A stretch of DNA of 64,000 nt from Candidatus Uhrbacteria bacterium. Lineage in GTDB: Bacteria > Patescibacteriota > Patescibacteriia > UBA9934 > GWF2-40-263. Every line of letters begins with the position of its first letter. Position 1 is the first letter of the stretch. The notes under the pieces are model-generated. The model was given only the letters and a program-made list of their open reading frames with translations, did no database searches and was not told where the DNA came from. Below, one piece after another: positions 1 through 64,000 of the stretch. A program made the translations under genes and the position numbers. The DNA lies in contig JABMNY010000003.1 of assembly GCA_013204385.1 (NCBI GenBank), forward strand, positions 14,270 to 78,269, in the 5' to 3' direction.

Positions 1-326
1 GTGGAGGTAATTCCACCAGGAACAGCCACCATCACCTCCGGACGGAACAATCGAACGCCTCCAAGGGCTTTGTTAATAAAATATCGGAGCATCGCCTCCG
101 TTGTGCGATAGTCTGCAATCACTCCGTCTTTGAGCGGACGTCTGGCCACAATCGAGTCTGGCGTTCGACCAATCATGTCTTTTGCCTCTTTTCCAACCGC
201 TAGGACTTTTTTATCAATGTATGAGACAGCCACCACGGAAGGTTCATGAATAATAATCCCTCGTTTAGGAACATAAACGAGGACAGTGGTGGTCCCAAGG
301 TCGATACCAATTTTTCTTTGAAACAT
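1..326 (-). CDS. mreB: Rod shape-determining protein MreB (5' part; runs off window)
   Basis: Manual translation from ATG at 326 gives IGIDLGTTTVLVYVPKRGIIIHEPSVVA...IGRTPDSIVARRPLKDGVIADY...VPGGITST, which are MreB signature motifs. Confidence 0.93.
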   Translation of the reverse strand, partial: MFQRKIGIDLGTTTVLVYVPKRGIIIHEPSVVAVSYIDKKVLAVGKEAKDMIGRTPDSIVARRPLKDGVIADYRTTEAMLRYFINKALGGVRLFRPEVMVAVPGGITS

Positions 327-328
327 AC

Positions 329-2347
329 CTATAAAGCAACGTGAATCTGAAGGTCTTGATCTAAAATCGTATTCAAACGGTAGTACGCATCTCCCCACTG
401 TCCAGCCTCTTCTGAAGGGCTTGCGTGTGTCACATTCTTACCAAAATCAAGGTTGAGCGTCAACGCATTATTTTGTGCTCCAGCCTGTTTCAAAAAAGTT
501 AAGTCATATTCTCCTGATTCAATGGAAGAAACCACCTCAGGAGAAAGCATGAACTCAAACATGAGCGTACTCTCCTGCCCAGGCTCAACAGAGGTAAACG
601 TTCCAAAAGAGACCAGCCCTAATTCTTCTACCACATCCACAGGACCTTCTGCCTTTGTGGGATTTTGCGTCTTGTCATTCAACCAAGATCCATCCACGCT
701 GAGTAATTCCGTTCCCTCAGGAAGATATACGCGTGTATAGGTACGGTACCGTGTCGTCTTCCAGTCAAACACGCCGGTATGCATGTACTCAATGGACACA
801 CGGGCAAGCCATTGATCCGCAGAGTTCTGATACACCTCATACGTCACGTGGCGTGCAACTGCTGGATCTGATTTCAAACTAGCAAGGTTCGCATCCACAA
901 CAAGGAGAGTGTCTACCGTCGAACTCTCAACAGAACCAGCCCAACCTGTACGCACCAAAACTTCTTCGACCGATTCCTCTGTGCTATACAATAAAAGTTG
1001 TTTCTCTTGAAGTGCTTGTTTCATGACGAAAAATACCTGTGGCCACTCTTGCGAAGAAAGCGCATAGAGCCGTGATTTCATTTCGTTTACAAGATCCGCT
1101 AAAATTTCTTTTCTTTGGGCTTCTAAAAGCCCGTCATTCACATATCCATACTGCACTTGATACTCGAGGAGGTCCGCCACATTCTCTGAGGTAAATGTCT
1201 GTCCAGCGACGGTAATGGGCCCCGTAATATTCAGAAGATCCGCGGCGAATGTTGCTGTAAGCCCTATGACATGATCGACGTGATCAACAGCTGGAACCGA
1301 AGATCCCTCAGGAAGAAGGGCAACTTCTTCTAGAAAAAGCTCTATTCCTTGTCTAGAAGACTCGGCAAAATCTGGAGACCAGTTACTGTCTCGAAAGAAC
1401 CAATTCGATGTTGCATTATAGCGACCGAGTGGTTCAGGGGCTGTTCGCGTGATCAATTCTTCAACCGCTCGATCCAAAGTATAGACGTCTGTTGTCTCAA
1501 GATGCGCAATATCTCCTCCATACATTTCAAGAACCCCATAGGAACCAATAAACCCTCCCCCCGGTCGCAACTCATTATTATTCAAAAACAGTAACAGGAT
1601 GGAGGACGGATCCTCAAGACCCGCAAACGCTGGCAAAATTCTCGCGGCAATTGAAAGCAGATATAACGGCTCCTGCATCTCTTCCAAATCTTGTGCAAGC
1701 GGATTCAACACAGAGAGGAGCGGTCCGACTTGAACAGATTGCGAGAGGAACACAATCTCCTCCTGCAAAATATCCATCTGTGCAACCAGAAGGTCTAGGT
1801 TATCAACCGAGGCTTCCAATCGTTGAAGAATAGATCGCTTTGTTTCAGTCGAAAGATCTTCAAACGTAACCTCTGGCTTCAGGCCTTCACGCATCTGTTT
1901 AAGATAAGAGGCACTTAATCCTGAAAGTTGCACAAGATCAGACCCTAAATCCACAAGTGGAATAAAGCTTGCGATCAAGCTTTCACTTGAATCAATGATA
2001 TCTGCAAATGACTCAATGGAACTCCCAATAACCGGCACCCATTGCATGGTACGAACGATTGGCATGACACGTGTGGCGGAAGTGAGAGAAACGGAGGCAT
2101 TCTCAAGCGCCACCTCTGCTGTATCAAATTCAAATTGTTCAACAGCGTCCTTTGCATTCAAAATATCGTCACGCGCATCAAAAAGAGTGGTCGTGAGATA
2201 AACGGCAGCCGCTGCACATCCACTAATCCACACAATTAGAACAACAACCATGAACACGAAAAAAACACGGAATGTTCGTGCGCGTGACTGTCGAACCTGA
2301 ACCTCTTTAGGTTCGGTCGTGTGAAGATAATTCGGTGCGTGTGTCAT
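329..2347 (-). CDS. DUF4012-type membrane-anchored protein
   Basis: N-terminal TM helix and helical region, then LFLNNNELRPGGGFIGSYG and FRDSNWSPDFAES motifs typical of DUF4012; start uncertain. Confidence 0.75.
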   Translation of the reverse strand: MTHAPNYLHTTEPKEVQVRQSRARTFRVFFVFMVVVLIVWISGCAAAAVYLTTTLFDARDDILNAKDAVEQFEFDTAEVALENASVSLTSATRVMPIVRTMQWVPVIGSSIESFADIIDSSESLIASFIPLVDLGSDLVQLSGLSASYLKQMREGLKPEVTFEDLSTETKRSILQRLEASVDNLDLLVAQMDILQEEIVFLSQSVQVGPLLSVLNPLAQDLEEMQEPLYLLSIAARILPAFAGLEDPSSILLLFLNNNELRPGGGFIGSYGVLEMYGGDIAHLETTDVYTLDRAVEELITRTAPEPLGRYNATSNWFFRDSNWSPDFAESSRQGIELFLEEVALLPEGSSVPAVDHVDHVIGLTATFAADLLNITGPITVAGQTFTSENVADLLEYQVQYGYVNDGLLEAQRKEILADLVNEMKSRLYALSSQEWPQVFFVMKQALQEKQLLLYSTEESVEEVLVRTGWAGSVESSTVDTLLVVDANLASLKSDPAVARHVTYEVYQNSADQWLARVSIEYMHTGVFDWKTTRYRTYTRVYLPEGTELLSVDGSWLNDKTQNPTKAEGPVDVVEELGLVSFGTFTSVEPGQESTLMFEFMLSPEVVSSIESGEYDLTFLKQAGAQNNALTLNLDFGKNVTHASPSEEAGQWGDAYYRLNTILDQDLQIHVAL

Positions 2348-3143
2348 GCCCCCTATGAGAATATTTCTTATAGTAGTATAGCGCACTTTTGATTTGAATT
2401 CTGGTGAGGGGGTTCAAAAGCTGTTTAAAAAATCCACCTTGCGCTGTTTCACGACGATGATAGTGAATGAGTTTGACAGGCGGATAATAGACGACGCGCC
2501 ATCCACGTTCCCAAAATCGACGGCACCAATCTTGATCCTCAAAATACACGAAAAAATTTGGATCAAATCCCCCCACCTCCTCCAATGCGCGTCTGCGAAC
2601 AAACATCGCCGCACCAAGGATATAATCGACATCTCGAATCTTCGCACGATCTTCCCCTACCATCAGATAGGAGTCCACGGAACGTTTGGCAAATGGGAGT
2701 GATCGCAAAAATGGCACGCGACGATACAAAATGACACGTGGATCCATAAACCGATACGCACTATGTTGTAGTGATCCATCAGGGTTTTGAAGTTGTGGTC
2801 CAACCATTCCAACGGTTGGATGTGAATCCATAAACGCCAGCAACTGTTCTACTGCCTGAGGCAGTAGAATCATGTCTGGATTGAATACAAAAAGATATCG
2901 ACCAACGGCCGTTTCCATCGCCTTGTTCATTCCGCCCCCAAATCCGATATTGCGGTCACTCACAAGACATTTCACTTCTGGAAATTCCGCTTCAACCATT
3001 GCTTGGACTCGCATGTTGGGATTATTGTCTACAACAATAATCTCATACGAAACAGATGGAGCTGCACGATAAATCCCCTTCAATGTTTGTCGAAGAAGTC
3101 CAGGAGTATTGTAGTGCACGATCAAGAGTGAAACATCTATCAT
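2307..3143 (-). CDS. Glycosyltransferase family 2 (WbbL-like)
   Basis: IIVVDNN, NIGFGGGMN, VFNPD, GGFDPNFFVYFEDQDWCRR motifs. Confidence 0.9.
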   Translation of the reverse strand: MIDVSLLIVHYNTPGLLRQTLKGIYRAAPSVSYEIIVVDNNPNMRVQAMVEAEFPEVKCLVSDRNIGFGGGMNKAMETAVGRYLFVFNPDMILLPQAVEQLLAFMDSHPTVGMVGPQLQNPDGSLQHSAYRFMDPRVILYRRVPFLRSLPFAKRSVDSYLMVGEDRAKIRDVDYILGAAMFVRRRALEEVGGFDPNFFVYFEDQDWCRRFWERGWRVVYYPPVKLIHYHRRETAQGGFFKQLLNPLTRIQIKSALYYYKKYSHRGHDTRTELSSHDRT

Positions 3144-4192
3144 ACAAACCATTTACGAAGATCTTTTGCCGAACGTTTAACGTGACTCATGGTCGCACAC
3201 CGTTTTTTCCACATCGTTGGCAAAAGCCCCACTGCTTCTTTAAACGCACGCCACCCAGTCCGTTCAAATACCAGAACGTATCCCAGTCGACCGATCTCAG
3301 TAACCAAGATGAGAGGAAATGAAAAAAGAAAATTGACGAATCGAAGATTTTTAAAAAGCATCAACCAATGATTCCGTGTTGAAAAAAAGTTTCTCAATGA
3401 CGATTTGTCTCGACGATTACGAAGACGTTCTCTGAATCCACTCTTTTCAGGTCCATACATGCCACGATAATGATACGCAATCGCTTGAGGCACATACAAT
3501 GCATCCCAGCCAGCATGCTGAAGACGCCAAGCGAGATCAACATCTTCTTTGTACGCAAAAAAGTGGTGGTCGAGAATTTCATCCTCATAGCGCACACCCT
3601 CAAGGGCAGATGCTCGATAGAGGGCAAGAGCCCCTGAAATCCCAAACACCTGTTCAACTTGTTCAAATTGTCCTTCATCCAATTCCCCTGCTCCACGATC
3701 TGTCACTGTGCGGTTTTTATGAGGGTTGAGTCCAACAGAATCAATCCGATCTGAACGAATAATCTCTTTGAACAGTTCGTCTCCCAAATTCTCTCCAAAT
3801 GCGCGGAGAAGCTTTCCTCCAAAACTTCCAACCTCTGGATGAGCTTTTGTCACTGCGACAATTTCTGCAAGAAATGTCTCTGACAACAAAACGTCCGGAT
3901 TTGTCAGTAGCACAAATCGATCTTGAACTTCTTCCTTTGGCCAATGCTCCAGAGCATAGCGAATCCCCTGATTATGTGCCGCTGAAAATCCAAGATTTCG
4001 TGCATTTCTTAAAAACGTAATTTCAGGATAGTTTTCACGTAAAAATGACTCAATTCCATCTGTTGAAGCATTATCAATAATAAGCACATTGAAATCCCGG
4101 TAGGTCTGCCCCATAATGGATTCTAAGAGATCTGGAAGGAACCGCATGGAGTTCCAAGTCACAATATGAATGCTGATAGATGGATACGTCAT
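3140..4192 (-). CDS. Glycosyltransferase family 2
   Basis: IIDNASTDG, NLGFSAAHNQGI, LTNPD, FFAYKEDVDLAWR motifs. Confidence 0.9.
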   Translation of the reverse strand: MTYPSISIHIVTWNSMRFLPDLLESIMGQTYRDFNVLIIDNASTDGIESFLRENYPEITFLRNARNLGFSAAHNQGIRYALEHWPKEEVQDRFVLLTNPDVLLSETFLAEIVAVTKAHPEVGSFGGKLLRAFGENLGDELFKEIIRSDRIDSVGLNPHKNRTVTDRGAGELDEGQFEQVEQVFGISGALALYRASALEGVRYEDEILDHHFFAYKEDVDLAWRLQHAGWDALYVPQAIAYHYRGMYGPEKSGFRERLRNRRDKSSLRNFFSTRNHWLMLFKNLRFVNFLFSFPLILVTEIGRLGYVLVFERTGWRAFKEAVGLLPTMWKKRCATMSHVKRSAKDLRKWFV

Positions 4193-4203
4193 ATGATGCC
4201 CCT

Positions 4204-4947
4204 ATGGTAGACAACAACGCCCAACAAAACAACTCCCCAGACATTCGACCAAAAGTTGGAGTCGGCGTTCTTATTGTAAAAGAAGGAAAAGTACTTCTTG
4301 GGAAGCGAATCGGATCTGATGGAGCAAGGACTTGGAGTACGCCTGGAGGACATCTAGAATATAGAGAACGTTGGGACGAATGTGCTCAACGAGAAACACG
4401 AGAAGAAACAGGTCTTGAGATAAAAAACCTACGGTTCTTTGCGGTAACGAATGACCACTATCCTCAAAGTAAAAAGCACTACATCACAATCATCATGTTA
4501 AGCGATTGGAGTGAAGGGGTAATTGAAAATCGAGAACCAGAAAAATGTGAACAGTGGGAATGGTTTCAATGGGAAGAACTCCCCAGACCTCTGTTCACAC
4601 CCATGAACACGATCGTTCGCCAAGGCCTGCACCCACTCGTAGTCAGGCATGACAAACTCGTTCGAGATCGAATGGCAGAGATTATCGAGTCTCATGGAGA
4701 CACAGCGATTACCTCCACGGCTGATGACCATGAATTTAAACACCGCCTTCGATTGAAGCTGATTGAGGAAGTAGAAGAGTACCTTGAGAGCGAATCACCT
4801 GAAGAACTCGCAGACATCCTGGAAGTCATTCATTCACTCACTGCCCTTCATGGAGTGAACCGCGAACATCTCCATCTGATTCAAACTAAAAAACGCGACG
4901 AGCGCGGAGGGTTTGATAATCGGATTGTCCTAAAAGAGACGAGGTAA
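4204..4947 (+). CDS. Nudix hydrolase fused to all-alpha (MazG/HisE-like) NTP pyrophosphohydrolase domain
   Basis: Nudix box GGHLEYRERWDECAQRETREETGL; C-terminal KLVRD...KLIEEVEEY...EELADILEV...KRDERGGF. Confidence 0.82.
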   Translation: MVDNNAQQNNSPDIRPKVGVGVLIVKEGKVLLGKRIGSDGARTWSTPGGHLEYRERWDECAQRETREETGLEIKNLRFFAVTNDHYPQSKKHYITIIMLSDWSEGVIENREPEKCEQWEWFQWEELPRPLFTPMNTIVRQGLHPLVVRHDKLVRDRMAEIIESHGDTAITSTADDHEFKHRLRLKLIEEVEEYLESESPEELADILEVIHSLTALHGVNREHLHLIQTKKRDERGGFDNRIVLKETR

Positions 4948-6432
4948 TTACCTCGCCTTTTTTGTTACTTGAAATCCAAGGTATTTTCCAATCATGAGTC
5001 TTGTTTGTGCATCGATTGCTGGGAAGGATCCAAATACGATAAATGTGACGGGAAGCAAAAGCCATTGCAATCCCATTACAAGCCACGTATGTCTGCGCAC
5101 TTGTGAAGGACGTGCTGGAAGCAACGTAAGCGACATCATAGCTGAAACAAAAATTCCAACCATCGCGAACTGCATGAGCTGTTCGAGCGTAAACGGGGCA
5201 GCTTGAATCAAGGCGTTTGTCTCCCCTTTTGCCACCCATAACGGCAACCATCCTAAAACGAACATGATGATGGGCGCGGTCGCCCATGTAAACATTCCTT
5301 CGATGTGATTAAACACATATTGAAACTTCTTTCTTTTTGAAATGAGTGGATCGCGTTTAAATCCATCAATCACATACGGAAGATGCTCCACTCCCCAAGC
5401 CCATCGACGCATTTGAATGTATAGCGCCTTCATCGACTCCCAATACGTCTTCCCTGTTACGGCGTCCATGGAGACAGGCAGGAACATTGGGGTCACACGA
5501 TAATCCCCGTGATAATGAAGGAACGCCTGCATGAATATTCGTGAGTCCTCACTCACGATATCTTTCTGCCAAAACCTGACATCCTTCAACATCTTCCAAG
5601 GCATGGAGTGTGAAGAAAACGTCCAAAGACGTTCAGACCGCGTAAGCTCTCCAAACAACCAAAAGGTTGTTCCAAACGCCCCAATACGGACCGGTGCAGA
5701 AGCAGACCAAATATTGTTTGAGAAAAGCGCGATAGGCTGATAGGAAGAATGTGTAGGGTCCTCCACAGTACAGTAGAGATAAGTGAGATACGAAAAATAC
5801 TGGGGATGTGCAATTGTATCGATATCAAACGCCGACACAACAACATCCTCATCTTGAACCTCAGGAAACTGCGTTGCCAAAATCTTCTCCATGGTATGGC
5901 CCATCCAGCTCAAATTTGATCCCTTCCCAGGAATTTCATCCGGAAGCCCCTTTGGATGCACTGTTGAACCAAAATACTTAAACACCGAACCAAATTCTTG
6001 TTCAGCACGACGAACTATTTTTTGAAAAGCCTCCTGATCCGCTTCTTCTCCCCCTAGCACAACCATCATGCGACTGTTTGAAAATCGATTATCTTTGAGA
6101 GAGCGAAGTGTAGAGCGAATAATCTCATACCCCTCCTTATATGTCGGCAGAAGAATCATGTGCACAATCCGATCAGAACCCTCAATCGATGAAAGTTTTG
6201 ATTGCCAATCTGTTTTATTCGCCTGACGATATCGATTCCACGAGATCACCACAAAAATATTGAAGTACAGCACACGAAACAACCACAACAAATCAAACAC
6301 GATGATAAAAATGATCACCCACAGAGGTTGGAAGAAACTCAGAATAAGCGCAATAGAAAAAGTTCCCCAAACCAAGAGGCCGGGGAACATTTCCCAAAAA
6401 CGCATCGATCCGTAGGTGTAAGGTTCTCGCAT
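4948..6432 (-). CDS. Membrane-bound GT2-like glycosyltransferase
   Basis: N- and C-terminal TM helices; PTYKE, GKGSN, DID, SED and QMRRWAWG (QxxRW) motifs. Confidence 0.8.
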   Translation of the reverse strand: MREPYTYGSMRFWEMFPGLLVWGTFSIALILSFFQPLWVIIFIIVFDLLWLFRVLYFNIFVVISWNRYRQANKTDWQSKLSSIEGSDRIVHMILLPTYKEGYEIIRSTLRSLKDNRFSNSRMMVVLGGEEADQEAFQKIVRRAEQEFGSVFKYFGSTVHPKGLPDEIPGKGSNLSWMGHTMEKILATQFPEVQDEDVVVSAFDIDTIAHPQYFSYLTYLYCTVEDPTHSSYQPIALFSNNIWSASAPVRIGAFGTTFWLFGELTRSERLWTFSSHSMPWKMLKDVRFWQKDIVSEDSRIFMQAFLHYHGDYRVTPMFLPVSMDAVTGKTYWESMKALYIQMRRWAWGVEHLPYVIDGFKRDPLISKRKKFQYVFNHIEGMFTWATAPIIMFVLGWLPLWVAKGETNALIQAAPFTLEQLMQFAMVGIFVSAMMSLTLLPARPSQVRRHTWLVMGLQWLLLPVTFIVFGSFPAIDAQTRLMIGKYLGFQVTKKAR

Positions 6433-7112
6433 TAACGTTCTGATGAAATATCTTTCTTTAATCGAGTCAAGAAACGAGACGCATGTTCTTGTCCCCCAAG
6501 CCCAAATGCCAACCCACCTGAGAGCGCAAGCATTGCAATAAGTCCGGTAAAGAGAACACGAATGAGCTCAGGGGCAATTTGCAACTGCACGAGTGCTGCC
6601 ATGAATGTAAAGATCAAAATCGCCCACTTAGCAATTCCTGAGAGAAAATCTGCAGAAGAAAGTTTTGCTGCTTCTACAGCTGTTTTTACAACGTTCTGAA
6701 CAAAATTTCCAAGCAAGATTCCTGCAAGGAGAATAATAACTGAAATAATGACATTTGGAACAAAGAGAACAACTTGCTGGAGATAATCAGTCACCTGATC
6801 CCAACCAAGAATATCTGTTGCGGCAATCAGGGCAATAATAATCACAAACCACTTTACGATCCATCCAAGAAGGGCTCCGATATGAAGCCGAAGACCAGCT
6901 CGCTCAAACTGAGAAGTAATGTCCAAACGTTTTGCAAGTTCATCAACTCGCAAAAGAGCAATCACCTTAATTACAACGCTTTGCAAGACATGAGCAACGA
7001 TCGCTCCAATAATGAAGACAATAATCGCTCCTAGTAAGTTCGGAAGATACGCAACGATCGTATCCCAAAGTTGCAACAACGGACCTTGAAAAATATCTTG
7101 TGAGAAATACAT
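6432..7112 (-). CDS. Conserved TM-helix repeat protein (CmpX/MscS TM-region-like)
   Basis: YLPNLLGAII and FVPNVIISVII repeats; C-terminal GLAFGLGG. Confidence 0.75.
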   Translation of the reverse strand: MYFSQDIFQGPLLQLWDTIVAYLPNLLGAIIVFIIGAIVAHVLQSVVIKVIALLRVDELAKRLDITSQFERAGLRLHIGALLGWIVKWFVIIIALIAATDILGWDQVTDYLQQVVLFVPNVIISVIILLAGILLGNFVQNVVKTAVEAAKLSSADFLSGIAKWAILIFTFMAALVQLQIAPELIRVLFTGLIAMLALSGGLAFGLGGQEHASRFLTRLKKDISSER

Positions 7113-7168
7113 AGGGTATGGATGTTAAAAATTACACGAATGATACGTATACAGTATCACTTTCCTCT

Positions 7169-7582
7169 TTATTCGGGCATGCTCGTTATCCCCATTACTT
7201 GATTACTCTGTGTGATAAGCGGAGGTCGATCATAGGAGGAGTTCACAGACGCACCCCCTTCAAACGTTCGTCCTGCCAACAATTGAGCAAGATCCAGACG
7301 ATCTGGATTTTCTAATCCAAAAATGGGAATAGATTGTGTAAATGCAATCCCATTCGCGATCGTCGTACTTATACGACTCGCCGTAAACGATCCCGGGCCT
7401 GTCACAACAATCACCCCTTTAAGTTGTTCAAGGTTCACTGATTGCTCATGAAGGAACCGATTCAGAGCAGAAAGAAACCCTTCAGGTGACTCAACTAATG
7501 TCACTTCAAATTGAATCTCCATCCCTTCAGACAACCCAAGCGTAAGAGAATGAATGTCTTGTGAGGCAATGAGTAGATACAT
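7169..7582 (-). CDS. tsaB: tRNA threonylcarbamoyladenosine biosynthesis protein TsaB (short form)
   Basis: VVTGPGSFTASRI...ANGIA motif. Confidence 0.8.
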   Translation of the reverse strand: MYLLIASQDIHSLTLGLSEGMEIQFEVTLVESPEGFLSALNRFLHEQSVNLEQLKGVIVVTGPGSFTASRISTTIANGIAFTQSIPIFGLENPDRLDLAQLLAGRTFEGGASVNSSYDRPPLITQSNQVMGITSMPE

Positions 7583-7583
7583 A

Positions 7584-8189
7584 TTACCCCTTGATATTAT
7601 CAATCATCACGACACGTTCTCCGTTCAAAATAGAAGAAAGAAATCGATCTGATACTTGACGGCGATCAAGAAACTCATCCTTTGGCATCAATGTATAGTT
7701 AATCTCGTACGGAATTTCATCTTCAAACTTCCCAATCACCTTTTCTAGATCTTCCTGCTTAATTGAACCAACAATCAATATATCTGTGGCAATATCCGTT
7801 GCGTCCACAAAACGTCCCGTAAAGGCAAAATAGTCTATTTTCCCTTTTTCTTGGATTTCTTGAACAAGATTCTGTTTCAGGAGAATTTGTACTTTTTGAA
7901 ATAATGATCGAAGATCCTCAAACAGGATAAAATCTTTATCCACCCCATAATACTTCTTTCTATCGGACAATCGCTTCGCATCCTTCTTTTCGCCTACTTT
8001 TTCATACAAAAGACCAAGTTCTACAAGGTTTTTTAACTCTCTCCTAACAGAATTCAACTGTGCATCGATTCTTCGAGTGAGCTCGCGAACAAAAAAAGTA
8101 TCGCCAGGTTGTTGCAGAAACAAGGCAATAAGCCTTGCTCTGGTCTTAGAACCAAACATCTGCTCAAGTTTAAAAGGTTTTTTCATCAT
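7584..8189 (-). CDS. Winged-HTH protein with C-terminal nucleotidyltransferase-like domain
   Basis: FGSKTRARLI...FVRELTR...NSVRRELKNL HTH; C-terminal TDILIVG and EINYTLM. Confidence 0.65.
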   Translation of the reverse strand: MMKKPFKLEQMFGSKTRARLIALFLQQPGDTFFVRELTRRIDAQLNSVRRELKNLVELGLLYEKVGEKKDAKRLSDRKKYYGVDKDFILFEDLRSLFQKVQILLKQNLVQEIQEKGKIDYFAFTGRFVDATDIATDILIVGSIKQEDLEKVIGKFEDEIPYEINYTLMPKDEFLDRRQVSDRFLSSILNGERVVMIDNIKG

Positions 8190-8259
8190 ACATGATTCAT
8201 TTGCGCCCCCAGAGCATCTAGGTATAATGTACACAAATGACCATATCCGGGCAAATTAT

Positions 8260-10470
8260 ATGAGCGTCGAGATTAAAGGAGCTTCCTACGAACCTCAAAC
8301 ACCTGATGAACACATCCGGGGTATCTCTCTCCTCCTTCCGATCCAGGAACGAGGTGGATTTATTTTTTTAACTGCCTACACAAAAAAAGAAAATGCCGAT
8401 TCGGAGTTTCTTCTTCAAGTGTTGATGGATCAGACAAGACGTCTCGCTGATACGTTTGGCAAGGAGGCAAATCCACAACATCGTTTTGAACAATTTCTTG
8501 GTGCGCTAAACGAAACGCTTGCAGAACATGTTCGTGAAGGTCATTGGAATCTTCCCATCGATCAATTTCATGCGTTGATCGGGATTGCTTCCACGACACA
8601 GATGTATCTCTCAGGAACAGGTGAACTCGTCGCACTCTTTCTTCACAAAAAACCATCTCAACGCTACCAGGTCTTCAATTTATTTCGTGGCCTGCAAACA
8701 GAACAGTCATTGTTGACATGGGAAAAAGCCTTCGCGATCGTGTTGGATGGTGATCTCCATCCAGGGGACGTTTTTTGTGTCACAGACAAAGATATTCAGC
8801 AGATGATTCCAACAGATGAACTGAATCATATTCTCTCTTCCCTCCCCCCCATTGGGGCCGTAGAAAAAGTGCGTCAATATTTCTCTCATAAAGAAGGACT
8901 ACTTTTGACGATTCTAAAAACAACGGATGATGCCATCCCCTCAAGCTCTCATCAGAGTCGTTCTGCTGTCCTACAATCCAACCTTTCTGTTGAAGAACTC
9001 AACTCCACAGAAACCACTACTGATCGACTTCTTGATGACCAACGACCAAGTATTTCAATCATCATTAAGAAAATAACGGCGTTCATTCAGTCAAAAACGG
9101 ACCAACGATCACGTCTCTTAAAAGATCTTCAGACGCAAGGTAGTCTGCAACATAGCATTAAGAAAATTGGAAGAATCGTTTGGAAAGGAGGAGTGTTCTT
9201 TGGAAAATACAGTCTAAAGAAAGCCACGAATACAGCACATCTTCTTAACAATAAGGAAGAACGCACAAAGATAAAGGAACACCTTCAAATCAAACAGAGA
9301 GATGCTCATGGAAGTGTTCTCTCACTGGTATCGCGTGTACGTGGTGTTCAAACATCTACAAAATACCTCATAGGAGGAATCGCCGTTGCTCTTCTTGTGT
9401 TAACGATTGGAATTTCTGTCATCTCAAAATCTCAATCTCAAGCCACAGACGAACGCGTCTACCAAGAACATCTCACAGAGATTGAAGATATTATGGAGCG
9501 CGCAGCAGGAGCTGTTATCTACAAAGATGAAAATCAAGCTCGTAGTCTGTATGTGAATGCACAAACACTCATCGAAGAACTTTCTGTAAGCACACCAGAG
9601 CGAGAAGAAATCTCTCAAGGATTGAATAATGATCTTCAGGCAGCACTCAATGAGATTCGCCATCTGGTCACCATTCCGAACCCACCATTGCTTGCAGATC
9701 TTGCACTTCTCACAGATGGAGTCTTTGGAAACACCCTTCTCTTCAACGGAAATTCAGTCTATGTCGCAGGATCTGATGGAAGAGTCTATCTGTATAACAA
9801 TACAGAAAAACGATTCGAGAGCGTCACAGCCACACCCGAAGAAGCAATCTCATCCATTGCGTCGACAGAGGAAGATGGAAGAATGTACCTCCTAAATAGC
9901 TCAGGATCTGTTTCAAGCATCTCTCTTGAAAATACTTCCGTAAGCGCACTTGGGATCGCAGATGCGTATTGGATTGATTTTGAAGCATATGCGAATCGTC
10001 TCTACTTTCTCCGTCCGAGTGGAAATGGAGTAGAAGGCCAAATTATTCGATTCAACAGAAGTGGATCCTCATTCACAGACGAATCAGAATGGATTACTTC
10101 ACGGACAGTTTCATTCGATCATGCAGTTTCAATCGCCGTAGATGGAAATGCTTATGTTCTTATGCAGGATGGATCTATCTCCCGTTTTGCCAGCGGAGCA
10201 GAAGAGGGATGGGATACAGGAATTGTTGATCCACGTATCACGCAAGCGACAAAACTTTGGACAGACACAGAAAGTGAGTATCTCTACATTCTCGAACCCA
10301 CCACCCAACGTCTGATTGTGTTTAAAAAAGATACTGGAGAGTTTGTTGTTCAATATCGATCTGATGCCTTCTCAGGTATCACCGACTTCATTATTGACGA
10401 AGCAGGTTATACCATTTATCTTTTAGCTGGATCAAAACTTTATTCAATCGCCCCAAGTCATCTTGAATAA
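8260..10470 (+). CDS. Large membrane protein: cytoplasmic N-terminal domain (PP2C-like fold?), TM helix, C-terminal beta-propeller-like domain
   Basis: Long ORF with central TM (YLIGGIAVALLVLTIGISVI) and repeated beta-strand motifs (SVYVAGSDGRVY, RMYLL, RLYFL, IAVDGNAYVL, YLYILEP). Confidence 0.6.
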   Translation: MSVEIKGASYEPQTPDEHIRGISLLLPIQERGGFIFLTAYTKKENADSEFLLQVLMDQTRRLADTFGKEANPQHRFEQFLGALNETLAEHVREGHWNLPIDQFHALIGIASTTQMYLSGTGELVALFLHKKPSQRYQVFNLFRGLQTEQSLLTWEKAFAIVLDGDLHPGDVFCVTDKDIQQMIPTDELNHILSSLPPIGAVEKVRQYFSHKEGLLLTILKTTDDAIPSSSHQSRSAVLQSNLSVEELNSTETTTDRLLDDQRPSISIIIKKITAFIQSKTDQRSRLLKDLQTQGSLQHSIKKIGRIVWKGGVFFGKYSLKKATNTAHLLNNKEERTKIKEHLQIKQRDAHGSVLSLVSRVRGVQTSTKYLIGGIAVALLVLTIGISVISKSQSQATDERVYQEHLTEIEDIMERAAGAVIYKDENQARSLYVNAQTLIEELSVSTPEREEISQGLNNDLQAALNEIRHLVTIPNPPLLADLALLTDGVFGNTLLFNGNSVYVAGSDGRVYLYNNTEKRFESVTATPEEAISSIASTEEDGRMYLLNSSGSVSSISLENTSVSALGIADAYWIDFEAYANRLYFLRPSGNGVEGQIIRFNRSGSSFTDESEWITSRTVSFDHAVSIAVDGNAYVLMQDGSISRFASGAEEGWDTGIVDPRITQATKLWTDTESEYLYILEPTTQRLIVFKKDTGEFVVQYRSDAFSGITDFIIDEAGYTIYLLAGSKLYSIAPSHLE

Positions 10471-10472
10471 CT

Positions 10473-10850
10473 ATGAAAAAACATCACTGGATCGTACTCA
10501 CTCTCTCCATCGCCGTCATAGGAACACTCCTTTTATGGCCCAAAACACACACGGAAGACATTGCGATAAATGAACTCGTTGGTCAGTGGCATGCAGGGGG
10601 AGTAAATGCAGACGGATTCGAATGGTTCATGGAATACACGTTTAAAAAAGACGGGACGTATGAGCTTGTCACAGGAACAGACTACACAGAAGAAGGGGTC
10701 TACGAAATTACCAATCGCTACTTAGACGGATCAATTGAAATAAAGAAAGTATTTAGTGAAGGAACAAAAGACTACACAATGGTCATTGTCACTCAAGAAG
10801 ATCCAGATATCGTAATGCTTGAAGGCACACAACTCAATCGAATCAAGTAA
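10473..10850 (+). CDS. Hypothetical exported beta-strand-rich protein
   Basis: N-terminal hydrophobic anchor; LVGQW...YTFKKDGTY pattern. Confidence 0.6.
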   Translation: MKKHHWIVLTLSIAVIGTLLLWPKTHTEDIAINELVGQWHAGGVNADGFEWFMEYTFKKDGTYELVTGTDYTEEGVYEITNRYLDGSIEIKKVFSEGTKDYTMVIVTQEDPDIVMLEGTQLNRIK

Positions 10851-10851
10851 C

Positions 10852-10886
10852 AAAAACACCGCTCAGACATCTGAGCGGTGTTTTTT
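10852..10886. terminator. Bidirectional intrinsic terminator
   Basis: aaaaacaccgctcaga-ca-tctgagcggtgtttttt between convergent genes. Confidence 0.8.
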
Positions 10887-10898
10887 AACGAAGAATAA

Positions 10899-11306
10899 TT
10901 ACTTGAGTGAAACAGCTCCACCAGCATCTTCGATCTGCTTCTTCATCTCTTCTGCTTGTTCTTTTGAAACACCTTCTTTTACCATTGTTGGCGCAGCGTC
11001 AACAATATCTTTTGCCTCTTTGAGTCCAAGACCTGTGATCGCTCGAACGGCCTTAATCACATTGATCTTGTTGTCTCCACAGCTTGTAAGCTCAACATCA
11101 AATGATGTTTGTTCTTCTGCAGCAGGTCCAGCAGCAGGTCCAGCAGCCATCATCATTGCTGGAGCAGACGCGCTCACACCAAACTTGTCTTCGAGAACTT
11201 TTACGAGATCTGCAAGGTCCAATACAGACATCTTTTCAACAGACTCTACAAGCGCTTTAAACTTTTCTGGCACCACAACTTCTTCCTTGGTTGTTTCTTC
11301 TGACAT
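10899..11306 (-). CDS. rplL: 50S ribosomal protein L7/L12
   Basis: [32 protein letters not shown] motifs. Confidence 0.97.
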
Positions 11307-11336
11307 AATTGATTGAATAAGTGAATAATATATTGA

Positions 11337-11464
11337 GAGACTTCTGAAAAAGTGATGGATTTTCGTTAAACGGGCTGCTGAGATCGTGAACCCTACTCAA
11401 ATGTAGGGAGAACGGAATCAGCGGGTGCCCGTGAGACGAAAAGACGCGCTTTTACAGAGGTCTC
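11337..11464 (-). mobile_element. 128-bp palindromic element (MITE/ERIC-like), copy A, in the rplJ-rplL spacer
   Basis: Terminal inverted repeats GAGACCTCT/AGAAGTCTC and nested inverted repeats; about 11 differences (manual count) from the copy at 59842-59969. Confidence 0.7.
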
Positions 11465-11465
11465 T

Positions 11466-11987
11466 TTACGCCTTTGCTTCTTTGATCGCACTAAGAACGT
11501 AAACGAATTTACGGAGATTTCCTGCAAGAACATTAACGAATCCAGAGATTGGTGCGTTGAGTGTTCCAACGAGCTGTCCAAGTAATTGTTCTCTGCTTGG
11601 TAAGGTTGCAAGTTGTTGAATGGCCTCTTTTGAGACAAACTGTCCCTCGAGAATTCCTCCAACAATGGAGATTGTGTCACGACCTTTTGAAAACTCAGCC
11701 ATGAGTTTTGCGGCTGCGACTTCATCATCGAACCCGAATGTGGTGAGAATACTGCCTTCCAAATCATCTCTTGTGATTGGGAATCCATTTTTCTCAAGCG
11801 CACGTACGAGAAGAGATTTTTTTGCGATGAGAAGTTCTACTCCAACGGAGCGACCTTTTTCACGCAGAGTGTTTGCATCTTCCATGGTATATCCAGCGAC
11901 GCTGGTAAACACCACAGATTTCATGCTTGTGAGCTTCTCCGCAAGCCCATCAACAATCTCTGACTTCTGTACACGTGTTTTTGGCAT
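11466..11987 (-). CDS. rplJ: 50S ribosomal protein L10
   Basis: MPKTRVQKSEIV, IAKKSLL, LATLPSREQLLGQLVG motifs; upstream of rplL. Confidence 0.96.
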   Translation of the reverse strand: MPKTRVQKSEIVDGLAEKLTSMKSVVFTSVAGYTMEDANTLREKGRSVGVELLIAKKSLLVRALEKNGFPITRDDLEGSILTTFGFDDEVAAAKLMAEFSKGRDTISIVGGILEGQFVSKEAIQQLATLPSREQLLGQLVGTLNAPISGFVNVLAGNLRKFVYVLSAIKEAKA

Positions 11988-12004
11988 AATTTGTTCGACC
12001 TTTA

Positions 12005-12115
12005 AAAATAAAAAACTACGGATTCACGCCGTAGAACAAGGTCGAAAAGACATCTTTTCGCTGTTCACCTCGACGAGACTTGTGGCACGTGCCTGCTCGT
12101 GGTCTACGGTAAATC
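12005..12115 (-). promoter_or_regulatory. L10 leader (rplJ autoregulatory RNA) with terminator-like hairpin
   Basis: Minus strand taCCGTAGACcacgag...ctcgtCGAGGt resembles the L10-leader core; followed by ctacgg-cgtgaat-ccgtag plus T tract. Confidence 0.6.
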
Positions 12116-12129
12116 TTCAGTTCGATAAG

Positions 12130-12158
12130 AGCATACAAGAAGACGGGATGTGTGTCAA
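12130..12158 (-). promoter_or_regulatory. sigma70 promoter of rplJ
   Basis: TTGACA-17 bp-TATGCT on minus strand. Confidence 0.65.
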
Positions 12159-12202
12159 TAAAAAAGCCGCTCTGAAACAGAGACGGCCGTGCCCATGCGG
12201 GA

Positions 12203-13096
12203 TCAAGAGGTTTGGCGAAAGAAAACGATCGTCACGTCATCTGTCGCCTGAGGGAGCAGGCTTCGAGCGTAGTCGTGAACTTCGCTCAGAGAAACCGTCT
12301 GCGTACGTCCCTGAAAGTGCCTGAGCGTACTCTCCACGATCCTGTTGCCTCCGTCCGAGCAAAGAGCGAACAGTTCACCCCTGGCAAACTCCGCCAGCTG
12401 GATCGTGGAACAGCTTGGTGTATGAATGACTGCTGGGTGGTAATCCCAATTTCCAAACGTCCGAGTAGGTTCAAGTCCACCAACCCACCGTCCGTTTACA
12501 GATCGATACAGTCGATCAACCGATCCTGGTGGCAGAGGTGGCAAACCATTTCCACTTGGGTTCGGAAACACGTTGAATTGACCAGATCGCAGAAATGATC
12601 GCAGGCGAGCAATCTCATCGGGATGATCGACATTGTGATCCTGCGTGAGACAGGCGAACCCTCGATTCCACCTAGGCAAACTCACATAGAGTCGGCAGTC
12701 ACCGGTTTGCGCCAGGCGGATTTGCGTCTCTTCCACCACGATCGCCGTGGCAACGGCTCCGACGGTAAGAAATCGATTCTTGTTTATCTCCGCAATTCGC
12801 GGGAGATACACCGAGCCCAGAACCTGCGCGACTTCATCGAACTGATCAGGAAAACAACTCGGATCCGGATACTGCTGAAACAGCACATTCAAACCCACAG
12901 CCACATCACCAGCAAATGTCGCGATGACGTATGACTTGTTTTTCCAGTGTCCTATGACATCTGTTTCGTTCCCATGTCCATCAACGACCACCGCAAAGAA
13001 CGGTCGACCGCCTCCAGCTGGAGTCACAAGAACAGCATCCTCACTTGGCCCACCGATGTACAGTGGGGCCGAGATAACTGTATATTCAACATGCAT
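12203..13096 (-). CDS. PP2C/PPM-family Ser/Thr phosphatase
   Basis: SEDA, VVDGHG, TGDCRLY, LTQDH, TRTFGN, CSDG, DDVT motifs; SD AGGAGG; own TTGACA-17-TAGGTT promoter at 13139-13167. Confidence 0.85.
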   Translation of the reverse strand: MHVEYTVISAPLYIGGPSEDAVLVTPAGGGRPFFAVVVDGHGNETDVIGHWKNKSYVIATFAGDVAVGLNVLFQQYPDPSCFPDQFDEVAQVLGSVYLPRIAEINKNRFLTVGAVATAIVVEETQIRLAQTGDCRLYVSLPRWNRGFACLTQDHNVDHPDEIARLRSFLRSGQFNVFPNPSGNGLPPLPPGSVDRLYRSVNGRWVGGLEPTRTFGNWDYHPAVIHTPSCSTIQLAEFARGELFALCSDGGNRIVESTLRHFQGRTQTVSLSEVHDYARSLLPQATDDVTIVFFRQTS

Positions 13097-13202
13097 GGCA
13101 CCCTCCTGATAGGTTGTCGCCCAGAATTGGGACAGCTAAACCTATCCCAATTCCTCCACTTTGTCAACCAAAAAGAGAGCGTACAGCTCTCTTTTTTTCA
13201 TC

Positions 13203-13913
13203 CTAATTTCCAATCACGGTTCCGATAAACCGCTTTCCTTTCAAGAGTCCCTCAAGATTCTTTAAATTCTTTCCGTTCAAAATCGCAACCTTCATGCCAC
13301 TATGATGTGCGAGTCGGGACGCAACAGGATCAAATGGAACATTCATTCCAGGGTCCCACTCGTTTCCAACCATCTTGCGAAAATCTTTCCAAGTAATATC
13401 GCAAATGACTTCCGCGTCTGAATACTTGTTTGGATCTTTATCGTAGACGTAATCGATATTTGAAAGATTGATGACCACCTTACTTCCCAATCGCTTTGCA
13501 AGGCGCGTTGCCACGTAATCCGTTGACCAGCCTGGTTTCCACCCTGCCGCAACAAGCACAGGCTGTTTTGGATGCTTTGGGGCGCGCGTTGGATCCTTGA
13601 TCATGACAGGATGGGCAATGTCACGAAACGCTGTTCTCATGAGATGTCCGTTCAATCGTGTTGCGTGGATGCCGAGCCAATCTAAATCCTCTCGAGTCAG
13701 CTCCCCTACTTTTCGTGCTGCCTCTTGATATTGCCGTGCGGTCCCCCCACCTCCGACAACAATCACAAATTTCCATCCTTTCTTGACGGATGCACTAATG
13801 AGTTTTTTAAAATCTTTTAAGAATTGAGAATCGATTCCTCCGTTTGGAACGACGAGTGAGCCTCCAACAGAAATGACAAGTGTACTTGGTTTGAGTGAAT
13901 TGGAATGAGTCAT
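13203..13913 (-). CDS. pyrH: UMP kinase (archaeal-type)
   Basis: VISVGGS, VVGGGGTAR, GWKPGWSTDY, VYDKDP, PFDPVAS motifs. Confidence 0.9.
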   Translation of the reverse strand: MTHSNSLKPSTLVISVGGSLVVPNGGIDSQFLKDFKKLISASVKKGWKFVIVVGGGGTARQYQEAARKVGELTREDLDWLGIHATRLNGHLMRTAFRDIAHPVMIKDPTRAPKHPKQPVLVAAGWKPGWSTDYVATRLAKRLGSKVVINLSNIDYVYDKDPNKYSDAEVICDITWKDFRKMVGNEWDPGMNVPFDPVASRLAHHSGMKVAILNGKNLKNLEGLLKGKRFIGTVIGN

Positions 13914-13958
13914 AGGCGAAAAAAAGACGCCCCCATCACATTGAGGAGGGCGGCTTTT

Positions 13959-14312
13959 TTAACTTTCTTTTGATTGTTTAATTAACCAGTTCGTTGCGAG
14001 TGAGATCACCCACAAAAGAAGTGCTGCCAATAATGCAGGAACGAATCCTTCTACATTGAACCCTTTCACAATGGTTGAAACCAGCCAAATCATCAAGGCA
14101 TTGATCACAAACGAGAATAATCCGAGCGTGATGATTGTGACAGGAAGTGTCAGAATGAAGAGGAGCGGTCGAATAAGTGCATTCACAAGCCCTAAGACAA
14201 GCGCGGCAATAAGTGCACTGTAGAATGTGTCCACACCAAACCCAGGAACCACATTCGCGACCACAAGGAGTGTAACTGCATTAATCACCCATCGAAATAA
14301 GATCTGTGCCAT
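13959..14312 (-). CDS. 4-TM phage-holin-superfamily membrane protein (YvlD/DUF360-like)
   Basis: LVNALIRPLLFILTLPVTIITLGLFSFVINA motif. Confidence 0.85.
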   Translation of the reverse strand: MAQILFRWVINAVTLLVVANVVPGFGVDTFYSALIAALVLGLVNALIRPLLFILTLPVTIITLGLFSFVINALMIWLVSTIVKGFNVEGFVPALLAALLLWVISLATNWLIKQSKES

Positions 14313-14316
14313 AGGA

Positions 14317-14526
14317 TTATTGTGAAAACTTTTCTTTAATCTCTTCGACTTTGTTCTCAACCTGGGCAAGTTTCTTTTTGAGTTCACTTGCAAGCTCTAA
14401 GCCTCGCTCAAACTTTTTCAAACCCGCATCCAGATCAAGTTGGTCTTCTGAATCAAACCATTTTGTGATCTCTTCGAGTTCTGAAAAGGCTTCTGTAAAA
14501 TTTACCTCTTGTTTTTTTGCGCTCAT
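14317..14526 (-). CDS. xseB: Exodeoxyribonuclease VII small subunit
   Basis: FTEAFSELEEI...LDLDAGLKKFERGLEL; follows xseA. Confidence 0.9.
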   Translation of the reverse strand: MSAKKQEVNFTEAFSELEEITKWFDSEDQLDLDAGLKKFERGLELASELKKKLAQVENKVEEIKEKFSQ

Positions 14527-15731
14527 ACGAGTTTTTGCTGACCTTTATCTTTTAATCGCAGGATTCGTGCCTGAGCTGAACTTGTGGCGAATTGTACCGT
14601 AATCTCCCCTCCTACTTCAAGTTGCCCTGCGTCGCGCACCACAGCCCCTCCTGCCATGACAAGACTGTACCCTCGCGCGAGAATACGTTTTGGGTCTACC
14701 TGACGCAGGAATCGCTCTGATCCAGACAACCGATCACTCAGTCGTGGAAGCCAGGCATTCACACGAGAAAGGATTCCTTCTTGTGCACGTGACAGGCGAT
14801 CTTTCTGTCGCTCTAAAATAAATCCAATCAGATTTGTCACACGCTCAATACTGAATTGTTGATCCTGAATCGTGTCACGCAGGCGCGATTCCATATGTTG
14901 CTCAAGCGTCCCAATCTCATACAACACATCCTGCCTGCTCGGCACAATACGCTCGGCAGCGTTCGAAGGCGTCGACGCACGAATGTCTGCCACAAAATCT
15001 GCCAATGATTCATCTCGCTCATGCCCCACCGCACACACAACGGGAATCTCAGACGCATATACAGCGCGTGCCACAGCTTCGTCGTTAAATGCATGCAAAT
15101 CCTCAAGTCCTCCTCCCCCCCGCGTAAGCACAAGAACCTCTGGACGCTTCTCCGCAGGGAGCGCATTAAAAAACTGGAATGCGCCCACAATATCTCCCAC
15201 CGCTTCTCTTCCTTGTACATGGACATGTGCATGTAACACTTGCACACCTCCCCATCGATTATTTAGAATCCTCAAAAAATCTCCGTATGCAGCCGCGTCC
15301 CTTGAAGTTAAAAGTCCAATGCGTTCAGGAAATCGCGGGAGTTCACGCTTACGCCCCTCTCCAAAAAGTCCTTCATCCTGAAGTTTCTTTTTGAGTAATT
15401 CATACGATCGTCGCAATGCTCCTTCTCCTACAGCGGCAACCTCCGTTACATTCATCTTAAACGTCCCAAAGCGCTCGTAGATTTTTGGTGCGCCCTTGAG
15501 TTGCACCCGCATGCCATCTTCAATCGGAGATTTCAGTTGCCAGGTGGTCATAAAACATTTCAGAACGGCTTGCGCTTCTTCATCTTTCAAATCAAAACTG
15601 ACCCACTTTCCTTGGGCGACACGATAATCAGAAACTTCCCCCTCCACAATAACTTCATGGGAAGGAATACACTGCAATGTTTGATTGACGAGCGTTAAAT
15701 ACTCGCCAACAGAAAGCGCTTTTTCAGGCAT
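14523..15731 (-). CDS. xseA: Exodeoxyribonuclease VII large subunit
   Basis: VEGEVS, RGGGGLEDLHAFNDE, AVGHERD, ADIRASTPS motifs. Confidence 0.95.
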   Translation of the reverse strand: MPEKALSVGEYLTLVNQTLQCIPSHEVIVEGEVSDYRVAQGKWVSFDLKDEEAQAVLKCFMTTWQLKSPIEDGMRVQLKGAPKIYERFGTFKMNVTEVAAVGEGALRRSYELLKKKLQDEGLFGEGRKRELPRFPERIGLLTSRDAAAYGDFLRILNNRWGGVQVLHAHVHVQGREAVGDIVGAFQFFNALPAEKRPEVLVLTRGGGGLEDLHAFNDEAVARAVYASEIPVVCAVGHERDESLADFVADIRASTPSNAAERIVPSRQDVLYEIGTLEQHMESRLRDTIQDQQFSIERVTNLIGFILERQKDRLSRAQEGILSRVNAWLPRLSDRLSGSERFLRQVDPKRILARGYSLVMAGGAVVRDAGQLEVGGEITVQFATSSAQARILRLKDKGQQKLV

Positions 15732-15732
15732 G

Positions 15733-16215
15733 TTAAAAGACAGGATTAAAGAAGACTGGCTGAAAATATTGAACCAAAAGCCACAAGCTGATTCCGAGAA
15801 TCAAATGGGAAACAATGGTCTCCATCCAGACATGACGCCCTTCTTTGAGACCAAATACCCCGAACCCAAGAAGTGGGTAGACCAGCAAACCTACTATGAC
15901 CCAACTCAGAATTGCATAAACGAGAAGTGAAATGAAGGAATAGGGCTCATGCAATCCCATCAACCACTCTAATTGAACCAACGCAACATAACAGAACCCA
16001 AACAAAAACCCCATCACCACATGAATCAGAAGTCCGATAAAAAAAACTTCATGTTTATGACGAATCTTCAGACCAAAAATGGTTTTGACATCAATAAGAA
16101 GCGGAACTTCCTTCACACGACCCTTCTCTGTAATTTCAAGCAAAATTGCTGGGAGCGCAAAGACAAATGCAACTAACCCCCCAAGTGATCCGCCTAATAA
16201 ATAATCGATCGACAT
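15733..16215 (-). CDS. Hypothetical multi-TM membrane protein
   Basis: Four hydrophobic segments; in operon with xseA. Confidence 0.65.
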   Translation of the reverse strand: MSIDYLLGGSLGGLVAFVFALPAILLEITEKGRVKEVPLLIDVKTIFGLKIRHKHEVFFIGLLIHVVMGFLFGFCYVALVQLEWLMGLHEPYSFISLLVYAILSWVIVGLLVYPLLGFGVFGLKEGRHVWMETIVSHLILGISLWLLVQYFQPVFFNPVF

Positions 16216-16218
16216 ATA

Positions 16219-17148
16219 TTATGGATAGAGAACAAGAACAACTTTTCTTCCCTGGGTAATTTCCCCCCCATCATTCCAGTCGTGCATTGCGTACAAAACA
16301 GTCTCTGCGTCATAGACGAATGCTTCCCCGCGCGAAGTTCCTGGATCATTCACAATAAACTGGCCATCCGTTGTATATCCACGAATCACAAGCATATGGT
16401 ACAGCGGACCTGGAGCGGTAAAATAGGGGTTTCCCAACAATCGTCCAGCCGCTGGAAGAAGGACGGGGTGCCCTGCAGCAAGTTCTGTTTGAATGTCTTC
16501 AATCGTTGGATTCTCGATAAGTTTATAGGTATGTCCAAACTTGAGTTCTGCTAAGACGCCTGTTTTTTCTGCGGTTGTGTCTTCATAATAGCCAAACGTC
16601 TCTTTTTCAAATGCAACAATATTCAACAGATCAAGATCGGCTGTATCTGGAGGAATAGGTCCTGCAGACACCCCTTCATAGTAAGAATGGACCATATACA
16701 CGCTCGCCTCCTCACAAGACTCTTGATAGGGCTCATCCCAATTCCCATGTGGGGCTTGAGACGTAAATGGAACCGCAAGATTCACAGACTCAGGAAGTGT
16801 TTCTACCACTTCTTCAGGCAATTCTTGTTCAACGGGAACTTCTGGATCATTCACTTCAGCTTCGACAACAACTTCTAAATCTGGTTCTGTTGAATCCTGA
16901 GGAACCTCGGAGTCTATGACTGCCTCCTCTTCTACCTCCGCTTCTGTCACATCTTCACCCGTTGTCGACTTCACTTCCTGTTGTTCTGTCATTTCTTCAT
17001 ATCCGATCGCGTCCGGAAGAACAGGTGCCCCCATCTTGAGATACCACTCCATGACCTCCACACGTTGAGAATAGACTCCTGCAGAAAAAGCAATGAGGAG
17101 AATGAACAATGTGAAAATTCTTTTTATGTGCCTTGCTCTCATAAACAA
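16219..17148 (-). CDS. Exported C39-like cysteine peptidase
   Basis: VPFTSQAP, ESCEEAS (Cys), YHMLVIRGY (His), IVNDPG (Asp); acidic linker after N-terminal anchor. Confidence 0.8.
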   Translation of the reverse strand: MFMRARHIKRIFTLFILLIAFSAGVYSQRVEVMEWYLKMGAPVLPDAIGYEEMTEQQEVKSTTGEDVTEAEVEEEAVIDSEVPQDSTEPDLEVVVEAEVNDPEVPVEQELPEEVVETLPESVNLAVPFTSQAPHGNWDEPYQESCEEASVYMVHSYYEGVSAGPIPPDTADLDLLNIVAFEKETFGYYEDTTAEKTGVLAELKFGHTYKLIENPTIEDIQTELAAGHPVLLPAAGRLLGNPYFTAPGPLYHMLVIRGYTTDGQFIVNDPGTSRGEAFVYDAETVLYAMHDWNDGGEITQGRKVVLVLYP

Positions 17149-17468
17149 ATTCCCTTACCTTCGACAAATTCTCCGCAAGTAAATCCTGTTGGGCACTGGG
17201 CGTCACTCTCACACTCACAGTATTCGAAGCACAGATCAATACAAACCTCTCCAGGATTCAGTCGACACGCAGATCCGCACGCGTTCCATGTCCCTCCCGA
17301 ACTCGCACAACTTGTCTGATTCAATACACTCTCCTCAGATAGTTCTTCTTGTGCCTGCTCTGTACTGGTTGGAACTTCTTGCATTTCACGCTCTCCCCTT
17401 GGCATAAGCCAATACAACGCAATCAAGAGGGCTCCAAAGAACAGTATGGTGAATATCCCTTTTTTCAT
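17139..17468 (-). CDS. Small membrane-anchored 10-Cys protein
   Basis: N-terminal TM; C-terminal CASSGGTWNACGSAC...CIDLCFEYCEC...CPTGFTC...C. Confidence 0.65.
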   Translation of the reverse strand: MKKGIFTILFFGALLIALYWLMPRGEREMQEVPTSTEQAQEELSEESVLNQTSCASSGGTWNACGSACRLNPGEVCIDLCFEYCECESDAQCPTGFTCGEFVEGKGICL

Positions 17469-18865
17469 AAAATGGCATTTTCTCGCACCCAACGCTGAAG
17501 GACATATGTTGCACGTACATCATCCTCATTATATTCCAAAATTTTCTGCAACACTTTAGGTTTCTTTTTTTGTAGCCATTCTTCAAACCAAAGGACAGAA
17601 TTGGCTCCGCCTGCATCCTCTGCCCGCCAAGAAAAACCGATATAGGCAGCAATATCTTTTAACGAATAGGACGAGAGAGGGAAAATAACGGTTGGACGGA
17701 TAATGGAAAGCAAATCAATCATATTCGTCTCAAGTGCCTCACGCGCAATCTCTCCAATTCCATATTTCGCCCCAAAGCGACGGACGACCTCTTCTTCAAA
17801 CCATCCGTAATGATAGATTGGGGAATCAATATGACGTTCAATAAAATGGACAAACTCTGCCCACATCTCCCCTTCTTTTTCTGGAGACTCTGCAAAAAAT
17901 GAATGATAAACCTCCTCTTTCTCACTTACCTCCAACACCCCAAACAAGTAATCAAAATCCCGAAGCGGATCACTTTCAATATCAAAATAAAGTTCCGTTC
18001 CGGCTTCTGGTAAATGCGCAGTTCCTCGAATGATGTGGCGACGCTCTGTAAGTGCAATGGCTTGATCACGCATCATTTCAAGTCGCGATGAACTAACGTC
18101 TGGAGCAAGCGATTCTAGCTGCGTCACAGACATCAACGAGAGCTTGGCGATAGTGGTCACCCCCGCTTCTGCAAGCCGATGAACTTCCTCTCGCCAGACA
18201 CGATTCAGCAACGATAAATCATCACAACTCTCTGATTCATTTTTACATTCCTTCTGCCAAGGAGATTGCTTACACCCACTTGTCATAAAATGAGCTGGAC
18301 GCGCCCCAGAAATGATCTTCTCAATCTCTGTAAGCGTGAGCTCATACTCTGCCTCAAACTCTTCAATGAGATACGGAAATGTTTCGTTGTCCGGGGAGAC
18401 CACATACCCTTGAACAGGTCTCACTCCCTGAAGAGACTCGAGAAGCTCCGCATAAAAACAACCTTGAAACTTAAACTCATCTCGCAGAAAGCGCGAGCGC
18501 TTCATGTCTGCAGCCACGTAGTAAAAATTTCCAAGTCGTGAACGACCTTCAACTTTCTCAAGCACGTCCGGATGCCCTACCCAATGCTTATCAATCAGCA
18601 CACCATGATAAATGGTTTGACGCCCCTCTCGCATAAATGCGAGCGTTTGTTTGAAAGCTTCCTCTGGATCCTCTGCCGTTACTTCTACGAGATCTTGTTT
18701 ATCTGAAAGTAAATCACGCTCCTTTTCCTCAATAAGGCCATCGTCTTGAAGTTTTGCCATCAGCACCTCATGCGGTCTTGGCTCTCCAGAATGTGTATCA
18801 AAATACACCCAATTTGGACATTTGAGATATTGATAAAACGTCTTTTCCGTAATTGATCCATGCAT
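17465..18865 (-). CDS. TM0106-family RecB-like nuclease with C-terminal RNase H-like domain
   Basis: GHPDVLEK...YVAADMK PD-(D/E)xK-like core; LYFDIESDP, YSLKDIA, YNEDDV exonuclease motifs. Confidence 0.8.
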   Translation of the reverse strand: MHGSITEKTFYQYLKCPNWVYFDTHSGEPRPHEVLMAKLQDDGLIEEKERDLLSDKQDLVEVTAEDPEEAFKQTLAFMREGRQTIYHGVLIDKHWVGHPDVLEKVEGRSRLGNFYYVAADMKRSRFLRDEFKFQGCFYAELLESLQGVRPVQGYVVSPDNETFPYLIEEFEAEYELTLTEIEKIISGARPAHFMTSGCKQSPWQKECKNESESCDDLSLLNRVWREEVHRLAEAGVTTIAKLSLMSVTQLESLAPDVSSSRLEMMRDQAIALTERRHIIRGTAHLPEAGTELYFDIESDPLRDFDYLFGVLEVSEKEEVYHSFFAESPEKEGEMWAEFVHFIERHIDSPIYHYGWFEEEVVRRFGAKYGIGEIAREALETNMIDLLSIIRPTVIFPLSSYSLKDIAAYIGFSWRAEDAGGANSVLWFEEWLQKKKPKVLQKILEYNEDDVRATYVLQRWVRENAIL

Positions 18866-18909
18866 ACACGCATTATAGCAGAGTCTTCTAAAATTTGGAG
18901 CATGTTGAG

Positions 18910-18938
18910 TTGACAATTTTGGCTATTTTCCCTAGATT
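18910..18938 (+). promoter_or_regulatory. sigma70 promoter of the E2-E1-Ubl operon
   Basis: TTGACA-17 bp-TAGATT. Confidence 0.65.
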
Positions 18939-18984
18939 ATGGAGTCCGAGTGAAATCGGAACGTTCTTTTACAACGGAGAACCC

Positions 18985-20406
18985 ATGCCCCAAAATACCG
19001 AGATCGATCAATTTCTCACGAGACCGCTTCACAAAGCGTTTCTTGTTCCAGAAGTCTATGGACTTGAACAAAGAGAAGCTCTCATCACAGCTGGATTCAA
19101 AACCAGCTTGAAGACTGCGCGCAGTGGTCACTTCGCTTTTCGTGCACTGTGCATTTACATCGGTCGTCGAGGAAACGCACGACTGCAACGATTGCAATCA
19201 GCCATCAAGATCATATTCGACTCGACCGATAAGCTCGCAAGCTTTGAAGGACGCATCGTTGATCAGATTCTGCCCATCATCGCTCCGAGCGATGTTACGG
19301 TCCATATTGATCAGACACAACGAAATGATTCGACTGGAAACGATCCGACGGAAAAAGCGCTAAACGCTTATCTTCCGATCCTGACACGATTGGCTCAGAT
19401 TTCCGGGCTCAGTGTGGAATTCCATGTTCCACAAAAAGAACGGCTTCACTCACCCCATGCATCCGACGGTGTGATCCATATCTACGCCAACGCCTGCCCA
19501 CCTGGAGAATATCAATCTTGGTATGTCGATACGGCATTTGGACTCACGATTGCTCCTGCATCAAAAGACCGGCCTGTCGGCTATGGCCCAACACAAGGAA
19601 GAGGAATTGTTCTGAAGGATGCAGATGAAAAAAATCTTGTTCAAATTCTCGAAGACACTTGGTACCTTCTCATTCCAACGCTTGGAATCTTCAATCCTTT
19701 GACGAGTGTCCAGATCTTCGAGCAATTGCTCGCGCTCGGTTGGGATGCGAAGCGCACGGGAAAGCCTACTGCCCAAAAACCTCTTCCGTGCACGAAATTT
19801 CTCCGAAAAGCTCGTACATGGATCGAACCGTTTGCGGATGGCGCTACGGAAAATGCACGCAACTGCGAAGAAGAGATCAAGCGATTGCATGCAAGGCTCG
19901 CAGAGAAAACGCGCGAACTCGTTCTCTGGAGAGGTATGGAAGAAGCTCTGAAAAAGACATCGTATTCTCGCGCAACCAAAAAACGGCTTCCAAAGGATCT
20001 TCAGATCATTCTCAATCTTCCGGATGTTGATCGCCTGGAACTCTTCGAGGATGCCATGCATGTGTGGACACGTCCTCTTGTCATCATTCATGAACTCGAG
20101 GCGTATCTCGCAGGAACTTTTGTTATTCGTCTCAACAAGGAAGGTGGTGTAACCGTGTGGAGTGAAGACTCCACCCATCCAGACGGGGTTCCTCATCCGC
20201 ATATCGCCAAGCATGGCGGTCCTTGCTTTGGAAACGCTGGAACAGCCATAGCTAAAGCTGGAGGAGAGGCGCGTTACGCAGATGCTGTAAAGCATGTCCT
20301 CACCTGGCTGATACTTGGTTACACACCAAATCTGGCAACAGTGAAAATTGAAGCATGGCCGAAAGTCCCAAGCATGGAGAACTCCGATGCAACCTCCCCC
20401 TCCTGA
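18985..20406 (+). CDS. Unknown N-terminal domain, coiled coil and putative prokaryotic E2-like (UBC-fold) C-terminal domain
   Basis: SD GGAG before ATG 18985; heptads ARNCEEEIKRLHARLAEKTRELVLW; GTFVIRL...PHPHIAKHGGPCFGN resembles the E2 HPNI-G-IC active-site motif; lies directly upstream of E1 and Ubl genes. Confidence 0.6.
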   Translation: MPQNTEIDQFLTRPLHKAFLVPEVYGLEQREALITAGFKTSLKTARSGHFAFRALCIYIGRRGNARLQRLQSAIKIIFDSTDKLASFEGRIVDQILPIIAPSDVTVHIDQTQRNDSTGNDPTEKALNAYLPILTRLAQISGLSVEFHVPQKERLHSPHASDGVIHIYANACPPGEYQSWYVDTAFGLTIAPASKDRPVGYGPTQGRGIVLKDADEKNLVQILEDTWYLLIPTLGIFNPLTSVQIFEQLLALGWDAKRTGKPTAQKPLPCTKFLRKARTWIEPFADGATENARNCEEEIKRLHARLAEKTRELVLWRGMEEALKKTSYSRATKKRLPKDLQIILNLPDVDRLELFEDAMHVWTRPLVIIHELEAYLAGTFVIRLNKEGGVTVWSEDSTHPDGVPHPHIAKHGGPCFGNAGTAIAKAGGEARYADAVKHVLTWLILGYTPNLATVKIEAWPKVPSMENSDATSPS

Positions 20407-21052
20407 CCGTTCCATGAACTTTGATCAACAAGATGAGCTCTTTGATCCCGCACTTGCACGACCTGTTACCGTCATTGGTGCAGGGTCTGTTGGTGGTGAA
20501 GTGGTGGTCAAACTCTCTCAAATCGGAGCAGTGAATATCCAAGTTTGGGACAATGATGATGTAGCTTCACACAATATTCCTATGAGCGTCTATCGGATCA
20601 AGGACCTCGGTCGTTATAAAGTCGATGCTCTCAAGGAGATTGTAAGAGAAAAAAGTGGAATAGAGATCAGAACTCACCTGAAAAATTGGACGAGACAGCC
20701 CCTCAGGGATTCCGTCATTTGTTGTGTTGATTCCATGGATGTTCGTTGCGATGTCTGGGGGATCGTACGAGACAATCCACTCATCGATGTCTTCATTGAC
20801 ACACGGATCGCAAAAGAATTCGTCGTGGTCTATGCCATCAACCCCACAGACCCAGTACAGATCGCGTTTTACGAATCGCGATTGTACTCCTCAAGCGAAG
20901 CGGTAACGCCAACATGTGGAGACCATGGCATAACCTATGTCAGTAGTATCGCCGCCAGTGCAGCTATTGCACGATTGACGAATTCGTGGAAAGGCGGTAC
21001 AAATTCCCCACTATTTGAGATGTTGGTGGGTAACCTCCTTCAAATCACCTAG
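20387..21052 (+). CDS. E1/ThiF-family adenylating enzyme
   Basis: VTVIGAGSVG (GxGxxG), VWDNDDVASHN, KVDALK, CCVDSMDVR, FIDTR, candidate catalytic Cys in TPTCG; start 20387 or 20414. Confidence 0.88.
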   Translation: MQPPPPDRSMNFDQQDELFDPALARPVTVIGAGSVGGEVVVKLSQIGAVNIQVWDNDDVASHNIPMSVYRIKDLGRYKVDALKEIVREKSGIEIRTHLKNWTRQPLRDSVICCVDSMDVRCDVWGIVRDNPLIDVFIDTRIAKEFVVVYAINPTDPVQIAFYESRLYSSSEAVTPTCGDHGITYVSSIAASAAIARLTNSWKGGTNSPLFEMLVGNLLQIT

Positions 21053-21090
21053 TTCATCATGAATCGATCAAAAAGTTGCAAGGAGCCCTA

Positions 21091-21339
21091 ATGTCAGCCA
21101 CAGTCACCGTACGAGTGGTTCCGCTAAGCGGAACCCCGACCGAAGTCACCGTACCATTCAAGAAGGGAATGACCGTCAATTCGGCGCTCACCGCCGCGGG
21201 GGTCTCGAGCGACAAGCGCGACCTCTCTGTCGAAGCGGCTCCGGGCCAGACCCTCAAGTCGGGTCAGACCGTCGTCGTCACGGATAAGGTCAAGGCCGGC
21301 GGGCAGGTCACTGTCCGCGAACGTCCACAGGGGTCCTGA
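21091..21339 (+). CDS. Ubiquitin-like (beta-grasp) protein, 82 aa, C-terminus RPQGS
   Basis: SD AAGGAG; beta-beta-alpha-beta pattern VTVRVVP...TEVTV...GMTVNSALTAAG...VKAGGQVTVRER; directly after E1. Confidence 0.7.
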   Translation: MSATVTVRVVPLSGTPTEVTVPFKKGMTVNSALTAAGVSSDKRDLSVEAAPGQTLKSGQTVVVTDKVKAGGQVTVRERPQGS

Positions 21340-21382
21340 CCCTACAACAACAAGAGTGCCGTCTCCGACACTCCGCTACGCC

Positions 21383-21415
21383 CCGACCCCTCATTGAGCG
21401 GTCGGTTTTATTTTT
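21383..21415 (+). terminator. Intrinsic terminator of the E2-E1-Ubl operon
   Basis: ccgacc-cctcattgagc-ggtcgg followed by ttttattttt. Confidence 0.7.
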
Positions 21416-21419
21416 CCTT

Positions 21420-21451
21420 ATTTGTCGGCGGCTCAGCCCCCGACCTGGTTG
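21420..21451 (+). repeat. 32-bp REP-like hairpin, copy 1
   Basis: atttgtcggcggctcagcccccgacctggttg is the exact reverse complement of 35405-35436. Confidence 0.85.
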
Positions 21452-21464
21452 GCTAAAACGTGTG

Positions 21465-22610
21465 TCATGGAAGATAGTTTGCGGGCTCGTACACATTTCG
21501 GGCATTCCACAGAATCCACCCACTTGCCCCGGCGTCACGTGCCGCTTGGATCTGTGCCTCGATCAATGTACTTGTGTACACTGCGCCAATGTCAAAATCT
21601 TGAAGCCATGGTCGCCAATGCGATCGCAGCTCCTCTTCGGTTCCCGAATACATTCCAAGCATCAAGTGTGTTCCTGAATCCAATGCCATTTTCACGATCT
21701 CATACGGATACAAAGCTGGATTTCCAAGTCCTTTAAATCCGTCTGGATAATGCGAGGGATACACCATGGGTGAAACCCAATCAGCAAAGGGAAAGACATC
21801 CGCTAAACGCTGACCGATATTATAATCATGATGGGACTCAAACGTCATGCCAAACACATCAAACGAAACAGGAATCCCTTCATCATGCATCGTCCCTCCC
21901 ACGGTTTGAAAAAATCTCTGCATCACTTCCACTTTTGTCTCGCGGTGATCATACACAGGATAGACAGTCGCGTTCACGGCGCCATCTGAAGCAAATCGCA
22001 CATAGTCATACTGAATCTCATCGAATCCCGCTTCGTAAAATCGTCGACCAAGTTCGATAGCGTAGTCTGAGACTTCTTGTGCGGAAGGATCCACCCAAAC
22101 CGATCCGATCGAATCAGTCCAATACCCTCCTCCTAACGAGCGCAGTGCCACACTTGGATGATCCCAAGCAAATGCTCCATCACGCATCACCGCGATGCGT
22201 GCGATCCGATAGATTCCTGCGTCCGCAAGACGCACCAATACTTCCCTAAAATCCTCGACCTCAAGCAGTTGTCCATTATCCATCTTCACATCAATCACTA
22301 CCGCGTTCAGCCCCGTCTCCAACATGTACTCAATCAATTGATCTGCACGTGCATTCGTTGCTGTCACAGCGGTCCAATAGATTCCACGCACTTCTTCTGG
22401 AAGAAGTACGTGCGAAGTAACTTCAACAGGGAATTCTTCTTCTACTCCCTCTTTTTCCTCAACCAGCAGTTCTTCAGGCTCTGTTTGTATCACGAGCTCA
22501 ACTTCTTTCTTTTGTTCCTGATGCATCAACATCCCGATACCCAACACAATCAAAAGCGCAGAAAACAAAAACACAGGGACGAGAAACTCGACCCTGTGTT
22601 TGGTATCCAT
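21465..22610 (-). CDS. Putative glycoside hydrolase (DUF4015-like TIM barrel)
   Basis: VRGIYWT, NAVVIDVK, GFDEIQYDYVRF, SPMVYPSHY, RPWLQDF motifs. Confidence 0.8.
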   Translation of the reverse strand: MDTKHRVEFLVPVFLFSALLIVLGIGMLMHQEQKKEVELVIQTEPEELLVEEKEGVEEEFPVEVTSHVLLPEEVRGIYWTAVTATNARADQLIEYMLETGLNAVVIDVKMDNGQLLEVEDFREVLVRLADAGIYRIARIAVMRDGAFAWDHPSVALRSLGGGYWTDSIGSVWVDPSAQEVSDYAIELGRRFYEAGFDEIQYDYVRFASDGAVNATVYPVYDHRETKVEVMQRFFQTVGGTMHDEGIPVSFDVFGMTFESHHDYNIGQRLADVFPFADWVSPMVYPSHYPDGFKGLGNPALYPYEIVKMALDSGTHLMLGMYSGTEEELRSHWRPWLQDFDIGAVYTSTLIEAQIQAARDAGASGWILWNARNVYEPANYLP

Positions 22611-22611
22611 A

Positions 22612-23217
22612 TTATTGTGCGCGCTCTTCGACCGTAACGGTTGTCATGACATCTCCGACCATAATGGCATCCACGACATCCATTCCTTCAAGTACACGTC
22701 CAAAAATGGAGTAAGACTTTGGAAGTGGCACATCTCCTAACATGACAAAAAATTGCGAGCCATTTGTACTGGGTCCACGGTTTGCCATGGCGACAATTCC
22801 GCGCTCATACGTGTAATCATCTGTAAGCTCATCAGAGAATTCATAGCCTGGACCACCCGTCCCATTTCCAGCAGGATCTCCTCCTTGAATCACAAACCCC
22901 TCTTCACGTCGATGAAATTTCAGTCCAGTGTAGTATCCTCCTTCCGTTAAATATACAAAGTTAGAAACGGTCATTGGAGCCGTATCTGCAAAGAGTTCAA
23001 AAACGATATCTCCCTTTTCTGTTGAGATACGAATCTGTTTATTGGCAATCTGTTCTTCTGGAAGGGTTCCAGGAAAACTCCACGTTTGAGTTGATGTTTC
23101 GTCTTGCACAGAGTCTGGATAGCTAAAGGTGAGTGAAGATTCTTCTTGGGCAACTGGGGCACACCCAGCCCCCATTAACACGAGCGCGCTCAGAGAAATG
23201 AGTCCTAGATATTTCAT
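22612..23217 (-). CDS. Cyclophilin-type peptidyl-prolyl isomerase (lipoprotein)
   Basis: FHRREEGFVIQGGDP, MANRGPSTNGSQFF; LMGAGC lipobox-like signal. Confidence 0.93.
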   Translation of the reverse strand: MKYLGLISLSALVLMGAGCAPVAQEESSLTFSYPDSVQDETSTQTWSFPGTLPEEQIANKQIRISTEKGDIVFELFADTAPMTVSNFVYLTEGGYYTGLKFHRREEGFVIQGGDPAGNGTGGPGYEFSDELTDDYTYERGIVAMANRGPSTNGSQFFVMLGDVPLPKSYSIFGRVLEGMDVVDAIMVGDVMTTVTVEERAQ

Positions 23218-23693
23218 AGAGTATATCCGCTGATCCAATCTGTAAAACCACTCACAGAAAGAGATGGCATTTCGAAATTTCCGGGGAGTGCTGTTGAGAG
23301 CAAGAGACCAGAGAGAATCGCGATAGAGATAGAGAGGACTCCGATCAACTTATTTACCCCCATTGGCATGTGATCACAATTGCGACACGTTCCAAGAAAA
23401 ACGATTTTATGATGCACTTCTAATTTTGAACGAGATCCTGGTGCAGATTTTTCTATGATAGTCACTACAGGAACGGTCTCTTCTTCCACTTGAAATACCA
23501 GTTCAGGAGTTTTAGCTACGGGAGTTTTTTTTGCAACAGACTTTTTTGCAACAGGTTTCTTTTTTGCTCCTGCTTTTTTTGTTGTTGTTTTCTTGACGGC
23601 TGTTTTCTTTGAAACCGTTTTCTTTTTTGCAACAGGTTTCTTTACCTCCTTTGTGTTTGAAGCAGAGGAGGATGTTTTTGTTTTTGTTGGCAT
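23214..23693 (-). CDS. Lys-rich (histone H1-like repeats) protein with CxxC and TM helix
   Basis: KKPVAKKK/AVKK repeats, CRNC, hydrophobic C-terminal segment. Confidence 0.6.
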   Translation of the reverse strand: MPTKTKTSSSASNTKEVKKPVAKKKTVSKKTAVKKTTTKKAGAKKKPVAKKSVAKKTPVAKTPELVFQVEEETVPVVTIIEKSAPGSRSKLEVHHKIVFLGTCRNCDHMPMGVNKLIGVLSISIAILSGLLLSTALPGNFEMPSLSVSGFTDWISGYTL

Positions 23694-23788
23694 AGACTTC
23701 TCTCCTCACCGCTTGCACGGGAAGAATAAAGAACGTTAAGAAATTTTATTACTCACAGTATAACACACGTAAATACAGGATACCAAAC

Positions 23789-24268
23789 TTACTCAACAAG
23801 AACCCGTTCTCCCAATCCCACAAGAAGATTTCCCGCAAAACTTACCGGAGCAAAAAGTGTTTGTGTCTCAAGTACAAAAGATGTTGGGAGTGCCTCCCAA
23901 GAAAGTGTAGAACGATCAAATTGATAGACCACGACATCTTGAATCATGAGTCCTTCTTCTGTGAATTGATCGAATTCAAATGTGAGCTCCCCCTCCTGAA
24001 GGATCCCTCTCTGTGTAAACGCAAGTTCATACACGGGACTCACTGCGTGTTCAATATCTGTTGTCACTCCATCAAGACGTTCGATCACAATCACTCCTGA
24101 TTCACTTGTGACTCCTTCAAGTGAGACGATCCCGTCTTCTGAGCGTGCCTTTACTTCTTCAGGAGCAGGTCGTAGAAAAAGAAATGTACTTGCAATTAAA
24201 ACAATCGCGACCACCATCGCGACTGAAAAATTTGATTCTTTTTTTGAATTCTTACTTCCCATACCCAT
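23789..24268 (-). CDS. Hypothetical membrane-anchored protein
   Basis: N-terminal TM; co-directional with neighbours. Confidence 0.6.
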   Translation of the reverse strand: MGMGSKNSKKESNFSVAMVVAIVLIASTFLFLRPAPEEVKARSEDGIVSLEGVTSESGVIVIERLDGVTTDIEHAVSPVYELAFTQRGILQEGELTFEFDQFTEEGLMIQDVVVYQFDRSTLSWEALPTSFVLETQTLFAPVSFAGNLLVGLGERVLVE

Positions 24269-24271
24269 TTA

Positions 24272-25321
24272 CTATATCACAAACGTTTCCTCCCACGGGA
24301 ACCCTTCTCGTCCAAAATGTCCGTAGGCAGCGGTTGCTCGATATACAGGCTGAAACAGATTTAACCGCTCTGTAATGGCTTCTGGTCGAAAATCAAATGT
24401 CTGCAAGAGTAGGTTTGTCAGATCTGTCTTGCTTCCTCGAGACTTCACTCCCATCCCAACTGCCTGAACATGCACAGGCTCTGCCCGACCCATCGAATAC
24501 ACAAGTGTAACCATCGCAGAGGCTACCAACCCCTGCTCCACCAAATAACGCGCCGCGTAGCGCGCCATGTACGCACCTGCACGGTCCACCTTACTTGGAT
24601 CCTTTCCAGAAAGAGATCTGTCTCCTTGTGGAATGAGCCCCCCATAGGTATCAACGGTAAGTTTGCGTCCAGACGCTCCTGAATCTGCACGGAATCCTGC
24701 ATCAATAAAAGATCCAATCGGATTGATAAAAATTTGCACGCCATCTTCTCCTACAATCGGAATCAAGAGACGCTCGAGCAACGCAGTCTTTACCTCTTTT
24801 TCTTCTATGCTCACTTGATGCGACGCAAGAACCGTCACAGAACTCACCTGTGCCCCATCCATGGTCAACTGAATTTTTCCGTCTGGTTTGAGCCAAGAAA
24901 ACATCGGATCACTTTTGCGTAGATCGTCCAGTCGTCTGGCAAGATTCTGTGCGTATACGACAGCGCGTGGCATGAGCTCGCGTGTTTCATTTGTGGCATA
25001 CCCGTTTACAACCATGTTGTCCGTCACGCCATTTGAGACGCGCTTCATTTCATCAGATTGCGTTTCGATATTCACGAACACTTCAATATCATCCTTATAC
25101 CCAATCTCTGCGTACACCTGGCGAGCAAGTGCTCCGATATCAAAGTCAGCCGTACTCGTCACCTCTCCACCAACCATCACCATCCCATGACTTCCTAATA
25201 CATTTACGTCCACGCGTGCCTGCGCGTCACGACGTAAATATTCATCCACAATGGCGTCTGCGATTTGATCACAGACTTTATCAGGCTGACCTTGAGTGAC
25301 AGATTCGACCGTTTTTTTCAT
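24272..25321 (-). CDS. metK: S-adenosylmethionine synthetase homologue (divergent active site)
   Basis: ESVTQGQPDK, GYATNET, PDGK, GRKLTVDTYGG, SGKDPSKVDR, YGHFGR motifs. Confidence 0.85.
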   Translation of the reverse strand: MKKTVESVTQGQPDKVCDQIADAIVDEYLRRDAQARVDVNVLGSHGMVMVGGEVTSTADFDIGALARQVYAEIGYKDDIEVFVNIETQSDEMKRVSNGVTDNMVVNGYATNETRELMPRAVVYAQNLARRLDDLRKSDPMFSWLKPDGKIQLTMDGAQVSSVTVLASHQVSIEEKEVKTALLERLLIPIVGEDGVQIFINPIGSFIDAGFRADSGASGRKLTVDTYGGLIPQGDRSLSGKDPSKVDRAGAYMARYAARYLVEQGLVASAMVTLVYSMGRAEPVHVQAVGMGVKSRGSKTDLTNLLLQTFDFRPEAITERLNLFQPVYRATAAYGHFGREGFPWEETFVI

Positions 25322-25459
25322 ACGCAATGTTGCCTCAGGTTAACAAAATTTTGACCGCTTGTCATCGCATAGAGTGGGGATGAGTTCGGGATAATTGCCT
25401 GAACCCTTGATCTTTTTGTATTTCTAAGCTATGTTCTAGCGTTCTTTGGAGGATGGAAC

Positions 25460-26008
25460 ATGTTAGACACAGGAACTCTGCGACTTAAATTCATCGCTCT
25501 CATCAACCGAGGGTCTGATGGACTCGACTTGGGTGCAGGTGATGGCCGTTGGGCATTCGTCGCCTCAAGTAAACAAGCTCGTGTCACAGCCATTGACCGC
25601 CAACCATCACCAGATTCGCTTCCAATCGGAATGCGATGGATTCAAGCAGATGTGTGTAATGGTCTCTCAAGCTTCTTGGAATCAAACCATTCAGGTTTTG
25701 ACTTCATGATGTGCTGGAACCTCATTCAGTTCCTTCCCCACGACTACGTGACAGACAATCTGCTTCCAAGCCTCGCTCAGTACGCACGACCCAACTGTGT
25801 GCTGGGTCTACGGACATTCTGGCGCAACCCAATTCCCGGTTTTGCAAATCCTGTCCCCTCACTCTATAGAACCAATGAACTTGTCAGGAGTCTGAAGGGT
25901 TGGGACATCATTCACAAGGAAGAAATCGAAGGTGATGGCCCAAGTCTCGATGGGACAACCATGCGTCACTGGTATTTCACCGACATCATCGCTCGCTTCC
26001 CCTCATAG
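25460..26008 (+). CDS. Class I SAM-dependent methyltransferase
   Basis: LDLGAGDGR motif I, VTAID, IQADV; SD GGAGG; TTGATC-17-TATGTT promoter. Confidence 0.8.
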   Translation: MLDTGTLRLKFIALINRGSDGLDLGAGDGRWAFVASSKQARVTAIDRQPSPDSLPIGMRWIQADVCNGLSSFLESNHSGFDFMMCWNLIQFLPHDYVTDNLLPSLAQYARPNCVLGLRTFWRNPIPGFANPVPSLYRTNELVRSLKGWDIIHKEEIEGDGPSLDGTTMRHWYFTDIIARFPS

Positions 26009-26118
26009 AGATACTCTCCTCTCACACCTACCACTTGGTAGGTTTTTATATTGACAATCTCCTTCAAAATGTGTACCGTCAGCCTCCACTCCCTCCCCCA
26101 TCCTTATGGAGTTGAAAC

Positions 26119-26943
26119 ATGTTTGCTCTTCTCACACTTGCTTCACGAGCTGCTCAGATGGGTGGAAGATCTCTTGTAGACTTCCGTACGCGTGGTCTCT
26201 CCCTAGAGACCACGAAAAAGCCTGATGGCACGCTCGTCACAGAGGCAGACGCTCGAGCGTCTCGAATCATTCAACGGGTCTTGAAGGCTGGCGATCCTTA
26301 TGCATTCATCCTTGATGAGGAGGCTGTAAACACACATGACCTCGAGCGCCCTAAGTACTTCTGGATCGTGGATCCACTCGATGGAACAAGTGCGTTTATC
26401 GAAGGAGCCGACACCTTCTGTACAATGATCGCACGCATGCAAGGGAATATCCCTGTATTGGGAGTGATCTACTTCCCTGTGAGCAACACGCTCTTCTGGG
26501 GTGGGTACCGACAAGGTGCGTGGATGAAAGTCGGTGATCAACCAGCGAGAGAACTTTCTGGTCGACGCATCCAGCTCATGGAGCAGGTGCGTATGACCAC
26601 CCCCACAAAAGTTGTGACGCGCGCCCTTTTCATGCGCATCGCTCAATCGCTCAATGTTCAAGCGGTTGAGATCGACCAACCGTCTGGTGGTCTCTATACC
26701 GGCATACTCAACAATGGACATGACCTTGTTATCACTCGACCTGGTAGACCAGCCGTCTGGGATACCGCTGCAGGCCACGCCATCCTCCTTGCTGCTGGCG
26801 GGAAGATCGTCGATTTGCATGGCGACCCACTCAACTACCAAGAAGGCACTCACTTGAAATACGGATCCGTCGCCGTGATCGATCCGAGTCTTCTTCCTGT
26901 GATCCTGCACCAACTTCCTCCTCGCAACGAACTCATCCCTTGA
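26119..26943 (+). CDS. Inositol monophosphatase/CysQ-family phosphatase
   Basis: VTEAD, DEE, WIVDPLDGT, WDTAAGHAILLAAGG motifs; TTGACA-17-TACCGT promoter at 26051-26079. Confidence 0.9.
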   Translation: MFALLTLASRAAQMGGRSLVDFRTRGLSLETTKKPDGTLVTEADARASRIIQRVLKAGDPYAFILDEEAVNTHDLERPKYFWIVDPLDGTSAFIEGADTFCTMIARMQGNIPVLGVIYFPVSNTLFWGGYRQGAWMKVGDQPARELSGRRIQLMEQVRMTTPTKVVTRALFMRIAQSLNVQAVEIDQPSGGLYTGILNNGHDLVITRPGRPAVWDTAAGHAILLAAGGKIVDLHGDPLNYQEGTHLKYGSVAVIDPSLLPVILHQLPPRNELIP

Positions 26944-27042
26944 TGAAACGCTCGCTCAGCCCACTTGGACTGAGCGTTTTTTATTATCCATCTTTGTCTC
27001 CCAACAACGATACAAAACGTGTGTGTGAAATTTTGGAGAAAT

Positions 27043-27083
27043 GGTGGTGGTCAAGGTATTGCAAGACTTGGCCTGGCTCCACC
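27043..27083. repeat. 41-bp hairpin core, copy 1
   Basis: 35/41 identical to 27149-27189. Confidence 0.75.
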
Positions 27084-27115
27084 ATTCGTCAGTAAATTCT
27101 CTCTCTTCTAGCAAC

Positions 27116-27222
27116 ACTCAACAGGGTGGAAATAAATTTAGGTGTGCCGGTGGTAGTCAAGATATTGTAAGACTTGGCCCGGTTCCGCCGAAGCACCTCA
27201 ATTTATTTCCACCCTGTTGAGT
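27116..27222. repeat. 107-bp palindromic element with 29-bp terminal inverted repeats around core copy 2
   Basis: actcaacagggtggaaataaatttaggtg ... cacctcaatttatttccaccctgttgagt (28/29 match). Confidence 0.8.
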
Positions 27223-27239
27223 TATCCCCACCCCACCCC

Positions 27240-27285
27240 TTGCGTTCGGTTTTTGTTCGGTTCATAATACGAACATAAAGCGAAC
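27240..27285 (+). promoter_or_regulatory. lexA promoter with two candidate SOS boxes
   Basis: TTGCGT-17-CATAAT; GTTC-N7-GTTC at 27244-27258 and GAAC-N7-GAAC at 27271-27285. Confidence 0.7.
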
Positions 27286-27302
27286 ACCTAACGAGATACT
27301 GT

Positions 27303-27917
27303 ATGCCACAACTCACAAAAAAACAGTCAGCTGTGCTCGCGTTCATTCGCACACACATTGAAGAGAACGGGTATGCCCCCTCCTACAGAGAAATCGCTGA
27401 CGCATTCGGACTCTCTTCCCCCGCAACCATTCATGGCCATGTCCAGTCTCTCGTTGAAAAAGGACTTATCGTAAATGGAGATGATGGTGAAGCACGTTCA
27501 ATTGAACTCGTTCAAGAAGCCGCATCAGGATCCTCTATCCTTCTCCCCTTCATCGGACTCATTACCGCAGGAGAACCAATAGAAGCTGTCCAAGATAATG
27601 AAACGATGGCTGTCCCTGTAGACTTTGTTCTCGATGGTGCCAACTCATTTGTCTTACGTGTAAAAGGACGCTCCATGATTGAAGACGGAATTCTTGATGG
27701 AGACTATGTTGTCATCGAACGTAATCCTTCCCCACGTAACGGAGAGGTTGTCGTCGCACTTCTGGACAATGCCTTTGCAACGCTCAAGCGTTTTTACCGA
27801 GAGACAAATCGTATTCGTCTTCAACCAGCCAACAGCTCAATGGATCCAATCTACGTCCAAGACTGCATTATCCAAGGGGTGGTCCGAGCCGTCATCAGAA
27901 AGTTCCAACCCATCTAA
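27303..27917 (+). CDS. lexA: SOS repressor LexA
   Basis: PSYREIA HTH, AG cleavage site (TAGEP), VKGRSMIE (Ser), ATLKRF (Lys). Confidence 0.96.
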   Translation: MPQLTKKQSAVLAFIRTHIEENGYAPSYREIADAFGLSSPATIHGHVQSLVEKGLIVNGDDGEARSIELVQEAASGSSILLPFIGLITAGEPIEAVQDNETMAVPVDFVLDGANSFVLRVKGRSMIEDGILDGDYVVIERNPSPRNGEVVVALLDNAFATLKRFYRETNRIRLQPANSSMDPIYVQDCIIQGVVRAVIRKFQPI

Positions 27918-27929
27918 TAATAACATCCA

Positions 27930-28172
27930 ACCGTCCTTAGACTCGCGAAGCTAAGGACGGTCACCAGCTGACAATTTGAGATCCCATGATGAGACGCGTA
28001 AGGGATCACGCGTCTGACCGTGGGATTTTAGTTTGCCAATTTTCAGAATCATCGAGGCTAAAGGTCTCGCTACAATACGCGGTAACAGAGAAGACGTTAT
28101 TCTGCTTCGCTCAGAATCGTCACGCTCGTGAAACCCTCATTGTGGCCTGACCTTCATCCTTTGATGAACCTG
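27930..28172 (+). ncRNA. Candidate structured RNA downstream of lexA (unclassified)
   Basis: Three consecutive stem-loop domains; no convincing ORF. Confidence 0.35.
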
Positions 28173-28202
28173 ATCCCTTAATTCACTTACTCTTTACGTT
28201 CT

Positions 28203-28376
28203 ATGTCTACCGCCACTACACTACGCCACCACTCCAACACATTCGCCTTCCTTCCACGACAACGGGATCAACGTTTCATCAAGAGTCTTCGTGCGATCAA
28301 AATCCGAACGAGTCGCCGAAAAATCAGACAAGTCATTCGTCAAATGATCGACCACCGATCACTTAGCACCATCTAA
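28203..28376 (+). CDS. Small basic protein (57 aa), not in ORF track
   Basis: MSTATTLRHHSNTFAFLPRQRDQRFIKSLRAIKIRTSRRKIRQVIRQMIDHRSLSTI; stop 4 bp before next ATG. Confidence 0.45.
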   Translation: MSTATTLRHHSNTFAFLPRQRDQRFIKSLRAIKIRTSRRKIRQVIRQMIDHRSLSTI

Positions 28377-28380
28377 TCCT

Positions 28381-28629
28381 ATGCACGAAATGCTTAACGA
28401 TCCTATAGACGTCACTGTCGCATTCAAAGATAATCGCGTCTTTCCACGCACCATGAGATGGAACGAACGTGACTACAAAATCGAAACCGTAAACCTTGTG
28501 CATACCGCTCGCGAAGGTCAAAAACGTATATTCTATTTCTCTGTGTCAGACACAACAAATTATTTCAAACTCAAACTCGACCCAGAAATGCTCGAATGGC
28601 GATTAGTCGAACTCTATACAGATGGATAA
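28381..28629 (+). CDS. Small beta-rich protein (DUF6504-like), possible Y-family polymerase partner
   Basis: PRTMRWNERDYKI...FYFSV...EWRL pattern; lies between lexA and dinB. Confidence 0.6.
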   Translation: MHEMLNDPIDVTVAFKDNRVFPRTMRWNERDYKIETVNLVHTAREGQKRIFYFSVSDTTNYFKLKLDPEMLEWRLVELYTDG

Positions 28630-28650
28630 GAAAAAAGCACCTGATAGGTG

Positions 28651-29133
28651 CTAGCTGAGCGTATGTTCGAAATGAATGTTCGAACCTTTGACGGGTCTGA
28701 ACCCAAGCTTCTCGTAGAGGATTCGTGCCCCCTCACGTTCCTCCTCGGAAACGAGCTTGAGCAGAGAGATCTTTGGACGCACCTCCCCTGCCTGTTCGAT
28801 CAAATGTTCCATGACAGCGCGACCAAGCCCGCGACCTTCTCCGCGAAACTCAGGGTGCACCAGAACATATTCAACGTCCCCAACCCCCTTGCGCCAGTCG
28901 TAGCTGATCTTGAGCAAAGCAACAGCAACAATCTGTCGCGCACCTTTCTCTCGAATAATGCTAATGCGCGTTCGATTTGGATCCATGAGACGCGCCTGAA
29001 ACAGCGCGTCTTTGTAGTCGAGTGGACCCGACCGAAGCAGATCTTGCCCATGCTCATTCAGGAACGTTATGCAGTCTCGATAATCCCAGAGTTGAGCTTT
29101 CGAGTGAACAAATCGTTCTGGATCAAATGCCAT
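28651..29133 (-). CDS. GNAT-family acetyltransferase
   Basis: VLVHPEFRGEGRGLGRAVM and ARILYEKLGF motifs; SD GGAGGT. Confidence 0.85.
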   Translation of the reverse strand: MAFDPERFVHSKAQLWDYRDCITFLNEHGQDLLRSGPLDYKDALFQARLMDPNRTRISIIREKGARQIVAVALLKISYDWRKGVGDVEYVLVHPEFRGEGRGLGRAVMEHLIEQAGEVRPKISLLKLVSEEEREGARILYEKLGFRPVKGSNIHFEHTLS

Positions 29134-29182
29134 GAGACACCTCCGTATACAAACCCTAACATTCCAGAGCACATCGTCAACT

Positions 29183-30388
29183 ATGCATCGCATCATCCTT
29201 CACATTGACATGAACTCGTACTTTGCCTCTGTAGAGCAACAGGCGAACCCTTTTTTGCGTGGAAAACCGATTGGGATTACAGGAAAAGACCAAGAGCGCT
29301 CCGTCGTCGCAACCGCCTCTATTGAAGCTAAGAAACTTGGGGTGAAGACCGCTATGTCTACCTGGGAAGCAAAGAAGATTTGCCCTTCACTTATTCTCTA
29401 TGCCGGCGACCCAGAAAAGTACTCAGACATCATGCATCGCTTCAACGCAATTTACCAGGAGTTCACTCCACATGTGGAACCATTCAGTGTAGATGAAAGT
29501 TTTTTAGATATAACAGAAGAGGCGGAAGATTTTTTTGGAGCGACGTATATGGCTCAAATGATCCGTACACGTCTTAAAGAAGAACTCGGGAATCACATCA
29601 CCGCCTCCATCGGTATTGCCCCAAACAAACTCATGGCAAAGCTTGCGTGTGAGACTGTGAAACCAAGTGGACTCACTGTTGTTCAACCAGAAGAACTTAT
29701 CGACTTGTTGAACCGTTGTAAACTTGATGACCTCTGCGGAATCGGTCCCCGTATTCTTAAACGTTTACACGCACTTGATATTAAAACATTCGCAGAACTA
29801 CGTGCATGCCCACTTGAGGATCTTCAACGTGAATTTAAGAGCTACGGTCTTTGGCTTCACGAAGCCGCTTACGGACGAGACTCTTCACAAGGAGTGAATG
29901 CGAATTCTTCAGACGCAAAATCTTACGGACATTCCTATACACTGCCAGAGAATACTCAAGATCAAACAGTACTCAAACGTTATCTCTTTGGACTCGCCGA
30001 CAAAGTTGGTTGGCGCATGCGTCGAGATGGAGTTGTTGCGCGTCGCATTACCGCCCATGTGCGGTTTGGAGATTTTACAAGTCATAGTGAACAACGAACG
30101 GTGAATACTCCAACAGCAGACGGCATGGATCTTTTTAAAATTTCCTGGAACATCGTAAAACCCCTACTCACAAGCGATGTACGTCTTGTCGGTCTCTCCG
30201 CCTCTATGCTTACAAAAAATCCTAGCCAACCGTCCCTATTCAAAAAAGAACGGAACATGCAGTCCGTCCTATGTGCGCTCGATTCTCTCCAACACCGCTA
30301 TGGCACAGGTGTCTGGAAACGAGGTGCAACACTCCCCCTCAACCTCAAACAACGCTCAAGCGGCTTCCATTTTGATCATGAAGTGTAG
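29183..30388 (+). CDS. dinB: DNA polymerase IV (Y-family)
   Basis: HIDMNSYFASVEQ, SVDESFLD, SIGIAPNKLMAKLA, GIGPR motifs. Confidence 0.93.
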   Translation: MHRIILHIDMNSYFASVEQQANPFLRGKPIGITGKDQERSVVATASIEAKKLGVKTAMSTWEAKKICPSLILYAGDPEKYSDIMHRFNAIYQEFTPHVEPFSVDESFLDITEEAEDFFGATYMAQMIRTRLKEELGNHITASIGIAPNKLMAKLACETVKPSGLTVVQPEELIDLLNRCKLDDLCGIGPRILKRLHALDIKTFAELRACPLEDLQREFKSYGLWLHEAAYGRDSSQGVNANSSDAKSYGHSYTLPENTQDQTVLKRYLFGLADKVGWRMRRDGVVARRITAHVRFGDFTSHSEQRTVNTPTADGMDLFKISWNIVKPLLTSDVRLVGLSASMLTKNPSQPSLFKKERNMQSVLCALDSLQHRYGTGVWKRGATLPLNLKQRSSGFHFDHEV

Positions 30389-30536
30389 AGAGTGAACTTA
30401 AGAAGTTCCTCTTCTTAAGTTCCGAACGAAGCGAAGTGATCTGTTCTACAGATCATGAAGTGTAGTGAGCGAGTTCATAAAGTTCCTCTTTATGAATTCC
30501 GAACGGAACGCCATGACTTGTTCTACAGATCATGAA
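30374..30536. repeat. 77-bp tandem repeat (2 units plus 9-bp third start) with internal hairpin
   Basis: gatcatgaa recurs at 30374, 30451 and 30528; units share tgtag...ttctaca ends and a ttcct loop. Confidence 0.85.
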
Positions 30537-30538
30537 CT

Positions 30539-31093
30539 CTAGCCTCCAAACTCACCAATCACTTTATGCGTTCCTGGACCCGCGTCTCCGTCGTAGGCAT
30601 TTACCGTCACAATAATATGTCCATACCCCGAATAATCCTCTGTGTCTGGCGCCTGCCACTCAATCACAAAATATCCATCCTCGTCCGTGGTCATTTCCCC
30701 AAGAGAAAAGAACTCATACGGGAGTCGACGTAATAACCATACTTGATAATAATGCACCTCCCGATCAATCTCTGGGAGTGTCATTTTCATTTCCACGTAA
30801 TACTTGCCATCTTTTTCTCCTCGGCTCGCCGAGCCAACACGCGCATTTGATGATTTCCAATACAACTCCGCATCCCGACTCACTGTATCAATGGCTCCAT
30901 CAATCACCGCTTGCGAAATTGGATCTGGTTTCAACACGTCGACAATCGACGACACAACCTCTTCCTCAGGAATCGGCTCCGCCCGAAACCATTTCACCGC
31001 AATAATAAACACCAAAAACAACACGATCACAACGCCCACAGAACCAACTGCGGAGCTGACGCGGACTATTTTCTTATGCTGTTTTTGTCCCAT
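30539..31093 (-). CDS. Membrane-anchored protein with RskA C-terminal-like domain
   Basis: TM helix; TLPEID...YYQVWL...SLGEM...IIVTV pattern. Confidence 0.5.
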   Translation of the reverse strand: MGQKQHKKIVRVSSAVGSVGVVIVLFLVFIIAVKWFRAEPIPEEEVVSSIVDVLKPDPISQAVIDGAIDTVSRDAELYWKSSNARVGSASRGEKDGKYYVEMKMTLPEIDREVHYYQVWLLRRLPYEFFSLGEMTTDEDGYFVIEWQAPDTEDYSGYGHIIVTVNAYDGDAGPGTHKVIGEFGG

Positions 31094-31096
31094 ATT

Positions 31097-32239
31097 CTAA
31101 GCTGCCTTCTTCACCGCTTCTGCCACAACGTCCGCAAGTCCAGGAACAAATGGAGAAGGCATAATTGTCTCGGCTGTTGGATCTGGAACCAGACCAGCTA
31201 ATGCATGCGCGGCAGCAACACGCATGGCGGGTGTAATCTTTCGTAGCCGTCCTTCAAGCGCCCCTTTGAAAATTCCAGGAAATGCTAAGACGTTATTTAC
31301 CTGATTTGGGAAATCTGATCGTCCTGTCGCAATAACAAACGCTCCCCCCTCCTTTGCAATGTCCGGCATAATCTCAGGAATAGGGTTCGAGAGCGCAAAG
31401 ATGATCGCTCTCGGTGCCATTGTTTGTACCATTTGTGCAGTGACAAGTCCTGGCTGGCTCACCCCAATAAAAACGTCTGCCCCAAGAAGCGCATCCTCTA
31501 ACGTTCCTGTGCGTCCTTCTGGATTAATCCGAGCAGCAAGCTCTTCTTTGTACGTGTTCATTCCTTCTCGACCAGGGGCAATGATTCCTTTTGAATCCAA
31601 CATAGCTAACTTCTGCATCCCTGCTTCAAACAATAAATGCGCGATCCCCATCCCTCCTGCACCAGCTCCAGAAATAACAACAGAAATATCTTCGATGTTC
31701 TTCCCAACCACTTTGAGTGCATTCAAAAGCCCAGCCAAAACCACCACAGCCGTTCCATGCTGATCGTCATGCATCACCGGAATATCAAGTTCTTCAATCA
31801 ACCGTCGCTCAACTTCAAAGCACGCCGGTGCAGCGATATCTTCAAGATTAATTCCTCCAAAACCTGGAGCAATGCGCTTTACCGTCTCGACAATCTCATC
31901 GACATCTTGTGTATTCAAACAAATGGGAAACGCATCGAGTCCTGCAAAGCGCTTAAACAAAATAGCTTTCCCTTCCATGACAGGAAGACCAGCTTCTGGT
32001 CCAATATTCCCAAGCCCAAGCACGGCAGACCCATCAGTTACAATGGCAACCGTATGTCCTTTCATGGTGAGATCCCAGGCACGCTCCTTATCTGCGGCGA
32101 TTACGCGACAAGGTTCCGCCACACCAGGGGTATAGGCGATTGAAAGATCCTCTTTCGTCTCAAGCGGAACACTCGACTTAATTTCAAGCTTTCCTCCATA
32201 CCGCTTATGCATGTCCAATGACGCAATATCGTAATTCAT
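31097..32239 (-). CDS. NAD(P)-dependent malic enzyme
   Basis: AYTPGVA, VTDGSAVLGLGNIG, NLEDI, HDDQHGTA, TGRSDFPNQVNN motifs. Confidence 0.93.
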   Translation of the reverse strand: MNYDIASLDMHKRYGGKLEIKSSVPLETKEDLSIAYTPGVAEPCRVIAADKERAWDLTMKGHTVAIVTDGSAVLGLGNIGPEAGLPVMEGKAILFKRFAGLDAFPICLNTQDVDEIVETVKRIAPGFGGINLEDIAAPACFEVERRLIEELDIPVMHDDQHGTAVVVLAGLLNALKVVGKNIEDISVVISGAGAGGMGIAHLLFEAGMQKLAMLDSKGIIAPGREGMNTYKEELAARINPEGRTGTLEDALLGADVFIGVSQPGLVTAQMVQTMAPRAIIFALSNPIPEIMPDIAKEGGAFVIATGRSDFPNQVNNVLAFPGIFKGALEGRLRKITPAMRVAAAHALAGLVPDPTAETIMPSPFVPGLADVVAEAVKKAA

Positions 32240-32251
32240 AATCAATAAGTG

Positions 32252-32815
32252 CTAATTGAAAATATCTGGTGGAAGTTTGTCTGGCCATCTTTTTGTCTCT
32301 CGAGCAATCGCAAATGCCCAAACGAGATGTCCAATGCGCACATTTCCTTTTTCAAACGGACAAATTTCCTGAAACTCTCTGCAAAACTCAGTCGGAGTCA
32401 TGCGATGAAGATTATTCTGATCAAGAGGCCCAGCCAATTCCTTTAAAAACCTCTTCATTAAGCGAGGAACTTCCTGAGCAGATGCTCTTCGATTTCCATT
32501 TGTAGCCTTGATTTCGCTTGTCCGATACCCTTTATTTTGTTTCTCAATGAATTCAGCCCACTTCAAAAGACATTCTTCCAGTTGATCCTTTGTGAGAGGA
32601 GCCCCTTCAATATACCCTGTCGCTAACTGTTTCGCCTCAAGATACGCTTGCGCGAACGCTTCTATTCTCGCACGTTCTACTGTGTCTTGATTTTCTGATT
32701 GCACAAGAATCAATTCTCTATCACACAGATCTAATCCGTCTGGAAAATGGACTGTGGAGTGCTGTTCGGCAGTTGAAACCGGTCCTTTATGATCATGCAT
32801 ATCAAAGTTCATCAA
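32252..32815 (-). CDS. Fic-domain-like protein with degenerate motif
   Basis: GYRTSEI...EVPRLM...FQEICPFEKGNVRIGH, compared with canonical HPFxDGNGR. Confidence 0.65.
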   Translation of the reverse strand: MMNFDMHDHKGPVSTAEQHSTVHFPDGLDLCDRELILVQSENQDTVERARIEAFAQAYLEAKQLATGYIEGAPLTKDQLEECLLKWAEFIEKQNKGYRTSEIKATNGNRRASAQEVPRLMKRFLKELAGPLDQNNLHRMTPTEFCREFQEICPFEKGNVRIGHLVWAFAIARETKRWPDKLPPDIFN

Positions 32816-34904
32816 TATCTCTTAAAAAACTCATTCCGGTGGTTGGTTTCTTTTTCACGCGTTCTCCTAAATCATCAAACACAATCGTGGGTCCCTCATC
32901 GACCCACTCATCGTTTGAGAACGATCCGTACGAAGGCTTTGACACACTCGCCTTTAATTTAATCTCTTCTAAAAGCTCCCTTGGAAGCTCTTGTAAGAAC
33001 ATCGAAGGCTGACTAAGCATGAGTGTATCGTATCCAGAGGTAATCGGATAGGTATAAAACAAATGCTTTTTGGCTCGTGTTGTGGCGACATAAAAGAGTC
33101 GTCGCTCTTCCTCAAGTCCTCCTTTTTCATCAAGTGCCGCTCCAATTGGGAACTTTCCGTCAACGAGATGCATGATAAAGACCGCAGACCACTCCAATCC
33201 TTTTGACTGATGAATTGTAGAAAGCACCATCTTCTCTTCTTCAAACACGCTCCCATCCTCACGGAGTGCTCCATACTCCCCTGTGAGCGCGACCTCATCT
33301 AGGAATTTCTGCAAACTTGTATATCCTTCCGCAAACAGGGCAAACTGTTCGATATCCTCAAGACGATCCATAAAATCAGGATACTCCGCCTCGATGTAGT
33401 CTCGATAGTCTCCCGTGACAACAGCGCGAATGAGCTCCGAAGGTCGTTCTTCATCCCTCATGAGTACAAGGGTCTTTGCAAGATTATTCCATCCAATCTG
33501 TGCACGCTTTGGAACACGCGGCTGTGAATGCAAAATTTCATCAAGAGTCGTGAATTGTTTGAACACGGATGCCATTTTTTCCGCAGTCACAAGTCCGACA
33601 CCTGGAATCAATGAGAGAACGCGCATCCACGCCATCTCGTCTTTTGGATTCATTTTCACCCGCAAATGCGCAACCAGATCTTTCACATGCGCGCGCTCAA
33701 AGAACTTGAGTCCCCCGCGATACTCATACGGAATATCTCTACGCATCAATTCAAACTCCAACTGCTGAGAATGAAATGCTGCACGAAACAACACGGCTGT
33801 TTCTGAAAGCGGAACCCCCTCGTCCCGCAGGGCTAAAATGCGCTGTGCAATAAACTGTGCTTCTTGTGCCGCATTCTGTGCTGGCACAATGTTTGGTTTC
33901 TCAAAAGACGCCAGAACGGCCCCAAGTTCTTTTTTAAACTGTTCTCGATTTTGAAGAATCGTATTGTTTGCGACCGCCAAAATCTCAGGGGTGGAACGAT
34001 AGTTCGTAACAAGTCGAAATGTTTTTGTATTGTTGTAGGTTTGCGGAAACCCAAGAATATTCTTGATCTCTGCCGCACGAAAAGAATAAATCGACTGTGC
34101 ATCGTCTCCGACCACTAATACATTTCCATGTACACTCGCAAGCTGTCGAATAATATCCGCTTGAATGACATTCGTATCCTGATACTCATCCACCAAGATA
34201 TACTCAAACTGCTGTCCGAGTCTTTGACGCACCCCCTCGTTTGTAAACAACAGCTCTCGCAACTTCAAAAGCAGATCATCAAAATCCATCGAATCTGACT
34301 CACGCTTGCGAGACGCATACAGTTCCGCAATACGCTCAATCGTCGAACTCATCTCAATAAAACTTGGATAGCGCGTCTCAAGCACATCGATCATCGGTTG
34401 CCCAGAGTTTTTCGCGTAACTAATAATTCCATTGAGCTTAGCTGGCGATGGAAATCGTCGTGAAGTGGTATCGATCTTAAGCGCCTTGATACAGACCTTC
34501 ACTAGTGCCTTTGCGTCTTCCTGATCGAGAATTGTGAAGTTCGATGTGTGCCCAATCTCAGGAGCGTAAATCCGAAGCAGTCTGTTCGCAATCGAATGGA
34601 ACGTTCCACCCCACAATCCTTTGGGTTTACGACCAAGCAAACTCTCCACGCGCTCCATCATTTCTTTTGCCGCCTTGTTCGTAAACGTCACAAGCAAAAT
34701 ACTCTCTGGACTCACCCCTCGCTCAAGCAAATACGCCACACGATAGGTAATGGTCCGAGTCTTTCCGGACCCTGCCCCTGCCAACACGAGAGCTGGCCCA
34801 TCCCCATGCAAAACCACCTCTAATTGCTCCGCATTCAATTCCTTTTGATAATCAATGTTTGCCTTCGATAGGTCAAAATCATCATGTAACACGAATTCTT
34901 TCAT
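32802..34904 (-). CDS. pcrA: UvrD/PcrA-family DNA helicase
   Basis: LAGAGSGKT, TFTNKAA, VDEYQD, VGDDAQSIYSFR, NYRS, STIHQSKGLEW, EERRLFYVATTRAK. Confidence 0.92.
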   Translation of the reverse strand: MKEFVLHDDFDLSKANIDYQKELNAEQLEVVLHGDGPALVLAGAGSGKTRTITYRVAYLLERGVSPESILLVTFTNKAAKEMMERVESLLGRKPKGLWGGTFHSIANRLLRIYAPEIGHTSNFTILDQEDAKALVKVCIKALKIDTTSRRFPSPAKLNGIISYAKNSGQPMIDVLETRYPSFIEMSSTIERIAELYASRKRESDSMDFDDLLLKLRELLFTNEGVRQRLGQQFEYILVDEYQDTNVIQADIIRQLASVHGNVLVVGDDAQSIYSFRAAEIKNILGFPQTYNNTKTFRLVTNYRSTPEILAVANNTILQNREQFKKELGAVLASFEKPNIVPAQNAAQEAQFIAQRILALRDEGVPLSETAVLFRAAFHSQQLEFELMRRDIPYEYRGGLKFFERAHVKDLVAHLRVKMNPKDEMAWMRVLSLIPGVGLVTAEKMASVFKQFTTLDEILHSQPRVPKRAQIGWNNLAKTLVLMRDEERPSELIRAVVTGDYRDYIEAEYPDFMDRLEDIEQFALFAEGYTSLQKFLDEVALTGEYGALREDGSVFEEEKMVLSTIHQSKGLEWSAVFIMHLVDGKFPIGAALDEKGGLEEERRLFYVATTRAKKHLFYTYPITSGYDTLMLSQPSMFLQELPRELLEEIKLKASVSKPSYGSFSNDEWVDEGPTIVFDDLGERVKKKPTTGMSFLRDIDEL

Positions 34905-34907
34905 ACC

Positions 34908-34990
34908 CAGCAAGACAACTTTTTAGATAACAATCCGAATGCCCATTTGCAAGATATCTTTCTTTAAATAAAGAAAAAGTTGTCTTACTG
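34908..34990. repeat. 83-bp segment bounded by 17-bp inverted repeats in the pcrA upstream region
   Basis: cagcaagacaacttttt ... aaaaagttgtcttactg (16/17 match). Confidence 0.6.
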
Positions 34991-35112
34991 AGCATAGCCG
35001 TGCCATTTTAGCATACAACCCTGTTTGGATTGACAAAATCAAGATTTTCAGGTATAAAATCGTCTCGATTCTGGAAAATCCTCACCCCCCCAGTAAATCG
35101 AGTGGAGACCTC

Positions 35113-35253
35113 ATGAACGGATGGACCGCAGCAACAGTGATCACTCTCACGATCGTGGTCGGAATGGTCGCATGGTTGACCAACGAACCCTGGGTCGCAT
35201 TGGCATTCCTCCTGCCCGCAGGAATTGCCTGGCAAGCAGTCTTTAGTCGCTGA
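35113..35253 (+). CDS. 46-aa hydrophobic small protein, not in ORF track
   Basis: MNGWTAATVITLTIVVGMVAWLTNEPWVALAFLLPAGIAWQAVFSR; TTGACA-17-TATAAA promoter at 35030-35058, GGAG SD, downstream terminator. Confidence 0.65.
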   Translation: MNGWTAATVITLTIVVGMVAWLTNEPWVALAFLLPAGIAWQAVFSR

Positions 35254-35284
35254 CCTGACTGCACACTCCCAGCGACCAACGGCA

Positions 35285-35322
35285 ACCTGCCCACCTTAGC
35301 TTTTCGAGCAACGGTGGGTTTT
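35285..35322 (+). terminator. Terminator, repeated family copy 1
   Basis: acctgcccaccttagcttttcgagcaacggtgggtttt; 34/38 identical to 61672-61709. Confidence 0.75.
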
Positions 35323-35404
35323 TTCTTTTTCAAAAAATTCCTGGCTACCATAAATATGGACTCAATAAAGTTGTAATTTCGACTAACGACTTATCAAGAA
35401 AACT

Positions 35405-35436
35405 CAACCAGGTCGGGGGCTGAGCCGCCGACAAAT
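35405..35436 (-). repeat. 32-bp REP-like hairpin, copy 2
   Basis: Exact reverse complement of 21420-21451. Confidence 0.85.
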
Positions 35437-35516
35437 TAGGGAAAATAAAAACCCTTCGCCAGAGCGAGGGGTGTGCGTTTAGTCCTGTATAGAGTCGGAT
35501 GTGGTGACCTTGTTGG

Positions 35517-36842
35517 TCACAGTGGAGCGCAGGCGAGTTTGAGCTCGGTCTGCATGGTCTTGAGATCAGGTCCCCCGTCGATGAGTTTCCTCATGAGTGC
35601 CTCGACGGCGAGGTGAATGCGCGGAAGGACACGTGGAAGGACGGGACGTTTGAACCCGTGTTCGAGCTTTCTCGCCGTACGTGGATCAACATGCGCAAGA
35701 CGGCGATGGATCGCGAGAAGTTCTTCTTTGTACATCAGTTGCTCGGATGCCCCGATGTCTTGTTTGCGATCTTCCAGAATTCCCACTTGGAGCAGGACCT
35801 CTTCAAGACGTCGGTGACAATCCATCTGAATCATCGCGCGATAGACGCGTCCGATGACATCCTTGGACTGGTCCACATATTGACCATCACTCGCAGTCGC
35901 AGCCTGACGCAGAAGTTGTGCCGCTTCATCGAGATCGTCCGCACAGCGATTGAACGAACGCGAGAACGGTCGGGAGACGATTGCTCGCAAGCGCTGTGCT
36001 TCGAACTCTATTTGACCAGCTTCCTTTCGAACAGAATTGGGAGTCCGTTTCAGAGGAACCAACCACTCCCCACGCAGACGATGCTCTTGACTTCGAGACA
36101 CATCACGCGAGATCTCGTGCAAGCGATCGATGTAGTGCTCAAGCACCACCTCGCGGAAACTCATCCGACGACCGATACCACGTACTGCTTGGATGCGCGA
36201 GGCAACCTTGTTCTCACCCGCAAAGCAGATGAGTGGAATCCGTCCTGGATTGAAACGACCGATTGAGTCGATCACAGAACCAGCTTGGAGCGTTCGCTGT
36301 TGAGCCATGACTTTCGTCTCGTCGATTGGCTTCCCGTATGCCTTGGCAGCACGCACCGCGATGAGCACGAACGACGATTGTCCTTCCTCATCGACCTTGC
36401 GCAATTCCCACGAGTATTTCATCAGCTCATCGAGTGTCCCCGCGAGCTTCTTGTTCGCCGGAATCTCGCGTGAGCGATATCGTCGATCAATCTTCCCAAG
36501 ACCACGACGCGCCTTGAAGACCCCATCGAATGACTGAAAGCACTGATCGACCTGGCTCTCGATAGGTCCGCCACTGAGACGTTCACTGACTTTCATATTT
36601 CGACTCAGGATACTTCCCGGCCGAAGTTCTCGAACATCTTTCGCCAACTCGTGACAGTCCATTGGGACTTCGTACAAGCAATGCGGAATAAGTTCGATGA
36701 GCTTGGCACCCGTAAGCACCAACGGCTCAATCTTGGGTTCGCCCTTTTTGCGACGACGACGATTCCGCAGAACCGTCAGGTCCCGGACGATGATTCTTGG
36801 CTCTTGTGGATCTGGCCACACGAACGAAAAAGGAACGGTCAC
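35517..36842 (-). CDS. Orphan Arg-rich alpha-helical protein
   Basis: 441-aa ORF, SD AGGAGG before GTG, TTGACA-17-TAATTT promoter near 36940-36968, terminator near 35445-35473; no family recognised. Confidence 0.7.
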   Translation of the reverse strand: MTVPFSFVWPDPQEPRIIVRDLTVLRNRRRRKKGEPKIEPLVLTGAKLIELIPHCLYEVPMDCHELAKDVRELRPGSILSRNMKVSERLSGGPIESQVDQCFQSFDGVFKARRGLGKIDRRYRSREIPANKKLAGTLDELMKYSWELRKVDEEGQSSFVLIAVRAAKAYGKPIDETKVMAQQRTLQAGSVIDSIGRFNPGRIPLICFAGENKVASRIQAVRGIGRRMSFREVVLEHYIDRLHEISRDVSRSQEHRLRGEWLVPLKRTPNSVRKEAGQIEFEAQRLRAIVSRPFSRSFNRCADDLDEAAQLLRQAATASDGQYVDQSKDVIGRVYRAMIQMDCHRRLEEVLLQVGILEDRKQDIGASEQLMYKEELLAIHRRLAHVDPRTARKLEHGFKRPVLPRVLPRIHLAVEALMRKLIDGGPDLKTMQTELKLACAPL

Positions 36843-36972
36843 GATAGCCTCCTAGGTGATTGGATCTTCCGATGTCTGAATTCAAAAGCTGAAACTCAGA
36901 AAACGAAAGACCCTCCAGAACCAAGGTCACCGAAGGGTCAAATTACGGATAAAACATCTTTTTGTCAATCCA

Positions 36973-37995
36973 TTACTTTAAGTACTTATACTTATTGTCA
37001 ATATGTTGATCAAAGGTTTTTGCATAGATTACTTCTCCTTCTGGAGAGGTAAGAAAGAACACGTAATCTGAATCCACTGGATTCAAGACGGCCAAAATCG
37101 CATTCATCCCAGGATTACTGATTGGTCCAGGAGGGAGTCCAAGGTTTCGATAGGTATTGTATGGTGAACTGATCTGACTATCATCAAGGGAGATAGATGG
37201 GGTATCCTTGCCCGTCACATAATTGACCGTAGAGTCAGCCTGAAGTGCCATGCCAATTTGCATGCGCGTGTAAAAGATTCCCGCAACAATTTTCATCTCA
37301 TCCGCCTGACGCACTTCGCGTTCTACAATCGACGCAAGTGTCATCATTTCATGAAACGTGAGCCCTCCTTCAAAAATAAGATTGCGAGGAATGACAATAT
37401 CATTTTCTGCCAACCTTCGCTTTAAGGTTAACACCATTGTCTCTACAACTGTCTCTGCCGTCGCATCTGCTCGGAATCGATACGTGTCGGGAAAAAGGTA
37501 TCCCTCCAGTCCTTGTCCAACTGGAATTCCAGAAAGGATTTCAGACTCGGCCACCATCCACTTGCCATTTGGTCCCGCTACCTCCTCCCATTCCTCTTGA
37601 GTGATCTCTGGTAATACACTCATGACAGCCTCCCCAATCTGCTTGAGTGTGTATCCTTCAGGAATGGTTACTTGCACTTCTGATACACGTGCATCTCCAA
37701 GCACAGAAACGATTGCTCGAAGACTCATTCCCGGTTTCAGTTCAAATATTCCTGCCTGAAGAATTGACCCTGATACCCTAGTGTACAATCGAAAAAAAAG
37801 CTGGCTTGTGATGATCCCTTCCGCTTCAAGTTGCTCTGCTATTCCAACTCCTCGAGACCCCTCTTCGATCGTAATCGATATAGCTTCCGCATCATCGTCA
37901 GGAGAAATCAGATAGGCATCAAACAGATAGGAGCCAGACAATACAACCCCGACTAAGAGCACGATTCCAATAATCAATCCAAGAAATTTCATCAT
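36973..37995 (-). CDS. mltG: Endolytic transglycosylase MltG
   Basis: TIPEG, LEGYLFPDTY, LASIVEREV, LQADST, SPYNTY, GLPPGPISNPG motifs. Confidence 0.95.
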   Translation of the reverse strand: MMKFLGLIIGIVLLVGVVLSGSYLFDAYLISPDDDAEAISITIEEGSRGVGIAEQLEAEGIITSQLFFRLYTRVSGSILQAGIFELKPGMSLRAIVSVLGDARVSEVQVTIPEGYTLKQIGEAVMSVLPEITQEEWEEVAGPNGKWMVAESEILSGIPVGQGLEGYLFPDTYRFRADATAETVVETMVLTLKRRLAENDIVIPRNLIFEGGLTFHEMMTLASIVEREVRQADEMKIVAGIFYTRMQIGMALQADSTVNYVTGKDTPSISLDDSQISSPYNTYRNLGLPPGPISNPGMNAILAVLNPVDSDYVFFLTSPEGEVIYAKTFDQHIDNKYKYLK

Positions 37996-37998
37996 AGA

Positions 37999-38481
37999 TT
38001 ACTTCCCATGACAGGCATTATATTTAGAACCTGACTCACAAAAACAATCACGTTCCTCTCGATCCTCCGCAGTTAACCATGAACTTGATTGCATCTTTCC
38101 GCCTTGCCCCACATTAAACACGGCTTCAATCCCAAGCTCACGACACACAATCGCCTCAGGAATATTGTCTGCAAATCTGTCCCCACCGTTCGCAAAAATC
38201 TGTGGCTCAATCATCCGCAATTCTCGACAAACAGATCGATCTTCATCATCAGGCTCATGCGCCGTAAACACCACACGTGTCACCCCCTTAATCGCCTCCA
38301 CGATTTCTCTCCGCTGATCCTGAGGCATGAACACATGTCCTTTCTTTTTTCTGAGCCAATGATCATTATTAATAATCACCACCAACTCATCTCCAAGAGC
38401 CGCCGCCTCCTGGATCATACGAATATGTCCAACATGAATTGGATCAAACCCCCCAGAAACAGTTACGATTTTTTTTGTCAT
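37999..38481 (-). CDS. Cytidylyltransferase (TagD/RfaE-like) with C-terminal SEC-C-like motif
   Basis: SGGFDPIHVGH (HxGH), FANGGDR, QSSSW; tail CFCESGSKYNACHGK. Confidence 0.85.
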   Translation of the reverse strand: MTKKIVTVSGGFDPIHVGHIRMIQEAAALGDELVVIINNDHWLRKKKGHVFMPQDQRREIVEAIKGVTRVVFTAHEPDDEDRSVCRELRMIEPQIFANGGDRFADNIPEAIVCRELGIEAVFNVGQGGKMQSSSWLTAEDREERDCFCESGSKYNACHGK

Positions 38482-39011
38482 AGTCTCTCTAAAATCATAA
38501 TTACGCCGACGGTCGCATACGGTGTGACAAGAAGTCCGATGAATGCTCCTGCAAGAATATCTGAAAAAAAGTGGACTCCTGTGGCTACTCGACCAAGTGC
38601 AACCACAATACCAGCCGCAAGCATATACGGCAAAAGGGCTGTATAAAATAAGAAACTCAAAGAAATAATCGTGAATGCAAAGGTCGCATGTGCGCTTGGA
38701 AACGACGCTGTATGAACAAATGGATCAATAAGTGGTTTCTGTTTCGTTTCAAGATACGGACGCTTTCGATTAACCAATTTTGAAATAATTCCTGTCACCC
38801 CCCATGCAGGAAGCAGAAGTGCAAGTACGAACAACGTGTCGGCCCCAGGAACAAAAACGATTGTTTCGGAATTCCATGCCGTAACCGTCACGAGCACCCC
38901 AATCATCAACCAGATAAGATGGGTCGATGCGGCAACAGCAATATGTCGAGAAAGCCAGTGCTGACGCGTCTTGTTAAAAAAGGCGTGAGAGAATTTATGA
39001 TCGATGTTCAT
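38478..39011 (-). CDS. PAP2-family phosphatase
   Basis: KLVNRKRP, SFPSAH, GRVATGVHFFSDILAG motifs. Confidence 0.88.
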   Translation of the reverse strand: MNIDHKFSHAFFNKTRQHWLSRHIAVAASTHLIWLMIGVLVTVTAWNSETIVFVPGADTLFVLALLLPAWGVTGIISKLVNRKRPYLETKQKPLIDPFVHTASFPSAHATFAFTIISLSFLFYTALLPYMLAAGIVVALGRVATGVHFFSDILAGAFIGLLVTPYATVGVIMILERL

Positions 39012-39012
39012 A

Positions 39013-40134
39013 TTACACAGCTTGTTCTCTTAATTGTTCGAGCTCGAGCTCTCGTCGCTTAATATCAGTAAGCATCTCTTCTGCATTCTTTGGTATGGCA
39101 AGATTCTTCTGTTTGAATGCACACTGTTCGCGCACAGGGCAGGCCCAGCATCGGGGTTTACTAATACAGATGTACCGCCCATGCTTCACAAATACCTGAT
39201 TCACCGTTTTCTTCATCTTGTCTGGCACAATCTTCAACAACGCTTCTTCTGTTTTTTCTGGCGTCTTCGTCTTTACCCATCCTAATCGATTTGTGACGCG
39301 GTGAACATGGGTATCCACCGCAATCGCAGGTGTATCAAACGAGGCAACGAGAACGACACTTGCAGTCTTACGTCCCACCCCAGCAAGACTCACGAGCTCT
39401 TCCATGGTATCAGGAATCTCAGCATCAAACTTTTCCACGACATCAACAGCCATCGACTTTAGATTCTTCGCCTTCTGTCGAAACATGCCAATCGTGTTGA
39501 TCTTTTGTTCGATCTGTTTCGTTGTTGCTTTTGCAAGTTTTTGAGGAGTAGGAAACGCTTTGAAAAAACCTGGCATCAACTTCAACACCTGTTCATCTCG
39601 TGTCCGTGCACTCAACAACACCCCTACCAAATTCTGATAGGGATTCCCAATCTCCATCGCCCCAGGGTTCGGCCATCGTTTTTTAAGAAGTTGAAGTATG
39701 GAAAAAATTTCTTGAGAACGAAACCAGACACTTTTTTCAATTTTTTTCTGATACCTTCGATCTACATCATTTTTATGAGAACGTACTATAGCGAATGCTG
39801 CTGAAGTTTCCGTCCTTACTAATTGGAGTAATATAGATCCTTGTTGATCGGGATCAAGGGCATACCATTGACGATATAAAACGTTTACAGCCGCAAGAGA
39901 ACCTGATGACGCAAGATCAAACAGTAAATCATTTTGCTTCCAATCCTGATAAAAGCCCATGTGTTTCTCAACAAAATCAACATGAGATGCCTTTCCACTT
40001 CTCGCACACAACGAAAGCAAAAGATACCTCTCATCCATAGAAAGTATCTGCCAACATTTTTCAAGAGAGCGTGTCGCAGTCAATTCTGGCCAACGCTCCT
40101 TGAGCAGTTTTAAAAACACCGCATCTGTCTTCAT
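39013..40134 (-). CDS. nth: Endonuclease III with ~140-aa N-terminal extension
   Basis: LLSARTRD, LAGVGRKTA (HhH), AVDTHVHRV, C-x5-C-x2-C-x5-C Fe-S motif. Confidence 0.88.
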   Translation of the reverse strand: MKTDAVFLKLLKERWPELTATRSLEKCWQILSMDERYLLLSLCARSGKASHVDFVEKHMGFYQDWKQNDLLFDLASSGSLAAVNVLYRQWYALDPDQQGSILLQLVRTETSAAFAIVRSHKNDVDRRYQKKIEKSVWFRSQEIFSILQLLKKRWPNPGAMEIGNPYQNLVGVLLSARTRDEQVLKLMPGFFKAFPTPQKLAKATTKQIEQKINTIGMFRQKAKNLKSMAVDVVEKFDAEIPDTMEELVSLAGVGRKTASVVLVASFDTPAIAVDTHVHRVTNRLGWVKTKTPEKTEEALLKIVPDKMKKTVNQVFVKHGRYICISKPRCWACPVREQCAFKQKNLAIPKNAEEMLTDIKRRELELEQLREQAV

Positions 40135-40136
40135 AT

Positions 40137-41717
40137 CTACAAGAGTGACTGCCCCGTCATGTCAGGAGGTTGCTCAATTCCCATCACTGCAAGAATGGTC
40201 GGTGCAACATCAGCCAGCATTCCCACAGGCGACATCAGTGAGAGATCTCCCTCTGGAACCTCTCCGGCAATCGACGGCTGACCTTCATATTCTTTTCCGA
40301 TAATAAGGAATGGCACAGGATTGGTCGCATGCTCTTTGTAGTTCTCTCCCGTGCGCAGGTTTTTCATTTCTTCTGCGTTGCCGTGATCCGCCGTGATAAA
40401 CACATGTCCTTCTCGCGCAAGCGTCTCATCCACAATTTTCCCAATGCACTCATCCACGACCGCAATCCCTTTCATCGCGGCTGCTTGATCTCCGGTATGT
40501 CCTACCATATCAGGATTGGCAAAGTTCGTGACGATGAAATCAAATTTATTTTCACGCATTTCTTTCACGACACGATCTGCAATAAGTCGTGCACTCATCT
40601 CCGGAGCCTCATTATAATTTGCGACCTTTGGACTTGGGATGATAATGCGTTCTTCACCTGGAAACGCCTCTTCCTTTGTTCCATTCAAGAAGAATGTGAC
40701 ATGCGCATACTTTTCCGTCTCTGCAATATGAAGTTGCTTAAGCCCCTTCTCAGATAATATTTGTGCCAAGGTGTGCTCAATAACTTCTGGAGCAAACGCG
40801 ACTTCTACAGGAAGTCCTTTCTCATACTCTGCCATGGTCACAGAAAAGACATTCTTCACTTGCGTACGAACGAACCCATCAAAATCCGGTAATACAAATG
40901 CCTTACAAAGTTCCCGCATACGGTCTGGACGAAAATTGAAAAAAATGACCGCATCATTCTCTTCCACGCGACCAACTGGCGCCCCATCTTTCACAATCAC
41001 TGTCGGCAAAAACTCCTCGTCATACACTTCCTTTTGATACGATGCACGAATTGCTTCAAGTGGATCTTCAGCGGTTTCTCCAACTCCCGTCACCATTGCG
41101 TTATACGCTTTTTCTACTCGATCCCATCTTGTATCACGATCCATCGCATAATAACGCCCTGACAAAGAAGCAATCTTCCCGATCTTCAATTCAGCCATCT
41201 TTGCTTGTAAGTTCGTTAAAAAATCGATTCCTGCATTATAAACAGTGTCACGACCGTCGAGAATGGCTTGCACACAAACCTCTTTCACGCCGGCCATTTT
41301 TGCCGCTTCCAAGAGAGCGTGACAATGTAAATCCATTGAATGCACACGGCCCTGCGAGACCATTCCAATGAGATGCAGTTTACTTCCCTGTTTTTTGACA
41401 TGCTCAAACGCATGAACAAACCCTTCAATCCCCGCGAACTCCCCTGCTTCCATTGTACGATTGATGCGTGGAAAGGTTTGATAGTACACACGCCCCGCAC
41501 CGATTGCCAAGTGTCCGACTTCTGAATTTCCCATCTCCCCCCAACTCAATCCAACCTCCTCTCCAGAGGCTCGAAGGGTCATCGTTGGATAGGTGCGAAC
41601 AAATCGATCGTACTGAGGAGTCTTTGCTCGTACAATGGCATTTCCCTCTCCATCAGGCGCCACACCAAACCCATCAATAATGATAAGCACGTTCGGTTTT
41701 TTTAGGGGGTCAGACAT
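40137..41717 (-). CDS. gpmI: 2,3-bisphosphoglycerate-independent phosphoglycerate mutase
   Basis: MGNSEVGH, DGRD, GRYYAMDRD, ETEKYAHVTFF, NPDMVGHTG, TADHGNAE. Confidence 0.96.
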   Translation of the reverse strand: MSDPLKKPNVLIIIDGFGVAPDGEGNAIVRAKTPQYDRFVRTYPTMTLRASGEEVGLSWGEMGNSEVGHLAIGAGRVYYQTFPRINRTMEAGEFAGIEGFVHAFEHVKKQGSKLHLIGMVSQGRVHSMDLHCHALLEAAKMAGVKEVCVQAILDGRDTVYNAGIDFLTNLQAKMAELKIGKIASLSGRYYAMDRDTRWDRVEKAYNAMVTGVGETAEDPLEAIRASYQKEVYDEEFLPTVIVKDGAPVGRVEENDAVIFFNFRPDRMRELCKAFVLPDFDGFVRTQVKNVFSVTMAEYEKGLPVEVAFAPEVIEHTLAQILSEKGLKQLHIAETEKYAHVTFFLNGTKEEAFPGEERIIIPSPKVANYNEAPEMSARLIADRVVKEMRENKFDFIVTNFANPDMVGHTGDQAAAMKGIAVVDECIGKIVDETLAREGHVFITADHGNAEEMKNLRTGENYKEHATNPVPFLIIGKEYEGQPSIAGEVPEGDLSLMSPVGMLADVAPTILAVMGIEQPPDMTGQSLL

Positions 41718-41749
41718 ACAGGATTTAGTAACAGTTATTGATATTCTTC

Positions 41750-42619
41750 TTAGTTCGTCTGTTCATCTTTTCTACGCAAACGCTCTAAAAGTGGTCCACA
41801 AATTCGCTGGAACTCCTGAAATAAAACCTTCTTATTTGAACCGTATTGTTCGAAAATCGTTCTTGCAAGAAGCAAGTACTTTTCATCAGGATTGCTCGCA
41901 CTTAGTAAAAGGGCTTCCTCTCCTGTTTGCTTCACTTCCTCTTTATGCTCTGGCACTCTTCGAAATGCAGTCTCACTTAAAAAAAGGACGATTGTTTTTT
42001 CGTACGCACGACGTACAGATTCAAAATCTTTGTGATCCACCTCTGAAGCAATTTTCTCAAAAGCGACTTTGGCAACTTCCGGATGTTCATAATCACCAAC
42101 CGTCAAAACTTCCATGAGTGCGCTTGTAGATTCCGAATCTAAAAACGAAGCAAACAAAGGTCGTCCTTCGAAAATTTGTGAAAAGATGAGAGCAGGAAAT
42201 TCCTCGAGCATCACGTTCGGATCTGTGTACCCTTCTTCTAACGTTGCCGTAAGGAAGCTTGGCACCAAACTCTTTCCTTCGCTTTTATCATACATCGCAA
42301 TCGCATGAGCTGGGTCATGAAATGAAATGAATCCAAAGCGCTCTTTTGGATCGAATAAGCATTGCTTCGCTTTCTCCTTCGTTGAAATTTCGGCTCCAGG
42401 GCGATGCAGAGCCGCATTCACTAATCGTTTACTCACATGCTCGACAAAACGACCTACGTCTGCCTTCTCTTCCTCTGAAAGTTTTTCTCCCTCAAGCAGA
42501 AAGAAATTATCAATTGCTTCATCAGAAACTTCTCGTGAACCAAAAATTTCGCGTGACTTTCGGTAAATAGCCTCACGAATAATAGGATCTCGATAAAAGG
42601 AGGGTCGACGTTCAGTCAT
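41750..42619 (-). CDS. Hypothetical protein
   Basis: 289-aa ORF co-directional within the eno-gpmI operon; no motif recognised. Confidence 0.65.
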   Translation of the reverse strand: MTERRPSFYRDPIIREAIYRKSREIFGSREVSDEAIDNFFLLEGEKLSEEEKADVGRFVEHVSKRLVNAALHRPGAEISTKEKAKQCLFDPKERFGFISFHDPAHAIAMYDKSEGKSLVPSFLTATLEEGYTDPNVMLEEFPALIFSQIFEGRPLFASFLDSESTSALMEVLTVGDYEHPEVAKVAFEKIASEVDHKDFESVRRAYEKTIVLFLSETAFRRVPEHKEEVKQTGEEALLLSASNPDEKYLLLARTIFEQYGSNKKVLFQEFQRICGPLLERLRRKDEQTN

Positions 42620-42623
42620 ATAC

Positions 42624-43877
42624 TTAACTCACTTCCTCTTCAATTTCCATTAACCGATTATACTTTGCAAGACGTTCTGAGCGTGACAAGGAGCCTGTCT
42701 TGATAAAGTCTGCGTTCACCGCAACCGCGAGATCTGCGATTGTTGTATCTGCTGTTTCTCCAGAGCGATGTGAAACACTCACTTTCCACCCATATTGTTT
42801 TGCCAGCATAATGGCATCCACAGACTCAGTGAGTGTTCCAATTTGGTTTACCTTAATCAAAATGGCATTCCCCGCTTTCAGTTCAATCGCTTTTGCTAGT
42901 CGAGCAACATTTGTCACAAGAAAATCGTCTCCCACAAGTGTCACTTTTTTCCCGAGACGTTTTGTAAGCTCCACCCAACCGTCCCAATCATCTTGATCAA
43001 GACCATCTTCCAAAGAAATGATTGGGTATTTTGCAAGCCATCCTTCCCATAAATCAATCATTTGCGCACTTGTCATCTTCTTTGCTTCTGTCTTCAATAT
43101 GTACCGTTTTGTCTTTTTATCATAGAGCTCTGAAACCGCAGGATCCATGGCAAGAAACACATTCTTTCCTGGGATATACCCAGCGTTCTTAATTGCCACA
43201 ATAATCAACTTAAACGCCTCTTCATTGTTTTTGAGCGGTACAGCGTATCCTCCTTCATCACCTTTGAGAGTTGAGTATCCCTTCTTCTTCAAAAGTAATC
43301 CAAGCTCTTCAAAAATCTCCGCCCCTGCTCGCACTCGTTCCTTAAACGTTGCTTGTTTTGGAACGATCATGAATTCCTGAAAATCTAAAATCCATCCTGC
43401 ATGCGCCCCACCATTCAAAACATTCATGGTTGGCACAGGAAGTTTGTACGTTGTAAACGGGAGTTCAAATGTCTCTCGAATATACGCATACAGTGGCATT
43501 TTCTTTGCTCGCGCCGCCGCATATGCACACGCAAGACTCACACCTAAAATGGCATTCGCCCCAAGATGGGCCTTATTAAGCGATCCATCAAGCTCCATCA
43601 TCACCGCATCAATATCCCGTTGATGCATTACGTTCATCCCTATAAGAGCTGGGGCAATTTTCTTATGCACATTCGCCACGGCCTTCAAAACCCCCTTCCC
43701 GTGGTAGCGTTTCGCGTCTCCATCACGTAACTCAAGAGCCTCGTGCACTCCTGTAGAAGCACCACTTGGAACGCTTGCGCTTCCTGATATCCCTCCTTTC
43801 AACAACACAGTTACATTCAAAGTCGGATTCCCACGAGAATCTAGGATTTCATGTGTGTGGATAGATTCAATTTTCAT
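42624..43877 (-). CDS. eno: Enolase
   Basis: EILDSRGNPT, VPSGASTG, GDEGG, KVNQIGT, SHRSGET. Confidence 0.97.
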   Translation of the reverse strand: MKIESIHTHEILDSRGNPTLNVTVLLKGGISGSASVPSGASTGVHEALELRDGDAKRYHGKGVLKAVANVHKKIAPALIGMNVMHQRDIDAVMMELDGSLNKAHLGANAILGVSLACAYAAARAKKMPLYAYIRETFELPFTTYKLPVPTMNVLNGGAHAGWILDFQEFMIVPKQATFKERVRAGAEIFEELGLLLKKKGYSTLKGDEGGYAVPLKNNEEAFKLIIVAIKNAGYIPGKNVFLAMDPAVSELYDKKTKRYILKTEAKKMTSAQMIDLWEGWLAKYPIISLEDGLDQDDWDGWVELTKRLGKKVTLVGDDFLVTNVARLAKAIELKAGNAILIKVNQIGTLTESVDAIMLAKQYGWKVSVSHRSGETADTTIADLAVAVNADFIKTGSLSRSERLAKYNRLMEIEEEVS

Positions 43878-43880
43878 AGA

Positions 43881-45065
43881 CTACATGGTAAGTGCTTCAA
43901 TTCCAGGCAGAGACTCTCCCGCAAGAAATTGAAGGAGGGCCCCTCCTCCTGTTGAAAGAAGAGTATATTTATCCGCAAGTTTAAGTGCTTCGATGACCGG
44001 AAGTGTATCTCCCCCACCCACAATCGTTGTTGTACTTCCCGTCTGATGGGCGATCACCTTTGCGACATCACGCGTCCCTGCACAAAATGCTGCAATTTCA
44101 CAATAACCGAGCGGCCCATTCCAGACAATCGTCTTGGCAGTACTGAGAGTTTCTTGAAAGAGTTTTCGTGTGCGTGGCCCGATATCCACAATGCGATCTG
44201 TCTCGCCAATCTCTTCTACAGCAACCTCACGTTGTTTCGCATCTTTTCTAAGCGAACGCACAACAACGACGTCTAACGGAAGGAGGATTCTGTCTCCATG
44301 AGTTCGCAGGAGTGTGCGAGCTGATTCAACAGATGCTTCCTCATATACAGATCTCCCCACAGACAGACCTTTCGCTACTAAAAAGACATTCGCAAGTGCT
44401 CCTCCGACTAATAAGTTATCTAGATCAGAAATAAATCGTTCAATGATCGGAAGCTTCGTCGTCATTTTAAGCCCCCCGAGCATTAACACGAACGGCTTTT
44501 TTGCTTGTTTCTCAAGTCGACTGAGTACCGCCACCTCTTGAGCCAACAAAGGACCTGCGTACGAAGGAAGATGTGAGGTAATCGCCACAAGTGACGCATG
44601 CGCGCGATGCGAAACAGCAAACGCATCATTTACATAGACATCTGCTAATCGCGCGAGCTCTTGTGCAAATCCTTCATCGTTCTCAGATTCTCGCGCATCG
44701 AACCGCAAATTTTCTAATAACAAAACTTCTCCATTTTCCATTTTTTCAATCGCTCGCTCAACATCTTTCCCAATCACCGATCGCATCACTTGAATGCGTG
44801 TTCCCAACAAACCCGAAAGTCGCTTCGCAATTGGTTTCACAGAATACGCAGAAATATGCCGACCGTTTGGTCGACCAAGGTGCGTCATCACAATAACTTT
44901 TGCTCCACGTTGTGAAAGCCAATTAATATCCACAGCACTACGAGCGATCCGTCCATGAGGACCATCTTGTGCGCGTCCTTTAATCACAGGCACATTTCCA
45001 TCGATGCGAATCAAGACTCGTTTTCCTTTCAGATTCATCGTGTTCCCAAGTTTGCGTAATTTCAT
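43881..45065 (-). CDS. pgk: Phosphoglycerate kinase
   Basis: HLGRP, LLENLRF, VNDAFAVSHRAHAS, WNGPLG, GGGDT, STGGGA. Confidence 0.95.
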   Translation of the reverse strand: MKLRKLGNTMNLKGKRVLIRIDGNVPVIKGRAQDGPHGRIARSAVDINWLSQRGAKVIVMTHLGRPNGRHISAYSVKPIAKRLSGLLGTRIQVMRSVIGKDVERAIEKMENGEVLLLENLRFDARESENDEGFAQELARLADVYVNDAFAVSHRAHASLVAITSHLPSYAGPLLAQEVAVLSRLEKQAKKPFVLMLGGLKMTTKLPIIERFISDLDNLLVGGALANVFLVAKGLSVGRSVYEEASVESARTLLRTHGDRILLPLDVVVVRSLRKDAKQREVAVEEIGETDRIVDIGPRTRKLFQETLSTAKTIVWNGPLGYCEIAAFCAGTRDVAKVIAHQTGSTTTIVGGGDTLPVIEALKLADKYTLLSTGGGALLQFLAGESLPGIEALTM

Positions 45066-45090
45066 AATCATTCTCCCCCCTATTCCCCAA

Positions 45091-45591
45091 TTAACCCAAA
45101 AACAGACGAACCCACTTCATGCGAGGTGCAAGTCGGCGTTCGATAATTGAATCTACCCCCCACACATGACCGAATCCACCAAGAATAAAAAGTAAAAGGA
45201 CTGTTGCATAGACAACATGTTCATCTATGAACCCGTGTGCCGTATTCCCCACAAGATCTGCAAAGTAATACAGGACCATTATAACGATTCCAAACGCAGA
45301 AGCTGTTCGCACAAGCAGACCAATGATAAGCGCTACACCTATCAGTGTCAGTCCCCACATATTCAAGAAATCAATAAATCCATTGCCCGCAAGCGACTGA
45401 AACCAAGAGGCAAATGGACCAGTTGCATTTGCGAGATATCCTGCTGCACTCCAATCAGGAGAAACGAGTTTTGACCAACCTGCATAGAAGAATAAAAATC
45501 CGATCACGATCCGCAAAAGCACAACTCCCCATCCCATCGCTTCTTGATAGGTTCCTTCAATAAATGTATCAAATGATGTTGATTTTCTCAT
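45091..45591 (-). CDS. DoxX-family membrane protein
   Basis: LRIVIGFLFFYAGWSKL...GVALIIGLLVR...WGVD pattern. Confidence 0.8.
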   Translation of the reverse strand: MRKSTSFDTFIEGTYQEAMGWGVVLLRIVIGFLFFYAGWSKLVSPDWSAAGYLANATGPFASWFQSLAGNGFIDFLNMWGLTLIGVALIIGLLVRTASAFGIVIMVLYYFADLVGNTAHGFIDEHVVYATVLLLFILGGFGHVWGVDSIIERRLAPRMKWVRLFLG

Positions 45592-45599
45592 ATATCTGA

Positions 45600-46604
45600 T
45601 TATTGCTTCGCAATATAAAGCGCCATGTCGACGAGGCGCTGAGTATACCCCCATTCGTTGTCATACCATGCAAGAATTTTCACAAGATCTCCATCCACAA
45701 CACGTGTCATCCCAAGATCCACAACCGCCCCAAATGGCGACCCAATAAAATCTGATGAAACGAGTGGTTCATTCGTCACATCAATAATCCCTTTCCATCG
45801 CTTTGAACGCGCAGCTGTTTTAAAAAGTGTATTCAGTTCTTCAACGCTCGTCTTGCGCTTCATCACGAATGTAAAGTCCGTAAGAGAAACATCAAGTGTT
45901 GGAACACGTACAGAGATTCCATCAAACTTATCTTTCAAGGATGGAATTACTTGTGTTGTTGCTTTTGCAGCTCCTGTGCTTGTAGGAATAATATTCACAA
46001 GCGCAGAACGACCAATTCTCAAGTCTGTCTTCTTACTCGGAAGTCCATCAACAATATTTTCACTCGCAGTCACAGAATGAATCGTGGTAAGCATTGCTTT
46101 TTGAATCCCAATCGCTTCTGTCAAAATCTGCGCAATAGGTGCTGCTGAATTTGTTGTGCATGAAGCATTGTTCACAACGTCCTGTGATTTTTTACATGTT
46201 GTATGATTCACCCCCATTAAAAATGTTGGAGCATCGTCCGACGGAGCAGAAATCACAACGCGCTTTGCCCCCGCTTCAATATGTTTGCGTGCATCCGCTT
46301 CTTTTCGAAAAAAGCCTGTAGACTCAATCACTACATCGATCTTGAGTTCTTTCCAGGGAAGTAGACTTGGATCTTTCTGTGCATAGATTGGAATCTTCAC
46401 TCCATCCACTTGAATAAAGTCCTTTCCGGCTTTGACCGTCTTCCCCCATGTACGAAACACCGAGTCATATTTTAAAAGATAAGAAAGTGTCTCTGGATCA
46501 GTAAGGTCGTTGATCGCAACGACTTGAACCCCTTTTCGCTCACTCATGGCACGGAGTGTTGATCGACCAATCCGACCAAACCCATTAATTGCAATTCGTA
46601 TCAT
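45600..46604 (-). CDS. gap: Glyceraldehyde-3-phosphate dehydrogenase
   Basis: INGFGRIGR, NASCTTN, PTSTGAAKA, WYDNEWGY. Confidence 0.97.
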   Translation of the reverse strand: MIRIAINGFGRIGRSTLRAMSERKGVQVVAINDLTDPETLSYLLKYDSVFRTWGKTVKAGKDFIQVDGVKIPIYAQKDPSLLPWKELKIDVVIESTGFFRKEADARKHIEAGAKRVVISAPSDDAPTFLMGVNHTTCKKSQDVVNNASCTTNSAAPIAQILTEAIGIQKAMLTTIHSVTASENIVDGLPSKKTDLRIGRSALVNIIPTSTGAAKATTQVIPSLKDKFDGISVRVPTLDVSLTDFTFVMKRKTSVEELNTLFKTAARSKRWKGIIDVTNEPLVSSDFIGSPFGAVVDLGMTRVVDGDLVKILAWYDNEWGYTQRLVDMALYIAKQ

Positions 46605-46650
46605 AGAAAAATGAAATGATTATCGTCAGTATTTTATCACTCTTTGCTCG

Positions 46651-46686
46651 AAACAAAAAACAGGGTCGGAACCCTGTTTTTTGTTT
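46651..46686. terminator. Terminator after tsf
   Basis: aaacaaaaaacagggt-cgga-accctgttttttgttt. Confidence 0.75.
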
Positions 46687-47272
46687 AGATATTGAATCGG
46701 GCGAAACGACGAATTGAAATGTTTTCTCCGATACTCGCAATTTTGGATTTTACATACTCATCAATGGTCTGATCTTCATCTTTGATGAATGATTGTTCAA
46801 GAAGAACTATCTCAGAATACCATTTATTCAGCTTCCCTTCGACAATCTTTGCGATAACATCTGAAGGTTTTGCTTGATTCTCCATCTCCTTAGTAAAGAT
46901 CTCCATCTCTTTTTCAACGAGATCCATTGGAACATCTTCACGCTTGAGGTAGAGCGGTTCTGTAGCACTAATGTGCATCGCGACATCGTTACAGAAATCG
47001 ATGAATGCTTCATTGCGCGCAACAAAATCTGTTTCGCACAAGATTTCTACCATCGCTCCCAGTTTTCCATTCGAATGGATGTATGCATGCACACGACCTT
47101 CATTGGTTTCTCGTGAGGATTTCTTTGCTGCCTTCACCATCCCCTTCTCACGAAGAAGTTGGGAGGCTTTCTCTAAATCTCCTGTGGCTTCTTCCAAAGC
47201 TTTCTTGGCATCCATCATGCCAGCACCCGTCATAGATCGAAGCTCTGCGACGAGTTTTGCGTCAATACTCAT
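46685..47272 (-). CDS. tsf: Elongation factor Ts (short form)
   Basis: LRSMTGAGMMDAKKAL, CETDFVARN. Confidence 0.96.
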   Translation of the reverse strand: MSIDAKLVAELRSMTGAGMMDAKKALEEATGDLEKASQLLREKGMVKAAKKSSRETNEGRVHAYIHSNGKLGAMVEILCETDFVARNEAFIDFCNDVAMHISATEPLYLKREDVPMDLVEKEMEIFTKEMENQAKPSDVIAKIVEGKLNKWYSEIVLLEQSFIKDEDQTIDEYVKSKIASIGENISIRRFARFNI

Positions 47273-47293
47273 AGGCTAAAGAACAGTTAGATG

Positions 47294-48040
47294 TTAGGAA
47301 GTTGTTTCTACTTTTTTGATTGTTTTTGCACGTGTATCCGCTGCAACTTTTGCGGCAGATGCTTTTCCGTCCTTAATCGCGTCACATACAAGCTTCAAGA
47401 TGAGCTCAATAGATTTTACCGCATCATCATTCCCTGGAATGACTTTTGCAACACCGTCAGGATTAACGTTTGTGTCACACAACGCAATAACAGGAATCCC
47501 AGTCACGTTTGCTTCTTTCAGCGCTGTCTTTTCTGTTTTAATATCGATGATAAAAATAGCATCTGGAGTCCGGGTAATATTTTCAATTCCCCCAAACTTC
47601 TCTTCCATTTCAACAATCTCTCGAGAGATCATGAGACGCTCTTTCTTTGTGTATTTCTTGAGCTCTCCCTTATCGCGCTGATCTTTCAACATCTTCATGC
47701 GCTTCAATGTCTGTTTGATTTGCACGAAGTTTGTCAGGGTTCCCCCAAGCCATCGATTGATGACGAATGGCATTCCACATGCTTCTGCATATTTCTGCAC
47801 AGGAGCTTTTGCCTGAAGCTTTGTGCCAATAAACAAGATGACTCCCCCACGAGAAGCAATCCCTCTTAGTGTTTCAAGCGCATCCTCAAGATACACCTGA
47901 GTCTTTTCTAAATTGATAATGTGGACACCCTGTCGAGCCCCAAAAATGAACTGTCTCATCTTAGGATGCCAGCGGGATGTTGAGTGACCAAAGTGCATGC
48001 CGGATTTCAGCATGTCTGTGAGCGAAGGCATATTTGCCAT
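47294..48040 (-). CDS. rpsB: 30S ribosomal protein S2
   Basis: GMHFGH...WHPKM, RWLGGTLTNF, PGNDDA. Confidence 0.97.
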   Translation of the reverse strand: MANMPSLTDMLKSGMHFGHSTSRWHPKMRQFIFGARQGVHIINLEKTQVYLEDALETLRGIASRGGVILFIGTKLQAKAPVQKYAEACGMPFVINRWLGGTLTNFVQIKQTLKRMKMLKDQRDKGELKKYTKKERLMISREIVEMEEKFGGIENITRTPDAIFIIDIKTEKTALKEANVTGIPVIALCDTNVNPDGVAKVIPGNDDAVKSIELILKLVCDAIKDGKASAAKVAADTRAKTIKKVETTS

Positions 48041-48044
48041 AGTT

Positions 48045-48206
48045 TTTCTCCTTTTTTACCCGCCATAACTCCAAAAGAGTGCTGGTAGGTTACGTCAATG
48101 GCGATTACCAGGCCCCAAAATCATTGGGGAGGATCTGGATCATCGTAATTCCATCTGTTGGGTTAATTACGGGCAGAAGTATAAACAATCACCTCTCGTA
48201 CGTCAA
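48045..48206 (-). promoter_or_regulatory. rpsB promoter and structured leader (possible S2 autoregulatory RNA)
   Basis: TTGACG-17-TATACT at 48178-48206; about 130-nt leader with hairpins and cccg...cggg pairing. Confidence 0.5.
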
Positions 48207-48299
48207 TGTTTACCTCATCATTAATTGACAAATAATGGTCGAATTGCTATTCTCCAGCCGTCAAAACTAATCATGTACGTATACAAGCGTGCACCTACT

Positions 48300-48593
48300 A
48301 TGAAGAAAGATATCCACCCAAATTACACCGCTCAAGCAACGATCACCTGTGCGTGTGGACAAGAGTACACGATTGGATCAACACAAGCAGCCCTTCAAAC
48401 AGAGCTCTGTTCCGCTTGTCACCCATTCTACACAGGAAAGCAAAAGATCATGGATACGGCACGTCGCGTAGAAAAGTTCGAAGAACGAGCTTCTTTGCAA
48501 ACCGATGATAAGACTGGAAAAAAGGCAAAAGCAGAAAAGCGTAGTAAGCAGAAAATCACAAAGCGTGAAGAGAAAGAAAAGTCTGAAGCTTAA
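48300..48593 (+). CDS. rpmE: 50S ribosomal protein L31 (Zn-binding type)
   Basis: [24 protein letters not shown]; TTGACA-17-TATTCT promoter at 48225. Confidence 0.95.
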
Positions 48594-48678
48594 CCGCAAT
48601 GAGAAAAGCGTTCTTCGAGTCTGGAAGAACGCTTTTTTATTAGCTACACTATTAAGAGCATAAAAAGGCTCTAACACT

Positions 48679-49752
48679 ATGAACCTCATCCAACAACTCA
48701 TCACCCGAAGGGAACACATGAGAGAACTTGAAACTCAGATGGCAAGTTCTGAGGTGCTTTCGGACCCACAAAAAATTCGTGAAGTCCACGAAACGTATGC
48801 ACGCGAAAAAGAAGTTGTTGAAATTGGCGACCGCTACGAAAAAGCCATGTCTAACCTAGAGCAATCAAAGGAGACGATCGCAACTTCCAAAGACGCTGAT
48901 TTGCTTACACTCGCCGAACAGGAGATTGAAGAGATTAAAATGGCCCTTCCCCTCCTCGAACACGAACTCACTGTCGCACTCATTCCACCAGACCCCATGG
49001 ATAAAAAGAATGTGATCATCGAAATTCGTGCGGGAGCAGGTGGAGATGAGTCATCTTTGTTTGCCGCTGAGCTCATGCGTTCATACATGATGTACGCAGA
49101 GACACACGGATGGAAGGCAGAACTTGTATCCGCAAGCAGAAGTGATGTTGGAGGATTCAAAGAAGCGATCATGGAAATCAAGGGGGCAAATGCCTATAGC
49201 CGACTTAAATTTGAAAGTGGCGTTCATCGTGTTCAGCGTGTTCCTGAAACGGAGAAGCAAGGACGAGTCCACACATCCACCATCACGGTCGCAATTATGC
49301 CTGAAGCAGAAGAAGTCGATATCCGGATTGAACCACAAGACCTGAAGATTGAAGCAACAACCTCCACAGGTGCAGGAGGACAAAGCGTAAATACCACCTA
49401 TTCAGCTGTGCGTATTACCCATCTTCCAACAGGAGTCATGGTGTACTGCCAAGAAGAGCGCTCTCAAAAACAAAACAAGGAGCGAGCCCTCTCTATTATT
49501 CGATCACGCGTATACGCAATGGAACAAGAACGCTTACGTAAAGAACGTGATGATAAACGCCGAGGACAGATTGGGACAGGAGACCGTTCAGAAAAAATTC
49601 GTACCTACAATTTTCCTCAAGACAGAATCACAGATCATCGCGTTAATGAAAACTTTCACAATATTCCAGGAATCATGAATGGAAATCTGGACGAGATTAT
49701 TGACTCTCTCAAGCGTACAGAAATTGAAGAACGTCTAAGTGAGCTTGTCTAA
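48679..49752 (+). CDS. prfA: Peptide chain release factor 1
   Basis: EIRAGAGGDE, GVHRVQRVPETE (PxT motif), GAGGQSVNTT, IRTYNFPQ. Confidence 0.95.
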   Translation: MNLIQQLITRREHMRELETQMASSEVLSDPQKIREVHETYAREKEVVEIGDRYEKAMSNLEQSKETIATSKDADLLTLAEQEIEEIKMALPLLEHELTVALIPPDPMDKKNVIIEIRAGAGGDESSLFAAELMRSYMMYAETHGWKAELVSASRSDVGGFKEAIMEIKGANAYSRLKFESGVHRVQRVPETEKQGRVHTSTITVAIMPEAEEVDIRIEPQDLKIEATTSTGAGGQSVNTTYSAVRITHLPTGVMVYCQEERSQKQNKERALSIIRSRVYAMEQERLRKERDDKRRGQIGTGDRSEKIRTYNFPQDRITDHRVNENFHNIPGIMNGNLDEIIDSLKRTEIEERLSELV

Positions 49753-49757
49753 TCCGT

Positions 49758-50411
49758 ATGCAAGCCGTCATTCTCGCAGCAGGCAAAGGAGCTCGCCTTC
49801 GTCCGCTCACAGACACTGTTCCAAAACCATTGATTCTAATCGGACAAAAACCATTACTCCTGCATGTTCTTGAGGTACTTCCAGACGCGATCGATGAAAT
49901 TTTTATCGTCGTCAATCATTTACAACAACAGATCATAGAAACCATCGGGCCTGTATGGAAGAACATTCCTGTAACGTATATTTTTCAAGAATCCTTAGAC
50001 GGAACTGCAGGAGCGCTGACCCATGTAAAAGAGCATCTTTCAAACTCATTTCTCGTCTTGAATGCCGATAATCTTTACGCTAAGGCAGATCTTGAACAAC
50101 TCATCGACCACAAATGGTCGATCCTTGTTTCACCACTGAATCACACATTGAAGGCTGCAGCACAAGACCAAGAACAGAGATTCACAGGACTCGGGCCCGG
50201 CAATCTTGCTGTGTGTGGAGCATATGTTCTTGGAATGGATTTTTTTAATGCGCCTCTTGTGGAAATTCAAGTCCAAACGCATCATGAATTCGGATTACCA
50301 CAAACACTTGCAACGACAACAGATCAACATACAATACACACCATTCACGCAACATTCTGGCACCAAGTTGGTACCCATGAAGAGTTAGATCGCGCACGAT
50401 TACTCGTATGA
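49758..50411 (+). CDS. NTP-transferase (sugar-phosphate nucleotidyltransferase family)
   Basis: AVILAAGKGARLRPLT...PKPL, GTAGAL, LNAD motifs. Confidence 0.85.
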   Translation: MQAVILAAGKGARLRPLTDTVPKPLILIGQKPLLLHVLEVLPDAIDEIFIVVNHLQQQIIETIGPVWKNIPVTYIFQESLDGTAGALTHVKEHLSNSFLVLNADNLYAKADLEQLIDHKWSILVSPLNHTLKAAAQDQEQRFTGLGPGNLAVCGAYVLGMDFFNAPLVEIQVQTHHEFGLPQTLATTTDQHTIHTIHATFWHQVGTHEELDRARLLV

Positions 50412-51319
50412 CCATCATGGAGGCTCTTCAATGGGCAAACAATAAACTCCGCAAAGCCGATGTCGACTCTCCTATGCTCGACGCGGAGATTTTACTTGCC
50501 CATACACTGGACACTTCGAAAGCATGGCTCTTCTCTCATTTTGCAGACACATTAAAAACCCATCAGCAAGAGCAATTTTCTGAACTGGTTGATCTACGAG
50601 AAAAACGAGAACCGATCGCGTATCTCGTAAAGAAAAAGGCATTTTACGGACGGGATTTTCATGTCAATAAAAACGTTCTCATTCCAAGACCAGAAACCGA
50701 AACACTGATTGAGCTTGCAATCACCCTCCTTGATGAGACGGACCCAGAACGCACACTGCTCGTAGACATCGGAACAGGTTCCGGAGCAATCGCTGTGACG
50801 CTCGCTGTGGAAACATCCCTTCCCGTCATCGCAATCGATATAGACGAAGCTGCGCTTCAAACCGCAAAGAAGAACGCAGAACTCCTTGCCCCAGATACGG
50901 CAGTGGATTTTCAACAAGGAAATCTCGCCGAACCACTTATCCGTATATTCAAAACCATTCGAGGGCAAACAAACGTACAAACCTCTTCCATTTATCCATT
51001 TAAAACGCTCCTCATCACTGCCAACCTTCCGTATATTCCAGAGTCTCGTATGGAACGCCTTCAACCAGAAGTCCGTGACTTTGAACCACGTCTGGCGCTC
51101 GCCGCCGGAGCAGATGGACTAGACGCGTACTGGGAACTCTTTCGTCAACTGCGTGCGGATAGAAAAATTCTTCCGCGTGAATGCACAGTCTTAATCGAAA
51201 TGGATCCAGAACAACGACACTCCTGCGAAAAACTCATCCTCCACAATTTCGCGCAAGCAACCCTCACCACCCACAAAGACCTCCGAGGCGACGACCGCGT
51301 CATCGAAGTACATATCTAA
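50408..51319 (+). CDS. prmC: Release factor glutamine methyltransferase
   Basis: VLIPRPETE, DIGTGSGAI, ANLPY, EPRLAL. Confidence 0.92.
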   Translation: MTIMEALQWANNKLRKADVDSPMLDAEILLAHTLDTSKAWLFSHFADTLKTHQQEQFSELVDLREKREPIAYLVKKKAFYGRDFHVNKNVLIPRPETETLIELAITLLDETDPERTLLVDIGTGSGAIAVTLAVETSLPVIAIDIDEAALQTAKKNAELLAPDTAVDFQQGNLAEPLIRIFKTIRGQTNVQTSSIYPFKTLLITANLPYIPESRMERLQPEVRDFEPRLALAAGADGLDAYWELFRQLRADRKILPRECTVLIEMDPEQRHSCEKLILHNFAQATLTTHKDLRGDDRVIEVHI

Positions 51320-51345
51320 AAACTGACCACACGGTCAGTTTTTTG

Positions 51346-52416
51346 TTACTTGATAATCACATCCTCTTCATCTCCCACAATCTCGATCCAAGTCTTACCT
51401 GCGTTCATGATAATCTCTTCCCCAGTCTCTCGATCGTAGAACTTTAGACGTTCTGACTTGGAAGGTTTTCTCCATGTTGCTTCTATGACGTTCCCGTCTT
51501 GAAACACATACCCTTCTCCTTCCCCCGTTGTACGAATTGCCCGACGTCCTACAGCGTCGATTACACTCACATCCGTAAGCACAAGAGCAACGTTATCCGC
51601 TGTGAGTTGCGCTCCTGATTCTACAAGGTGTGGATCTAGATACTGTGAACGTTCATATTGGTTTGTTTCTGTGTTGTATACCCAATCAACGACATATACA
51701 GGCGGAAGAAAATCAATATGCAGTCCTAACCCCTCTGACCCAGATGGACTTGGATTCTTAAATTCCCAAAGATCATATAACCGCGTTGGAACAACTCCAG
51801 CTTCCGCTCGAACCGTATAAAATTCATTTAAATAGTCTGAAGAGGTATACACATTATGTGGAGCGTATCGATTGGTTGATCGCCAAAAATATTGCCCCCA
51901 CCAGTACTGGTTCATATCAAACGTGTCACCAGAAGCAATAAGATCAAGCGCCTCGTTTGATCCTCCCACATGCACGTACTGCGCATCAAATTCATTTGCC
52001 CAATCAAGAAAATACGGTCGTGCAGATCGGACAGGTCCAATTTTTTCTATTTCCACTTCCTGTGTAAAAAATGCTTCCATGCGAGACATTCCAGCCTCAA
52101 CAGGAGCCTCGATCACAAGAAAGGCCTGATCAATCCCAGCGGGTGGCCAAGCATCTGAATGATTATCAATCATCACGGCAAATACCTGAGGAAGATCCAT
52201 GGCTTCATTCAACGCCATTCCCGTAAGCGGATGACGATATAAAACTTCTTCGTATAACTCCTGTGAGAGCGTTTGTTGTTCTTGAGATCTATAAATAAAT
52301 CTTGGAAACACGGCGGCGACCAATACAACAAGACCCAAGATAACAAGAAGACCGACCAGCAACGGCTGATCGGTCTTTTTCATTCTAATCTGTTCTTTTT
52401 TTTGACTCTCTAACAT
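51346..52416 (-). CDS. DUF3048 (YerB-like) membrane-anchored protein
   Basis: VMIDN, IGPVRSARPYF, HVGGS, APHNVY, GKTWIEIV. Confidence 0.82.
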   Translation of the reverse strand: MLESQKKEQIRMKKTDQPLLVGLLVILGLVVLVAAVFPRFIYRSQEQQTLSQELYEEVLYRHPLTGMALNEAMDLPQVFAVMIDNHSDAWPPAGIDQAFLVIEAPVEAGMSRMEAFFTQEVEIEKIGPVRSARPYFLDWANEFDAQYVHVGGSNEALDLIASGDTFDMNQYWWGQYFWRSTNRYAPHNVYTSSDYLNEFYTVRAEAGVVPTRLYDLWEFKNPSPSGSEGLGLHIDFLPPVYVVDWVYNTETNQYERSQYLDPHLVESGAQLTADNVALVLTDVSVIDAVGRRAIRTTGEGEGYVFQDGNVIEATWRKPSKSERLKFYDRETGEEIIMNAGKTWIEIVGDEEDVIIK

Positions 52417-52428
52417 GCAGGATTGATG

Positions 52429-53106
52429 TTATTTTTTGGCTTCCTCTGTTGGTTCTTCTCCATCCTCTGATTCCTTCTTCTCTCCAACAGTCTCAACAGC
52501 AGTGACGTCTGCGTCTACCGCTGAATCAAGAGCTTCCATTTCCTCATCTGTTCGTGGAGCAGATACAGAGGCAATTGTCAGATCTCCTTCATCGAGCACC
52601 ATCACACCTTCTGGGATATCTAAGTCTGAAACACGAATCACATCATCGAGTGTTACCAGCTTACTAATATCTACAGATAATGAGCGTAACAACTTTGAAG
52701 GCAGACAACGCACAGAGATTGATGAATGTGTGAGAACAAGTGTTCCTCCCAATCCTTTGACGGCTGGTGACACTCCTTCGATCACAAGGTCCACTTCTGT
52801 TTCAATCTCCTTGTTCATATCAATAGAACGGAAATCCACATGTGTCACTTCATCTCGAAGAGGATCAACTTGATAATCTTGGATCAGAACATGCAACGCT
52901 GTTTCTCCGTCTACCTTCAACTCAACAATGGAGCTTTCTCCAGCTGCCTTATAGGTCTTTACGAACTGGATACGATCCAATGTAATCATTTGAGGCTCTG
53001 TTCCGATCCCATAGACAACAGCTGGGACAGCACCTTCCGCTCGTAAAACGTTTGTTTTACGCCCTTTTTCTGTTCGTGTTTTTGCTTCGAGGATATTCTC
53101 GCTCAT
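52429..53106 (-). CDS. rplY: 50S ribosomal protein L25/Ctc
   Basis: LRAEGAVPAVVYG, QVDP...HVDF. Confidence 0.93.
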   Translation of the reverse strand: MSENILEAKTRTEKGRKTNVLRAEGAVPAVVYGIGTEPQMITLDRIQFVKTYKAAGESSIVELKVDGETALHVLIQDYQVDPLRDEVTHVDFRSIDMNKEIETEVDLVIEGVSPAVKGLGGTLVLTHSSISVRCLPSKLLRSLSVDISKLVTLDDVIRVSDLDIPEGVMVLDEGDLTIASVSAPRTDEEMEALDSAVDADVTAVETVGEKKESEDGEEPTEEAKK

Positions 53107-53171
53107 AAAAAATCAGGATAATTCGGGGATATTGTGCTCGACTCCTCTCAAAAAGTCAAGCGACTCGCATC

Positions 53172-53591
53172 TTAGCGGGTCGCTTGATTTTTTTGTTCCT
53201 TTTTTTCGCGCTGTTGTCGCTTTTTTTGTACGTGTTGGATTTGTTCTTGCGAGGCTCTTCCAAGCTGATCCTCCCAGTGATTGGTTTCAAACGCAGAATG
53301 AACGTCCATAACATCATCAATTGTCACAGATCGAGCAGTTTTCAGTCGAAGAACATCCTCATAGGAAAGATCTGTGAGTAAGCCCACAGAGCTGGCTCCC
53401 ACTCGATTTACCAGAACAAGCGCAAGGATAGAATGTTCACACTTACGGCATTGCACATGGAGGAGATGTGTCTCACCTTCTTGCTCGAGAATCCGAGCCT
53501 CCATTGGATTGTACCGCGTGTCACAAACGGGACAAAAAGAAACGAGCTTGAGTCCCTCGTTCCACAGCTCCGAACCGAGCGTTGAAGACAT
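53172..53591 (-). CDS. Hypothetical Zn-ribbon protein
   Basis: CPVC...CRKC; GLLTDL...IDDVMDVH. Confidence 0.65.
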   Translation of the reverse strand: MSSTLGSELWNEGLKLVSFCPVCDTRYNPMEARILEQEGETHLLHVQCRKCEHSILALVLVNRVGASSVGLLTDLSYEDVLRLKTARSVTIDDVMDVHSAFETNHWEDQLGRASQEQIQHVQKKRQQREKKEQKNQATR

Positions 53592-53646
53592 ATGGTTGAT
53601 ATTATTTTCCCTTTACTGACACGATAACACACCTCTACCCCTGTGA

Positions 53647-54765
53647 CTACTTTCGTTGTCTCATCGCGATACTTTGCGAGAATGCAAATAACGCAAGCAT
53701 CACAACGAGAGACGATCCTCCATAACTCACAAAAGGAAGTCCAATCCCCGTCACTGGAAACAATCCTAAGTTCATTCCCACATTTACGAGAAATTGAAGG
53801 AAAAACACGGCAACAATTCCAAACGCAAGATACGCTGTAAAATCGTCGCTTGCCTGTGAACCTTGTTTAATCAGACGATAAAACACGAGACCAAATGCAA
53901 TACACAAAAAAATCGCTCCAAAAAAACCAAGTTCCTCTGCAATAACCGCAAAAATGAAATCCGTCTGACTTTCTGGAAGAAACTTTAATTGACTCTGTGT
54001 TCCAAATCCCAAACCACTTCCAAACCATCCTCCAGATCCTACCGCAATGATCGCTTGCGTCACGTTATACCCCTGCCCCAATGGATCAAGACTCGGATCC
54101 AAAAACGTCAAAATACGCGCACGTTGATAATCGGCAAAAAAGAAATTCCAACTGAGAACAAAAAACACCACTCCAGCAAAGATAAGCGAAATAATATAAC
54201 GCCAAGGAATTCCTGCGTACAGCATGGCAAACCCCCAGATCCCCATCAAAATCGAAGCCGATCCAAAGTCTGGTTGAAGCATGACGAGAAAAACGGGAAT
54301 ACCAGTAATACATCCACTTTCAATAAATGCACGCAAATCAAAGCGTCGTTTCCCACGCCTGGCAAAATAGGTCGCAAGCGCAATGAGAAGACCAATCTTC
54401 ATGAACTCCACTGGCTGAAAACTGACTGGTCCGATCACATACCATCCCGTTGCTCCTCGGATCGTCTCACCGAGCACGAGTACTCCAATAAGCAGTAGAC
54501 AACAGAGTGCGTACAAAATCAGTGCGTAATTTTGTAGCAGACGATAATTCGACGGAGCGAGAAACAAAAAGACACCGATTCCAATTATCAATGCGACAAG
54601 CTGTTTTTTAACATGTAAAAATTGGGCTGCATCTTGCGAAAGCTCAACAGAGTAAATTGCCGCAAGACCCAAGAGAATCAGTCCAAAAACAGCCAATAAA
54701 AGAATCCAATCCATTCCCCGCATCAGGCGAAAGAATCGAAAAACATAATTTTGAATACGAGCCAT
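53647..54765 (-). CDS. rodA: SEDS peptidoglycan polymerase RodA
   Basis: FQPVEFMK, QPDFGS, GSGGWFG, LPESQTDFIFAVIAEE, PVTGIGLPFVSYGGSS. Confidence 0.9.
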   Translation of the reverse strand: MARIQNYVFRFFRLMRGMDWILLLAVFGLILLGLAAIYSVELSQDAAQFLHVKKQLVALIIGIGVFLFLAPSNYRLLQNYALILYALCCLLLIGVLVLGETIRGATGWYVIGPVSFQPVEFMKIGLLIALATYFARRGKRRFDLRAFIESGCITGIPVFLVMLQPDFGSASILMGIWGFAMLYAGIPWRYIISLIFAGVVFFVLSWNFFFADYQRARILTFLDPSLDPLGQGYNVTQAIIAVGSGGWFGSGLGFGTQSQLKFLPESQTDFIFAVIAEELGFFGAIFLCIAFGLVFYRLIKQGSQASDDFTAYLAFGIVAVFFLQFLVNVGMNLGLFPVTGIGLPFVSYGGSSLVVMLALFAFSQSIAMRQRK

Positions 54766-54783
54766 GTCGATGAAGGTCTAATG

Positions 54784-55704
54784 TTAGCGAAATGCGCGAG
54801 TGCGCGTATCACGTGTCGTCTCCCCCACCAAAGGTTTATACACCCCCACATCAAAAATGTTGAGTTCTGGAATCACAACAACTTGTGTCGCCGAAGGAAG
54901 TGTTCCAAACCAATTAACTGTCACCTCCACTTCTTCCCCTGTCACAATCTGGGAAAGCGTTGTGCGATTCACCCCAACAACAGATGAACCACGCATTAAC
55001 AAAACATATAATCCAACATCGTAATAACTGAATGCCGTATCATTTGCCACGGTAAATGTTGTGCGACCGTACACCTCACCATCAAATCGGGTTTCTTTTT
55101 CAAACAAGGCGTCCTCAATCACAAGATTCAAACGATCTAAAGACCATGTTTCATAATTTGAAATCAAATGATGATCAACTCGATGCCACTGAATATTTTC
55201 AAGAACAAGCTTTGCTGAAGAAATAGGCACGCTGGATTCGATCGCAAGTTCTGAAAGTGGCTTTTCTTGACCTGGAAGAATGAATCCCTTTTGTGTTTGC
55301 GACTCTCCTTCTGAGAGCGTAAATGTATAGTCAAACTCTGCCCACCAATCTGCATTTGGATTCAAGAGTTCAGTATAAAGATCATATCGACTACTTCCAA
55401 TCGAAATGACACGCACATCATTTTGCTCAAGATCATCGGCGGCGTTCGCGACGGTGTACCCACGAAGATCTTCTTGCCCGAATGCAACCATCTGCATCAC
55501 AATTCTTTCCTCTGCCCCATACTTGATCGCAAACGCATTCAAAAGATGCCATCCAGCAAACAAAAGGAGTACTGCATCAAACGCAATGAACAATGCATAT
55601 CCAATCCGCCTTAACGAATCTCGATGTTCGACCCACCACAAGGATAAACGATACATCCGCTTAAATTCTTTTTCTTCCTCAAGAAGAAGCCCTCCTTCAT
55701 TCAT
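54784..55704 (-). CDS. Hypothetical membrane-anchored protein with Ig-like beta domains
   Basis: TM helix then two beta-rich repeats (NPNADW, VANDTAF); start uncertain. Confidence 0.6.
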   Translation of the reverse strand: MNEGGLLLEEEKEFKRMYRLSLWWVEHRDSLRRIGYALFIAFDAVLLLFAGWHLLNAFAIKYGAEERIVMQMVAFGQEDLRGYTVANAADDLEQNDVRVISIGSSRYDLYTELLNPNADWWAEFDYTFTLSEGESQTQKGFILPGQEKPLSELAIESSVPISSAKLVLENIQWHRVDHHLISNYETWSLDRLNLVIEDALFEKETRFDGEVYGRTTFTVANDTAFSYYDVGLYVLLMRGSSVVGVNRTTLSQIVTGEEVEVTVNWFGTLPSATQVVVIPELNIFDVGVYKPLVGETTRDTRTRAFR

Positions 55705-55805
55705 ATACAAAAAGTATACCATGATCAACTCATTGCGTGAGAGCTTGGCTTCTTCCAAATTCCTTCCCATTCCTGTAAGGTAGTACCGAAATTGATGACC
55801 TGTGA

Positions 55806-57911
<2,106 letters not shown>

Positions 57912-58054
57912 AAGAACAGGCCCATTTGGGTCTGTTTTACTTATCCCCTCTCTATATTTTGTTAAACAAGCATTGCCCATTGCCAAACCCTCTAACATGG
58001 GGTATATTCTTCTCATCAGCCCCCACCAGGGGGTTTTAAGATACTTTATTCTCT

Positions 58055-58279
58055 ATGTCCACCACTACCAAAAAGAAAGAGAATCCTATTCAGTGGCTTT
58101 GGCGCTACTTGAATGAGTCTCGCGAAGAACTTCGTAAAGTCACCTGGCCAACTCAAAAAGAAACAACCAAATACTCGTTGATTGTGATTGTGTTGTGTCT
58201 CGCACTCGCCTTATTTTTTGGAGGTCTTGATTACCTCTTAAACTTAGGTCTCGAGTGGTTAATTAGTGTCACCAATTAA
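58055..58279 (+). CDS. secE: Preprotein translocase subunit SecE
   Basis: ELRKVTWP motif plus one TM; upstream of nusG. Confidence 0.93.
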   Translation: MSTTTKKKENPIQWLWRYLNESREELRKVTWPTQKETTKYSLIVIVLCLALALFFGGLDYLLNLGLEWLISVTN

Positions 58280-58283
58280 TTCT

Positions 58284-58829
58284 ATGGCAAAACAGACAGC
58301 CAATTTTGGACGACGATGGTTTGCGATCCACACCTACTCAGGATACGAGGAAAACGTGATGGAAAACTTGAACCAGCGTATTGAAACAATGGACATGGAA
58401 GAAAAGATCTTCAGTGTTCTTGTTCCGAAAGAAAAGAAAATTAAAATCAAGAACGGAAAACGAAAAGTCATCGAAGAAAAGATTTTTCCTGGATATGTTC
58501 TTGTGGAGATGCTCGTAACCGATGATTCTTGGTACGTTGTTCGAAACACCCCAAACGTCACAGGTTTTATTGGAACAGGAACCACTCCAACACCAATCGC
58601 AGAGGAAGAAATGGAAGCGCTTAAAAAACGCATGGGAGTGGATGAGCCTGAATTTAAGATGGATGTCGAAAAAGGATCTTCTATTCAAATCACAGACGGA
58701 CCATTTAAAGGTCAAGAAGGAAAAGTATCTGAAGTTGACGAAGAACGTGGAAAAGTCAAAGTGCTTGTTAACCTCTTTGGTCGAGAAACACCTGTGGAAC
58801 TCGACTTCTTGCAAGTTAAGAAGATTTAA
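58284..58829 (+). CDS. nusG: Transcription factor NusG
   Basis: HTYSGYE, FPGYVLV, VRNTPNVTGF, KOW DGPF, FGRETPVEL. Confidence 0.97.
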   Translation: MAKQTANFGRRWFAIHTYSGYEENVMENLNQRIETMDMEEKIFSVLVPKEKKIKIKNGKRKVIEEKIFPGYVLVEMLVTDDSWYVVRNTPNVTGFIGTGTTPTPIAEEEMEALKKRMGVDEPEFKMDVEKGSSIQITDGPFKGQEGKVSEVDEERGKVKVLVNLFGRETPVELDFLQVKKI

Positions 58830-58834
58830 CCTCT

Positions 58835-59338
58835 ATGCCTCCTCGTCGCATTCTTGAAATTGGACCAGGACCCAGTCCTCTCCATCATCGAGGAATAGAA
58901 AACTCCCTGCAACTAAAGGACAATGAAGAGTATCACGGCATTGACTCACACGAAGGAATGTCTGAAAGAACCGTCTGGAAGCAAGCAAAGGAAGAATATG
59001 GAGATCGTGTGTTTCTGTATCAAGGGGATCGCACTGACCTCCATCAAATTGCAAACAACAGCATGGACGAACTTGTCGCTCTAGGAACCTATGGTCGAAA
59101 CGGAAAAGCCGTTCGCGAGTTTGATCGTGTTCTTAAAGAAGGTGGAAAACTTCTGTTGGGAACCAACACATCAAATGAACAGGCACTTCGTGAATCTTGG
59201 GGAGCCCGTCTTGAGCGACGTGGGTATCAAGAACTTCCCTCCAAAACAAAGCGATATACCCATAAAGGAAATACTTCTGCTGAATCTCCTTTTATCGTCC
59301 TGGTTTGGCAAAAAGGCTATTCTGAGGAATCGCATTGA
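58835..59338 (+). CDS. Class I SAM-methyltransferase-like protein
   Basis: ILEIGPG, YHGID, QGD, RVLKEGGKL motifs. Confidence 0.65.
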   Translation: MPPRRILEIGPGPSPLHHRGIENSLQLKDNEEYHGIDSHEGMSERTVWKQAKEEYGDRVFLYQGDRTDLHQIANNSMDELVALGTYGRNGKAVREFDRVLKEGGKLLLGTNTSNEQALRESWGARLERRGYQELPSKTKRYTHKGNTSAESPFIVLVWQKGYSEESH

Positions 59339-59419
59339 CAAAAAACCCATTTCCATCAATAATCACCCCGTTAATCCTTAGCTGTGGTTGCCTGTAAAAT
59401 AGGAATCCACTTAAAAAGT

Positions 59420-59842
59420 ATGGCAAAAAAACTTGTTACTCAAATCAAATTGCAGGTTCCAGGTGGAGCAGCAACTCCAGCCCCTCCAATTGGACCAGCG
59501 CTTGGACAGCATGGTCTCCCTATTCAAGAGTTCGTTGTTCGTTTTAACAACGACACACAAGATCGACGTGGAGAAATTGTTCCAGTGGTCATCTCTGTGT
59601 ACGACGATCGAACATTCGACTTCATTTTAAAGACTGCCCCGGCGTCTGACATGATTTTGAAAGCAGCGGGCATCAAAAAAGGATCAGGAAATCCTTTGAC
59701 GACAAAAGTTGGATCTATCACCCAGGCGCAACTCAAAGAAATCGCAGAGAAGAAAATGCCTGACCTCAATACAAATGACACAGAAGCTGCCATGAAAATC
59801 ATTGCAGGGACCTGTCGTCAGATGGGAGTCGAAATCAAGTAG
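59420..59842 (+). CDS. rplK: 50S ribosomal protein L11
   Basis: [29 protein letters not shown]. Confidence 0.97.
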
Positions 59843-59969
59843 AGACCTCTACAAAAGCGCGTCTTTTCGTCTCACGGGCACCCGCTGACCCCGTTCTCCC
59901 TACGTTTTAGTAGGGTTCTCGGTTTCAGCAGCCCGTTCAACGAAAATCCATCACTTTTTCAGAGGTCTC
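59842..59969 (+). mobile_element. 128-bp palindromic element (MITE/ERIC-like), copy B, in the rplK-rplA spacer
   Basis: GAGACCTCT...AGAGGTCTC ends flanked by gta/gta; matches 11337-11464. Confidence 0.7.
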
Positions 59970-59991
59970 GTAAGTCTAATCATTCATTACT

Positions 59992-60029
59992 GTGGGAGGT
60001 GTGAGATACTCTCAGACCGACCGAACCAC
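59992..60029 (+). promoter_or_regulatory. Candidate L1-binding (rplA autoregulatory) site
   Basis: GTGGGAGG...CCG..AACCAC arrangement resembling L1 operators found just upstream of rplA. Confidence 0.5.
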
Positions 60030-60036
60030 TACCTGT

Positions 60037-60720
60037 ATGCCAAGTAAACGTTTTCAAGCAGCCAAGACCCTTGTTGATAAAAACAAGGTCTACACAATCA
60101 CCGAAGCGATTGCCCTCACAAAGAAAGCGGCGACCGCCAAGTATGACGAAGCAATCGAACTTCACCTTCGTATCGGAATCGATCCAACAAAGTCAGACCA
60201 GCAAATTCGTGGAACCATTTCCCTTCCACATGGAACAGGAAAAACCAAGCGTGTTGCTGCGTTCGTAGAGGGAGACAAGGAAGCAGACGCAAAAGCTGCT
60301 GGGGCAGACATTGTTGGAGGAGAAGAACTCATCGCAACAATTGCTGCAAAGGGAACCATCGACTTTGATGTCGCAGTTGCCACACCAGCCATGATGCCAA
60401 AACTTGCAAAGCTTGCTCGACTCTTAGGACCTCGTGGTCTGATGCCAAACCCAAAAACAGACACTGTTTCTCCAAACGTCACCAAGATGATTGAGGAGCA
60501 AAAGGCGGGTAAGGAAAGTTTTAAGAACGACAACACTGCAAACATCCACCAGATCTTTGGACGGAAGTCTTTCACAGAAGCACAACTCGAAGAAAACCTT
60601 CGAGCGCTCCTAGAAACACTGAAACGCATGAAGCCACAGTCTTCAAAAGGAATTTATTTGAAGAGTGCAACCATTGCGTCAACCATTGGTCCTGGAATCA
60701 AAGTAGATATAAACTCATAA
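60037..60720 (+). CDS. rplA: 50S ribosomal protein L1
   Basis: LPHGTGK, LGPRGLMPNPK, STIGPGIK. Confidence 0.97.
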   Translation: MPSKRFQAAKTLVDKNKVYTITEAIALTKKAATAKYDEAIELHLRIGIDPTKSDQQIRGTISLPHGTGKTKRVAAFVEGDKEADAKAAGADIVGGEELIATIAAKGTIDFDVAVATPAMMPKLAKLARLLGPRGLMPNPKTDTVSPNVTKMIEEQKAGKESFKNDNTANIHQIFGRKSFTEAQLEENLRALLETLKRMKPQSSKGIYLKSATIASTIGPGIKVDINS

Positions 60721-60727
60721 TCTCCAT

Positions 60728-60758
60728 AAAAACACCCGCCTTCTGGCGGGTGTTTTTT
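60728..60758. terminator. Bidirectional terminator after rplA
   Basis: aaaaacacccgcc-ttct-ggcgggtgtttttt. Confidence 0.8.
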
Positions 60759-61068
60759 ATGAACGACGACCACCAAACATCCCACCAAACCATCCTCTTC
60801 CTGTTTCTGTTTTTGTTTCAACCTGAGACTCTTTTAACATATCCTCTAATGGAATTTCTTTGATCAGTTGAGCTATCTCTGCACCAGAGGGTGGATTTGC
60901 GTGATCAAGACGTGCTTGTATTTCTTCAAGCGCTTGAACAAGTGCAGGAACATTTTGAAGCTGATACTTGGAACCTTGCATCAAACGATGATGATCAATA
61001 ATTGCTGTCGTTCTTTGAAGTTGCGCCTTCAACTCAAAAAGAACATCTTCTATCTCATTTCTTTTCAT
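60757..61068 (-). CDS. Hypothetical protein
   Basis: 103-aa ORF ending GRGWFGGMFGGRRS; convergent on the rplA terminator. Confidence 0.6.
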   Translation of the reverse strand: MKRNEIEDVLFELKAQLQRTTAIIDHHRLMQGSKYQLQNVPALVQALEEIQARLDHANPPSGAEIAQLIKEIPLEDMLKESQVETKTETGRGWFGGMFGGRRS

Positions 61069-61170
61069 ATGATCAAATTATATCATAGTGTTTTTGTAGA
61101 TAAAACCTGAAGGTACGTTGATTGACAGGATCACCTCATATTGCTAGCCTCACCCACAAGGAGGTGAACT

Positions 61171-61647
61171 GTGTTCAATTTACAAGATCCCCCACCACGT
61201 CGGTGGATCGAACCAACCATCAAGGAGTATACCGGTCCTGAACGGGTTGGAGTCCTTGCAATAAGTTTCATTGTCCAAGAACGCGACAAACATCCGGATC
61301 TGGCGCTGGCTCAGCGTATTGTCGGAGATCATCCCCACTTTCTCTACGGATCCAATGCTGGGAATCGCTACGCTCATGCAGGATGGGCTTATCTGACCCT
61401 TGGTCTGGACGATGAGGCTTGGCGAGTCCTTGTCACCATCGAGCGCACAGCCATGCACTTTCTCAAGATGAAAAGGTTCCCTGCTCCTACCCCTACTGCC
61501 CTCGTATTCATCTACACGGCACTGCGCATGGGAAAACTCGACTCCGCATATCTTGGAATCCAGCTCGCTCGCCTGCGCCGACTCACCTTCCAAGAAAAAG
61601 AAGATCTCTCAATGCTCGATCAAGCCTGCATCCAAGCAGCCATCTAG
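61171..61647 (+). CDS. Orphan helical (TPR-like?) protein
   Basis: SD AAGGAGGTG before GTG; TTGACA-17-TAGCCT promoter at 61122-61150; terminator downstream. Confidence 0.65.
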   Translation: MFNLQDPPPRRWIEPTIKEYTGPERVGVLAISFIVQERDKHPDLALAQRIVGDHPHFLYGSNAGNRYAHAGWAYLTLGLDDEAWRVLVTIERTAMHFLKMKRFPAPTPTALVFIYTALRMGKLDSAYLGIQLARLRRLTFQEKEDLSMLDQACIQAAI

Positions 61648-61671
61648 CACTGCCCCGTTCCAAACACGGGG

Positions 61672-61709
61672 ACCTGCCCACCAAAGCTCTTCGAGCGACG
61701 GTGGGTTTT
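61672..61709 (+). terminator. Terminator, repeated family copy 2
   Basis: acctgcccaccaaagctcttcgagcgacggtgggtttt; 34/38 identical to 35285-35322. Confidence 0.75.
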
Positions 61710-61743
61710 ATTATTTTCAAATCTGTGGCAGGCTAGAGGTACT

Positions 61744-62400
61744 ATGTCCATCCTTACACGATCTGAAATCACAAAACACATTACAGACCAACAGCTGGTA
61801 TTCACCCCCGCATTGGATCAGTTTCAACTCCAGCCACATGCAGTCGATCTTCGACTTGGCTACAAATTTCTCATACCACGCAACTGGACCGTGGATGAAA
61901 AAGGACGTCGTGCCATCAACATGTCGATCGATGACATCGATGCGCATCGCGATCAGTTCGATGAAGTCCAGCTCCAACCAGGACAATACTTCGATCTCCT
62001 CCCAAACGAATTCGTGATTGGGACAAGTCTCGAACGCATCGAAATAAACGCGATGAACCTGATGGCGATTCTCTTCCCTCGCACGAGCACAAACCGTCGT
62101 GGGATCGACCTCTCCCTTTCAGGCATCATCGACACCGGCTACAAGGGACACCTGATCTTCCCAATGAAGAACGAAGCGGGCGACCAAGTCATTCGCATCT
62201 ATCCAGGCGAGCGCGTCTGCCAAGTCATTTTCCAAGAACTCAACCACCCCCTCACCCCAGAAGAAGCCAACCTCCACGGCCTCTCTGCTGCCAAGTACAG
62301 CGGATCAGGTTCGCAAGGCTTCAAACTCGACAAAGACGAAGAGCGACAGATGCTCATCTCAGGAAAACTCGACGATTTGAAAAAGGAATACGGACTTTAA
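61744..62400 (+). CDS. dcd: dCTP deaminase
   Basis: QLQPHAVDLRLG, PRTSTNRRG, IDTGYKG, YPGERVCQVIF, KYSG. Confidence 0.85.
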   Translation: MSILTRSEITKHITDQQLVFTPALDQFQLQPHAVDLRLGYKFLIPRNWTVDEKGRRAINMSIDDIDAHRDQFDEVQLQPGQYFDLLPNEFVIGTSLERIEINAMNLMAILFPRTSTNRRGIDLSLSGIIDTGYKGHLIFPMKNEAGDQVIRIYPGERVCQVIFQELNHPLTPEEANLHGLSAAKYSGSGSQGFKLDKDEERQMLISGKLDDLKKEYGL

Positions 62401-62616
62401 ATAAAATCAGCCCAAAACGGGCTGATTTTTGTTTGGTTTGTCCCAAAATAGATTGACAAAAGACTGTTTTTATAGTACCTTTGCCTGTTCGCTTTTTTAT
62501 TCTGATCTTGTGAAACCAGCGCTCATTACGTTGATTTCGCCAGAGCAGAAAATGGCGGCGCAGGGAGGGTGGCGATAGCTTTCCCATGTGTATCCTTATC
62601 GCATTCGAGGTTTGTC

Positions 62617-64000
62617 ATGAAATTCAACACTTACGTTGGTTCCAACAACTGGAAGAAGGTTGAGATTCAGGTTCCAGACGGCAAATGGGCTCTGAGAATC
62701 AAGCTCTCGACTTCCCTGACTTCACACCCACAGGACAAGCGCTTCGGGATCAACCAAGAGGGACACTCGGACGCACGCCTGCGTCCACATACCCAGGTGG
62801 TCACTCGATTCGTACGAGTCCTAGGAGTGGCTGAAGATGCGGTCACGATCCACCAGATCAACGACCATCACGATCGAGAGTCCCACCACTGGATCAACGA
62901 TCTCGATCTCCTGCTCGTGTGTGATCAACCCTTCGCGGTTCTCACCATCAGTGACGACCAGGAATTCCCCAGCCAGAGTGGCTACCGACGAGCCAGCATC
63001 CGGGTCGCTCGGCAGGTCCACAAGGGTGAACTGTCGCAGACGTTCAGACCAGTCGTGCTCAGAAGCACCGAGAGCGACCTGCAGATCAATCATGCGCCGG
63101 TGCAATACGTTCAACTGAAGGATGTTGCACAAGCCATCAACATCGATCCCCTCGAATGTCTGCGCACCTTCGCTGTTGTCTCGCCCTCGAGCTACTACGA
63201 AGCGAATGCGTCGATCTCGCACCGGGGTGCACGGTATCGCATTTACGAGACTGTCCCACAGGGCGGTGACTGTACTGGTGCAAGTCAGTGGGGAGAGACA
63301 GCGATCAGCTGGGAAACCTTCCAGGCGAACATGAACACGAAGGGTTGGCATTCGGACCAGATCTTCATTCCCATGGCCTGGGCGCGCGACATTCTCATCC
63401 TCGCGCACTTCGGGTTCATCCCAGGAGTGAACGAGAAGCCGGAGCGTTCCTTCCTGATCAAGGCCGAACAGCCCGAACCCTACACTATCCTCGGACTCCT
63501 GCCTGTACTCCCGATCGACGAGATCCGAGAACTGCGGGGCTCCATCCAGAAGGCACGAACACCTGGAGAGTGGAACGCTCTGGTAAAAGCGACCCTGGGT
63601 CCCCAGAAACAGAGCGCGACGCACCCCAAAGACCGCCCCTTCACAGACAGAGACCGATCTGCCTTCGAGTGTTGGGTCGAGACCGTGACTGGTCATAGCA
63701 ACTGGGCTCAGGCGCAGGACCTCAACGACACCGGCAGTTTCGTCTACCACAACGACTTCCGTGTCCTGCGACTCTTCAACGATCGTCTCTCGATCGCAAC
63801 CAGCTTCTGGTCACGAGGTGGCGCAGATAAAGGACAGTACTGGGCCGGTTTCATCGCTGTACACCCAGAGATCGCTGTGGATCCCAGGCGTGAACCCGCG
63901 CTCTACAGGCTGATGATCTGGCCTGACCAGATCCTTCGCCAGACGCCAATCGGTGTGGAAGGAGGATTCTTCCCAGAGATCGAAGGCATCGAGCCCGAGA
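62617..64000 (+). CDS. Orphan protein (>460 aa, runs off window), absent from ORF track
   Basis: GAGGT SD; ATG 62617 (MKFNTYVGSNNWKKVEIQ...) stays open to the window end; TTGACA promoter at 62453. Confidence 0.75.
   Translation, partial: MKFNTYVGSNNWKKVEIQVPDGKWALRIKLSTSLTSHPQDKRFGINQEGHSDARLRPHTQVVTRFVRVLGVAEDAVTIHQINDHHDRESHHWINDLDLLLVCDQPFAVLTISDDQEFPSQSGYRRASIRVARQVHKGELSQTFRPVVLRSTESDLQINHAPVQYVQLKDVAQAINIDPLECLRTFAVVSPSSYYEANASISHRGARYRIYETVPQGGDCTGASQWGETAISWETFQANMNTKGWHSDQIFIPMAWARDILILAHFGFIPGVNEKPERSFLIKAEQPEPYTILGLLPVLPIDEIRELRGSIQKARTPGEWNALVKATLGPQKQSATHPKDRPFTDRDRSAFECWVETVTGHSNWAQAQDLNDTGSFVYHNDFRVLRLFNDRLSIATSFWSRGGADKGQYWAGFIAVHPEIAVDPRREPALYRLMIWPDQILRQTPIGVEGGFFPEIEGIEPE

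Follow-up and report, generated by a model that had tools for sequence, protein, structure and literature searches.

A three-gene operon of Candidatus Uhrbacteria is predicted to encode a self-contained protein-conjugation cassette, in which an E1, a fused E2 and a ubiquitin-like protein (Ubl) would work with no E3 or deubiquitinase and the Ubl would be activated at a C-terminal serine; we give this reading a probability of about 0.6. That the operon performs protein conjugation seems quite probable when taken by itself, and direct use of the terminal serine is likely, if a little less so. A stand-alone conjugation system with these three components had been proposed in a first-pass annotation, and the folds, the invariant cysteines and the constant gene order support it; the conserved terminal serine had been overlooked, as had the relationship to a large phage family that carries JAB and the probable loss of that gene.

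Operon layout and gene order

All coordinates are positions in the window, the whole 64,000-nt stretch of Candidatus Uhrbacteria that was analysed (GCA_013204385.1, contig JABMNY010000003.1, + strand).

18910..18938, + strand: sigma70-type promoter, TTGACA-17-TAGATT (motif; recurs upstream of related loci)
18985..20406, + strand: gene 1, 473 aa (ORF)
Gene 1 residues 1-101, + strand: N-terminal alpha/beta domain (AF2 model)
Gene 1 residues 102-258, + strand: second alpha/beta domain (AF2 model)
19789..20013, + strand: long helix/coiled coil, gene 1 residues 269-343 (DSSP helices 269-324 and 326-343; coiled-coil matches)
19957..20370, + strand: UBC/RWD-like domain, gene 1 residues about 325-462 (fold searches; H404-P-H406-x7-C414)
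20224-20226, + strand: codon of candidate catalytic C414 (HPH-x7-C motif)
20387..21052, + strand: gene 2, ThiF-type E1, 221 aa, or 212 aa from ATG 20414 (ORF, PF00899)
20915-20917, + strand: codon of candidate catalytic C168 (alignment with crossover-loop Cys)
21091..21339, + strand: gene 3, 82-aa beta-grasp Ubl ending R-P-Q-G-S (ORF, model)
21334-21336, + strand: codon of terminal Ser82 (sequence)
21383..21415, + strand: intrinsic terminator, hairpin 21383-21405 plus U-tract (folding energy; kept in relatives)

The three ORFs and the motifs quoted in the first-pass annotation (GTFVIRL, PHPHIAKHGGPCFGN, TPTCG, DQQ and HNIPMS) are all present. Its promoter is where it was placed, but the motif alone is not above chance (four sites vs 5.6 expected); among related loci 15 of 26 have an upstream match to the pattern TTGAC...YAnnnT, which was picked post hoc, where shuffled sequences would give 0.53. 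The terminator it had named folds at -13.2 kcal/mol (z -3.34), and such a terminator is found at 23 of the 26 related loci vs 2.7 expected. A terminator scan missed the 21383-21405 hairpin, which the folding calculation picked up. Gene 2 probably starts at ATG 20387, which has a GGAG 7 nt upstream and gives a 20-nt overlap with gene 1; ATG 20414 has no SD, and a comparable N-terminal extension is present in homologues, one of which has Leu at the position of the 20414 Met. E1 residues are numbered here by the 212-aa form (start 20414).

The operon falls in a clade without JAB that counts 35 distinct E1s, from cellular genomes largely of CPR type. As proposed, the three genes occur together in other genomes: the order E2-E1-Ubl is seen in 31 of 34 related loci, the remaining three being cut by contig ends (7/7 genome loci; 24/27 metagenome loci, which include all three cut ones), and E1 and E2 identities co-vary across 26 operons (Spearman 0.75; the pairs are not independent). 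By Pfam scan the operon is flanked by RNase_H_2 and DUF4015 genes. The 81 neighbours of relatives that were scanned are mostly housekeeping or unnamed genes, with no defence or CapW/CapH-type family match at E<=1e-8, and neither a lambdoid-tail nor a sulfur-relay context was seen. Two distant members (L013 and L026) have the same chromosomal slot.

Folds, active-site motifs and the terminal serine

Gene 1 matches no Pfam, NCBIfam or PADLOC family above cut-off and has 2084 representative homologues at E<=0.001. Its AF2 model (pLDDT 91.5) bears out the expectation of a UBC-like C-terminus, in that a UBC/RWD-type fold is present, with moderate scores (Z 5.7-7.5, Foldseek E 0.025). Many E2s align with residues about 325-462 at Z 5.7-6.7, among them UbcH7 (Z 6.7, rmsd 4.0, 117 aligned), and RWD domains score equally well, as with that of Knl1 (Z 7.5, rmsd 4.6, 115 aligned); no fold match to this domain reaches Z 8 and no Foldseek match reaches E<=0.001. 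In E2/UBC enzymes the conserved cysteine canonically lies eight residues after an HPN/HPH motif. The spacing in gene 1 fits (H404-P-H406-x7-C414), as a match of sequence rather than of superposed cysteines. H404, H406, C414, G416 and Y446 are invariant in all 145 aligned homologues, so the cysteine on which the E2 assignment hangs is a conserved one. Past residue 444 there is no helix of four or more residues. Elsewhere in the protein, residues 102-258 resemble a domain of GH42-like glycoside hydrolases (Z about 7), and PII-like Foldseek matches may refer to residues 1-101; a profile search against PDB sequences gave coiled-coil noise only among the best 60 matches listed, and a structure search of the Atlas gave no usable match. 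Paralogues of gene 1 without the cysteine occur within JAB-bearing operons, which indicates that the scaffold also has non-catalytic uses.

Gene 2 is a ThiF/E1 protein, as first annotated (PF00899, E 1.7e-12), and the Cys of its TPTCG is C168, which aligns to the crossover-loop Cys motif of a HesA/MoeB/ThiF-family protein. The adenylation domain has its GxGxxG, D-x-D, N and K besides this cysteine: D46, D48, N54, K69, R111, R131 and C168 are invariant in 57/57 E1s, the P-loop is likewise invariant, and 34 of the 35 clade E1s retain D106. Clade E1s are single domains of 210-231 aa counted from just before the P-loop. All NCBIfam ThiF/MoeB models are far below cut-off on gene 2, and PADLOC E1-E2 models cover only its first 120 residues. 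An N-terminal Arg and the Arg of the RQ motif are ATP-site residues of the ThiF/MoeB/E1 superfamily. The caveat in the first-pass annotation that the RQ motifs are missing extends to the whole clade, in which both usual ATP-site arginines are lost: the N-terminal Arg is replaced by Gln, His or Ala in 35/35 (Arg in 18/22 relatives), and NLxRQ reads NIPMS in gene 2, RQ being MS in 30/35. Position 58, in the same motif, is Ser in all 35 and Gln in 21/22 other family E1s and 66/68 viral E1s. Our guess is that the invariant R131 replaces the lost Arg.

Gene 3 had been taken for an 82-aa beta-grasp protein, and the leading structural matches to its model (pLDDT 73.3, about 51 in the tail) are beta-grasp domains: RnfH (Z 8.5, rmsd 1.6, 64 aligned), SAMP1 (Z 7.2) and BubA (Z 7.0). 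Family scans (Pfam, NCBIfam, PADLOC) name nothing above cut-off. Its final R-x-x-G-S is conserved. Among 31 complete clade Ubls, 30 have a terminal Ser, 30 have Gly at -2 and 30 have Arg at -5; five different codons, drawn from both Ser boxes, encode the serine, ahead of three stop codons. One clade member ends P-Q-G-G and another (L108) P-H-S-S, with no Gly to trim to. A free C-terminal Gly, native or exposed by an encoded peptidase, is not found here, where the protein ends in Ser and the genome has no JAB. The Gly of one clade Ubl aligns with position 75 of 76 in Pfam ThiS, and the Ser takes the position of the last Gly in the nearest JAB-bearing relatives, whose tails R-V-A-G-G, R-V-E-G-G+C and R-L-Q-A-G+S (L126, L127 and L047) have Arg at -5 from that Gly. 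Ser-ended tags with a matching E1 change (Gln to Ser, loss of both Arg) are new here. An alternative end for the tag at the internal VKAGG, followed by a tail, was rejected; this GG lacks conservation and corresponds to the turn that precedes the final strand.

Complex modelling of the E1 with the E2 domain scored 0.66 vs 0.00 for the best control. That mark is reached by 116/157 solved pairs and 2/215 mismatched ones, in a calibration outside which the present pair lies (own alignments, ATP). Runs had at least 97% of contacts in common with partner pLDDT of at least 84, and the modelled interface takes in gene 1 residues 417-422, beside C414; the success of the model may come from resemblance to E1-E2 complexes with solved structures.

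The JAB-less clade and known systems

No JAB was found in this genome (97% complete) or within 5 kb of the E1 at 35 loci, 21 of which have at least 1.5 kb of flank on both sides; JAB is missing from 13 of the 15 carrier genomes, including the single-contig G570, and in the other two it belongs to a second operon. The clade has no member in three viral scans, and neither viral scans with gene 1 alignments nor a tblastn search of phage records with gene 1, both with the reach of close relatives, found a relative; a genome scan with a single E1 query had no match. The nearest relatives (L126, L127 and L047; SH-aLRT 91 and 89) are operons with a JAB, from a large family carried mostly by phages. 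This coiled-coil-E2/JAB/E1/Ubl family of phages and CPR shares the E1 subfamily (R131), an HPH..C-x-G E2-like gene and a beta-grasp tag; it differs in its JAB, present in 63/68 viral loci, and in keeping Gln58, and its tags end in GG, GN, GA or NG or bear extensions. Its distant members are Crassvirales 'thiamine biosynthesis protein' clusters, whose E2-like gene shows weak homology to gene 1 (probability 0.7%). From the tree, which gives moderate support and is unrooted (three outgroup rows failed to group), we read that the cassette probably derived from this phage-common family by loss of JAB. Literature searches found no description of the large family, and a full-text search judged by titles and abstract openings found no paper on the present operon type, members of which the operon tables for Bil, Bub and Cap2 could list.

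The operon is not Bil, Bub, CBASS or PRTRC; as the first-pass annotation had it, neither Bil nor CBASS as defined accommodates it. As described for BilABCD types I and II, Ubl, Cys-E2 and Cys-E1 are separate and there is no E3 (PMC10557695; PMC11601603), for which reason the Bil E2 is proposed to choose targets. In contrast to BilABCD as described, the operon has no JAB (BilC), an E1 with one adenylation domain instead of IAD-AAD-CYS, an E2 fused behind about 320 aa, the order E2-E1-Ubl and a Ser-ended tag; genes 1 and 3 have no PADLOC match. With Bub types I and II, as reported, it shares a homodimeric ThiF/UBA5-like E1 and an E2 without the C-terminal helix pair, and, with type II, the lack of JAB. 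Bub is described as working through oxyesters on Tyr in the E1 and Ser in the E2, with fused genes and DUF6527 (BubE) (PMC11601596); here those places hold the invariant C168 and C414, and the genes are unfused with no adjacent DUF6527, a family absent from the operon flanks and from the 81 neighbours of relatives. Type II CBASS Cap2 is described as having a homodimeric E1 domain and an E2 that works without E3 (10.1101/2022.03.31.486616), but here there is no E2-E1 fusion, CD-NTase, effector or Cap3, and the substrate is a beta-grasp protein. PRTRC/class 6d and the other classes of Iyer et al. 2006 have stand-alone Ubl, E1 and E2 genes as well, but all five (6a-6e) include a JAB there (PMC1779556, Table 1). 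The PRTRC ThiF model TIGR03736 gives gene 2 29.2 bits vs a cut-off of 144.75, PRTRC protein B aligns with gene 1 over 20 columns at 3% probability (hhalign), and likeness of gene 1 to Prok-E2_D amounts to a weak Atlas structure match below threshold, with no Pfam match. The EAD1-fused TERNS3 set, set apart by its description, likewise names E1, E2 and Ubl without a peptidase, but is part of a ternary conflict system and carries EAD1 fusions (PMC8195603).

Mechanism, alternatives and meaning

We predict that the E1 homodimer adenylates unprocessed Ser82 of the Ubl with ATP and that Cys168, by its position and invariance, accepts the Ubl as a thioester. In the model the gene 1 E2 domain sits against the N121-P122-L123 loop of the E1 with the helices beside Cys414, and the Ubl would pass to this domain; the N-terminal domains and coiled coil of gene 1 would then select the target, as may Bil E2s without E3, and the tag would be discharged onto an amine. 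Since neither operon nor genome has a JAB, the tag would be untrimmed and probably never removed. Its use may be to mark invading phage proteins, or other foreign ones, permanently, an idea drawn by analogy to which we give somewhat less than even odds.

Activation at glycine is unlikely by comparison, though it is the strongest competitor: a host peptidase encoded elsewhere would strip Ser82 and the E1 would adenylate Gly81, much as Bil acts after BilC. The near-constant Gly at -2 suits this, as do the Bil tag, which ends V-A-G-A and is described as blocked until JAB takes off the last residue (PMC10557695), and UFM1, reported to work with a shorter V-G tail (PMC12355090); many JAB-bearing relatives also have Ubls ending in Gly plus a variable tail, and given these precedents register alone is no proof of Ser use. 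Against it, most carrier genomes lack a peptidase of the type searched for, JAB; a discarded residue is not expected to remain Ser across both codon boxes; the P-H-S-S tail offers no Gly; and the E1 Gln to Ser change is peculiar to the JAB-less clade. Slightly less probable still is that there are no outside targets, with E1 adenylation weakened or the Ubl loaded on gene 1 only, so that the proteins form a binding complex, sensor or decoy for related phage Ubl machinery. Clade-wide loss of both arginines, the Cys-less paralogues and the lack of an E3 point that way, and are opposed by the invariance of the P-loop, D46, D48, N54, K69 and both cysteines, by the near-invariance of D106, and by Ubl tail conservation that matches a substrate tail.

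The same conjugation might instead serve a cellular or host-interaction purpose, acting on own or host-cell proteins rather than in defence, which we find about as improbable as the decoy, or a shade more so. Housekeeping neighbours with no regulator seen, a consensus-like promoter at many loci and the slot shared by L013 and L026 fit such a role; carriage is patchy, however (10/162 genomes of the order and 21/401 of the class, JAB-bearing types counted in), seven of eight other genomes of the genus have no match, two of them showing the slot empty, and the bacterial conjugating systems of shown role are anti-phage as reported in PMC11601596. A sulfur-carrier pair of ThiF/ThiS or MoeB/MoaD type beside an unrelated neighbour is very improbable: the E1 is ThiF-sized and one PF00266 gene in the genome passes cut-off, but the tag has no Gly-Gly end, the ThiF/MoeB models fail by far, and linkage to the Cys-bearing E2-like gene is constant. 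The first-pass view that there is no thi/moa context agrees with this, as the 97%-complete genome has no ThiS-family gene found and a single ThiF, gene 2.

Returning to the serine-activating cassette, a wider scheme can be offered as tentative: a Ser-tag cascade evolved in CPR from the phage-common family, with the eraser dropped and the E1 pocket retuned, whose Ser-linked tag would evade Gly-specific phage JABs and so either mark proteins permanently or jam phage tagging. The shared tail register suggests Asn- or Ala-terminated tags in sister phage systems, in which case glycine would not be universal for Ubl conjugation. In described systems a peptidase exposes the C-terminal glycine at which a Ubl is activated; with its Ser-ended tag, altered E1 site and lack of a peptidase, this natural clade makes the glycine rule testable with three small proteins. 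Those proteins would amount to a minimal conjugation kit lacking an eraser. The operon also directs attention to a large family of ubiquitin-type modules carried by CPR bacteria and by phages, among them Crassvirales.

Cassette layout and genomic setting

We give about three-in-four odds that the following three genes form a cassette that conjugates a ubiquitin-like protein (Ubl).

18985-20406, + strand, gene 1, E2-like protein of 473 aa
20387 (probable start)-21052, + strand, gene 2, ThiF-type E1
21091-21339, + strand, gene 3, Ubl tag of 82 aa

All three open reading frames, the promoter-like site and the terminator described in the first-pass annotation were found in the sequence; of the SD sites it assigned to the three genes, two are clear. 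The probable start of gene 2 creates a 20-nt overlap with gene 1 (its residue numbers refer to the 212-aa form). Among 26 related loci, the promoter pattern, picked post hoc, lies upstream of 15 (0.53 in shuffles) and a terminator is present at 23 (2.7 in shuffles). The order E2-E1-Ubl recurs in 7/7 genome loci and 24/27 metagenome loci (Ubl cut short in four of these 24), and the remaining three stop ahead of the third gene; the three genes proposed as a unit thus do co-occur elsewhere.

The source genome has 48 contigs (1.05 Mb, 97% complete). In it, the cassette (50% GC vs 46% in the flanks) lies on the + strand, flanked on one side by an RNase_H_2/Cas4-like nuclease gene in divergent orientation and on the other by a DUF4015 gene in convergent orientation. 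Judged from its sequence, the minus-strand nuclease gene probably starts at an ATG at 18863, with a putative extended -10, TGCTATAAT, immediately upstream (18863-18881). At 25460-26008 (+ strand), a lone SAM-methyltransferase-like gene, with Pfam matches below the cut-off, opposes the local gene direction.

Gene 1 relatives of any type, source genome counted, occur in 10/162 genomes of the order, 21/401 of the class and 6/401 of the phylum. The homologues that bear a name are assigned to Patescibacteria, Parcubacteria and Candidatus Uhrbacteria, so the host is probably a CPR bacterium. Five titled MAGs of 1.1-1.6 Mb, labelled Binatia (one), Gammaproteobacteria (two) or unclassified (two), may belong to the CPR. 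Within the genus, one of eight other genomes has a gene 1 relative, the flanking genes adjoin in two others, and the slot holds other content in four. The slot is a variable site, since an unrelated 536-aa ORF fills it at locus L070 (genome G001, 1758-3368; strand opposite to the flanks) and other small genes fill it at L071, L074 and L075.

The E1 and a tag ending in serine

Gene 2 belongs to the ThiF family, as first annotated, and its C168 aligns with the crossover-loop Cys motif of a HesA/MoeB/ThiF-family protein. The caveat that its RQ motif departs from the usual form was well founded: NIPMS falls on NLNRQ and DTR on SGA, and the N-terminal Arg is gone, as in clade E1s generally (the clade being 35 distinct E1s whose operons lack JAB, the peptidase expected to trim or remove Ubl tags). 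D46, D48, N54, K69, R111, R131 and C168 are kept in 57/57 family E1s, and position 58 is Ser in 35/35 clade members vs Gln in 21/22 other family E1s and 66/68 viral ones.

No JAB was found in the source genome or in 12 of 14 other carrier genomes, and the two JAB matches in the latter sit in second operons. In the two genomes with loci L126 (G924) and L127 (G926), the JAB-less operon is present alongside a sister operon that has a JAB.

The beta-grasp fold predicted for gene 3 is borne out in both of the fold searches made with its model of pLDDT 73 (RnfH Z 8.5, SAMP1 7.2, BubA 7.0; Foldseek best E 0.002). Its C-terminal R-x-x-G-S is conserved and its internal GG is variable. A 9-residue insertion at about residues 47-61 (window 21229-21273), shared with L012, L013 and L036, resembles a duplicated last-strand region and is the source of the misleading internal KAGG.

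Among 31 complete clade tags, 29 end in GS, one in SS and one in GG; the terminal Ser is written with five codons, and Arg stands at -5 in 30/31. In the three nearest JAB-bearing relatives Arg stands at -5 counted from the final Gly, and therefore Ser occupies the position of their last Gly. The position-58 change and the loss of the N-terminal Arg accompany Ser-ended tags. We favour direct use of the C-terminal Ser, somewhat less firmly than conjugation itself. Three points count against it: the lost Arg could mean that adenylation is weak or absent; an additional Ala on BilA stops adenylation until trimmed, according to PMC10557695; and Ubl tail length varies between systems, as PMC12355090 describes.

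The E2-like protein and its modelled complex

Gene 1 received no name from any family library scanned, and a profile built on 13 close homologues retrieved 2084 representatives (E<=0.001). H404, H406, C414, G416 and Y446 are invariant in an alignment of 145 sequences (the query, 10/12 close-homologue matches and 134/147 other best-scoring matches listed; 13 fragments or partial matches excluded), a set biased to motif keepers because it was drawn from best-scoring matches. The E2 active-site motif is HPN-x7-C, and HPH-x7-C of gene 1 has the same spacing. In the AF2 model (pLDDT 91.5, pTM 0.70), two alpha/beta domains are followed by a long pair of helices spanning 269-343, and the chain ends in a C-terminal domain. 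For this last domain the anticipated UBC fold is supported, with moderate scores, by the fold searches: many E2s align at Z 5.7-6.7 and RWD domains at up to 7.5, and UbcH7 leads the Foldseek matches with probability 0.99 and E 0.025, no match reaching E<=0.001. Past residue 444 the model shows no helix as long as four residues, a predicted likeness to BubB and Cap2, whose C-terminal helix pair PMC11601596 describes as missing. At L016 and L038 gene 1 is broken into two ORFs, and in L038 the E1 is split as well, by assembly error or decay.

When gene 1 residues 322-465 were modelled together with two copies of the E1, the Ubl and ATP, the complex scored 0.66 vs 0.00 for the best control, a mark attained by 116/157 solved and 2/215 mismatched pairs; this pass may reflect mere likeness, because related E1-E2 complexes are already solved. 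Runs share at least 97% of contacts, with partner pLDDT at least 84, and the E1 loop N121-P122-L123 packs against gene 1 residues 417-445, next to C414.

Family relationships and proposed role

Weaker gene 1 matches lie in JAB-containing operons. In a tree built from 57 distinct E1 rows (six duplicates removed; incomplete L016, L027, L038 and L048 and unrelated L053 left out), the 35 JAB-less rows stand apart from 20 with a JAB and two other JAB-less ones (100/99). A second, unrooted tree of 74 rows (16/35 clade, 32/68 viral, three phage records, 20 other cellular, three outgroups; L125 excluded) recovers the clade at 100, beside three JAB-bearing operons from cellular genomes (supports 91 and 89); JAB loss is therefore likely. 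Two JAB-less E2-E1-Ubl operons beyond the clade, L083 (G306) and L125 (G885), with tags ending NG and GG, are probable independent losses.

The viral scan returned 259 E1 relatives, the top identity being 39%. The 80 loci kept represent 68 distinct viral E1s: a JAB accompanies 63 of these and an E2-like gene 51, and none of the 68 has a strong gene 1 match at its locus. A distant cluster is carried by Crassvirales and Flavobacterium phages, whose 'thiamine biosynthesis protein' genes (L050-L052; PQ006092, OQ198718, KU599879) are E1s of gene 2's subfamily, with a JAB, an HSH..C-x-G gene and a possible Ubl-plus-tail gene upstream and replication genes around.

Locus L047 (G011, contig C5, 3938-10381, minus strand) opens with an AAA ATPase gene; next come three gene 1 paralogues, of which one carries the Cys motif and two do not, and then JAB, E1 and Ubl. 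Three paralogues also occur at L118 and two at each of L115 and L116, and L010 likewise has an AAA gene immediately upstream. Such loci suggest that active and inactive E2-like subunits form hetero-oligomers and that the ATPase acts on tagged proteins. A sister group (L113-L117, L121, L123, L148-L157) keeps G-N at the final two register positions, even within long precursors; Asn-terminated tags, or a JAB specific for Asn after the cut, are possible.

Neighbouring ORFs with a Pfam match are mostly housekeeping genes, and none of the 81 chosen from 127 matches a family for defence or regulation at E<=1e-8. Full-text literature searches listed no paper on such an operon type. The cassette does not qualify as Bub (PMC11601596), CBASS (10.1101/2022.03.31.486616) or PRTRC (PMC1779556). 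It is proposed to work like Bil and yet fails Bil membership as set out in PMC10557695 and PMC11601603, in keeping with the early view that its architecture matches neither Bil nor CBASS. In the proposed cascade, Ser82 of gene 3 would be activated with ATP and relayed as a thioester from C168 of the E1 to C414 of gene 1; transfer would proceed without an E3, targets being picked by the N-terminal part of gene 1, and the cascade would have no eraser. We put forward a defence role for the cassette only tentatively.
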